A DNA stretch of 64,000 bases from Octopus vulgaris (lineage: Eukaryota), in NCBI GenBank assembly GCA_951406725.2, contig OX597817.1, positions 73,842,001 through 73,906,000 on the forward strand. Direction: 5' to 3'. Numbering within the stretch: position 1 is the stretch's first letter; every line of letters begins with the position of its first letter. Positions 1 to 64,000 of the stretch are shown piece by piece. Position numbers and translations under genes: made by a program. Under the pieces are notes generated by a model that was not told where the DNA came from, did not search any database, and worked only from the letters and a program-made list of their open reading frames with translations.

Positions 1-38
1 AACGAAGCTGCACAGAAAATCATGCCCGGTAGCACATG

Positions 39-559
39 CAACTGCCCATACTGTTTGCATTGGAAACACATGTAGGTCATCGTAACCATAAAAATATGTT
101 GTATGACATTGTAAAACAAAGGAAAATGAATTTTGAAGATGTATCAGTCTCCGTATTCTCTATCGTTATAGTAATTGCTAATATACACTCCATAACAATA
201 TTACCATTCAGAGAAGCGAACACAAAATTACTCATCGGAGAAATTTCTGCGTGTGTGACAACTTCAAGTAGTTCAGTACTAATTGATGCAGTTACCCGAA
301 ACCTGGAACATAACTGAGAGCTACCACGGTATCCGCCCGAATAATATATCCCTCTAAACACACATGAACGATCATGAGATTGCGCCTAGAAATTTAACCC
401 CCGAGGTTAAGTAACACCAGCAGTCGCCCATTCATACTAGTCTTCCCTCTCAACGCCACTAATGTTATCCAAGGGAAAGGCGAAATGGCAAAGGCCGATA
501 CAGCTTGGCACCGGTGATTGTGAGCTCGGCGCTAAGACTATTGAGTCATGAGCATTCAT

Positions 560-593
<34 letters not shown>

Positions 594-1420
594 ACAAGGC
601 CACCTTGGATATTTCAAAAAATATTCTGGATTCATATGACAGTTCATTTTATCTGATTTATTTCAAACTGTAAGTATAATATTCTAATTGATGACGGGTG
701 AGGAAATCTGTTCACCACAAGGCAGTGGATTGGAAAAATAATTAGAACGTCTGATAAAATAACTTGCTGCAATTAGTTACGTCTTTTTGAGCCTTGAGTT
801 CAAATGTGGTTGAGTTGGATACGGCGATGCAGGGTATCTCGGTTATTGAGAATAAGAGGTCCGGTGAACCCATGATAGTTCCTGTGTGAGTTGCGCTGCA
901 CCTGCTGAGCTGACGCATAAGCAACTGAATTGGCCGCAGGTTTATATGTTGGTATTTTAGATGCCAGTAAAAGCTGTATTTGAATTGATATTTTTATAGC
1001 TAGTCTACTTTTCATCGCTGCTTTATAAATCACTTCATACCAGGTCAGATCTCCATCACTGCTAAGTTTGTTGAGCTTATAACTGCTTTGACTGCTAGAA
1101 ACATTTACGAGTAATTTCAATAGGTCAACCGATAACCTGGCACCGCATCTCTGAACTATCGCAAATGGCTTTGCCAATCTGAGCTGAGCTGCATGCCCTT
1201 TTGAGCGCTGCAAACAATTTCCATTTGGTAAACTCCTCAACAATATTACTGTAAGCTGGCGGTTGGTCTGAATGGTGATGACATATGTACTTCAGTTGAG
1301 GAAGTAGGTGCATGAGCTGGTTGGCCTGACATCTGATACCGTACAATCCGTGTGGCTAGATGAGGCGGTTGATTTGTACTGAAAGTGTAATGAAGGTTGA
1401 TAACGTAGGGACGTCATTGA
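39..1420 (-). mobile_element. Possible highly degraded Ty3/Gypsy gag relic, interrupted by a SINE fragment and (CA)n
   Basis: Minus-strand peptides in shifting frames (SNIVEEFTKWKLF, EMRCQVIG, KLSSDGDLTWYEVIYKAAMK, and CFQCKQYG near 39-80) loosely resemble the motif order of Gypsy gag and a broken zinc knuckle. Pattern recall only. Confidence 0.25.
370..515 (-). mobile_element. SINE 3' fragment (family C-like)
   Basis: atccaagggaaaggc...ggccgatacagcttggcacc matches my recollection of an octopus SINE body. Fragmentary. Confidence 0.4.
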
Positions 1421-2006
1421 CGCTAGCCAGTCAAATAAATGACAATTATTGAAAAAAAAACCCCAAAAAACTACTAGTTTGATTGTCTATGTTTGAGTCA
1501 CTGGGATACAGATATTATAACTGCATCAGGTACTCGCTACATAATAAAATGACCAAATTCAATATTCTCTCCTCATGCACAATCCAAATCTAAGTTAATT
1601 TGTGTTTTGTGGTCTCACGTTGAAACGTAACAATATTAATTGTAAGGTTAAATTAGAAACTGCACACGCTAAAATCTTTCTTAAGTGTTTAAAAATCCCG
1701 ATTTGATTTAATGGGGAAGCCGTCTTTGATTCGCTCAACCGAGAAATGAGAAAAATGATAATTTAACTCAATTATTGAACGAACGAATTTAATGCAACGG
1801 AATTGAGAGAGAGGATTGCAAGTCTATTAATTAGCAACCAGCAAAAATAATTTAAGGCTGCCCATATACCGTTGCCATTGATTTCGCTTATTGTAATTTG
1901 CAAAATTTTAAAGTATATTGGATTTCAGAAGTATTCTGAGCATTGGATCAACATTAAATATTCACTCATTCATAAAAGTTAAGAGCAGTGTAATAATCAT
2001 TCTATA

Positions 2007-2217
2007 TGCACAAGGCTTGAAATATTGTGGGGAGAGTGACAGTCGATTACATCGACCCCGTTACTCGATTGGTATTTATTTTATCGACCCCGGAAAGATA
2101 ACAAAAAAAAAACAACGTCGGCTTCGGCAGAATTTGAGGTCAGAACGTACAAATCAGGAAGAAATGCCGCTAAACATATGGTCGTAAGTGCTAACGACCC
2201 AACCAGCTCGTTACCCT
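2007..2217 (-). mobile_element. tRNA-derived SINE, family A (Deu/Nin-like core), diverged
   Basis: gtcgattacatcgacccc...tattttatcgacccc...gaatttgaggtcagaacgta...ccagctcg aligns to the intact copies at 6797 and 17643. Confidence 0.8.
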
Positions 2218-3069
2218 GCGGTAATGCAATAATATCGCAACAAAGCATTTAGTGCAAACCCGTAGCATATGGCACTCTCGCTGGTAGGTTAACACAGCAC
2301 TACTTACTTCCGCATAGTTATGGATTGTAATTGCGAGAACGTAATATAAAGTATCTCGCCCGAGAAACAGCGATGTATGTATCATTGATTTGAACTACTG
2401 TCCAGTAATATAAGAAACCTTCGCTTGATAAACACGACGAATTTAATATAAATGGAAGAGACGATTGTACAATCTTTACTAATTTTCTTAAAAATCTCGT
2501 CTACTATTTTCTTTTTTTTTTTACCTTCGTGATTTCAAACTTTTCTACACGAAATCTCCGGTTGACATCAATTAAGACATAACAGCACTAAACATGTCTG
2601 AAATACAAGCGTAATTTCGACATCAGAGAAAAATCGATTTCAATAACACTTAAGAACTTTAAATTGGAATCCGAAAAAGAAAGACATGAACTGACACCGT
2701 AAATGACCAATTTTAGACGAAGAATTATTCAGTTTAGAAAAGCTGCAGCATTCATTAAAACACACACAACAAAAACACTGTTCGAGAAGTTCACTTCGCA
2801 ATGGTAAGGTTCCAGGTTTGACCATATTGCGCAACTCTTAAAGCAAGTGTCTTCTATCTTCCACTATGGCTTGAATCGACCTGGTTGTGGACAGGTTTAT
2901 AGAAAGTGTCAGAAAGATCTAAAATTTCTTATAGCTACTATCTTCACAATTGATTTGCCATTCTCCATGAAAAGGTGTGGTCCTCTGCATGATTTCAGCT
3001 ATGTGCAACATCATACATTCTCTTATACATACATAAATACATACATACGTGTGTGTATGTGTAGTAAGT

Positions 3070-3230
3070 GAAGGCGCATAATATAATGGCTAGGCTGCTC
3101 GGCTTTTCATTATGATGTCGAGTGGCGCATTGTCTCCTTATACAAAGTATTTCATTTCACGCTGAACCAGTTTACTCAACTGAAAATGAGTACTTGTTGA
3201 GTGCTGGTGCAGCTCTTACTGACTCCCTAG
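3070..3230 (+). mobile_element. tRNA-derived SINE, family C, diverged
   Basis: aaggcgcata...tttcatttcacgctgaaccagtttactcaactgaaaatgagtac aligns with the 49350-49595 copy. Confidence 0.55.
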
Positions 3231-4504
3231 ATATGCCGCTGCGTAAATAGTGTGTTTGTTATTACTTGTGATTATATTGTCACCAAAAACAATTAGCAAG
3301 AGCATGGTACATGTTATTAAACCATGTGCGTCCGTGGGTGATAGTTGGTTCGTTATAGAAGAAAAATTCATTTTCACTTGCTTTCATTCCGGCTGGCGAA
3401 GGGTCCAGTCTATACCCTGTTGGGAAAACTTATGCGTGTCATGTATGTGTATCATCGTAGGGTTTTCAAAATACCATGGTCAAACGGAAATACCTTGTTG
3501 TATATTGTCCAGTCTCAGTCAAGATAATTTACAGCCGGGTGGCTTTACCTTTCGTTCTCCCCCGAGTCGGATAAAATATGTATGAATACTAAAACCAATA
3601 AAAGAACCAAAATATTCACCTGGTATTTCAATTTTTTAAAGTCTTCTAAATAACACCAATAGCATGGTATAGTAGTAGCCACCAAAGATACCCTGACACG
3701 GTCATCTTACTCGATCTACTAGATATAGCAACCACTTTCAGATCACGCTTTATTGTCAAGTATAGAAACAGAAAAGACACATTGCATAATGTTGTCCTAG
3801 ATATAATATATCTTGGGAAAAAGGCAGGATAGTCACTTCTGAAACATCTTTGATCATAGACCTATTCGATCAAAGCTGTCCTGGCTCTAAACAACAACAT
3901 TAGCAAAATCAACAACAAATACTTCATCTCCAATAACTACTAACTCACTGCAAAGCTTGGGTGAGACATTACTGAGTAAATGAAATACTCCTCTCGTGAA
4001 ATAAGAGACCGTGTCCAAAGAAAGGCTACTTAAATGCACAGCAACCTTTGACCTACAGACGTACTTCCTTTTATACAATTCTGTCTCTCCTCCCCTTTCT
4101 CTTTCCACCCCTCTCCCTTTCCTCCTACTCTCCCCATCTCTCTCTGTCAGAATCTTTTCAGCCGCTGCCACAATGGTTTTTATTTCTTGGAGCTCATATC
4201 GCTTCACTCAGACACTCTCGATAACTTGTTCTAATGCCCCTCATATTTTATCCCTGCCTCCTACCGGTCCAATACTGATCACCTTGGCTACTTCTTGCCA
4301 GAACGTCGGCCTTCTGGAATCCTATGTGTGTTTTTCTTCTTTTTTCATATTTCCGGCAGTCGTCGACTTTTAAGAGAAATACTGTGTAAATATTGGTGGA
4401 CTTAGACAACCTGCGAAAGCCATAACATCTTCATGTTGATCAAATCATTTCTACAACGATTACAAGGGCGACGACAATAATAATAGCAACAACAACTAAG
4501 TAAG

Positions 4505-4931
4505 TTTTAGCAATTTTTAGTGGGAGGGATTATGACGCTTTCATCGGTCCCAGTACACAATATGTACTTATTTCATCCATCCCTAAAGGAATGAAAGGCA
4601 AAGCCGACTTCAGAGGAATTTGAACTCAGAACTTCAACAACCGGAAGAAATGCCAACAATAATTTTATCCAACACATTATCGATCCTGCCAGCTCGCCGC
4701 CTTTAACCCAAACTAAAATAATGATTTACAGGGCTTTGGCACACGGCAAGAAATTGTAAGGGAGTTAGGTAAGTCGATTACATCGTCTCCAATGGTACTT
4801 ATTTTATCGTTTCTGAAAGGATGAAAGGTAGAATCGGTGTCGGTAGAATTTGAACTTAGAATGTAAAGATGGATGAAATATAGCAAAGCATTTTGCTCGG
4901 CGTGCTAACGATTCTGCCAACTCACCGCCTT
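4505..4931 (-). mobile_element. Two adjacent family A SINE copies
   Basis: Two gatgaaaggcaaagt...gaatttgaactcagaac...ctgccagctcgccgcct-like blocks ending near 4703 and 4931. Confidence 0.8.
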
Positions 4932-5261
4932 ACAAGAACTAAATAACAAAACGGAATTATAGTTCTAGAGTTCTGTATGTAAGTTAGAGTCCTCTATAGT
5001 CTACAGTAACAATTAAATGGACATGAAAATAATAACGCCCGAAGAAACCCTGGTGGAAAATGTTAATTATATATATATCCCTGCACTTACGTTAGAAATA
5101 GCTTACATTACAGACAAGGTCAGTTAGTTAGTCTATACAGTCTTCCTAACGTCACATGATTAAGCTAAGAAACTTGTATATACAAAAGTAATTGTAGTTC
5201 CATAGCAAAAGCGGCATTTAACATCATATTAATTTTTAATTGCAGCTTTACAAAACTGTGC

Positions 5262-5533
5262 ACTATGCAATTGATATATATGTGTGTGTGTGTGTGTGTG
5301 TATTTATGTGTGTATGTGTATGTATGTGCATGTATGTATATGTGTATGTGTATGTATGTATATGTATGAATGTATGTATGTGCGTGTGTGTGCGTGTATG
5401 TGTCTGTATGTATATATGTGTGAGTGTAAATACATATAGATACACATGTGTGTATATATATATATATATATATACATGTATATATATATATACATGTATA
5501 TATATATGTATATATATATATATATGTGTGTGA

Positions 5534-5564
<31 letters not shown>

Positions 5565-5570
5565 AATGCA
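5262..5570. repeat. Compound (TG)n/(TATG)n/(TA)n microsatellite
   Basis: Directly visible. Confidence 0.95.
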
Positions 5571-5899
5571 TACATTTATTAAAACGCGTAATACTGTTGT
5601 AAGTGCTACACAAAAGCCATGTACACACACAAGCAAAAGCATTGATAATCTAAACACCATGACCTGCTAGAAGTAGTAGCAAATTTTCCTTTTAGCTGTA
5701 CAACCGTTTACAAGTAATATTTAAGGTTACACTAGATAGTATAGTAGTAGATTAAGAAGTGTAAGGTTAAATTATCGTACGTGTTTAGTTTTCACCATAT
5801 CGATAATAGGTTCAAATTCTACCACCTCTTTGTATTTTATTTTAATTCTTTCAATGGTCTGAGAATAGGATTAAGTACGTTTTGAAGACTAAAGTATGC

Positions 5900-6340
5900 T
5901 GAGACCTGACAGAATTGTTGTAACACCGGGCAAAATACTTAGCAGCTCTTCTTCCGTCTTTATGTTCTGAGCTCAAATTCCGCCCAGGCCGACTTTACCT
6001 GTCTTTCTTTCAAGATCGATAATTCTGCCGAGGTCATCTTTGCCTGTCATCCTTTCGAGGTCGATAGAATAAGTAGCAGTTGAATACTGGGTTCAATATC
6101 ATTGACTATCCCCATCCACCTCGAAATTGCTGGTCTTATGCTCAAATTGGAAACCAATATAAGGACAATTAAGGTGATGAACTGGCATTTTGTCCGGTTT
6201 TACGTTCCAAATTCAAATTCAAATTCCGCCGAGGTCGACTTTGCATTTCATTTATTCAGCCCCGATTAAATGAATACCAGTTGAGCGACGTAATCGACTT
6301 ATCTTCTCCCCCGAAATTACTGGCCTTTGAAACCAAGAAG
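5900..6340 (+). mobile_element. Cluster of family A SINE fragments
   Basis: Three aattccgccgaggtcgactttgc-like cores in succession. Confidence 0.75.
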
Positions 6341-6796
6341 TAGGTCAGTTAGGACTCGCTATTCCACCCCACCCATATTGCAAATTGTAAACAGTTGTGT
6401 CATTGAGTACAATTTTTCAATAGGCTAGTCATTGGTTCGCTACATTTCTGACGGCCAGAGTGACAGGGAAGTATTTAATATCCTTATTCGGTGGCGAACA
6501 TATATCTCAAGGGACATTGCTCGTGAAACACCGGTTTTCCAGTTTTCACGCCAATGTTTTTATCATTCACTGATATGTGTATATGTGCGTCTGTGTGTGT
6601 ATATATATATATATATATATAAGCACATTCATATATGTGTATATATATACATACACATTCATATATAAATACATTCACCATATATATATATATATATATA
6701 TACATACATTTCTAAATATATATTCATATATATAATATACATATATGCATATATACAATTCATTTATATATACATTCCTATATATATATATATATA

Positions 6797-7712
<916 letters not shown>

Positions 7713-8149
7713 TAGAAAGCTAAAATGGGACAAGAACGCAAACCATCCAGACAGACGATGCAAAGAAAACAAGAACGGGTTTTCTTTCTTCAGTCGAGTT
7801 CCAGATTATCTTTGCAATTTCGACTGGTTATACTCTAGATTGCTCTAATCTGGCCTGCCCCAAGGAAAAACTAAGCTAAAACACTAGATTTCTTGGAAAA
7901 AAAAGCACCGAATGTACGAATTTCTCTCTATCCTTCTTTTTCTCCCAGGATCGGTTGAATTGCGCCGTGTTAATGGTTGTGAGAGATCACTCACGGCACC
8001 CCTTTTCACCTGAAGGATTGAGCAAGGAGATAGCAACTTCTTCACAAAGGAACACTGAAAAGTTACGGAACAGTTCAATGTTTGTGTTGCACAGACCGAT
8101 GTGGAACACAACTTGAAAAAGGATAAGTAAATAAATAACGGTTACTGAT

Positions 8150-9125
8150 TTAAGCACAAGACTAACAATTTTGTAAGAAGTGGGTCACTCGATACCACCG
8201 ACTTCAGTACTTGAACGGTACTTTATTTTATATACTTCAAAAGGATGAAAGGCAAGTTTGACCCTGGGCGAGGTTTGACGAACATTTAGGCATTTTTCTG
8301 ATGCTCTAACGATTTCGCCTTGTCAGAGCTTTTTTGAAATTATTAATTATGGGTTCAAATTTGGGCACAACAATTTTAAGGGTAAGGGTTAGTCGATTAC
8401 ACCGACTCTAGTACTCGAGGTGTATTTTATTTTATCGGCCACGAAAGATGAAAAGGTGGAGGTACATGGCCAAGTGGTTAGAGCAGTGAACCCGCGGTCG
8501 AGGGATCGCGTGTTCGAATCTCAGATCAAGCGATGTGTGTGTTTGAGCGAAACACCTAAGCTTCACGCGGCTCAGGCAGCAGGTAATGGCGAACTTCCGC
8601 GGACTCTTTCGCCACAACTCTCACTCTTGCCTCCTGCATTTAGCAGCTCACAATAAATCATTGAAAGCAGGAAACCGGCCCTTATGAGGAAAACATGGCT
8701 TGAGAAGGAACAAACAACAAAGATTGAAAGGCAAATTTGACCTTGCTGATATTTGAATTCAGAAGAATTGATACTAACAATTCTGCCAGTTCAAGAAGAG
8801 GATGATGATGATGACTTCAAATTTTGGCACAAGACCAGCAACTTCGAAGGAAAGGATAAGTCGAGTGCATCAACCCCAGAACTCAAGTGTTACTTATTTT
8901 ATCTGCCGGAAAGGGTGAAAGGCGAAGTCGACCTCGGTGGAATTTAACCTCAGAACATAAAGACGGACAAAATGCCGGTATTTTTGGCATAGGGCAACAC
9001 GTTTGAGGTGAGGGGACAAGTCGACTGTATCGACCCTAGTATTTTACTAGTACTTCATTTTATTGACCCTAAAAGCATGAAAGATAAATTTGTTCTCCGC
9101 GGGATTTGAACTCAGAACATAAAAG
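8150..9125 (-). mobile_element. Cluster of about four family A SINE copies, one interrupted by a family C SINE
   Basis: Repeated ttggcacaag...gtcgattac...ttttatc...gatgaaaggcaaag...gaatttgaactcagaac blocks. Confidence 0.75.
8458..8720 (+). mobile_element. Family C SINE nested in a family A SINE
   Basis: A box tggccaagtgg, B box gttcgaatc, tail gaaaccggcccttatgag...aacaaacaacaa. Flanked by aaagatgaaaag / aaagattgaaag. Confidence 0.7.
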
Positions 9126-10369
9126 TCAAAAGATGAAAAAAGAAAAAAAAAAACATGATGGTTTTGTAAGTTCAAATCCTTCTATGAATCTAGCCTTGAT
9201 AGAAATGACATCCACATGAAGTATCTATCTACGAAATACTTTATATCTAGAATCCTCACCTTTGTCGTTCTACTAAGTAGAAATAACAAGAACTTTATTA
9301 AGATGATTAACCACCATCTTCAAAACGATAGCAATGGCAAGAAGGCATTTGGTCATAGGTTTGTTCAGTCAGTGCTGGTCTGGGGCTAAATAATAAAGGT
9401 TTCTGACTTCGGCACAAGGGCAGCAAATTTAAGGGATGGAAGATGGTTGATAATGTCAAACCCAGTACTTGACTGACACTACCGAAAGGACGAAAGGGTA
9501 AGTTGATATAGGCCAGATTTGAACTCATATTATCTTCCTTCATAATATATATTCTGTTTTTAAACACAGCAAATTTATTGGAGATTGTATCTCTAGACGA
9601 ATACCATTGTAAATTTGTCTTCCAAAGATGTCATTTGCATTAAGTATGATACATAGAGGGGCTGTTATATTGAAATAGTTTATGCTTTTCCCGGAGAAAT
9701 ACTGGATGGTCATGGCCAGAACGACTTGGATAATAACTCTGTTCAATCAATGTAGCATTGGGGTTAAATAACAACAACATCGATAATAACAATAGCAACA
9801 GCATTAACAATAACAATAATAGCAGCGTTTTATGCGTATGAATGCCTATTAAAGTAAGAGATACTCTTAATAAAGAACGTGTTTGATATAATAATAATAA
9901 TAACTTACACATAACTACTAAGATAAGTATCTAACATAATTTATATAGCCGTAAAATATCTGTTCAAATAATAAATTGAAAAACCAAAATTACTTTTACA
10001 AAACGCAAATAAAAAACAAGAAGAATTTTTTTTAAATACATTTATAAATGCCAAGAAAATAAAATGAAACGACTTTAACAAACGATGTGCTTTTTGTTTT
10101 GTTATAACAGTGTTCTTTAAACGTAGGGTGGAGTCTTATTAGTATATTAGACTGGCGATAGAATTAAATTTCTTTTACGTCGAGAAAACATTAATGGAAG
10201 TTTATAAATCAAATTTAGCAGCTTCAATTAAAGCGATACATTATCGCTAGAAATCTCGAGATATTGTAAAGAATGGAATTTTGTACATTAAGAAAGGAAA
10301 AATAGTTGCCTCGCTAAGCAGACGTGATAAATCAGAAATCAAAATTGATATTCAGAATAGTTCATGAGC

Positions 10370-10372
<3 letters not shown>

Positions 10373-10453
<81 letters not shown>

Positions 10454-10720
10454 TATCTACATACACACTTCACATATATACACAACACACAGGTATATAT
10501 ATGATAACAAAAATGCCTCTTGAATGATTTCCAACCATTGAATTATAATTCACTACGTACAAATATACACACATATATACACATAAATACTCACACACAC
10601 TTGCGTATGTGAGTATATATATATGATGTGTGAGTGTATGTGTGTCTGTGTGTGTGTAACGTATATAATGCATATACATCCATGTATACATAGATACAAG
10701 CATACATAATACATACATGC

Positions 10721-10782
<62 letters not shown>

Positions 10783-10959
10783 ATATCTATATCTACACAC
10801 ACATATGAATACATACATGTATATATATGCATTTGTACGCATATCTATATCTACACACACCATACACATATTTATTTACACACACACACGCACACACACA
10901 CACGCACACACACACACATACATATATATATACATATATATATATACGTATATATATAC

Positions 10960-10994
<35 letters not shown>

Positions 10995-11046
10995 CATATA
11001 CATACATATATATTTGTACGTATATGTATATATATATATATATAAT
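10373..11046. repeat. (CA)n/(TA)n/(TG)n microsatellite block
   Basis: Directly visible. Confidence 0.95.
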
Positions 11047-11198
11047 ATAAATATAAGAGAGTGGTCACCATATGGCTCACTCTAGCACCAGTTAATCCAA
11101 AAGGTTTCAACCACAAAAATACATGTTTCCCATGAAAGTCAGTACGATTGTTAGCTCACACGGACAGGGCAAATAAAAAATAACAAAAATACAGATTA

Positions 11199-11279
11199 TT
11201 TTGGGACAATTGTTCGCTATTAATGAATTAAATGTAATTTTACTTACAAAAAAATCCACTTGTAGCTCGTCAGCCAAAA
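11199..11279 (-). ncRNA. Type I hammerhead ribozyme motif, GAAA reduced to GAA
   Basis: ttttgg CTGACGA gcta[43 nt]tagc GAA caattG TC ccaaaa: stem I 6 bp, stem II 4 bp, palindromic stem III, GUC site. Confidence 0.8.
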
Positions 11280-11493
11280 CTATCTGGATGAAATCCACTC
11301 AATCACACGCCAGATTTTACCATAACGATAAATACGCGTGTGGTTCAATTGATTACATCCGACGTTATAATTCAAATGCCCCAACTAGTTGGGGCATTTG
11401 AATTATAACGTCGGATGTAATCAATTGAACCACACGCGTATTTATCGTTATGGTAAAATCTGGCGTGTGATTGAGTGGATTTCATCCAGATAG

Positions 11494-11575
11494 TTTTGGC
11501 AGACGAGCTACAAGTGGATTTTTTTGTAAGTAAAATTACATTTAATTCATTAATAGCGAAACAATTGTCCCAAAA
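11494..11575 (+). ncRNA. Type I hammerhead ribozyme motif, CUGA changed to CAGA
   Basis: ttttgg CAGACGA gcta[43 nt]tagc GAAA caattG TC ccaaaa; predicted cleavage after C11569. Confidence 0.8.
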
Positions 11576-11922
11576 TAATCTGTATTTTTGTTATTTTTTA
11601 TTTGCCCTGTCCGTGTGAGCTAACAATCGTACTGACTTTCATGGGAAACATGTATTTTTGTGGTTGAAACCTTTTGGATTAACTGGTGCTAGAGTGAGCC
11701 ATATGGTGACCACTCTCTTATATTTATTTTGTAAAAATATTATAATATATTATAAAATATTATAATAATCCAGGTTTCTCGGAGCACTAGGCCACTTGGT
11801 GTTGAATAGATATACTATTAAATTAGTATCTAATTCTCTCACCCTTATTAATTAATTATTTATATATATATATATATATATACGTATTTATGTACATACA
11901 CTCATATATACGTATATACATG

Positions 11923-11984
<62 letters not shown>

Positions 11985-12249
11985 ACATATATGTGTGTGT
12001 TTATCAGCAAATAAATATATAATGAAAATGATGGAACATAAAAACAACAGTAAATACAATAGCAACAACAATAACAATGATACCACCACTACCATCGCCA
12101 CCAATCAGGCATTGCTAAGACCAGCAGGAGTTACAAACATAAAATTTTTAAATTACAACACTCAGCACAGCATGAAAAAAATGTAGGGTGTTAAAAAGGA
12201 GAAAGCCACTGAAATGAAAATTTCTTTCTTTTATAGTTTTATCGATTTA

Positions 12250-12402
12250 ATTGTTTTGTCTATATACCTACTGCTAATTTGTATGTATACACAACATACA
12301 CATATACTGGAAATATATATATATATATATATATATATATTCCAGTATATGTGTATGTTGTGTATACATACAAATTAGCAGTAGGTATATAGACAAAACA
12401 AT
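12250..12402. repeat. Perfect inverted duplication (~63-bp arms) around a (TA)n centre
   Basis: attgttttgtctatatacctactgc...tactggaa (TA)n ttccagta...gcagtaggtatatagacaaaacaat. Confidence 0.92.
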
Positions 12403-12419
12403 ATATATATATATATATA

Positions 12420-12565
<146 letters not shown>

Positions 12566-12721
12566 AGATAGATAGAAAGGTAACTCTAACATTATCTAAG
12601 TTAGAATATGGAATATATCAGTTGCAAGTGAATATTTTGAGAATACTGGCCCACAGTAGATATTTACATACATGTCTAGACATGCAACTTTATGCATGAG
12701 AAACATACAAATCTGCACACA

Positions 12722-12772
<51 letters not shown>

Positions 12773-13094
12773 GTACACACACACAAACACATACAAAAAT
12801 AGCCTGTTGATGTTGTTGAAATTCCAGTGAAGGAGCCTTAGCTCTAGGTTAGAAACCGGCTCTTTCTCTATTGGAAAGAAATCTCGAAATAAAACTGAAT
12901 AATGGCATACATACATGCATATATACATACATACATGTATGAAAGCCTACATACATTTATACACACATGGTCTGCTTGCGGGTACTATATTATCGTCAAT
13001 TGCTTTAGATACCTGTGTAGTTGCTAGCAGATATTGACATTCTCTCAGCTCTCCTACACTTACCTAGCGGAATATCGAGATTTGAGTACAGAGA

Positions 13095-13490
13095 GAGTGA
13101 GGCTGCATAAGTACTAGGCCGATACTTATTGAGTACACTGAAGCAACCTGAAATGATGAGCTTTGTTCAAGGACACATCGTGTTGCCCGTGCGGAGAACC
13201 GAGCCCATGACCATGACCTTAAAACCCTAACCACTTGACATTCACCAAAGGGGTATGTGCTTAGATACGGTTAAATATGAACTTCTAATAATGGTTTAAA
13301 ATATTGGCACAAGGCCAGCAAGTTCGGGATATGAGGTAAGTCGATCACTTCGACCCCAGTATTCAACTGGTACTTATTTTATTGACTTCGAAAGGATTAA
13401 AGGCGAAGTCGACCATAGCAGAATCTAAACTCACAACGTGAAACGGGCAAAATGTCGCTCAGCTAACGATTCTGCCAGCTTGCTGCCTTC
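13095..13490 (-). mobile_element. Family C SINE fragment followed by a family A SINE
   Basis: ttgttcaaggacacatc...ccctaaccact, then ttggcacaaggccagc...ttcgaccccagt...gattctgccagcttgctgcctt. Confidence 0.7.
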
Positions 13491-13910
13491 TGAACTTCTA
13501 CTGACAAACAGTAAAACTGAGAGATGGCCTAAGATATAATTGCAGTTATTGTTACAAGTGCAGCTGCAGCAGTTATTTTCACGGGGAAATTAATGAACTG
13601 GAAATATTAGAGCCTGAATTTTGCCTTAATTCAAAATTTAAATTTACTTCTCATTCTATACAAATGATGAACGATTTTCTCAGTGAGACTTTTCCTACGT
13701 GTATTTTTTTTTTATCCCACTCTCTTCCAAAACATCTTCTCCACAAAATACTGATAACCCAAATCATTCATCAATAGCTACAATTAGCTTCATACGTAAA
13801 CACCCTTTTTGCTAGAAACTTGTGTGATGTCATGGATATATTCTTAAAAATTTCACTGTCTGAATAAGCCCTTAAAGCGAAACTATGTCCCAGTCAAATC
13901 AAATCAAATC

Positions 13911-13986
<76 letters not shown>

Positions 13987-14404
13987 CGTATTTATATATT
14001 GAAACAAGTAAAAGATACAATATGTAAATATATATGCATATATAGCAGTCGATCACGTTATGCACTGACGTGCAGACACCGAAAGGGGAAAAAAATCAAC
14101 TGTTGACTCAGCATAATTAATTTGCTTGACTATTGAGAGAATTCATATTATTGATGGAAGTTTCTAATTTCTATAAATGTCTTCCAATCTGAATGTTCTC
14201 CAATCATTCTCTTAATTATGTTCTTTTATTATTCACAGACATATTAACTCATTTAATGATGAATTGATTTAAAGTAAACGAATAAAAAACACTTTGAATG
14301 TCACTATTTGTTTCTCATGTTTGTCCGTAATACTGGAGACAGTAAAGTGGACAATTGAAACAGATTGTGTTCTTTTTGTTTGTTTATTTGTTTATATTTT
14401 ATCT

Positions 14405-14590
14405 TTTAGTTGGTTCAGCCATTAGACTGCGGCCATTCTGGAGGCACTGCCTTGAAGAATTTTTAGTAGAATAAACCGACTTCAGTAATTTGTTTTTCTC
14501 CCTAAGATTGGTACTTACACCATCGTTCTCTTTTGCCGAACTGCTACGTTAAGGGTACGTTAAGCGATGGTGGGGGACAAACACACACTC
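14405..14590 (-). mobile_element. Family B SINE 3' part
   Basis: ttcagccattagactgcggcc...cttttgccgaactgcta...ggtgggggacaaac aligns with 33714-34124. Confidence 0.7.
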
Positions 14591-14596
14591 ATACAT

Positions 14597-14663
<67 letters not shown>

Positions 14664-15110
14664 ATGTATACACGTATCTTGTGTTTCGTGCTTCTAAATT
14701 TAAATTGTCCTTCATTGAATTTCTAATTCTCGGGAAGATGAACTTGTTTCGAGACTTGTTTTATAGTGGTTTTGTTCTGCATTGTATGCCATATATTGGT
14801 ATTTTTTTATTGTCCATAGTACTTGATTAAAGTTTCTAGTTTATGGACCATTTTGTGTTGCGTACGCTCAAACACGCGCGCGCGCGCGAGTAGCAAGGGT
14901 GGTCCAAGTCAAAGAGGGCACTTTCCATTGTGGTTTGGCTGACATTGTTTTCGTGGAGTTTCCCAGAGCTGCCCTCGGAAGTCTGTCCCCTTTGGGAAAT
15001 TATTGTTTGCTTGAATTTTTAAAAATTCTTTGTTTCTGATTTTTACTGCTTACACGCTGTTTTGCAACCCCACATTTTATGGATCTGTACCATTCTGGTC
15101 CATTTTATGC

Positions 15111-15166
<56 letters not shown>

Positions 15167-15194
15167 CATCAACATCAGCAGCAGCATAAAAGCA

Positions 15195-15826
15195 ACGAGC
15201 TGGCAGTATCGTCAGCGTGCCGGAGAAATTGCCTAGCGGCACTTCATCCGGCTTTACGTTCTGAGTTCGAACTCTGTCGAGCTCAACTTTGCCTTTCACC
15301 CTTTCGTAGTCGATAAATTAAGTACCAGTCAAGTACTGAATTCAATGAAATCGACTACATCCACCTCCAAAATTCCAGGCCTTGTGTCTATAGTAGAAAG
15401 GATTATGACTATTGTCGTTATATGCCAAAGGCGATGAGCTGGCAAAATCGTTAGCACGCCGGGCAAAATGCTTAGAGGTATTTCGTCTGCCGCTACGTTC
15501 TGAGTTCAAATTCCGCCGAGGTCGACTTTGCCTTTCATCCTTTCGGGGTCGATTAAATAATTACCAGTTACGCACTGGGGTCTATATAATTGACTTAATC
15601 TGTTTGTCTATCCTTGTTTGTCCTCTTTGTGTTTAGCCCCTTGTGGGTAGTAAAGAAATAGGTATTTCGTCGGTCTTTACGTTCTAAGTTCAAATTCTCG
15701 CGTGGTCGACTTTGCCTTTCATCCTTTCGGAGTCGAGAAATTAAGTAGCAGTTGCGTACTGGGGACGATGTAATCGACTAATTCCTCCCCGCAAATTTCA
15801 GACCTTGTGCCTTCAGTAGAAATGAT
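15195..15826 (+). mobile_element. Three consecutive family A SINEs
   Basis: Heads near 15195 and 15429, plus a 5'-truncated copy from ~15660. Each has gttctgagttc..gtcgactttgcctttcatcctttcg. Confidence 0.88.
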
Positions 15827-16288
15827 TGTTATTATGTTTGAACAGTGATTCTCAGAATCTATAGAGTACCGTGTATTAGAAACCATTATTATAGATATTG
15901 TTCATAAATTGTTTTCGTTAATACTGAGTTATTTTTTTAAATCGTTTTTAATTGGCATCGGATATTTCATCATAATTTGTTGTGATCGTATGTGTATGGA
16001 AAACTATCTTTACACCTTAAAAATCGAACAATTATTTCAATATTTACCAAGACAATGCTTTAGCTTTTTACTGATTTGGCTTTTCTAATAAAATGTTTAC
16101 CTTCATCTCTCACCTACAAACTCATTTACAAAAGAGAAACAAAAGAAAAAACCTCCAAAGAAAATGAACAGAGACTAAAAATCCAATAGAACTGGTAATG
16201 GAAAATACGAAATCGAGCTGAAGTATGTGGTGGGAAGCTTGTTAGGCTCTTAATTTCTTATTACTAATGAAATAGGAAGACTATATGA

Positions 16289-16289
<1 letters not shown>

Positions 16290-16322
<33 letters not shown>

Positions 16323-16425
16323 GTGTGTGTATATGTGCGTGTGTATATATATATGTGTGTGTCTATATATATATATGTGTGTGTGTGTGTATATATATAT
16401 ATGCATATCTATATATGCATATGTA

Positions 16426-16463
<38 letters not shown>

Positions 16464-16671
16464 CATACATATATATACACACATATATATATGCATACAT
16501 ATATACATACATATATATGCATATATATATATATATATATATATATTTATGTCCATATATATTAAGTACAGATATTATAAATATGTATATATACATGAAC
16601 ACATACGCGCGTGCGCACAAATACACATACACACATATCTATATATCTATATATATCTATTTAGCTATCTA

Positions 16672-16751
<80 letters not shown>

Positions 16752-16775
16752 CATCTAAATGCACACACACGCGCA

Positions 16776-16836
<61 letters not shown>

Positions 16837-16850
16837 TACGCAGACACACA
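16290..16850. repeat. Compound (TA)/(TG)/(CT)/(CA) microsatellite
   Basis: Directly visible. Confidence 0.95.
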
Positions 16851-17642
16851 CAAGACTCGGAAATTGTATTAAAAAAACCTGAGCCTAAAAATACAAGCAA
16901 ATTAAGAATTCTCCTGGCTGAGGAAACGTGAGAAAATTATATTCTTTGGTGGAATCAGCGTCAATGATTTTAATTCAGTAACGGTGATTGTGTGATTGTG
17001 TTCGCGCGTAGCCGGCGCATGCTGGTGTTCGTATGTATATTTGTGTGCTTGAGTGTGTTCGTGGTTTGTACAGTACGTACGCATGTATATGTTCGTTTTT
17101 GTGTAAGAATATATGCAGCTACATGCAGACATCACTAATGATTAAAAAAAGATATCTGATAAATTGTATGAGATGTGCAAGAAGAAAAACTAAAAATATA
17201 AAGCGACACTTAACCATGGGATCAATACTTGTATTTTTGTACATCCCACACACATATAAATAACATACTGAACAATAAATCAAACCATCCACTATCATTG
17301 CTATTCTATAAATTATCCGATTATTTACTCTAGTATACAGCTGATAATATATGAATGAGTAAATCAGTAAGTGCAACACAAAATATCTTTCGAAGAGCTG
17401 CTATCCTCCTGTAATGTCACACGACTTAAATCTTTCTTACAATAGCTCTGAATTCTAGAGAAAATCTGGAGTTTATCACTTAAAAATGAGAATATCGCAT
17501 TGGTAACACGAAAAGTAAGACACAGTATTGACTTGCAAACTTTTAATGTACTTGGTAGTATATTATGGTTGCAAAAATGAAATACTGTGTCTTTTCTAGT
17601 AATTAATATTTACGTACCATCTGTCAGTAATGTGTTTAATAT

Positions 17643-17876
17643 TAAGGCGGCGAGTTGGCAGAAACGTTAGCACGCCGGGTGAAATGCTTTGCAGTATTTC
17701 GTCTGCCGTTACGTTCTGAGTTCAAATTCCGTCGAGGTCGACTTTGCATTTCATCCTTTCGGGGTTGATTAAATAAGTACCAGTTACGCACTAGGGTCGA
17801 TGTAATCGACTTAATCCGTTTGTCTGTCCTTGTTTGTCCCCTCTGTGTGTAGCCCCTTGTGGGCACTAAAGAAATA
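17643..17876 (+). mobile_element. Full-length family A SINE with 17-bp TSD
   Basis: Complete head, core and tail. Identical flanks agtaatgtgtttaatat at 17626-17642 and 17877-17893. Confidence 0.93.
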
Positions 17877-17977
17877 AGTAATGTGTTTAATATGTAAATT
17901 GCTTTATTGAATAATGTTACACCGCTAAAATTAGTAGGCATTTAAGCAATGCGTTCGTGGGTAGTAGATGGGCTGGA

Positions 17978-18028
17978 TGTGGTCCTGATGAAAGATCAAT
18001 AACTCTTGAAATATGCATGTACAGTCAT
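17978..18028 (+). ncRNA. Minimal hammerhead motif with intact core and decayed stem I
   Basis: CTGATGA aaga-tcaataac-tctt GAAA tatgcat GTA. The stem I flanks (tggtc / cagtc) pair poorly. Confidence 0.55.
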
Positions 18029-18189
18029 TACATTTTTTTCTGTCTTTGATGGCATTGTTTACATAGAGGTATTCGTATACAAACTTCTATAACTTACAGT
18101 GCCAGCACTAAATTCTATATTTGTAAACCCCTCACCAATTAAAATAAAGAAATTAAATAATAAATACAACATGAAGACTAAATTTTTCT

Positions 18190-18553
18190 TCTATCTTTTA
18201 CTTGTTTCAGTCATTGAACAGCTGCCATTCTGAAGTACAGACTTGAAGAGTTTAGTCGAATAAATCGACCACAGTGCTTATTTTTTTTCAGAAGTTTGAT
18301 ACTTATTCTCTCTGTTTCTTTTGCCAAAATCCCTAGGTTACGGGGATGCGATCAAGCCAACATCGATTGTCAAACAGTATGGGTGTAGTGGGGTAAGAAA
18401 CACAGACACAAACACACAGTTTACATCCACCAAATTCACTCACAGAGCATTCCTCGGAACTATAGTAGATGTTTGTCCAAGATATCATGCTGTAAGATTG
18501 AACCTAAAACCATGTAGTTGCGAAGCGAGATTCTTAACCACACAGCCATGCCT
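18190..18553 (-). mobile_element. Family B SINE, diverged
   Basis: tcttttacttgtttcagtcatt...cttaaccacacagccatgcct. Confidence 0.8.
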
Positions 18554-18919
18554 ACGTTTATGTTACAAAAAAAATATATTTTCATCAAAAATAATAAATG
18601 GCCCTGATAGCATCGATTAGTATATTCGTCTATTGTGTATATTACATAAAGTACTGGGAACGCCCTCGCACACCTGTGTGAATGGATTACTCGTAAATAT
18701 GTTTATATGCATACGTTTATAAAGCTACATTTAACCGAGCTAAACGGGCGGAGTAGATAATCCCGGTGAGCCGTCAATAGCTACGCGAAACTGGTTCAGC
18801 TTTTTTTCTATTCGCTCTGCAAAGAAATTTTCGGTTCAACCACTGGCTATATTTACATAGTGAAACTAACTGTGTGTGTGTATGCATGCATTCGTATTCG
18901 TATATATATATATACGCGC

Positions 18920-18961
<42 letters not shown>

Positions 18962-19118
18962 TTGTGTGTGTGTGTGTGTGTCTGCCTGTCCGTACATATG
19001 TATATATGCGGTTGTGTCTATGTACGTATAGGCATCTAGGCTATTCAAATATAATGGTATGTGCCCCCGTACGTGCTATATACTGTACGAGTTTCAGGTA
19101 TGAGTGTAATTCTGTTTG

Positions 19119-19299
<181 letters not shown>

Positions 19300-19685
19300 G
19301 CATGTATGTATGCGTATTTATGCATGTATGTATATATATTCATGTGTATATATATGTGTATATATAATCGACAAGTGTGTGTATATTAAAGTTTCATAAT
19401 TGAAGAAAGCTTCCTAAATTCCCATATAAACCCAATGCTATTATTTCGTGTTATAAACTATTTATTATCTTAGCAATTTCTGCCACGTCAGTCTGATAAA
19501 TATCTATTTATTTCATGCCAAGTATGTTATACTATTGCAATTACTTACTGACACCAGCTAGAATTTGCACTGCTCTCTCTCTCTCTGCCTCCCCTCTCTC
19601 TCTTTCTCTCTCTTTTCATTCCTTCTATCTCTTTCACATTCTCTCTCTCGCGCACACTCTCTCAAGCCTCCATCGTAGTTTACAG

Positions 19686-20150
19686 CAACCTCTGCCAGCA
19701 TCGTTATCCCAGTGTACCATGCCGGCACCACTGCAGCCAATATTATCAGCCCTCACCATCATCAACAACTGCGACAGCAAGAACAAGACCATCAACGCCA
19801 GCAGCTCTTCCATCTTTACCATAGCCGCCACCTCTTCCAGCACCATCATCGTTATCACGGCCGCTTTAAACAAACCCGAGTTGATAAGATGCATGACAAC
19901 AGCCAAATCTGCTTCAAACTGCAACATCCCTATTCAAGAAAGAGGAGCACATTAGATAATGTCATCTAAGATATGCTATGCCTGAAAATGAATGATAGGC
20001 TTGAAAGTTTGGAACTGGTTAATAAGAGCCAATCTGAAGTTGAACAACAACAACCATAAGAAAAGGAATCGCCAAGGAAACATATATCTGATACACAAGC
20101 CAGTATAGGAGCATCTGCATCCGTAGTATCAAACTCATTTGGCTTATCAG
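19686..20150 (+). other. Candidate exon (UTR or His/Gln-rich coding)
   Basis: Long CT tract, then tttacag| acceptor, non-repeat GC-richer sequence and cag|gttgga weak donor. One frame reads ...SPHHHQQLRQQEQDHQRQQ...; no frame is open throughout. Confidence 0.3.
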
Positions 20151-20264
20151 GTTGGATTGAAGCATAAATTAGGCCTCACGGGTTGGATGGGGAATTTTTC
20201 TATAAGCTTGAAACGAGTCCGGTTTAAGCATTTCTGCTGGCGGTACTTCTTTCTTTCATTTATC

Positions 20265-20460
20265 TATTTCAGTTATTGGACCGAGCCTGGGATTTTGCCT
20301 TGAATGGTTTACTTGAATAAATAGACTTCAGTACTTAATTTTAAAGTCTGACACTTACTCCATCCGGGTTTTTCGCCGATCCGCTAAGTTATGGGGATGT
20401 ATACAAAGCAACGGCAGTTGTCAAGCGACGGTGAGAGTAACATGCACACACACATACAAA
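20265..20460 (-). mobile_element. Family B SINE 3' fragment
   Basis: ttttcgccgatccgctaagttatggggatgtata...gttgtcaagcgacggtg. Confidence 0.6.
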
Positions 20461-20720
20461 GTGGCCCAAAATTCCTGTGCCATTTAATGCATACATATAT
20501 GATGAATAGTTGCTTGAATGGGCCACCTTATATATATATATATATATATATGTATAAGTTCAGCAAAATTTAGATTCAAATGAATATGCTACTTAAGTCA
20601 GATGCACCAGTATTGCTCAACATTTTAAACCTGTTGTAATACTTACAATGTTTAATAAAATGATGTAGCGTGAAACGATCATACCAAATTACCGAAGATA
20701 TTCTTGTTGCTTATTTTGAT

Positions 20721-20785
<65 letters not shown>

Positions 20786-20826
20786 ATATATATATGTATA
20801 TATATATATATACACATACATATATA

Positions 20827-20871
<45 letters not shown>

Positions 20872-20876
20872 TTATG

Positions 20877-20938
<62 letters not shown>

Positions 20939-21004
20939 TAAATATGTATATATTTATATATATATATATGTATGTATATATATATATATGAATAAATATG
21001 TATA

Positions 21005-21042
<38 letters not shown>

Positions 21043-21106
21043 AACATTTTCAGAATGAGATAACAAACCAAGGCTGTGAAGATTTTAGAACATTTATAAA
21101 TAGAAG

Positions 21107-21154
21107 GTCTTACAGCTGTTTCCATGATATTTATTATATCCCTTTATCGGAGAC
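21107..21154 (-). ncRNA. Degenerate minimal hammerhead motif
   Basis: gtct CCGATAA agggatat-aataa-atatcatg GAAA cagctG TA agac: stem I 4 bp, palindromic stem III, two core substitutions. Confidence 0.6.
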
Positions 21155-21649
21155 TGTGTGAGAGAATGGTTAAGCAATAGTTAATTTAGATAAGATACGA
21201 AATAGTGAGAGAAATGGAGGAATTAAAATAGATGTGAAATATGCAAGAATATTGCATTTGTAGATCCATTAGTTAGGCAGAGTGGCATACATTTAAAATT
21301 CCAATACCTTGTGAGTAAATTCCAATACTATTTAAAATTGGTCATTGTAAATTCCAGTAGAGTTTAAAATTGATCATTCCAAGTGACTTTAAATAAAACT
21401 CTCGATTCAATAACACTGTATACAAACTCTGTACTTGGAATCATATTTTCATCATGATAATAAATTGTAACATAAACGCGAGACAAAGCGTTGTGAGGTA
21501 ATGTTAGGCAATTCAGTCTACCCTCAGCATTTATAGTTTATTTAATCGACCCCAAAATAATGAAAGCAAAGGTGACCTCGGTGTGATACGAACCTAGGAT
21601 GTAAAGAACCGGCAAAATACTAAAGGACATTTTATTCGAAGATTTAGTG

Positions 21650-22360
21650 ATTTTATTAAACAACCTCGTAAAACGGCGGGCTGTTAGAATCGTTAGTACA
21701 CCAGACAAAATCCTTACCGGCATGGCATTCTCTTTGTTTTACTTTCTGAGTAAAAAATCCACCTAGGTCGACTTTGCTGTTATACTCTCGGGGTTCGATA
21801 AAATAAGTACCAGTGAAACACTCGGGTCGATGTACTCAAGTATCTCCTGTACCCAAAATGTCAAGTCTTGTGCCTACAGCAATAAGGATTATCAAATAAT
21901 CTTGCAAGGCGGCGAGCTGACAGAATCGGTTGCATACCGGACAAAGTATTTTGCAGCATTTCGTCTGTATTACTTTCTGAGTTCAAATTCTACCCAGGTC
22001 GACTTTGGCATTCATACTTTCGGGGTCGATAAAATAAGTAACCGTTGTGCACTAGAGTCGATGTAATTGACTTAGCACCACCTCCAAAATTGCTGGCCTT
22101 GCACCAAAATTTGAAACTGATATTATGAAACAACCACGTAAGGCGGCGAGTTGGCAGAATCGTTAGTGTGCCAAGCAAAAATTTTTAGCAGCATTTCGTC
22201 TGTTTTATGTTCTGAGATCAAATTCTGCCGAGGTCGACCGTCTTTTATCCTTTCGGTTTCAATGAAAAAAGTACCAGTTGAGCAACGGGGTCGATATAAT
22301 CCCCTTCAACGAAATTGCTGGCCTTGTGCCAAAAGTTGAAACCATTATTAAACAACCTCA
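21650..22360 (+). mobile_element. Tandem array of three family A SINE units (~235 bp)
   Basis: Heads near 21672, 21907 and 22141, each preceded by a related spacer aaacaacctcgtaa, which recurs after the third unit. Confidence 0.82.
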
Positions 22361-23315
22361 CATCCATCACCATTAATTGTTTCTAAAGTCTTACATTGCC
22401 ATAATAATAACGATTATCATATCAGAGTAGACAGTTGTTTCTAGCAGCAATTATTATATTATACCATTATTTAATAATAGGTGTTATTTAGAAACATTTG
22501 TGTTGCCAAAGTTTGGTGTGGTGGTTGGTATGAACAAAGGAACACAAACAAACAAGCAAACAAAGCACAGACGAAAACCTCTAGTTCTTTATGTCAATAT
22601 TATTAATTGCTGTAGAAAATAAAAATTAAATAAAATTAATGTCTTTGCTTGACATGGGAGCAATAGAAATGCAAAAATTTCAAATCATCTGACGAAGACA
22701 CATACGTTGAGACGTCTATTGTTTAAAACAAAATACAAAGATGAAATAAAATTACGAAGTACGTATGGTTTCATACATACACACACACAAATATGTTTGA
22801 TTCTGTGTATGTATTATTATATATATACATATACACACATACATGCATATACATACGCACATCCATATATATGTACATACTTATACTTATGAATGTGTGT
22901 GTATGCCTGACTGAATGATTAAAAACCAAGAGATTTGGTTTCGATCCTACGGCTAGGCATCTTGGTCAAAGGTCTTACCACCATTTCGGATTCACCCAAG
23001 CCTTATGTGAATTTGCGAAGCAGCAGAATGCTCACTAGCATGAAATATTTACCTCCATGTTATAAATTTTTGTTGTTGGGCATACCTCATGTTAGTTTCA
23101 TCAGCCTAACTCTTCTGTGTTGGCTTGGAGAATTTTGCAAGAGGGTTATTAGATTTGGAGGTTTCCTTCTCCTAGCTTGTATTAAAAGGGTACTAAATTT
23201 GAAGTTTCCCTTCTAGATTGTATTAAAAGGGTATTGATTTTTGAGTTTTCTTTCTCCTGGATTGATTGCTTCCAGCGCAGCGAAGGGACTCAATCTTTCC
23301 TTACAAAAAATTATT

Positions 23316-23466
23316 TACCAATACCCTGACAGGTACTACCGTTCCGGGTCAAAACGGATCTGGGAATAATGGTAATTATGGGATGACTGCACGCTCCCTA
23401 CAATTTCAGAACTCTCGAACTGGAGTCTCACTACCAGATGCAGTTTAATGTAATATTCAGGACACG
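23316..23466. mobile_element. Interspersed repeat fragment (probable SINE body)
   Basis: ggtactaccgttccgggtca...gaactggagtctcactaccagatgcagtttaatgt recalled as a common octopus repeat; single copy in this window. Confidence 0.4.
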
Positions 23467-24329
23467 ATGAAATATACTTTACTTCAAAACTTCAGTCTTG
23501 CCTCACTATCACACTGACTCTACTTTGGAATTATATTATGAGTACAAATGTTTGAGGAATACTCAGCCACTTCCGTATGTTAATTCAATAAGGAGGTCGT
23601 CCCCTTCATCAAACAACTGGCCGCTTGTCTTTCAAAATAAACGAGAGATTTCGCTGTATGTGTGTGTATGTGTAAGATAATTTTATACGCACTGAGAGTG
23701 CTCTGTAGTTGTTGTCCAGATGAGTTGCACAGCGCGTAACAATGCCAGTATATATATATGAAACAATTCAAAGATATATTAAATTGATAGCTGTATGTAC
23801 TCAACGTTTTGAACCGCTGAGGAGATGGAATCAGCAAACGAAACACATCGTCGTATGGGGTAAACTTATGTGCGTGTGGTAAAGTGGGAGAGGTAAAAAA
23901 AAATCACAACTGATGAATTCTTGTTATTTAACCCAACAGATCAGACTTAATCACGTAGACCTTCGATCAAAGATTTTCTAGCCAAATACCGTCCGTCTGA
24001 TTATAATTTCAGGACTACGTTATTTAGTGTGTCCATTTTTTTTTTCAAGTATTAAGGTGTTATTTCAGCGCTTGGATTTCTATGTACTAGATGGATAATT
24101 TCATGTCTATTGTGAAGTCTCTACAAAGGCTTAGAGAGTCCTACTGTATTTAAGAATATCTTGATATTTGGGGTGTCCTGATCTAGGGTTGTGGAATTTT
24201 TTCCTGCATTATATTTATATGAATGCCTTGTGAGAAAGACAGTTCCCATGATAATATTATTCAAGTTATCATTTATATACTGCTGGCTGTGTAGAGTTTT
24301 ATGTTATATATAATATAACATAATTGTTA

Positions 24330-24397
24330 TCCTCGGTGGTATAATTGTAACACCGCCTGCCACGCAGGAGTCAGGGATTCAATATCCCACCGAGAAG
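24330..24397 (+). pseudogene. tRNA-Asp-derived pseudogene
   Basis: tcctcggtggtataattg..ccgcctgccacgcaggagtcagggattcaatatcccaccgagaag aligns to eukaryotic tRNA-Asp(GTC). D arm damaged; anticodon now reads GCC. Confidence 0.6.
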
Positions 24398-24410
24398 GTT
24401 CTTTATTCCA

Positions 24411-24530
24411 GGGCGCAGGTATAGTTGTGCAGTTAAAAAGTTCGCCTCCCAACCACACGGTTTCTAGTTCTGTTACACTACGAGGCACGCTGAGCGTGTG
24501 TCTTCTACTATAACCTCGGGCCGACCGATA
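24411..24530 (+). mobile_element. Family B SINE 5' part
   Basis: gggcgcaggtatagttgtg...cctcccaaccacacggtt...tgtcttctactataacctcgggccgacc. Confidence 0.75.
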
Positions 24531-24639
24531 ATATGTGAAATTTGTGATTTTGGTTGGCAGATACTGCTTTGATGCACTATCCACCTATATATATATGGCA
24601 AATGAAAGACGAAAAATGGAATATACGGGAATTTATTAT

Positions 24640-25720
24640 TTATCACGACAATTGTTTCGACACATCTAGCATCGATTCCTCATGGGTGGAACACTCAACA
24701 ACTGGTTCAAAAGCATCCGGCGGTGCAGATGTATCTTGTCAGGTGATAAATAAATACAACTCATTAAAATAACTGTTCCGCAATGTAACTTTCCATTTTG
24801 TTGAAAGAGAAGCAGCCAGACAGAGGAAATATAATTATTTATATAAAAGATCAAAAATAAAATCACAGATGAGAAAAAGAGAAACGAACACGCAATCCAG
24901 CGAGAAAAGTATTAAAAATAACCGTTAACAAATACGGATGTATAAACGCCATCGGGCAAACTGCATGGCGCGAGTACACTCGCTCATACAAGCATCCTCA
25001 AAAATGTGAGCATACTCAGACGTGAGGTTTGGTGTACTCATGATCACAAAGCGAGTTAGCTATCTACTTGATATTTGTAAGAATGGGGAGGTTAATAGTA
25101 AACTTAAGTTATCCATACATTAATGTAAATTAAATTATGTTAACGGTTACTCAAAATTCATTTCCACTGCATTGTACGAAAGTACATTTATAAGCGTGTA
25201 GGCATCTCGAGAGTTGTCCAGAAATTCTATTGATGATCTCGTTAGTCTACAGAATAGACAGAGATTCATCGGAGCAGAGACTGCCTCTCCTGCAAATTAT
25301 ATTGTATGGTTTCGCGTACTTTACTATGGACCAGTTAATGTTGCTCGTCATTTTATCCTCCTTCAGTCGCTATACAATATCTGCCAAAGATGTTTAATGT
25401 CTCTTACGATAGTCTTAAAACTGGCAACATGGTTACGATAACGATTCTTAAATGAATCAGCCGTCTGCCCAATGTAAACATACGGTACATTTATATACAA
25501 GATTTGTACTTATACAGAGATTCATCAAAGGACATTTTGATTTTTCTCTGCATGAGCATTTATCGTATTTATTTGTATATAAGTTAGTCCCGACTCCATT
25601 TGCCGGTGTCGTTACCGTGTTAGCTATATCATAATTATTTCCACTACTACAAATTGATCGTAATTGGTGTTTATCATTGCGGTTTACATCTCCTTGGTTG
25701 GTATTGCTTACTTGCAATGC
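24640..25720 (-). mobile_element. Penelope-like element 3' part: GIY-YIG endonuclease pseudogene plus pLTR with hammerhead relic
   Basis: CSCREKSKCPLMNLCISTNLVYKCTV, then after a frameshift YVYIGQTADSFKNRYRNHVASF...INWSIVKYAKPY...CLH. Downstream ATGAGGA...GAAA caattG TC at 24643-24689. Confidence 0.85.
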
Positions 25721-26451
25721 TACACAGCCAAACTAGCTCATAATGGGAAAATACTATGAAATCAGTAGCTCCTGAAATGTTAATACGAACGGATTAAAAC
25801 AAGTTTTGCGTGAATCAGACCAGAAGTTATTGAGATATTCGGGATTTAGGGGTATAAATACCCAAAACGGTGGATAATGGGAAAATATTCCGAATATAGC
25901 TTCATCCTTAAATGGAAGAAACTCTAACCTTTCAATTAGATACAGTAACTTGACAACGAAAACATACGATTTACTTTTTACAGTAAATGTTTCTATTTTC
26001 GCTTTTGTTAAACACAATATTTTGATCATTCAGAAATATTTTTAAGTGAATGCGATTTCAAAAGTGTAAGTTGTTTATACAGTATTTATATTTTAGCTTT
26101 CTTTAAACAGGCAATATTTTAATGTTTTTAAAAGTATTTTCAAGTGAATACCATTACAAAAATTTTTTTAGCATATTTAAAAAATGTATCAAAGTGAAAA
26201 TGACTTTAAAAATACGGTAAATATTTCGTAAAAGACCTGTTTGTAATCTCACTGTGAAATAATTTTTTCCATAGGTTCTTTTTTCTAGTGCATTCAACGT
26301 ATCTCTCCTCCAAAGATCTGGCTGCTATTTCTAGGTAACAGCCATTTGCGATAAAGGACCCGAAATACCTGTTATGCGGTAGCAGGGCGTTCAAGAAATA
26401 GCCTAAATTTTACTTTTCCGAGGAAAAGAGCCGTTTACGCGTGATTTCGGC

Positions 26452-26665
26452 AAGGGGCTAAACACAGAGAGGACAAACAAGGACAGAAAAACGGATTGAG
26501 TCGACTATATCGACCGCAGTGCTTAAGTGGTACTTAATTTATCGACCCCGAAAGGATGAAAGGCAAAGTCGACCTCGGCGGAATTTGAACTCAGGACGTA
26601 ACGGCAGACGAAATACCACTAAGCATTTCGCCCGGCGTGCTAACGATTCTGCCAGCTCACCGCCT
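26452..26665 (-). mobile_element. Family A SINE
   Basis: Near-consensus match to 6797-7030. Confidence 0.9.
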
Positions 26666-27590
26666 TGTCTCTTAAATAATGAAATTTCATGTACTCGTAA
26701 AGAAACCTCTTTCGAAATTGGTGGAAATAGTTTCTTGCTGCTGCCCGCTTTTTAAAAAATAGTGGTTGGCTGGCGGATATAGTTCAGGCAGGAACAAATT
26801 TGACCATGCATTGGTTTACTCGATAATGGTTGAACTGGAGTTAAAGAACAAAAAAATTTTAAAATAAAAATAACAGCAACATGAGAACACCAAAAAAACA
26901 ACTATACCATCCATAATGAAACGAAAACAAAATCAAAGATAAAATAATATTCTCATCGAAACAACAACAATAACACCAACAAGAACATTACCAACAACAA
27001 CAACACAACGGAAAATTACAAAGCAGCAAATTAAATAAAAAAAAAAGGGAGAGAACAACTATTCAACAAACGGACCAAAAGACGTGACCTTCTTGGAGGC
27101 TTAGAGTCCGTTATAAAAACACTTTGTTTTTAATTTATTAAGTCTGTTGTGAGTTTCTATTGGCTTTTATAACTTTACTTTGACATCTATAGCTATATTT
27201 GACTTGAGCATCTCCAATTTTATACATTTATTTCTGTGTTTTCATTAGTGGCTTCATTTATTGTTTCTCATATTTTATCAATTTTTATCGCTTTCATTTT
27301 ACTGTCATGTTCATTCGTATTTATACACGAATACTATACATAAGGAAATACTGAATATAATCTCTGTGTGTATACATATATAGATACACATATATCCACA
27401 TATATGCATACATACATTCATACATACACACATACTTGTATGTTAAACAAATACCTGAACATATACATGCACCTACCCACACACACACACACACATATAA
27501 TATATACAATATATATATATTATATGCAATATACACACATACATACATATATGTATATATATAAATATATAACACATACATACATATATG

Positions 27591-27679
<89 letters not shown>

Positions 27680-27814
27680 ATACATATACACATATATACA
27701 TTCGTGCATCTACACAAACACACGCGCACAAATATATGGTACTTTTTGTTCTGCTGACAACAGTTAATCCGTTTATTGTGTTAAAACCGTAAGAAAATCA
27801 ATCACTTTTTTGTG

Positions 27815-27826
27815 CTATTGTTGTTG

Positions 27827-27911
<85 letters not shown>

Positions 27912-27983
27912 TATCATCATTATCATCATCATCATCATTATTATTATCATTATTATTATTATTATCATTATTATTATTATTAA

Positions 27984-28063
<80 letters not shown>
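27815..28063. repeat. Compound (TTA)n/(TCA)n trinucleotide repeat
   Basis: Directly visible. Confidence 0.97.
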
Positions 28064-28065
<2 letters not shown>

Positions 28066-30393
28066 AGGGCAGTGCATATCCTTTTAACTGCTTTGGTGTA
28101 CATCAGCAGTATGTGGGATTTTACGTATATGTATATGTTTCTATATTTGTGCATAAATGGGTATATATAATATATATATATAATATGTATATATGCGTTT
28201 ATATATATGTGTATATATATATATATACTTATATTTGTATATATGTGTGAGTGTGTGTGCATATGTGTGTATATATATATGTGTGTCTGTATATACATAT
28301 AGACAGAGAGAGAGAGACAGACAGAGAGAGACAGAGGGAGCTATAATATATATGTGCGACATTATAGTATACATATATATACGTAAGTATAAATATATAC
28401 ATATTCATAAACACACATTTATATGTACATTCGTAGAAATGTATTTAAATATATATTCATATACATATGCATAGCATATGTATAAATATATGTGCATTCA
28501 TATATTATATATGCATACATACACACTTTTGTATATACTCACATGCTTAAACTAACATAAAAACTTAAACAGAAACTGCATCTACAATATATAAATAAAT
28601 AACAACAACAATAGTGATAATATTATTTTCCCTCGGTTTTAACACAATAAACGGATTAAACGCTGTCAGTGGAAGCAAAAATATAAAGACTATTGTGTTA
28701 GTCATTGTCAGTCTCTGCCATATTACAGTGTACATCCACCATTCTATGTAAATGCTTCAAGATTAGGTACCTCTTTTTTTCCCTAGTTGTGTTTGCTTGA
28801 GTTGTAGCTTCCTTGAGTCACACGTTCCTGTATAGTATACTGTTCATAATTTATAGTATTTTCCTGAATCATAGCATTTCCCTAAATCGGTTGCCGTGTC
28901 AGTATTATCGACCGAGGAGCAATGAAAGACATGGGTCGAATATGCAGGAAGACAGCATAGAGAATAATGACGAGTGTTCATTCAAATCGTCCCCTACGAA
29001 TGAGTGAATAATCTGAATTAAATGTATTGTGTTCATCATTCTACAGCCAAGCATGTGTGCGTCTGTGTGTCTTTGTCCCTGTGTGTGTATGCGTTTGCTT
29101 GTGTGTGATATAGTCCCATAATTTAAAGTATAAATTTACTATATGCGTCTATAACATTTTTGTAATTTTGTAACATCAAAAATTTGTTTCTTAATCTCAT
29201 TGATAATCGTATATATGCAGACACATATATGCATATATATGTACACACACACACATATTCACACAAAAATATATACAATTATAAGTATATCTATAATCAC
29301 ACACGACACTTGTAGATATATGTGTGTGTGTGTATGATATATATATATTTACACACGCACCTCATGTGCTGTTGTAGTTTTGCCTAAAACACTTCGGAAA
29401 ATGTTAAGAACCAATGTGGTATAGGTTATGAAATATCAATAATATCAATAACAAAAATATTGAAACCCTTGCCTTGGAAATATTTAATTTAATCCTGATA
29501 TTTCCAGTAAAATGTTCATTTCGAAAACGCTTAGAGAACAAGAGAGAAATACATTCGGGCAGTAGTCAAAATACAACATACAAAAAGATACGGAATTTGG
29601 AAATATGGATTGTGTCAATGGGTCGTGGCCTATGTACGATGAACTCTGTCAGGTATTGTCATATTGTTGAGATGTGGCTATAACAGCCTCTCAGGTCTAA
29701 ATCGATTGAAGCTAGTTAGTGGCCGTTGGTTTTTGTTTTTTTAATTATATCACAATGGGTTCTTTATTTTCCAAGTTACTGATTTGGGTGTTTACAGAAT
29801 TGTTGATGACCGCGATGTACTTGATCCTGTATTTGTGTATGCTAAATTGTTTTTTGAATGATGGTGTACTTGGAAATGTTCATTGCTTTTGATACGTAGT
29901 CGTAAAATGTTCTACACTTGGGTTATTGTGTATGGTAAGCAACCTATTTTGTGGGTGGTACAGTTGACAAGCGCATATAAATTTCTACATTCGAGGAGTC
30001 ATTTCTTTTTTGGGTCTTGTGTGGGCAAATTGACTACCAAAGCCTTTCCTACAGCTGGTCTTTCAAAGAGCAATTATTGCACATTGACGTTACTTGATAA
30101 CTAAAGAAAAACCTTAAGCATAAGAGTTCTACGACAATTAGCAACGTAGATTTAAAACCATGACAATTAGTTATCTATTTATAGTAAACATTTTTTTTAG
30201 AAAAATTATGTTTATTATATAATATATGGAAAGCAGTTAAGAATTGGAATATTTGTGTCTTTCGAAATTTGTGTCAACATTTTGTTGTGAAACCTCCATT
30301 AAAATTTAATAAAATTGATCTAGAAGTAAATATATAATACATTTCTTCAAAGAAAAGATCGCATGTAGAATTGCCAGTATTGTACAATGGTGC

Positions 30394-30468
<75 letters not shown>

Positions 30469-30539
30469 TAAATACACACACACACGCATATATACATGCA
30501 TACATGCGTATGTATATATGTATATATTCTTTTCTATTG

Positions 30540-30742
30540 TAGGCATAAGGCCCAAAATTTGGGGGGAGGGGGCCTGTCGATTAGATCGACCTCAGTATGC
30601 AACTGGTACTTAATTTATCGATTCCGAAAGGATGAAAGGCAAAGTCGACCTCGGCGGAATTTAAACTCAGAACGTAAAGACAGACGAAATACCGCTAAGC
30701 ATTTCGCCCGGCGTGCTAACGTTTCTACCAGCTCGCTGCCTT
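30540..30742 (-). mobile_element. Family A SINE
   Basis: Near-consensus head and core with the alternative tail ccccaaattttgggccttatgcct. Confidence 0.9.
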
Positions 30743-31225
30743 ATATGTATATATTATAGATACAATAGCGAATTATTGGTAACCATTCTGAGGATAGATA
30801 TGAAGAAGGCCGGAGAGATGGCAGCAGCTTGATAAAAGATAAGCCAAACATCTTTTTCCTGACATAATACTAACAGTAGCTTGTTGCAAATGAGATAGTG
30901 TAGTGTATATAACACACATGACTGAGAGAGAGAGAGAGAAAGAGAGAGAAGGAAAGAAAAAAAGAAAGAGAGGGAGAGAAAGACTACGAGACAGATTGAC
31001 AAATTCTAAACAATAGCATAACCCCAAATTTAATCAATGAGTATTTCTCCAAAACATCTCTTCATAACAATCCACCCTAAAACCTAATTTCCACTCCTCT
31101 CAAATCTATATACCCAAGGAAGATTTTAACTCAACAGAGATTATGTAAAGGCAAGACTAACTTAATGCATCGCAGTTCGACGAAACTTCGAGGTCATTGC
31201 CAACAACATTCTTGTTTAAGTATTG

Positions 31226-31257
<32 letters not shown>

Positions 31258-32228
31258 TATAATAGAAAAATTATACAAAATGTATAAATAGATGCGTATG
31301 TATATATGCATATGCATTATGTATATCCATATATATATGTATAACGTTCAAATATATGTATAAATATACAGATATGCACACTCACGCACACGCACGCACA
31401 CGCGCACACACACACACATACACACACACACACAAATACACACAAACATATAAACAAACACACATACACACGCGCAGCAAGACCGTCGGCATTTCGTCGC
31501 CACGTTTGCTTATCTTCTGCGTTCTTTTTTCCTCAGAAAGGTCATTATCTTTTCATTAAAATAAAATTCAATAGTTTAAAAATAAGCTTATTTATATTAA
31601 CTTTATTTTCAATTAAATAGCAAAATAAAATTATGTTTCGTAGGTTAATATGTAAACAAAGCAACGTAACTGACGCCTAAGCGACATGAAGCTATTACAT
31701 TAAACCTCATTTTTGCTTTGTATCTATTCTTACAAAAATTCAGTTAAGCAACATATCGTCAGAATAAATGGTTGACTATATCTATTCCAACGCTATGTTG
31801 TTCTGAATTCAAACTTTGACGATGTCACAGGGTTAAGAAAACAACCAATAATTAAAATATAAAAGTGGATTAAATCGATAGTTCTCCCTCCCTGTTAATA
31901 ATATGATCTATGTTCATATGTGCAGACACAGAGACCAAATGAACCTTTTAAAACTAACTGGATGTGATTGGTTTGGGCAGAAGTAACGTCAGAGCATTTG
32001 CGTACGCGCTTTGGAACTGAATCTAGTCATCACTGAATGGGAGTTGTTTTGACACAACATCCACTAAATCAAGGATCGGTATGAAGCTGCTGTCTTCATG
32101 TAGCTATTGTTTCTACTTTCTGACGACCCAGAGACCTGGCTCTTAAAACTTCATAAACTTAATTTATCGATAAAAAATATGACAAAAAACACACGAAGAT
32201 TTACTGAGAAAATTTATTTTAATCAGAA

Positions 32229-32264
<36 letters not shown>

Positions 32265-32462
32265 ATCCCAAAATGTATATAGTTAATCCAAACATGAACA
32301 AAGAGAAAACACAACAATGCGAGGACGCACAGGATAGGAAAGAAAGAAGGAAGATTTGATGTATTGAGCGGAGCTCTTCGTCAGAAACATAAAAAAAGGA
32401 AAGGTCCAAGGAAGGGAAGACGGAGAAAGAAAATCAATAACGATACACATGCGGTCAATATA

Positions 32463-32522
<60 letters not shown>

Positions 32523-32529
32523 CTTCAAA

Positions 32530-32720
32530 TTGCAATGCCAGCAATTTCTGGGGAGAGGATTAATCGATTACATCATCCCCAGCCTCCAGCTGTTACTTAT
32601 TTTATCGATCTCTAAAAGGATGAAAGGCAAAGTCGACTACGGCATAACTCAGAAGTGAAGACGGTTAAAATGCTGCTAAGACGGTTAAATGCAGCGCGTT
32701 ACTGATTGTGCGAACCCACT
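32530..32720 (-). mobile_element. Family A SINE, diverged
   Basis: tcgattacatc...ttttatcgat...ggatgaaaggcaaagtcgac. Confidence 0.7.
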
Positions 32721-32975
32721 GCGTTATAAGTAATACATATATTAATATGTATGCATGTATATCCCTGTGTAACTGCAATCAAATTTGCTAAAATCAGTTA
32801 AACAAATTATGTGTGCACGTGTATGTGTCTATATGTCTGTATATGTTAAAGTAAGGCTATTATTTTACTCTTAGTTTTGATATAACAAACGTACATTTAC
32901 TGACAGAGCGATTCAATTGTAAGAGTGTAGTTAAATTTATTATAAAGTTTGAATTGTTTGCGACTACAAAACTAC

Positions 32976-33030
<55 letters not shown>

Positions 33031-33043
33031 GAAACATATGGTA

Positions 33044-33472
33044 TAATTATAAACGGGGCAAATCTTTAGCCATTTTCCTGCAGTCTGAAGAACCTTGTTG
33101 CGTTCTCATCAGTTGCGTTTACATCATTCTGACAGTCTCCAGAGAAACAAGCAACTAAAATGTTTATATATTCAACAAATGCAGCAGTCACTATATGAAG
33201 GAGTCCCTAATTTGCATACCGAACGTGTTTAACACTATAAATACCAGCGGCCTGTCAATGGCGGCCTTAGTCCACACAGTATCAAGGCACGATTTAATAA
33301 ATATGTAAGGTGGATTAATTATAAACAGGGCAAATTTTTAGCCATTTCTCCGCAGACTAAAAGAAGAATGAACAACTTTAATCGATTTTCGAACTTTATT
33401 GGGTTCTCATTCTCCAGAGAAACAAGCGGCCAAACTGTTTATTTACTCAACAAATACAGCAGTTACTCTATG
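33044..33472 (-). repeat. Diverged direct repeats (period 272 bp), each with part of a hammerhead; pLTR/retrozyme-like
   Basis: 33044-33197 vs 33316-33472. Copy 1: CTGATGA gaac..gttc. Copy 2: ATGA gaac..gttc GAAA atcgat TA. Confidence 0.7.
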
Positions 33473-33544
33473 TATGTATGCATGCATGTATGTATGTATG
33501 TATGTATGTATGTATGTATGTATGTATGTATGTATGTATGTATG

Positions 33545-33583
<39 letters not shown>

Positions 33584-33713
33584 TCTATTCTATCCATTGA
33601 AAATCGATGTTGTTTAACTTAATCTCAGCTCTGAGAAGACCAATTATCAGAGGTGTTTGGGTAGTATCAATTTCATTATACTTTTAGACACAATGTATCT
33701 AAATTACATTACT

Positions 33714-34124
33714 ATTTTACTCTTTTACTTGTTTCAGTCATTTGACTGCGGCCATGCTGGAGCACCGCCCTTAGTCGAGCAAATCGAGCCCAGGACTTAT
33801 TCTTTGTAAGTCTAGTACTTATTCTATCGGTCTCTTTTGCCGAACCACTAGGTTACGAGGACGTAAACTCACCAGCATCGGTTGTCAAACGATGTTGGGG
33901 GACAAACACAGACACACAAACATATACGCACACACACACACACATATATATACATATATACGACAGGCTTCTTTCAGTTTCCGTCTACCAAATCCACTCA
34001 CAGGGCTTTGGTCCGCCCGAGGCTATAGTAGAAGACACTTGCCCATGGTGCCACGCAGTGGAATTGAACCCAGAACCATGTGGCTGGTAAGCAAGCTACT
34101 TACCACACAGCCACTCCTGCGCCT
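33714..34124 (-). mobile_element. Full-length family B SINE (CORE-like, internal microsatellite)
   Basis: Head aggcgcaggagtggctgtgtggtaag, B box gttcaattcc, ccatgggcaagtgtcttc, tail gactgaaacaagtaaaaga. Confidence 0.92.
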
Positions 34125-34494
34125 ATCAATAACTCTCTTTTCAACCCGACAAGATGTGATTTGATAGACATTTGATGGCAATTTTTGCAGGTCAAGTGCT
34201 CACGTTAACACCCTTGGCTCGTACAAAATTCAGTAAAAGCAATAAACCAGTTTTAGCACGAAGCCAATGTTAACAAATCGGTAGTGTTTGCTTTTTCTAA
34301 GACAAAACTATAAACAATTTGGGATATTGTCAGCAGCGAAAACACGTTATTCCCAATTATCAAAGACCTGCAAACTGTGTAACACAGAAGTTATCACAAA
34401 CTTGTACGACAGCAACCTTAATAAACGGTGCTTGCCAATCATATCAAGTGAAGAGAAAAATAAATGTTTCTTAAACAATTGTACAGATACTCAC

Positions 34495-34571
34495 CTGCCG
34501 TCCGTTCCCCACCCAGAAAAAAAAATACAACAGCAAAAGACACGTACGGACCACCCTAATATCCTTGCCAT
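34495..34571 (-). CDS. Candidate first coding exon encoding a signal-peptide-like sequence
   Basis: tttccATGG start, MARILGWSVRVFCCCIFFSGWGTDG, consensus donor CAG|GTGAGT (phase 2), within ~500 bp of non-repeat sequence. Confidence 0.4.
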
Positions 34572-35036
34572 GGAAACACTTTCAGGAAGTCCGAACGAAG
34601 TAATGTTATAGCTTTATCCGATGGAAGAACCCGTGCTTAAGTGAGAGGACTTTAGTTATAGTGTCATCAACGCGCTGCAAAAGGTTGCGATACCTGACGA
34701 TGACGATATTATATAGTCACTTACCACTGAAGTATGGACCGCGCTTCTTGTGAAAGTCTTACCAATTTTTCTCCTTATTTGGTTATCTACGCAGAGTCCC
34801 TTGAACAAACAACTCCTTCATTTTAGTTCGTTGAATATACAAAACAAGGGAAAGAAAAACAGCCAATTGAAGACATGCTAACTGCATCTGCGATTTCCAT
34901 CCAGAAGTTTTGCTTACTTTTGTCTACATATTTGCTGAGAGAACATTGGTTGTTCTATCATTCGTCTGATGTTAGGAAACTAATGAAATTCAGTTATGAA
35001 TATAATTTCTACTCTACAACCATATACTGACTATAC

Positions 35037-35083
<47 letters not shown>

Positions 35084-35435
35084 CACACACACATATGTGG
35101 ATGTATATAAATATGTAAATATACTTAATTGGTTTCACTATTCGACTGCAGCCCTGCTGGAACAGTACCAGCAAATAAAATATTGTGTGTGTATGTGTGT
35201 ATGTTAGCAAGTGACTGGATGTGTGTGTGTATGCCTGTGTTTGTATGTGGAGGTCCTAAGGGGATGTATGTAAGTACAAATGTTTATGTGTGTATACATA
35301 CCATGCATTTATATATGAATTGGCACGGGATGATTTCTCAGTAACAACACGTAGATATTATATAGACATATATACATATATATAAATACACACACATATA
35401 TATATGCATATATATGTAGATATTATACAGACATA

Positions 35436-35508
<73 letters not shown>

Positions 35509-35754
35509 GTGTGTATCAGATAGAGAGAGAGAAGCGTAAAATATGCTTGCATACACACATACAAACACACATTATAGACTCACATCGGCATGCGATAAAG
35601 AAAACAATCAGATATGTGTGCATACATGTACACATATTCACATACATACAGCCATAACTATATACGCATAGAAGTACATATATACATTCACATTCACAAA
35701 TATATACACACATAAATGCATTCATACACATACATTGATAAGTAGACGGACAGG

Positions 35755-35776
35755 CTTACTGACTGACTGACTGACG

Positions 35777-35856
<80 letters not shown>
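35755..35856. repeat. (CTGA)n-(GATA)n microsatellite
   Basis: Directly visible. Confidence 0.95.
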
Positions 35857-35858
<2 letters not shown>

Positions 35859-36340
35859 CAAGTACAAATACATAGTTACAAGCTTACGTGTACGCTACAC
35901 AAATGCATACTTTGCTACACATACGTGCAAGTATAGTCATATATGCATACAGTTTACATAGCTTTAGAATATATTGTGATTAGTTTAGCTGTTAACAGGA
36001 AATAGTTTATGCTAATTTCTTCAGTTAAGGCGATTTTCTGGCAAGAATTGGTTGAATATTGTCTGCAGGAATTAGATATTTTCACTCAGCGTAGAAGATT
36101 GTCCATCTGATATTGTAATAAGACAAAGACAAAAAGTAAATGAATAAATACAGATAAAAAATTATATATGAAAAAAGAAAATCTTATTCTAGTTGGTTAG
36201 TTGATGACGATAGCAGATTTTCGTTTCGTATACAAAGAATTTTGCAAGAAATAGTTCTGAAATGGCTTGCGAGACAGTAGAAAAATCAGAATTGGCACGG
36301 GATGATTTCTCAGTAACAACATAAACAATATCGGACTCTA

Positions 36341-36487
36341 CCTGCATGGGCAACGTTTTTCGAGAAGCGGGCTGCATGGGACATGATTCATCACCAAGCG
36401 AGGCACACTGCTAAGCAAATTTCAAAGTAACTTTTCGTTAGACGTGTCATTCAGAAAATCCCGCAGGCCGCAGTTTGCCAATGAGTG
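36341..36487. mobile_element. Possible hAT-type MITE relic
   Basis: Imperfect inverted ends gcatgggcaac / tttgccaatga, with gcgggctgca and cccgcaggccgca subterminal motifs typical of hAT/Charlie MITEs. Confidence 0.4.
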
Positions 36488-37760
36488 CTGTACACTGTAG
36501 TAGTTATAGAATTGCTGGAGTGAAGTAAAATACCTATGCATCCACAATACAAATGCGGTATAGTTTTCTGCTTTAATATTCTGGGTTCAAATATCGATAG
36601 CGTTGACTGCTTCTCATATCTTCCTAGCTGTTATTGTTTATCTCTAGCGATAGTTCGAAACAAGAATTCAAGCCATTGCCATTGCTCGTATCCTCTCTTC
36701 ACTTTGGTGGTGTGGGGTGAGAGTGGGCCACATTGTGTATCCAGATATATATTATCCGGTGCGTTTTTTTCATGTTTGGGAGTTATTTGAGAAATATTTG
36801 GCTGCGATTTCTAACAGGTCCAACGACCAAGTAGGGAGTTCATTTACTCTGACTCAGTTAATAGACTAAGTACGTATGATGTACTGAACTCAATGCAGTC
36901 CATTATGACTCCAACACCTATAAATCTGTACATTGTTATTTAGCAGCGAGTGCCTAAGAGAACATGAGTGCGAAGAGGTTTCAATTCCAGGTAGAAGTCG
37001 CTATCAATTCACTTTATGAAACTAATGCTCTTCAAAGATGCATGGAATTATGAGGGCAATATAATCTACTATACCCCACTCCAAAATTTCGACCTTGAGT
37101 ATACTTTAGAAATCAGTATTTCAGGTAGAATGACTGAGAGTCACTGTACCTATCAACTCGTCACGACTCCAGTTAGAATTTTTTTCAGAATTGTTCCAAC
37201 ATTATTTCAGTTTCAAATGTTTTCCAGTTTTACGACGATCAATCCCAGATTTACAAACCCCATGTTGTTTGCATGACTGGAGAAATGATGGAAAGATTTG
37301 ATATAAAAATAGTAGAGGTTGCAGAATACAATAAATTCTCAAATGACGACATTTTGAATAACGAAAAACCCAAGCTAACGGCGTATGAAAATTATCTTAC
37401 ATAACGAAAGCTATGAGCTTTATTTATTTTCGCTAGTTTTATATCCGCTGTCACCATGTGTAAAGTGAACACCATGCAGACATGTGAAACGTTTGGTGCT
37501 GTATTTTAAACAGTTTTTTATCCTTTTCTAGTTGTACCAGTGGAAATTCTACGCTTACTTTGAAAGCCATAAGATCTATGGAAGTTTATAGAGAATCACA
37601 AAATGCATAAATTTCGTTTGATGTTGTATATTTTCTGCAACAAATTATTTTTAAGATGGTGTAAAAGTTCACATGGGTTGTATTGAAGTTTCAGTCTCAG
37701 GAGTGAACATCTTTGAAAGCTATATTCTCTGTTATATTATACATCATATAACTCATCACA

Positions 37761-39230
37761 ATGCCTAAAGTTACTTAGAAGAATGAGAAGGAAAAAATAC
37801 TTAGTAGAATGTTAAAACCTGTTAATAAAATTGTTGTCAATAAGAAAATAAAACAAGACATAAATAGAAGTATGTTATTGACAGAATATATTATCGGATC
37901 ACTGATTTTATACGATATAAGAACACACAACATTTTATAACCTGTTCTGAGACTAACAATATAAACAAACAGGAGAATCTCTGAAGTACGTAAAATTTTA
38001 GGTAAAATATTGTGCGAATGTTTGTTTGTTTTTTTTCAACTCAAGCGATCGAAATGTTTGGCTACATCTTGGTTTATAATTTTTTTTTAAAATTTCAACG
38101 ACAAAATGAATTTGAAGATTTTAGTTGTTTCCTCGGTTCGTTTGTTGTCGAGATTTAGTATACACAGTGGATTATGAATATTGGAAATTTCTAGAAAACA
38201 ACGACAAACAGGCATAGAAGTGGCTATATCGAAGTACACGACATTTGATATACTTGTTAAGAAACACTATGACACCAAAGAAACTGGGCTTTACTGGAAA
38301 TATTTTACCAACAAAACATTGTCAGATACCAATGAAACAAGTTCTAGTTGTTCAAGCTTAATAAATAACGACTGACAGTTCTTAAATGAGTGAACACATG
38401 TGGTTTACAAAGGATAGAACTTTTAGTGGCTGATTATTTCATCATCCTAGATCCTTGAAAGGAATAAGTCGTAAAAAATGCATACCTAAATAAAGGACTT
38501 TTTAACGACTGGTTTACTGACAAATTTATGGTAGCAGTTCGATTTAATTTATGTGATATAGGTATGCCTTCAGACATTAATTGCTTCTTATTCTACAATA
38601 ATTTCATCGTCACGAATCTAAATTCGTTTCAGGTTGTGGAAATAGTTTTTCATTATTTACCACCCAACGTCACTTCTCTGTGACCATAGAAATAATTATG
38701 AAAAATCAATTAATCAACAGCGATGTGTCTGTCCCTGACTTTTAATATCAATTTACATTTAAGGATGCGCTCTTTGCAGCTTCTATTGCATTGATTCATT
38801 TAAATCTGTCAGTTTATTGCAGAAAATGTTGGTTTATTTTCATGTCTGACAATTTAATGATGATGATGAAGATGAAGGGGATTTTGATAATTTTCAACGT
38901 TAGACAGAGCACTAAAGAAATAATGCAGACAGTCCAAACAGCATCCATTGAAAATCATAGTCTCGAGGGAAAAGGTATCGGTGACTGGGTTGCAGTTGAC
39001 AACGATATTGAATTAATACAAATATTTTCAGATCAGTTTATCGACAGTGTGGTTAATACCGAAAATCATTGATGGACATGAAACATGTTGATGGAGACGA
39101 TATTTGTTGATGGACTCGAAACAAAAAACAGCGACATTGGGAAATTAATAAAGAAATTTATTGAAGACAGTGCATTGACGATAAAACACGAAAGTAGAGG
39201 AACTTAAAGAAAAGTTTTTTCAATATTTTT
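37761..39230 (+). mobile_element. Degraded pogo/Tigger (CENP-B/DDE_1) transposase
   Basis: In order: HTH-like KIVVNKKIKQDINRSMLLTEYIIGS..YDIR, YDTKETGLYWK (DETG), NAYLNKGLFNDWF, YLPPNVTSL, GDWVAVDNDIE. Many stops. Confidence 0.75.
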
Positions 39231-40029
39231 TAATACAAATATGTTTTTCATTTATTTGAAAAATGTTATTTTAACTTTGAAATGCTTTTTTTTTTATCTT
39301 TTACTTCATTACAGTTTAATTACCATATAATAAACAGGTATTCGTTATTTGGTACTCATGGTGTTAGATAATGCCGTGAAAAGGCTTACTGTACGTTTAG
39401 CAGCTACTAAAGTGGTGTTAACTATATTGTATAACAGTCTCCTATTTACTGTATCCCACGTAATTTAGGTGATACAGGTATGCCTTTAGACTCTGAATGC
39501 GTTTTATTCATTGATAACTATAAATTCACATTAGATAGTATAACTAAAATGCTTCCTAGACAACGGAAAATTCACAATAAGGATATCATAAAGACTCAAC
39601 GTTGCTGTTATTTGGGAAGCTTATTTATTGTGCATTGGTTGGCTCCTGGTGAACCAAAGTATGCAGTCTGTATTGGGGTGTAACCAATTAATATTGTTGA
39701 GTAAATCATGAACACCACACAAGATCATGATGAACACACACACACACACACTCACTCACACAGGTATTAGTATATTTGAACTTTGAACTTTTAACGCTTC
39801 AAACTTATTATTCCAGTGCTTCTCCTGCTTTTGGGAACACCTACCTCTCACTTCAGTCTGCTGATACTGAAAGTTGATGCCATGCTCCAAAAATAAAATG
39901 TGTTTTTCAAAACAAAATATGAAGATTTTCGTAACAAACTTGAGCTCTAAAGGAACGAGAAACGAAAAGGCTAATAGGCCCTATGCGATTTAGTTTACAT
40001 AAACAAATGTTGTATTACAAAATTTCAGC

Positions 40030-43000
40030 AATTAACAACTTTTGAGCAGTTTAACAGATCCGTCGGTCCAGCATCCGAGGACGCCGTCCGACGGCATCGA
40101 CCCTGCCTCTCCAGGAACCCAGCCGCAAACCCACCGATTTATCAGCATCGATTTTAGCCCCTGCTACCAACTCACATTCCTTCAGGATAGTGCCGAGCGT
40201 CTTCACTTCGGAAGCGTTCGACACCATGAGGGTGGCCTCGTCCACTGCCCTTTCGTGTCCCAGTTCAAAAGAGATGCCCCTTAACTGTTCCAATTTCCGC
40301 AGTAGTGGCTCGAATGCCAATACGTATAGAAGTGGCGACATCGGGCAGCCTTGACGGACTCAGCATGCAATGTCAGACGGTTCCGATAGGTAACCGTTTA
40401 CTTTGGCCACTGAACAGATGCCGCTGTGCATTTCAGCGATCTAGCTTCTGAAAATGGGTCCGAAATCGTCTGCTTTCAGGATGGCTTCCACGTAGCGATG
40501 TTTGACCCTATCGAATGCTTCCGATTGATCCAAATTGATCAGAGCTCCCTCGAAGCCAGCTTTGGTCCCAGTCCTCTCTATGACGTATCGCAAGGTGGAG
40601 GTTGTCGTGGATAGACCTGCTAAGGATTACGCACGTTTGCGCTTCTCCGGCCACGCTACCGACGACAAGCGCCAACCTTTCCACTAACACCTTGGCCAAA
40701 ATCTTAAACTCTGTTTTTAGCTGAGTTATGAGCTGAAAATTCCCTAGTACATCCCTATGGTAGGCGTCCTTCCTCAGCAGTGTCACAATACTGAGAATTC
40801 TCCTGTTATGTTGCCAGTTGCGGTAGACGTCTGTTAAGAGATCGTCAAACAAATCTAGCATCAATACTTAGAATACATGGGCAGACCATCGAAACAGGGC
40901 GATCTGTGACTTGTGCAATCGCTCATCGCCTCCCGAATTTCAGCAGCTGTTATCGGCTTTTGACATAACCTGGCACCAGCTGCCGAGAGACGCGGCAGAC
41001 AGTCCAGGTACGAATTAACGTCCACTACCGTCGTCGACTCATCACCCTTCCCATACAGCTGCGCGATGTGCTGTTGAAAAGCCGCACACGTCTTCTCGGA
41101 GACAACAAGCACGCGCCCATCTCGATCCGTCAAAGCTCTAATCGTGGTTTTGTTTTCACGTCGCGTCTCCACCGTTTGGGCCCATCAGAGAGCTTTAGTT
41201 CTTTCCTATTTGAGCACACAGGTCTTAGCTCTGACAACGCAATCTTCGTGTTTCGCTTCGAAGAAATAATCAAGGGCTATTCTCGCCGCTAACTCATCGG
41301 TTGCGACGCCCTTCCTAATCGCCTCTTCTAATTTGCTAACTAGTTCACTCGCTAATCTATTCCTTTCTATAGCTAACCCTTTGCTAAACGCTATCGGTAT
41401 TTCTCTAATCAGCTACTTCGGGGCGGCCCACTACCGGTTGTTGAAGACTGTCCCCATTACCTGCCGCTTAACTAGTTCACTAATGCGGTCACTGTAGTCT
41501 TTGCAGGCGGAAAAGGGCGCGTTTAACTTACAGTATCGGCATACTTGTCCACGGGTCCTATCTAACTCGACTGTACGGGTCACAAATGTGTGGCCTGTGT
41601 AACCGACCAATTGAAATTGTGGGCAACTTACTCTATCTCTATGCATTGATCTAACAAATACTTTATCTAGATACGATCTGGATGACCCATTGTGGTTCTC
41701 CATATCCACACTGACACATCAGAGAAATCCAGTCGATACCTATCAGACAATGGGAAGATTTTGAGTAGGTTTTCGAGGCTTTTGTTCTCCCTTCTTCTGT
41801 GTACTAGCACCACACAGTCCTTCCGTGCGTCCATGATCCCATTCCAGTCCCCTCCTAGAACTAAACTACGACAAGTTCCCAGGAATATTTATAGACGCCT
41901 GAAGAATTCTTGCCTTCCAGCCCCTGTCGAGGCATAAGCGATCACCAGTCTAAGGGCGCCACCTTCATTGCCATTCCCATCTAGGACCACCATCCTGCCG
42001 CCCGCGTCCAAGAAGATTACCTATACTTCGAGATTTTCGGACCTGCCTCCCGCTCCCGACAGACCACATGCTGAGAATATCTCACAGTAATCGAAAATGG
42101 GTGCTATTGCTTGTGCATTGGAAATCCTTGTCTCGCTAATTGCAGCCACATCTAAATCGAGCGACCTGGGGTTATTTAGCAAGTAATCTTACTTCCGAGC
42201 TGATCCAAGGCCACAACATTCAAGCACTTCATTCTGAAAATCATGTTTATCGGAGAAATAAAATGGAAGATCACTTACCTTGGATTTTGAGAATGTCGGC
42301 TGATTCAGCTGCCTTGTCTGAAACATTATCTTTAATGAAGGGCCTCCCCAAAGTCCTTTTGTCCGGCTTTAAACGGCCTAATATCTTTTGGATATTTTCT
42401 TTTTAGTTCTAGCTATGTGCATGTGTCAGTTTTTCTAAGCTGTCTGTCATGGAAACATTTCGAAAGAATTCGTCGAACCCTACTCATTTTGTATGAATAT
42501 TCATGTTGTTCACCACTTCCTGCATCAGCTCGCTGTTGCTCTTGCGAATGACTGTGAAGTTGATGAGGCGTTCTGTAGTAAGTTGTACCGGTTGTTCTTG
42601 TGACTGTTGTTTCTTTTCGTGTATTTGTTTCTGTTTTGGTGCTTTTTGTAGTTGTGTTTGTGGTTGAAAGTATTTACATTGCTTTTGTTGTTGGGATTCG
42701 GGTGAGTGCGTCGATGTTGTTGTTAGTGTAAATGGTGGATTAGGTGAATTTTCCTCGTCCTGTATTATCACTTTTTAGCTTAGGACGGCCATATGTTTTT
42801 AATATTTTCCCGCTTTTCCCAAACACAAGTCCTTCTTGGCAGATTCAATTCCTTCTCGTCGCATGATAAGGCTTCTGAATCTCCAATGTCGGCAGTACAT
42901 GGCGTATCTGTGTCGCCCGTTGCAGTTCAAGATGTTGTTTAATGGCTGTTGCTGCATTAATTGTTGTTGCAGCTTTAGGCCTTCTTGTGATGATGGTAAC

Positions 43001-43560
43001 AGGGCCGCTGTTCCTTTAGCTCCATTTTGTTGTAGCTGTTGTGAGCAGAGGGCCTTCAAATGAGTGTTAGACCCACAAGTGTGGAACCTTGGCTTTCTAC
43101 CTTCCGCCACGACCTGAAATTGTGCTCCGTTAGGCAGCTCGATAATGTCTGCAACTGAGTTTTTCTTTCTTTTTTCCATTTTCTTTTTACTTAATCTTAG
43201 GAAGCAACTGAAGACTACCTTACCATTAGTGTAAATGAGCGCGAAGGTTAGATGCTTGAACAATCTTGAGCTTTCATGAGCTTCATTGGGTATTTTACGT
43301 TAGACTAGATGTTAAAGAAGTCAAGAACATGAACCAACTCCTTCAGACGTTTCAATTTCCACGGTATAAGATTGTAGTTCACCTGCAATTAGCGACTCTT
43401 CTATCACTTGTTCCGAGCAGTCAAGGCCGCGGTAGCCACATCACCAACCGTAGTATTAGATGTCGGGGATCGAAATTATCACTTAATGTATCCCATAAGC
43501 ATCTACTTTTATCAAATGGACAAAGCATAAGCTCGTTGGGTCTCTTTTAATGAGCTCCGT
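40030..43560 (-). mobile_element. Tx1/L1-clade non-LTR retrotransposon, decayed, 3'-truncated (ORF1 ~43560-42400; ORF2 EN-RT ~42230-40030)
   Basis: ORF1 IELPNG..EGRKPRFHTCGSNTHLKALC (broken knuckle). APE endonuclease DVAAISETR, YLDKVFV. RT SPCFDGLP, ITQLKTEFKILAKVL, LDQSEAFDRV, VRQGCPMSPLLYVLAFEPLL. Frameshifts throughout. Confidence 0.92.
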
Positions 43561-43617
43561 ATTTATAGTGTGTCATAGTTATAATTGTTTTGTCATTTTA
43601 TTTATATACATGGGATT

Positions 43618-44040
43618 CAAATTTTCACACAAGGTCAGAAAGTTCGGGTAAGGGCAAAGTCGATTACATCAACTTGTACTTATTTTATCGACCCCGAAAG
43701 GATGAAAGGCAAAGCTGACCTCTGTGGAATTTGAATTCAGAGCATAAAGAAAGGCGAAATGCCACTAAGCATTTTGTCCGGCGTGCTAACGATTCTGCCA
43801 GCTCACACCTTATCTTAATCATATATATTAATGTCTAATATTGGCACATGGTCTTAGATTTGCTGGGTAAGTTTAGTTGATTAAATCGATGCATCTACTT
43901 ATTTGCTACATTTTTAACAATTTCAGAAGGATGAGAGCCAATATTAATCTTGGTGGGACTTGAAAATCAATATGTAAAGAGACATTTTTGAACTCCATAA
44001 TGTATTTTGTTCGATGCTCTGTTGTTTCTGCTATCTACCA
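43618..44040 (-). mobile_element. Two family A SINE copies
   Basis: Clear copy at 43618-43811 and a more decayed copy at ~43840-44040. Confidence 0.75.
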
Positions 44041-45459
44041 CATTATGTTAGGTTAATATGTTAAAGGAAAATATTGAAGAAAAAGGGAAAAAATTGTCGT
44101 TTTATTGGCGTCGGTGAGAGGAAATATTGTCACAAGAAATAAGTGCTACATTTTTTGAACTAGGAAAACAAAAAGCACAAGGAAAGAATGCCACTTATAA
44201 TTTAAGCATCACAAACAATAGTTAAAATAATTAAACAAATAATATTCTAAGCCTGTTAATAACTGGCAATGTGTGACTTGTTCACAATGACAACACAGTT
44301 CATACAATGGAATTACATAAATGTTGGCAAAAATCACGTTTATTCGATATCTTTAAAAAATGAAAAATATAAGTACCATTTATTGAAATTTTCCTGTGAA
44401 TTTTTTTCTTCCCTTGTGACTAGTTTTCTTGTATTCAGCTTAGTCATCAGTTTACATCTAGTATTAAGGAATTGTACCGAACAGCCGAACAGAAAAAAAA
44501 AAAAGATAGGGGATTATATATGAAAAGAAACTAATATTTATGTTGAGTCTTCAGTTGTCTGTTTAACGATATAGCTTTAAGAAACAAATCAACAACAATG
44601 AATGTATGTTGCTGTTGTTTAGCTTCGAGTCTGCTGTTATTGAAGAGACATATTTTCAAAGGCATACTATCCGTCAGTTTCTTTCTTTTCTTTTGCTAAT
44701 TTTATTTCTTCAACTATATTGTATATGAGACGAATCCATCCGTTTTTTTCTTTCTGTTTTTTTTATTTTTTTAAGACGGTGGGACTGAAATTTGAGGAGG
44801 GTTTAGTTTCTATTTCTTACAGGTCGAGGGCCCGCGCAGACAATCCTTTTTTGCTCGTGTAGAAAGGTATATCCAGCGGCGACAACGGCAACAGCAGCAG
44901 TAGTAGTAGTGGTAGTAGTAGTGACTCGAAATGAGCCTTGTTCAAACAGACGTGTTCCATTTGTTATCAAGCATCCCATCCCGTTTCGTTCTGTCTTTTA
45001 TTCTTAAACTTAATTCCAAGTTTATCAAGGACTACAATATCCAAAGGAATTCTTACTTCCTTCCTTTATTTATTTATTTATTTTTTTTTTTCATTTTTAT
45101 TTTTGACGTTTTTGAAGACAATAGCTTGTGTGTTACAAATGAGCGGGTTACATACGTGTTAGTTAACCATGATATTTACATATTGCGAAATCCTTCGAAT
45201 ATCTTTGTTGCAAAGAAGAAGAGAGGAGGCAAAGGAGGAGGGGGGAAGAAAGGGAGGAAAGAAGAGAGGAAGGAAGATTCTCTCTATAACACTCCCCTCT
45301 TTCCCCGTATCTCTGCAGCTAAAACCAAGATTTTGTTTACAAAGATAACACAAACGAAGCACAAGAAACAAAACAACAAAGTTAAACAGTTTATTTTCAA
45401 GCGAATATCTCCTGTGAACTTTGTCCATAGTCGAAAATGCGAAATATGCTCGAAGGTGC

Positions 45460-46020
<561 letters not shown>

Positions 46021-46647
46021 TCTGCTCACTCCCTTATATGATGTATTTGTGTGCATTGATATACTTACAAGCATGCATACGTATGCATACGTGTGTATGC
46101 CTATGTGTCAATATGTATTTGTGTATATACGTATGTGTCAATATATATTTGTGTATATGCGTATGTGCTTTGTAAGTGTATGAGCATATTCATGTATAAG
46201 CCTATATATGTATGTGTGCATATATTTACATGGTTATCTATGTGTATATATGCGTTTATGTTCTATGTGTTGAGAATGTTTACAGTAAATCTTAGTCTTT
46301 ATTTGATTAGCTGTCTTTGTTGTAGTGTTTGCATAAATTGGAAAAATTTTCTCTTATTATCCCGGATGTAAAACCATGAAATATGATGTTTCACTTAAAG
46401 TAAACAATAAGAAATATTACGAGCCAACAATGGAACTCTATGTGGTCGCTAGAAATAGCAACCAAACCTCTCCCAAATAACGTTGAATCAGAGCTGTTTT
46501 AAAATCATTACAGGCGTCGTGGTATGGGAAAATATAGAGCCTTCTACATATATAACCAATGCGTACGTAGGTTAGTATTGGACTCCCTACCTCAGGACAA
46601 CTGCCTTAAGATGGCTTTACTGCATTGAATAATGTAGTCATTAATTA

Positions 46648-46899
46648 TTTTGCCGAACCACTAAGTTACGGGGACTTAAACACACCAGCATCGATTGTCA
46701 AACGATGGTGGTGGGGACAAACACAGGCACACAAATATATATATATATACGACGGACCTCTTTCAGTTTCGACTCACAAGGCTTTGGTCGGCCCGAGGCC
46801 ATAGTAGAACACACCTGCTCAACGTGCTACGCAGTGGGACTGAACCCGGAAGCATGTGGTTGGGAAGCAAGCTCCTTACCACACAGCCACGCCTGCGCC
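46648..46899 (-). mobile_element. Family B SINE
   Basis: ttttgccgaaccactaagttacgggg...ttaccacacagccacgcctgcgccc. Confidence 0.85.
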
Positions 46900-47639
46900 C
46901 AAAAGAGAAAAATACAAAACAAAAAGTAGCAATTGAACGACCTTTATCAGCTTACTTGTGGGCGGCCTAGGGCTAAATATAACTACAACAACAGCAACAA
47001 AAGCGATAATAATAACAGTGACAAAAGCTATTACATTCTGGAGAAAAAAATTAATAATTGAATAGGAAATTATATGGATGTGAACACTGGTATGACTAGA
47101 TTTCCATAAATTCATTATGCTTTTCATTCACAACGAAGCTTTAAACCTCTACCTTGGTTTATTATATGCTGGTGAAATATATCTTCTTCTCTTCTTCTTC
47201 TCCTCCCCTCCCCTCCTCTCTTTATACATACATATGTGTGTATGTATGGGGGGGGCAGAGATAGACAGAGAATGAGAGAGAGAGAGAAAGGGAGAGAAAG
47301 AAAGAGAGAGAGTAAGAGAGAAAGAGTGAGAAAGAAAGCGAGAGAGAGATAATTTATCCTCTTTTTCTCTCTCGATCATAATTCTCCTCTTCTCTTCGTT
47401 TCCCAGGTTTTCTCCCTACCATCCTCACATACCTCGATATTATACAAAGCACTTCTTTCTTTGATACTTCAGTCCATCGAGAGTTACAGTTGGAGAATTA
47501 ACCCTGCAACGGACTACCCGTTCAGGGCGCCTTCCGTTTTTCACTTTAAGTTGTTTAAACACCAAATATATCAGGACAAGCTTACACTTATAACAAAATA
47601 AAACTTAATACGAAAGTCTAGGCCCTTGAATTATTGTGT

Positions 47640-47795
47640 ATACTACAGGATTCCACACAGTTTCTGTCCATCAAATTCATTCACAAGATATTAGTCGACC
47701 CGAGGCTATAGTAAAAGATGCTAGTGTCGCACTGTGGGCTGAACCCAAAGTCACATGGCTGCAAAGCGAGCTTCTTAACCAGAGAGCCATGCCTG
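47640..47795 (-). mobile_element. Family B SINE 5' part, diverged
   Basis: cagtttctgtcca..caaattca..cccgaggctatagta..cttcttaacc..agccatgcctg. Confidence 0.65.
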
Positions 47796-48269
47796 ATGTA
47801 AGAAGCATTGAAAATTCAATTGATTAACAATTCTTGCATGTTGAGGAAAAGACAATATTAGTTCAGCTGATTAAAATAATATTAATTATTGAACCAATGT
47901 TGTTTTTCGTACTCCAGTTAGATTTTAAATCCAGGAAAAGGTTAGAAAAAAAAATCACAGAAAAATATCACATAAAATAATCACGTAAAAATCAAAGAGT
48001 GAGATCACAGGAAAGAATGTCACAGAAAAAAGTCACAGGAAATTAGTTACAGGAAAAGTTTTAATAAATGACTAGTTTAATGTGTTTTTTTGTGTTTGTT
48101 TTATTGCTTTACTTTAGGTATTAAATAAAAGTTGATTTTTTTTCTCAGATGATATTTTATTGCTTATTATATTGTAGTACCACCCACTTTCCTAACTAGT
48201 CTAAAGTTTACTAGCAGTGATGAGTCAATGGTTGTAAGCTAGTAGGCTGTATAAAAATACAGAAGTATG

Positions 48270-48430
48270 TAGACGTCCCTCGTAACCTCGCGGTTCGGCA
48301 AAAGACAACGATAGAATAAGTACCAGATTTAAAGTAAAATAAGTAATGAGGTCGATTCGTTCGACTAAGGTGCTGCCCATCATGGCCGCAGTCTAATGAC
48401 TGAAACAGATAAAAGGTAAAAGATAAAAGA
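48270..48430 (+). mobile_element. Family B SINE 3' tail
   Basis: gcggttcggcaaaagac..gatagaataagtacc..catggccgcagtctaatgactgaaaca. Confidence 0.8.
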
Positions 48431-48936
48431 AGGCGTATATCTGCTCAATTCAAAAAGGTATAACTTCCTGGTTCCTTCACACCTTAAAAGGTAACGTCTT
48501 TGTCATTAGTCAATAGGGGCCTGAGCGGCCGCTATTAATATGTGTCGGTCGCCGTTCAAACCTCAAATGCTCTTGGACCACTTATTACCGTTTTCATCCG
48601 CAAAATCGGGATAACGGCGTCCCCGTCTGAGAAATTAGCCCCTCCTGGTGGGGGGCGTTGCAGCAAGCGTCACTGGCTATTCTCTGCGGCAACGCCATCG
48701 CAATCATTACCGCGGGGCGCAGCTGAACACCCCATTTATTCAGGGAAGTGCGGCTTGTTGCTCCCTCTTCCTATTCCTCCCCGCACTTTTTTGTTTTCTG
48801 TTTCTTTGTTTCCTTGTTATTAAATTGTGATAATAAAAGTATTTACCTATGTATTGATAAATAAACTGTGCTAACACGAGTGTACATCTGATGTGTATAT
48901 ATCTGAGAATTTGTTGTTGTTATTATTATTTAACCT

Positions 48937-49155
48937 TAAGGCGGTGAAATGGCAAAATCGTTTGCACACAGGGAAATTTTCTTAGCGGCATTTCGTTCGT
49001 CTTTACGTTCTGAGTTCAAATTCCGCTGAGGTCGTCTTTGCCTTTTCATCCTTTCGAGGTCGATAAAATAAGTACCAGTTGAACATTGGGGTCGATGTAA
49101 TCGACTTATCCCTTCTCCAAACTTGCTGGCCTTGTGCCAAAATTTGAAACTATTA
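48937..49155 (+). mobile_element. Family A SINE
   Basis: aaggcggtgaaatggcaaaatcg...gtcgataaaataagtaccag...ttgtgccaaaatttgaaac. Confidence 0.88.
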
Positions 49156-49349
49156 TTATTTAACCCCACCTCAGCCTTAAACAGACCTTTGATCAAATGC
49201 ATTCTAGCCGTGACTATCCCATCTTTGTAGAAGTTTCTGGAACTGTATCTATAAGTATTCTGAAATGTCCTTCTCATTCTGTTTTTTTCTTTCTTTTTTC
49301 TTAAACGGAGTTGTTTGATTTGAGAGAAATTTAGCTACTGTTTAACCCT

Positions 49350-49595
49350 AAAAGTTAAAGTTACTTTCTCGAGTCATGCCTCATAAGGACCGGTTTACCG
49401 GTTTCAGAGTGTATGAATTTCCCACTTGGACGGGACACTGGTCCGTCGCAGGATTACTCATTTTTGCCAGCTGAGTGGAGCAACGTGAGGTGAAGTGTTT
49501 TGCTCAAGAACACAACGCGTCGCCCGGTCCAGGAACCGAAACCACAATCTTACGATCATACGTTCAACACCCTAGCCACTAAGCCACGTGCCTCC
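49350..49595 (-). mobile_element. Family C SINE
   Basis: Head ggaggcacgtggcttagtgg, gtgttcttgagcaaaacacttca, cagctggcaaaaatgagt, (aacttt)n tail. Confidence 0.85.
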
Positions 49596-50150
49596 GCTCC
49601 TTCTTTAGCTCCAAGTCAGTTCTGAACGAGCAGACCAGTGATCAAAGGTCATTATATACCCGGAGTAATTCCTTGGATTGGCATTTTAAGGGTATTTTGG
49701 AAAAACTACTGACATTACGAAACGCCTTGAAGCGACGACGGCTGGCAACGAAGTCCTTTGGGAACGAACAGAAAAACAAACACAAATATATACCTTTATT
49801 CTTCTTGACTAGCTATGCTGATTCCACTTTTTGCTATTTTTTTAGCCTTTACTGGATCTGTTCAAACAGATGTATGATGGAAATCATTCCAGACATTGCC
49901 ATCCCGTATGTTTTCAAGTGTAGTTTACACCGGACAATATTACCATAATATGTATTGTTAAAAATAATAGGGGGCTATTTGAAGAATATTTGGCTGCTAA
50001 TTTTAACAAATTGAGTCGCAATTGTTTAAGAGATTCCAGTGTATAAAGTCTCGGTAGACTGCAAGGATTGTTTATCAATAAGTCATTGATGGATAGGAAA
50101 TCATAGATTCGATAACATAGTATTTTACCTGTGAATATAAAACAACCCTA

Positions 50151-50368
50151 AGACGGCGAAACTTAGAATCGTTAACATGCTGGGGAAAATGTTTAGCAGC
50201 ATTCCGTCCATCTTTACGTTCTGAGTTCAAATTCGACCGAGGTCGACTTCGCCTTTCATCCTTTCGAGGTTGATAAAATAATTACTAGTTGAGTACGGGA
50301 GTGATGTAATCGACTCAACTCCTTCCCCAAAATTGCTGGCCTTGTGCCAAAATTTGAAACCAATATGT
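50151..50368 (+). mobile_element. Family A SINE with 10-bp TSD
   Basis: Flanked by aacaacccta at 50141-50150 and 50369-50378. Confidence 0.88.
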
Positions 50369-51131
50369 AACAACCCTATCTTAGCGATGTCATAATTTAA
50401 TCTAAGGAAAAGTGCTGATTGTAGAAAATAGTGAAATTATTCTATGGCGTCTACTTGGAGTCTTTTAGCATTGTAATATAGATTCCTTTCTCATATCACC
50501 ATATTCTAAATGAATATATCCAATCAAGGAAAGATGACATCGCTTAAATATTGCGTACGCATTATCATGTAATTGGGTACATCTTAGGTACATTTTTGCC
50601 AAGATTATAATTAATTGCAATTTAAACAAAACGTATTAATTGCTAATCAAGCTTTTGTTGTTTCATTGCGTTCTAGTGTGAACGAGAGCGTATTGAAATT
50701 TCATTGTAACCATATACGCACACACATATATACGCACACACATATATACACATGCACACTCTTATTTATATCTATCTATCTATCTTTCTTTCTTTCTACC
50801 TGTATATACATACATAGGTGTATAAGTATGTATATAGCTATATATAAATATATATGCACGCATGCATTAAAAAATATACATAGATACATACATACAAGCA
50901 TACATATATACATATATACAAGCATATATATATATGCATACACACACACACACACACATACATACTATGTTTGAAATAAGACTAAAATAGCCTTATCAAT
51001 CTAGGACTGCTCGAACAGATCTCAGCCAGGAACAAAAGTAGTAACACCATCAACAACAATAACAACGCCAACACTTCGAAAATGGCGACGTTTCTATCCC
51101 AACCAACAGAATTGACAAATATATAATAGCG

Positions 51132-51165
<34 letters not shown>

Positions 51166-52080
51166 TTATGTATGTATGTATATGTGTATGTATGTACACA
51201 AGAATGTGTGTTCTCCATCATTTGGATGTTGATATCAGAAACAATGTCACATGATAAAATTCAATAAAATCTTGTATATGTTTACTGTTCCACTTACGGA
51301 TTGTATTTTTAATGTGCATATCAGGCATTTGATTTTTTTTCTGGAAACCTAAGCCTTTCCAGATTGTCACTTAGGAATTGACAAACGAAATCAAGTGCAC
51401 CAATTATCATTGGTGTTAATATGAATTTATAACAATTTGAAAGTTTCTTTTTAATCTTTGATTTTCTAAGAAATTTTCACATTAGTAGAGTAGCTGACCT
51501 CTACGAATGTACATATTTCTTTGTCCAAAACAACTATATACAACCTAATTTACATTTGACTTTAAGATACGTACGATGGGAATGTTCCATCAATATTCCT
51601 CGCGTTAATGTTTATGTATGTACTCAATAACAGAAGGATTCTCTATATCCCAGGACAGTCTTTTTTTTTTCGGATGGCTTTATATATTGTTGCTAGCAGT
51701 CGATGCTTATTCGCTTTTGAAAACATATAGATTTCAAGCGAAATACCTTCTCTGATTTCGAAAATAAAAATATTGCATTTCTAAATCTCTCAGAGAGATT
51801 TATAGAATAGCAGCACGATAAAGTGATGGTATGCTGCCAACTTAATGTGGCAGTCCCATGAAAAGGAAGAATGCTACAGAAAATGTGTCATAGCCAACTG
51901 GAAGCAGTGTTTCCTAGGGCTAAATAGCATTAAGTTGGCAACATACCATCACTTTATCGTGCTGCTATTCTATAAATCTCACTGGGAGATTTAGAAATGT
52001 AATATTTCTATTTTCGAAATCAGTGAATGTATTTCACTTGAAATCTATATAGTTTCAAAGCATCGACAGCTAGCAAGCCA

Positions 52081-53806
52081 CGACCCCCACTTTTTTTTTG
52101 AAGAATTCTTGCTGATTTTTGTTTGAAGCCACCATTGTTGGGTGGTAGTGAAATAATTGACAAAATGAAAAGTTATGCAGAGGCTACTGGAGGTTGAATT
52201 CCCCTGGACCCACGTGTGCTGAAGCTGGAGATGATGGAGTGGAAAGAGAAGATAACCAAATATTATGGTATGATAAAGAAAGAAGGGTCAATTATGAAAA
52301 TGACCCTACCAGAGGAGGAAAAAAGAAAAATGGAAAGCAAGACGGTCATATTCAGAACATTTTCGAATGTAAATAGGAGAATAAAAACACGCGCCGCAGG
52401 AAGAGATAGAGGAAATCTTGGAGGAACAAATGGGGAAAGGATAACTTTTTTTACAAGAGGAAAGAAATTTGCGACTATAGCAGTAACCTTTGTATCAGAA
52501 GAGGAGGCAAAAAACTGACAACAGGCTGTTACAGGGAGAGAAATTGACGTTGATGCCAAACTGTTTGGGCAAAAGAATCGTTAGGATTAGGGCGAGAAGA
52601 ATCCCAGTGTCGATAGACCCAAAATGGGTAACAGCCGCAATTATTAATTTAGAGCTGAGGAACAATGGAAAGACCTGAGGATCGGAATGATAAGCCAAAC
52701 ACAAGTGAAATGAGAGGGCTATGGTCTCGAAATAATCTGCGCAGTGAGGCCGGAATATTACGACGAAATGGCGGAAACATTGGAACTACCAAATGGAGAA
52801 AAGCTGGAAATAATGTTGTTGGGGTGGGGGAGACCCCCAAAGTGTTATGGATGTGGTGAAAGACGGCACTTGAGAAGGAAATGCCCTAGAGCTGCAGTAG
52901 AAATGGTAGAGGGGAGTGTTCAGGAAGATATAATGGTAGACAAAAAGCAGAAACAAAAAACAGAACAAGACGGGAATTTTGCGGAAGTGAAACTCAGAAA
53001 AAGAGAGAGAAGGAAGTTACCGACGGCAGTGGAATTAAAGAAGTGTAAAGCAATGGAAGAGGAAATCCTACCCACGACGAGAAACGGAGAAAATTTACCA
53101 GTAGAATTACTAGTAAAGGACTTACAAGTACATAGTTATTCAGACAAGAATCAAGACAACCCAGAATTACGGAAACCTAAAGACATAGACACACAGACGA
53201 AACACGTAGAATTACAGTCAAACGAACACACAGACACACAAATACACGAACACGCAGACACACAGATACAATCACAAGAAATCCAAAAACAGCAGAAATA
53301 TAGAGACAAAAAGAGACAACAATGAAAAACACAAACAAAAAGAAAAATTATAGTGAGATGTAGGACACCCCAACTTAAAAGACTGCAAAATTGAAGGACA
53401 TCGTGAGAAACTGAACCCATTGAGGCCGAAGGTGGATGAAGTGGTAAGTCGTAATTTAATTAGAAACTGTGAAAAACATTTGGTTGAACTTTTTAGTTTT
53501 AAAAAAGGAAAAGAAAACAAGTAAAGCAGGTATGAACATTTGTTTAAAAAGTTTATAATTGTAAGGTAAAAGCGAAAAGGGAAGTCGCGGTTTCGCCTCG
53601 GAGCGATGCTAGAAATTGTTATGTAAAATGTAAAGGTTTAAAGGAAAAGGAATCCACGGTTTCATCTCGCAGCGGGAGCGAGATGGCCGTCTCATTTGCA
53701 TTGTAATTTTATTCATTTCACATTCATCCTTTCATGTGTTTTTTGTTCCCGCATGTCTGTGTATGTACCGTCTGTGTTTAGGCCTTGTACCAGTAATAAA
53801 AAATCA
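52081..53806 (+). mobile_element. ORF1-only (HAL1-like) non-autonomous retroposon with 13-bp TSD
   Basis: TSD agctagcaagcca at 52068-52080 and 53807-53819. Disrupted ORF1 52165-53325; no EN/RT; ends aataaaaaatc. Confidence 0.85.
52165..53325 (+). pseudogene. Gag-like ORF1 with CCHC zinc knuckle (stops/frameshifts)
   Basis: MKSYAEA...; LELPNGEKLEIMLLGWGRPPK CYGCGERRHLRRKC = CX2CX4HX4C. Similar to ORF1 of the 40-43.5 kb element. Confidence 0.85.
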
Positions 53807-53825
53807 AGCTAGCAAGCCATGCTAC

Positions 53826-53868
53826 TCCAGACTGAGGACGAGCAATGACTCTGAAACTAGACTTTGGA
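53826..53868 (+). ncRNA. Minimal hammerhead motif, cleavage triplet mutated
   Basis: tccaga CTGAGGA c-gag-caatga-ctc-t GAAA ctaG AC tttgga: stem I 6 bp (one GU), GAC instead of GUC. Confidence 0.65.
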
Positions 53869-54025
53869 TGGTGGAGGTGCTAATCTCCCCTTCGAAAACA
53901 TAAGGACACAGCAAATGTATCGTGGCCAACTGGAAACGGTGTTTCCTAGGGCTAATAGCATTAGTATTCTTCCCTTTCATGGAACTGCCACATTAAATTG
54001 GCAACATGCCATCACTACCATCACT

Positions 54026-54124
<99 letters not shown>

Positions 54125-54283
54125 GTAATCGGTCAGTGTACTCATTTCAAAATTAAGAAATTAAATTCCAAGGCGTACCTATCTATTTTTTTCCGTCGAT
54201 AGCTTATATGGCCTAATATTAGACTATTTTCTATAGCCAATATACGGTGAACGCTTATAAGATGAAGCTTATAACTATATTAG

Positions 54284-54314
<31 letters not shown>

Positions 54315-54323
54315 TCATACACG

Positions 54324-54370
<47 letters not shown>

Positions 54371-54374
54371 ATAT

Positions 54375-54605
54375 TTGCTTCCCAAACACATGGTTCCAAG
54401 TTCAGTCCTACTGCGTGGCACCTTGAGTAAGTCTTTGTTATTATAGCCTAGGCATTACCAAACCCTTGTAGAGTGGATTTGGCGGACCGAAACTGAAAGA
54501 AGCCCGTTCTATGCATGCATGTATGTATGTATGTATGTATGTATGTATGTATGTATGTATGTATGTATGTATGTATGTATGTATGTATGTGTGTATGTAT
54601 GTATG

Positions 54606-54641
<36 letters not shown>

Positions 54642-54866
54642 CATACATACATACATTGTGCCTATGTTTGCCCCTCCCCACCGTTTGACAACCGGTGTTA
54701 ATGTATTTACGTCCCCTGTAACTTAGCGGTTCGGCTAAGTGACGGATAGAATAAGTATCATGCTTTACAAAAAAAGTAAGCACTGGAGTCGATACATTTG
54801 ACTAAAAATTCTTCAAAGCAGTGCCCCAACATGGTCGCAGTCTAATGACTGAAACAAGTAAAAGAT
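54375..54866 (+). mobile_element. Family B SINE with expanded internal (TATG)n
   Basis: ttgcttcccaaacacatggttcc...ggaaactgaaagaagcccg-(tatg)n-...aatgactgaaacaagtaaaaga. Confidence 0.88.
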
Positions 54867-55734
54867 ATATATTCCATACGTTCTGAACGAGCGTATCACG
54901 CGAAAATCCGAATGGAGAGTGAGTCTTCGTTTCTTGTAACAAAAGCAAGATATACTGTGGCCATCGAATACTTTATTCGTTCACAAATTTAAACATAAAC
55001 ACACCCCTTTCCCATATATGTTTGTGTGTGTGTGTGTGTGCGCGCGCGCGCGAGCACGCTTGTGTTAGATTTTATTTCAAGTTATTCATGAAAACAGTTT
55101 TACATTAAAATTAGGAATTACCGAATACATTTTAATAGGGTTATACATTTTATTTTTGCAAACCAAAACGTCGATATCACAGTCAACATTTTCCTAGCAA
55201 AAATTAATAAATATACATATATATTCGATTGGATCTTTCTTCTAGTTCTACCAGCATCAGATCACAGCAGACTAGTAAAAGGCGCGTGGTCGCGACGCCA
55301 TGCAGTTTGACAGAAACTGGAACGTCGTGGTTGAGATGTGAAATTCTCCTCTCTACTGCTACCCGTATAGTAGTCATGTCATATTCAAATTTTGGAGGGA
55401 TAGTAACTGTAAAATAATGGTTAAGCATTGTCAACGTCACGTTTAGCATAGCTGCTGTCTATCTAAATATTCTAATACGTTTTACGTTGTCTAAATGTGC
55501 AGCCTTTCTCTGTATTGAACAAGCCAAATTTGTGAATAATACCGCTAGAATTCTATATATAGACATACAGCTATCTGCAGCAGACCTCTTTATTACAGAT
55601 ATATCTTGAAATATGTATAAAACCTTCTCTCCACGGTATCTATTAAATATTAAGTCAGATATGTACGCATTAATGCATTTGTTGATGTGGGTGTGTGTTT
55701 ATATGTATCTAACTCTCTCTCTCCCGATCTCCCC

Positions 55735-55767
<33 letters not shown>

Positions 55768-55800
55768 GAAAGAGAGAGAGAATATATATATATATGTATG

Positions 55801-55848
<48 letters not shown>

Positions 55849-56024
55849 GTATGTATGTATAAATACATATACGCAGGAATAAATATGTTTGTGTGTGAAT
55901 GCATTTATATATGTGCGTGTGTGAATACAAACTTACATATTTACTCATGTAAATGTATAAACTTATATACATGTATATTTATATCTAAATCTATAACATC
56001 AAAAATATATATCTAACTATATAT

Positions 56025-56101
<77 letters not shown>

Positions 56102-56145
56102 TAAATTAGAGATAAAACCACTATTAGGCAAATCAAACAGTGAAA

Positions 56146-56205
<60 letters not shown>

Positions 56206-56362
56206 TAAATTAGAGATAAAACCACTATTAGGCAAATCAAACAGTGAAAAACATAAGCCAATACATAAAATTAATTTAAAAATATAAAAGTTAAAAATTT
56301 AAAAATTATTTAAATAAATTAAACTTATAAATTTTATTTATAAGTTTGGATTTATTCCCTAA

Positions 56363-56434
<72 letters not shown>

Positions 56435-57039
56435 AGGACAGTTGGTTGGGGGGCAAATGCACCTGAGTTTCAAAATGAATTGTAGGTTTTAAATTTGTTT
56501 GCCAAATTTATTAAAATTACTATTGTATACCGATTTCAGCATTCTTTATTATTATTTTTTTGTTGTTTTTCAATAGTAAACTAAAAAAAAGTTTACAAGA
56601 AATTGAAGGTATAGGGGAAAAGTCGGTGAAACATTTTTTTTTAAAATCAAAGGTTCATACACATTCAAACATTCAATAATATTCACAGTAATAGAAGTTA
56701 CAAAATTGAAATGTTCGATGACTCTCATAACAGCAATTACTATATAACTGAGAATTTAGTGAGTTTCAAGGAAGAAGTTACTGGTTTAAATTTGAACGTC
56801 TTCACCAGCAAAGCCAACGATGAAGGAGTTTCCTCCACGTACTGCGACACAAGTTATAAGAAATTTTGATTTCTGTCTTTTTCTTCTTACTTTTTTAAAA
56901 CTTCATCGTATCTAATTGTTGATATGAGTTATTGTTTTGAAACCCACCGAGCTCTCAAAGAGAGACTACCATTGTGAAATTCATCGAACCTTTCAAATTT
57001 TTTTTTTTTTTTTTTATTGTGAAATTTATTGAATATTTG

Positions 57040-57515
57040 AATTTCGTGGACGAGAGACGTTTATCCTAATTAGAGACGAACTCAAAGTAAAGTTCGACTG
57101 GTACTAGTTTCTTCGATAGCACCGTCCTACGTGCGCCTTTGAATGCATGTAATACGTGAGCTACTACGAAAAAATGGAAGAATATTCATTGGCTACGGCG
57201 CAAAGAGCCATAGAAAGATCCATGCTAAGAATATCATTGTGAGAGCACATCCGAAATGAGTTGATTTGAGAACGCAGTAGAAGGACAGTCATAATTGCAG
57301 AATGACGAAAGCACAAGTTCCGCTGAGCCAGATATGCTGCGAAGCTCATAGGCAACAGGTGAACTCCTAAAGTTACTGAGTGGTTTCCAAAAGTTCGTCT
57401 TACCATTGTCGTGACGACAATGGTAAAACGATTTAGGACAGCGAATTGGATTAAGCCTGTAAAACAATGGCGTACATAAGAATTGAAATCGCATTGTGAC
57501 CTGCGTTGTATAACA
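57040..57515 (+). mobile_element. RTE-clade LINE 3' fragment
   Basis: FDSTVL...ATTKKMEEYSLATAQRAIERSMLRISL*EHIRNE...KFR*ARYAAK..NR*TPKVTEWFP matches the RTE-1 C-terminal pattern QRAMERSMLGISL..HIRN..WAGH..W. Confidence 0.85.
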
Positions 57516-57554
57516 ACATGTAGTAGATTTGCATATGCACATATATACATGCAT

Positions 57555-57628
<74 letters not shown>

Positions 57629-58138
57629 GTGTATGCATTATATGTGTGTGTACATGTAAATATATGTGTATATGTCTTATGCTTTTTGGAACGGAGTAAC
57701 TTGAGCCTGATAAAGCTATGAAAAATAACTTGTAAAAACTTTGCTAGAAAAAAACGCCGAATGCTGCCTGTGGGGCTCGAACCTACATATGCGGTAAACA
57801 TGACAGACGTTCTACTTTAGAAACTCTGTTTTTTCCAGTGAAAACTCATTGTTGTTGAAAGTCATCGGAATTTATATATTTGAAAGAGCGTGAAATAATT
57901 TCTTTGAGATGTGTGTGAGTAGGTGGGTGGGATGGACGTTGAAATTCAAAGCAAAAGAACCTGTAAGAGTTCATGTAACCAAACATTTACATGCTTTGTA
58001 ATTTGAAACACGTAGAATTCTTAGAAACTTGTAAATATCTTAGTCTGAAAACAAAGTTATACGACTTCCTAAATCTATAACACAACAAAAATCCATTACT
58101 GCGAAGAGTAGTCTTCACTTAAAAATAAAAGTTATGAA

Positions 58139-58222
58139 TGTCAGAAGTGGGATTCGAACCCACGCCGGGAAGACCCGACTGCGACCTGAACGCAGCGCCT
58201 TAGACCGCTCGGCCATCCTGAC
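58139..58222 (-). tRNA. trnL(CAG): tRNA-Leu(CAG)
   Basis: gtcaggatggccgagcggtctaaggcgctgcgttCAGgtcgcagtc...gggttcgaatcccacttctgaca, 84 nt, long variable arm, T-run terminator just downstream. Confidence 0.96.
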
Positions 58223-58759
58223 TTGCTGAAAAACTCAATCACGTTTTAATGTTTTATCAGTAATGAGATAAAGCGTAGTAATTTGTTGCGTAGTTTGTTT
58301 GTTGTAGTTTTATGTGTGTTGTCTGTGTGAGCTTGTGTGTGTGTGTGTGTGCGTCCGCGCGCGAGTGCCCGTGCACGCGTGTGTTTCTGCTTGCGAAACA
58401 CGACTCCAGTGTCTCATAGTGGTTCTATGGCAGCTATTGTATTGAGGTACATACCCTCGAAGGTTCAGTCAATTTATGATGGTACCGGACTCCGTCCTCA
58501 ACAGAAATACAATCTCGTTAAAGAGGGCATCTAGTCTGCTCTTTTGAGATTGAAAGTTAGCTAAACCAAACAGTTAGTTATGACCAGCCCTCCGAGCTAG
58601 CGCAGTGGCTTCATTTTAAAACAAGAACAAGGCAATCAAATAGACCTCAGTATCATATATTACAATCATATCGCTTGAATACAGTTAATCGAAATCCGGG
58701 TGACCAGAGGTTGTTAAGAATTTCAACTAACTATAGGTCCCCTTGGGATCGGATGACAA

Positions 58760-59320
58760 TTTGCCACACTTACCTACAGCTGCAATTGTTTGAGAAGTAG
58801 AAAACAATTTACATATACATGGGATACATAGCGAATATGGGGGAAACATGAATGCCGAAATCTTGAGGAGCGCAAAGGGAAGAGGAAAGTCATTTACCCC
58901 AATTAGAGATGAGCCCAAAATAAAGTTGGACAAGAACACTAAGTGACAGTGTGTTCAATGAAATCGTTCGAAAAGATGGAAGAACATCGATGGACTACTA
59001 CCAAAGGGCCAAGGAAATATCCATGCTACGAATATCATTGCGAGAGTATATCCTAAATTAATAAATTCCAGCACGGAGTGAAAGGAAAGACATGATTGTA
59101 GAATGACGAAAGCACAAGTTCCGTGGACCGGACATTTTGCAAAGTTCATAGACAACAGATGGACCTCTGCAGTTGCTGAGAGGTTTCCAAAAGCATGGAA
59201 AGACCACTTAGAAGTTCTCGTCGATGGTAAGATGATTTAGTTGAACAATTTGTGCATAAACTGTAAAACAATAACGCACTGAACTGAAAGCGCACCCTGA
59301 TCATCGTTGTGTAAGAGCAA
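58760..59320 (+). mobile_element. RTE-clade LINE 3' fragment, second copy
   Basis: Aligns with 57040-57515 (atccatgcta.gaatatcattg.gagag; agaatgacgaaagcacaagttccg). Confidence 0.8.
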
Positions 59321-59381
59321 GTGATAGTTTGTGTGTAGAAACATAGATATTCTCCTACTGTTAAAGTAGTTAAAAATCATT

Positions 59382-59467
59382 GTCAGAATGGCCGAGTGGT
59401 CTAAGGCGCCGCGTTCGCCTAACAGTCAGTTTTTTCCCCGGTGTGGGTTCGAATCTCACTCCTGGTA
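59382..59467 (+). pseudogene. tRNA-Leu pseudogene, anticodon arm disrupted
   Basis: gtcagaatggccgagtggtctaaggcgccgcgttcgcctaacagtc...gtgggttcgaatctcactcctggta; A and B boxes retained. Confidence 0.85.
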
Positions 59468-60026
59468 ACCACGGCTTTTTTTTTTTTTTCGTTTTTAATA
59501 AAGACTGCCCATGGCCATGTTGACTTTTTGTTGCATGGTTGACTTAGTAAGTCATACTTCTAACCAAACCACTTATAAGGGCCTACGAATAAACCTACGT
59601 GTTTCAAATTATAGTGCATGTAAATGAATGACACACTGACAATTTAACTTTTTATCAGTATTGACATAAAGAATTGTCATTTATTGCGTAGTTTATTAGT
59701 CGTGGTCCTCTGTATGTGTGTGTGTGTGAGTGTTTGTGTGTGTGCGTGTGTGTGCCCGCGCGCCTGTGTATGAAATTTTTAGAGATTCGACTCCAGTGCC
59801 TTATAGCGGTTCTGTTGCAGCTATTGTATCGAGATGCATACCCTCGAAGGCCCAACCAAGCTACAAAGATACCGGTCTCCGAGCCGAGCGGAAGTACAAT
59901 CTCATTGAAGCGGGCATATTGTCTGCTTGTTTGATACAGGAAGTTCGCTAAACTGTAGACGTTGTCTTGTTTTTTCTTTAGACCGCCTACTGATAAAGCG
60001 ATAAAAAGTAAAATGCTGAGTATTAT

Positions 60027-60074
60027 GTCAGGAAGGCCAAGCAGTCTAATGCGCTTCGTTTAGGTCACAATCGG
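60027..60074 (+). pseudogene. 5' half of a tRNA-Leu, decayed
   Basis: gtcaggaaggccaagcagtctaatgcgcttcgtttaggtcacaatcgg. Confidence 0.7.
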
Positions 60075-60280
60075 ACAATGAAAACCGAAGCAGAAAAAGC
60101 TATAAATATCTAGAGAGTACTTTTAATCAAACATTTACATACCTTATAAATTGCAACATGTAGTGCATTCTTTGACACTTGTAAGTGGCTTGGTTAGAAG
60201 TACGATCCACTAAATCTACTTCACAGCAAAAATCTATTACAGAGACAAGTAGTGATCATGTAAAAAATAAAAGTAGTATG

Positions 60281-60364
60281 TGTCAGAAGTGGGATTCGAA
60301 CCCACGCCGGGAAGACCCGACTGCGACCTGAACGCAGCGCCTTAGACCGCTCGGCCATCCAGAT
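60281..60364 (-). tRNA. trnL(CAG): tRNA-Leu(CAG) with two acceptor-stem mismatches (possible pseudogene)
   Basis: Identical to 58139-58222 except the 5' end reads ATCTGG instead of GTCAGG. Confidence 0.8.
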
Positions 60365-60634
60365 TAGGATACTGGCTTTTTAACATTTTATCAGTGATAT
60401 CATAAAGAGTAGTAATTTGTTGTGTACTTTATTAATTGTGTTTTTTTGTGCGTTCTCTGAGTGCGTGTGTGTGTGTGCGTATGAGCGTAGCGCTGATTTT
60501 GACTCTGATTTTGAACATTTTATCAGTAATGGCATAAAGATCTTGGCACTAATTTTAAACATTTCGTCAGTAATGACATAAAGAGTAGTAATTTGTTGCG
60601 TAATTTATTAGTTGTAGTTTTTTGTGCGTTCTCT

Positions 60635-61919
60635 GAATGTGTAATAATCCATGAACGTTCCTTTTTTAAAATTTATTTTAAAGAAAAAACTACAACAAAT
60701 TAATTAATTATATACTCTCCATTGTTGTTTACGACCTCCTCCCAATCATTCAATAAGTTGTTCGATTCCTCGGTGATATAGACCTTCCAATCTTGACTCT
60801 AAGTATTCGTCCAACCAAGCCCTTAGTTCCATATCATTATTGAACGATGCACCGCGCAAAGCATTCGTAAGCGGTCAAAAGAGATGAAAATTTGATGGCG
60901 CCAAATCTGGAGAGTATGGTGGATGAGGCAGCACTTTCCATTCGAGTTCTTGAATCGCGGCTTTGGTCATATTGGCGATGTGAGGACACGCGTTGTCGTG
61001 TTGCAGAAGAACGCCATTTCGCCTGTTCGGCCTTTTTTGCTGAATTGCTTCGTTGAGTCGGTACAGTTGTTGAACCTAGAGCTCCGCATTCAGTGTTTGG
61101 TTTCGCTCAAGCAGTTCGTAATGAATTATGCCATCTCAGCCCTACCATATACACAGCATAGTCTTTTGGGGATGAAGGTCTTGTTTTGCTTGCGGAGTCA
61201 CTTGTTTGTTGGGGCTTAACCATTCTTTTCGTTGCTTCATATTGACATAAAGGCACCATTTTTCATCGCCAATGACAATGCAGTAAAAAAAACGATGTTT
61301 GTGACCAGGTGCTGAGCGATGTCGTGCAACAAAACTGGCAGCGATTGTGGAGCGTTGATTTTTGTTGTTTTCGCTCAAAGTGTGTTGCACCCAAGCGCCG
61401 AGTTTCTGAACCTTGTCCGTTGAGTGCAGATGGTTCACCACAGTATTTTTTTTTATTACAATCCACCTGCTCCGCAAATTCTCTGGTCGTTTGACGTGAA
61501 TTTTGTGAAGAAATTGATTCATTCGGTCTTTATAGAACTCAGTCGACTGGTGTGTGATCCGACCTTGAGGTCAAAATTCCCATTTTTGAAGCGCGAAAAA
61601 CATCGGCGGCGATATTTTGAGGCATTGCTCCTTTTCCATACACTACACAAATCTCACGAGCAGCTTCGGTGGCCTTAACACCGATTAAATGCAAAAGGCA
61701 AATGGTGTTGGAAATGCTCAGTTTTTTTCAATTTGACAATCCATTTTAATGATCTGAAAATACACAAAATTTTTAAAAAATTAAAAATCAAAACACACGA
61801 TCTTGTAGAATAAAAGATTCCCTTTTAAATAACATAAAACATTTGCCAATGCGTTTTATTTCTGCGTGCATTTTTAAATTTGAGAAAAAAAAACGCTCAT
61901 AAATTATTTGTCAACCCAA
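60635..61919 (-). mobile_element. Mariner transposon, defective (transposase 61744-60700)
   Basis: MDCQIEK.., GAWVQHTL (WVPHEL), GDEKW, QHDNACPH, HPPYSPDLAPSNFHLF*, NNGEYIIN*. TIR ttgggttgacaaataatttatgagcg with TA at 61920-61921; the other TIR is decayed. Confidence 0.93.
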
Positions 61920-62980
61920 TACAATTTATTTTCAAAATTACAGGCATGGTAAATTTAGTAGGACATAGTTCTACTGATTAAGAGTTAAAATCAAATAATT
62001 TATTTATAAGTGTCTATTTGCAAGAGTGCATCTATATATTTAAAACATTATTTAATTTTTATTTCAAGGTGGGGAATATCGGCGAATTGCTTAGCGATAT
62101 AAATTTGTGTTCAGTTACTGTCATTACCTGATGTAGTCCTAAATATGAAAAAAGAAACAGGCTGGAAGATCTTTGATTATAATTTTGTTCAGTCAGAAAC
62201 GTCTATGTGATAGTTCTGCTAAAAAGCTATAAATCATAAGCTGGGCTAGATAAAAAAAATCTTGTATACACAAATTCGATGAGGTCTCCCGCATAGTCTC
62301 CAACATTAATTAGCGAAAGTACATTTTGTTGCGGGAGCGCTGCATGTCTTCTACAATTTATGTATATAGATATATAATATGCAGACTGCAATGTATTTAC
62401 ATATATGTATTTGCGCATCCGAGTAGAAATATATATACATAAACTTGCATGCATGTATGCATTTGTGCATGTATATGTATATGTGTATATGTATAATACT
62501 TTTTTTTTGGAACGGTGGAAGTTGAAACCGATAAAGCTATAACTTATAACGTGTAAATACTGGGCCAAAAAGGAAACTTTGGATAGAAAGAAGATCTGAG
62601 GGCTGCTCGAACACACATCCGCGGTAAACATGATAGACGCTCTACCATATGACCAAAGCAATTCTTACCTTCGAGAACTGATTGTTGTTGAAAGTCATCA
62701 GAATTTATATACTTGAAAGAGCATGAAATAATTATTTTTTGTCTTTATATATTTTTTTTTATCGTTTTGGAACGATGAAACTCCGAGCAGAAAAATCTAA
62801 AAATACACAAAGAGTCGTTTTAAAGAAACATCTACATGTTTTACAATTTTAAACACGTAGATGCATTCTTTGTGCTTTAGTTTGCAAAGTTAGTAGAAAT
62901 ATGATTTACTAAATGTACCACACAAGAAAAAAAATCATTGCTGCGACTAGTAGTCATCATTTAAAAAGAAAAATTGCGAA

Positions 62981-63064
62981 TGTCAGAAGTGGGATTCGAA
63001 CCCACGCCGGGAAGACCCGACTGCGACCTGAACGCAGCGCCTTAGACCGCTCGGCCATCCTGAC
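62981..63064 (-). tRNA. trnL(CAG): tRNA-Leu(CAG)
   Basis: Identical to 58139-58222; T-run terminator downstream. Confidence 0.96.
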
Positions 63065-63233
63065 TTGCTGATTGTCAGGTTGACATTTTAACATGTTATC
63101 AGCGATGACAAAGAATAGTAATTTGTGGTGTAATTTTTTAGTTGTATTTTTGTGTTCTCTTAGTGTGTGTGTATGTGTGCTTACGTGCGTGTGTGCGAGC
63201 TTCTGTGTATGTATGTGCACACATATATACATG

Positions 63234-63234
<1 letters not shown>

Positions 63235-63327
<93 letters not shown>

Positions 63328-63328
63328 T
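63235..63328. repeat. (GATA)n microsatellite
   Basis: Directly visible. Confidence 0.97.
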
Positions 63329-64000
63329 TACTGATGTTGTTGTTGTTGTTGTTGGGAGAGAATGACTGAGTTAAGAATTTCGCTGTGTAATCATGAGATC
63401 CTGGGTTCTATCCCAATGTATAGCATCTCAGGAAAATGTATACTTATAAAGTAAAAAGGCGCTGCTAATGCTGGGAAAACATGAAGCACAACTTCAGAAG
63501 CAGTGTTCAGGAAAACCCCCAATAGTCAAAAGTACTGTATATCTGTTGTCGCTATAGTATGAACTTACTACGTTTTCAAGTTATTGGTTTGAAAATAACT
63601 ATTATTGCGCGTGTGCATGCGTGTGTGTGTATGTATGTGTGTGTTTGTGTGTGTGTAACCGAAATTATTTTATGAGTTTTTCACTCATTCAGCAGCTTGA
63701 TAGAATCAACTGCTGGAGAGGTTTAAGATCTCTTTAAAATGTGAAAAGCGAAACAGACTAGAGTGCAACGTAAGACGTAGGCAAAAGTTGTACTTAAAAG
63801 CTTAGAATTATAGACATAAACCCACAAATAAGTAATGCATGGGTAGTGACTAGGCAATGTCATGCCAATGTAAGAGCTGTGTTTAGGCAGGGAAAGTTTG
63901 AAAAGTTTGTATGTATCTCGGTTGGGCTTAGTTTCTGGCAAATCCAACACAACTATACATATAGAGTTGATCCCAACCAGAAATATCCTCTTGTAGCTCT

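Follow-up and report, generated by a model that had tools for sequence, protein, structure and literature searches.

Tandem repeats that encode type I hammerhead ribozymes constitute the non-LTR retrozymes (PMC7229834), which have been argued to be non-autonomous derivatives of Penelope-like elements (PLEs) (bioRxiv 10.64898/2026.07.22.740005). In animals, non-LTR retrozymes are non-coding tandem repeats of low GC content; each monomer contains a single type I hammerhead, and dispersed copies range from monomers to long multimers (Cervera and de la Pena 2020, PMC7229834; Li et al., bioRxiv 10.64898/2026.07.22.740005), and the octopus family described here shares these features. It differs in its monomer of 535 bp, compared to 170-400 nt for the reported animal retrozyme RNAs (a descriptive rather than a strict range; PMC7229834), in its very long stem II, and in the dominance of head-to-head insertions: the word "inverted" is absent from the main text of PMC7229834 and occurs in the bioRxiv study only in a reference title.

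Insertions of endonuclease-bearing PLEs consist of partial tandems with a head-to-head inverted, 5′-truncated copy, have palindromic junctions and a tail at one end only, and lie in AT microsatellites (Arkhipova et al. 2013, PMC3846280; Craig et al. 2021, PMC8557442). The octopus family has the same architecture, but it lacks an ORF, its tail is ~128 nt long instead of the 30-40 bp of canonical PLE insertions, and its inverted loci follow a rule of one short and one long end (76/79). Close hammerhead pairs on opposite strands have been noted before (PMC4209133). For Poseidon PAc of Anolis, in vitro experiments have revealed that reverse transcription starts at two sites that bound the tail, that both strands of an AT-rich target are cut and extended, and that ribozyme mutants insert normally (Frangieh et al. 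2024, PMC11167929). These features resemble the octopus family; however, PAc is autonomous, whereas the two sites of the octopus family are deduced from genomic ends only. Integration is a step that the PLE studies cited here call undefined, and hundreds of near-identical octopus insertions offer unusually clean statistics on it.

The window, i.e. the whole stretch of 64 kb that was analysed (G000:C4:73842001-73906000 in the assembly labels), contains a palindrome with a hammerhead in each arm, and each hammerhead has a different core mutation. The sequence-only reading had attributed this to selection against self-cleavage, or to the persistence of only cleavage-dead copies. Inactivation of both ribozymes by selection would be a striking finding, but the claim fails in a family-wide test. 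The structure is real and its origin is ordinary, i.e. a very young family of the known retrozyme/Penelope kind. We are fairly confident that the palindrome is a single young, 5′-truncated head-to-head retrozyme insertion, and that its two lesions are most likely unselected changes or assembly errors.

The palindrome in the window

Alignment of the two arms (11047-11386 and 11387-11727) showed that they are mutual reverse complements of 340 and 341 bp with a spacer of zero. From the centre (11386/11387) outward to 11047/11727 they differ at exactly two sites, i.e. a T>A exchange at 11501 in the right arm, which changes CUGA to CAGA (U4), and the loss of one A from the left arm (11213-11214), which changes GAAA to GAA. 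The original description of two nearly identical arms without spacer, with both differences in the hammerhead core, was thus reproduced. The extent needs a correction: the palindrome does end at 11727, but the element does not. The right arm matches the monomer of the family to q473 (11859) and the left arm to q341, so that the element is 132 bp longer than the palindrome. The features are summarized in Table 1.

Table 1. Features of the inverted retrozyme insertion (positions in the window)
Feature	Position	Strand	Basis
Left arm, monomer q1-q341, stops at the fixed short end of the family, adjoins (AT)n	11047..11386	-	Arm and monomer alignment
Right arm, monomer q1-q473, stops at the fixed long end of the family, adjoins (AT)n	11387..11859	+	Monomer alignment
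Tail of ~130 bp, one arm only, starts with an AT-rich self-complementary island	11728..11859	+	Likewise in 76/79 inverted loci
Right type I hammerhead, U4>A at 11501, predicted cleavage after 11569	11494..11575	+	Motif in sequence
Left type I hammerhead, one A missing from GAAA (11213-11214)	11199..11279	-	Motif in sequence
Zero-spacer head-to-head junction of two 5′-truncated arms, TA dinucleotide at the centre	11383..11390	.	Other zero-spacer junctions: L141, L187
Locus-private variant, common to both arms (partner 11069)	11705	+	29-mer search
AT-rich microsatellite target, left and right flank	10920..11046, 11860-11890	.	(AT)n at outer ends family-wide

A third variant, G at 11705 and C at 11069, is common to both arms and absent from the family; a 29-mer around it has two matches in the genome, and both are the arms in the window. 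The insertion is very young, with 2-3 changes in 473 bp. No unique target-site duplication is readable in the AT-rich microsatellite flanks (10920-11046, 11860-11890), and no exon or gene context was found in the ORF list of the 64-kb window.

Elsewhere in the window, a small inverted repeat with arms of ~60 bp around an (AT)n core lies 400 bp to the right of the insertion (12251-12402). Three copies of tRNA-Leu(CAG) are present on the minus strand (58139-58222, 60280-60364, and 62981-63064), spaced by ~2.1-2.7 kb, together with a mariner-type transposase fragment (PF01359, 61142-61570, minus strand).

Copy number and class of the repeat family

The repeat is a 535-bp monomer that forms head-to-tail arrays of up to ~17 units. 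Monomer positions q1-q535 were numbered on a natural copy (L020:1501-2035), and q1 corresponds to window position 11387. With the right arm, 1,038 first-look candidates were retrieved from the 2.8-Gb assembly, the best of 40 scored being 99% identical. Searches of the whole genome for exact matches yielded 1,167 copies of a non-core 26-mer and 2,051 copies of the 3′ half of the ribozyme, and thus at least 2,051 ribozyme copies. The number of young loci is estimated to be ~900. No long ORF was found in the six frames of a natural dimer. Tandem monomers, one hammerhead in each of them and the absence of an ORF characterize non-LTR retrozymes, and the family is likely such a non-autonomous retrozyme that is mobilised by Penelope-like elements.

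Two further observations concern repeat units. A 17-monomer inverted insertion (L102, G000:C1:158284800-158294799) has private variants that recur every four monomers, and this higher-order repeat could reflect a multimeric circular template. Reads of run X24 that map to L020:1760-2294 contain tandem units of 33-67 bp related to the stretch before q1 and leave the ribozyme without coverage; perhaps these short units are a derived satellite in another population or species.

The hammerhead motif and its core

The motif comprises stem I (TTTTGG/CCAAAA), CUGACGA, a long stem II, GAAA, the palindromic stem III CAATTG, and UC, exactly as had been described from the sequence. U4A and the loss of a core A would be expected to cripple cleavage. 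The core of type I hammerheads has been defined as C3 U4 G5 A6 N7 G8 A9 / G12 A13 A14 A15 / U16 H17 (PMC3088659). Copies of the family match this definition, in accordance with the proposed assignment to the Penelope/retrozyme kind, and each of the two window copies deviates at one position. Elements that are related at least in the motif contain compensatory pairs in stem I, i.e. TTTTGG/CCAAAA, TTTCGG/CCGAAA, and TTTTAG/CTAAAA (identified by eye), and the stem III versions CAATTG, CGATCG, and CAGCTG (by eye), so that the stems are kept by compensatory changes. A Rfam scan returned no hammerhead among 93 matches at E≤1, and only microsatellite-driven miRNA matches; the miss is likely caused by the long stem II. 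For an intact copy, the predicted minimum free energy fold (-24.7 kcal/mol) is more stable than the constrained ribozyme fold (-20.1 kcal/mol).

Of 911 anchored copies in the whole genome, 845 have an intact CUGANGA. Among the 66 variants, 50 are changed at U4, namely 48 to C and two to A (2/911); the latter are the right arm in the window and a copy on C6. At GAAA and UC, 2,038 of 2,051 copies are intact. One-base deletions in the GAAA/UC region were found in five copies, four of which have the A deletion of the window type (4 of ~2,056).

The change U4C, which is reported to reduce but not to abolish activity (PMC3088659), is often common to all copies of an insertion. Its 48 copies have several N7 backgrounds and frequently occupy both arms (e.g. 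L080, L082, L106, L125, L186, and L187), from which it appears that weakened ribozymes still transpose. In an array of at least 10 monomers (L157, G000:C3:179748300-179754700), intact ribozymes roughly alternate with ribozymes that carry CG>AA at N7/G8, and this alternation suggests that the copied unit was a dimer in which one ribozyme was dead.

Architecture of the insertions

A core-blind sample, which is not a full census, was drawn on C1 and C2 with pattern lists that are independent of core substitutions. Its 80 loci comprise 46 head-to-head inverted loci, 33 single-armed loci, and one complex locus. Another 55 loci were added (36 and 17 from two lists after removal of duplicates), which have a bias towards intact cores. 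Excluded from the counts were L115 (identical to L065), L170/L171 (identical to L169), and L003/L006 (cut by the locus edge), as well as all loci chosen because they carry a lesion, i.e. the window, L143-L147, L186, and L187.

In 76 of 79 inverted loci, one arm stops near q344 (short end) and the other near q472 (long end); none of the 79 has two ends of the same type, and the remaining three have one interrupted arm. The window conforms to this family norm, and the inverted, pLTR-like structure that had been proposed for it stands. An inverted, 5′-truncated copy together with a one-ended tail is the architecture of Penelope-like insertions, and it is thus present in these 76 loci and in the window. 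The outer ends adjoin (AT)n in nearly all of the ends printed (every fourth locus), i.e. the family uses AT-rich microsatellite targets.

The inner junctions are variable: 41 of 76 have an overlap, 14 are blunt, and 21 contain extra bases. The short-ended arm reaches further in 41 of the 76 loci and the long-ended arm in 31, while the two arms are equal within 3 nt in four. Zero-spacer centres recur at L141 and L187, and no preferred truncation point exists among the family junctions at the position of the window's junction. At 10 loci the short-ended arm is the longer one and yet has no copy of the tail, and at L124 and L150 the two arms share no sequence. For 39 core-blind inverted loci, arms within a locus differ at 0.34% of the sites, compared to 2.85% between loci.

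Possible origin of the mirror arms

Both arms come from one template. The variant at 11705/11069 is private to the window and common to both arms, and the divergence within loci is much lower than that between loci; the two lesions therefore arose after the arms had separated. From the strict rule of one short and one long end, the common template, and the 10 loci with a longer, tail-less short-ended arm, we infer two primings on one RNA. In this model, a Penelope-like RT/GIY-YIG protein would nick an (AT)n tract, and one retrozyme RNA would be reverse-transcribed from two fixed start sites, which lie ~128 nt apart and each serve one side of the target. Both cDNAs would stop early and then be joined at their inner ends, mostly by microhomology. 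In the window both cDNAs would have ended at the same base, generating a perfect palindrome, to which U4A and the A deletion would have been added later. It is conceivable, and we propose it tentatively, that PLE integration is two-ended in general, i.e. that a single protein dimer uses two fixed sites on the same RNA to prime both sides of the cut target. A literature search found no report of twin priming of both strands in inverted Penelope insertions. Two-ended priming would explain the short end, the long end, and the single template of the arms in every inverted insertion. The ~900 young loci would be a natural read-out that connects the pair of RT start sites known from in vitro work with the inverted pLTR and the tail, a structure that has long lacked an explanation, and the mirror arms would feed ADAR with perfect dsRNA.

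Long palindromes are unstable. The arms could also stem from fold-back, i.e. self-priming, of a single cDNA, if the uneven junctions at other loci were the result of later central deletions and the window locus had remained untrimmed. The private variant in both arms fits this possibility, three zero-spacer junctions are centred on self-complementary dinucleotides, and self-priming has been proposed for palindromic junctions (PMC3846280). However, either arm can be the longer one, with 41 loci in one direction and 31 in the other, and the tail-less longer arms and the non-overlapping arms of L124 and L150 mean that neither arm alone could have templated the other one without a later deletion. 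Fold-back is therefore rather unlikely, and two primings on one RNA remain our preferred route.

Predicted hairpin RNA and possible editing

As the two ribozymes face outward, transcription from either flank would produce the antisense arm first, and the sense ribozyme is predicted to be zipped into a 337-bp duplex. The predicted read-through fold has 337 paired bases and -598 kcal/mol, compared to about -20 for the ribozyme. A ribozyme would thus be buried irrespective of mutations, and killing it would be expected to gain the host little.

The family would be a ready source of long dsRNA for RNA editing. The suggestion that the window locus is an ADAR substrate found a hint at the level of the family, but the hint cannot be assigned to this locus. 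Two low-depth contigs of run X19 (RNA by guess, from another individual) contain a cluster of seven A>G changes on the strand of the ribozyme; six of these changes have zero depth in the X1 contigs, and the pattern extends into a loose end. Some transcript of the family thus appears to have undergone A-to-I hyper-editing, which is regarded as a lead.

Distribution of core mutations in the family

To estimate whether the core is a preferred site of arm differences, terminal monomers of 66 inverted loci were compared. The core differs at 4 of 515 positions and the non-core at 83 of 15,547 (odds ratio 1.46, p=0.36). The values for the core-blind set alone are 2/305 and 50/9,453 (p=0.68), and those for tight palindromes, which have little test power, are 1/63 and 18/2,196. 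A wider pass that included inner monomers yielded 5 substitutions in 474 core positions and 53 in 17,529 non-core positions, and a single array with inherited U4C/U4 mixtures accounts for three of these five core substitutions. Minor alleles in the 80-locus sample are rarer at the 12 core positions (23/2,098, 1.1%) than elsewhere (1,621/84,182, 1.9%). Core enrichment, the absence of which the sequence-only reading itself had listed among the results that would refute it, was thus not found in the family.

A full ribozyme is present at each end of 39 other inverted loci, which were inspected for comparison. At 33 of them both ribozymes are intact, three have one lesion, three have the same inherited U4C at both ends, and none has two independent lesions. 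The near-perfect palindromes L141, L137, and L164 have retained both cores. L137 (arms of 336 bp, spacer of ~7) and L141 (spacer of zero) are near-twins of the window, with two differences each, all outside of the core; two is also the commonest number of differences for a full-length arm pair (10/32).

The probability that both of two differences hit the core had been put at roughly (13/340)². This is about right for a single locus (0.0008-0.0012), but it has to be multiplied by ~250 comparable loci. If at most 2.9% of the copies have a lesion and the number of loci is as estimated (150-400 were tried), 0.12-0.33 double hits are expected, and the chance of at least one in the family is 11-28%. 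Other hammerhead families in the genome add further trials. The palindrome itself is far beyond chance. The placement of both differences in the core is not, and the expectation of ~0.2 double hits in the retrozyme family removes the need for selection, although the locus is not commonplace and still somewhat lucky.

It is very unlikely that both ribozymes were disabled by selection, or that only cleavage-dead copies persist, at a locus transcribed on both strands. The low per-locus probability of ~0.001 for two core hits speaks for this view, as does L146, another tight palindrome, with two core lesions in one arm; in Xenopus, retrozymes are depleted from introns (bioRxiv 10.64898/2026.07.22.740005). 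But in L146 the partner arm is intact and non-core deletions accompany the lesions of the damaged arm, most of the other inverted pairs are intact at both ends, and core enrichment was not found. In addition, the insertion is so young that there was little time for two successive sweeps, and the hairpin would be predicted to sequester the ribozyme anyway. In a family without an excess of core damage, the lesions are most likely due to chance or sequencing error. The latter deserves serious consideration, albeit with some doubt: one or both differences may be assembly errors, so that at least one ribozyme would really be intact, a case that is compatible with our preferred explanation. Long reads are error-prone across perfect palindromes, and the deletion lies in an A run, for which an error had been suspected from the start. 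This caution was justified. L143, L146, and L147 have a deletion of the same class and, in addition, many one-base deletions scattered outside of the core; the fourth other deletion copy, L145, has two more. L147 lacks the CUGA half, and selection on cleavage could therefore not apply to it. Furthermore, all five deletion copies are on the minus strand, and non-core arm differences are commoner in tight than in loose palindromes (18/2,196 versus 65/13,351, p=0.057). In contrast, the window arms have no other indels, one-base deletions in runs of 3-4 nt are rare elsewhere (0/288 at this run in the sample), and T>A is a substitution. Two raw WGS runs with the same species label have 1 and 28 reads on the monomer, and their contigs collapse the repeat.

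That the whole palindrome is a fold-back artefact of the assembly, or an inverted duplication that followed the insertion, would be compatible with the zero spacer and the near-identity of the arms. Yet the symmetry stops exactly at the short end of the family while the right arm continues to the long end, in line with the pattern of the other inverted loci, and the flanks are not duplicated, which makes this possibility extremely improbable. A retrozyme insertion with two unselected or erroneous core differences thus remains the preferred reading.

Candidate mobilising elements

An RT and GIY-YIG ORF attached to the repeat, as in autonomous PLEs, was not found: no PLE-like ORF lies beside the sampled retrozyme loci. 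No homology to the monomer beyond the ribozyme was detected in 112 PLE-related stretches (L188-L299). The genome contains at least two young PLE-like clades. The first is an RT+GIY-YIG family of 781 aa with a 46-nt tail, which was rejected as the parent in view of this tail and of the lack of similarity to the monomer. The second clade (e.g. L284, L280, and L251) has ORFs of 980-981 aa with RT-like motifs (identified by eye) and a C-terminal piece that matches GIY-YIG, while the 981-aa ORF as a whole has no Pfam match; in BLASTP its similarity to the 781-aa family is weak (E=0.05).

The second clade has hammerheads of the same design as the retrozyme, i.e. with a long stem II, a six-base palindromic stem III and a covarying stem I, and it also shares the inverted ends, a long tail (~115 nt) and the (AT)n target. 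In contrast, it ends 35 and 150 nt past the cleavage site, compared to 161 and 289 nt in the retrozyme, and it has no significant similarity to the monomer outside of the ribozyme, where local alignments were no better than shuffles (57-293 of 300 were as good). It is a better candidate for the mobiliser than the 781-aa family, and is regarded as a candidate only.

Some properties of these elements were noted in passing. The tails of ~115 nt in the second clade are longer than the 30-40 bp described for PLEs, and an asparagine-rich stretch lies between its RT-like and GIY-YIG regions (L284:3873-6818, L280-L299). The 781-aa family (L220:1581-6330, L222, and L223) is a young autonomous PLE-like family with many intact ORFs, an upstream ORF of 479 aa without Pfam match, and a U3-A8 variant hammerhead-like motif in the 3′-UTR. 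The same type of near-perfect head-to-head palindrome is formed by a second hammerhead family (L196:90-570); both of its cores are intact, and the palindrome adjoins an inverted end of the 781-aa family.
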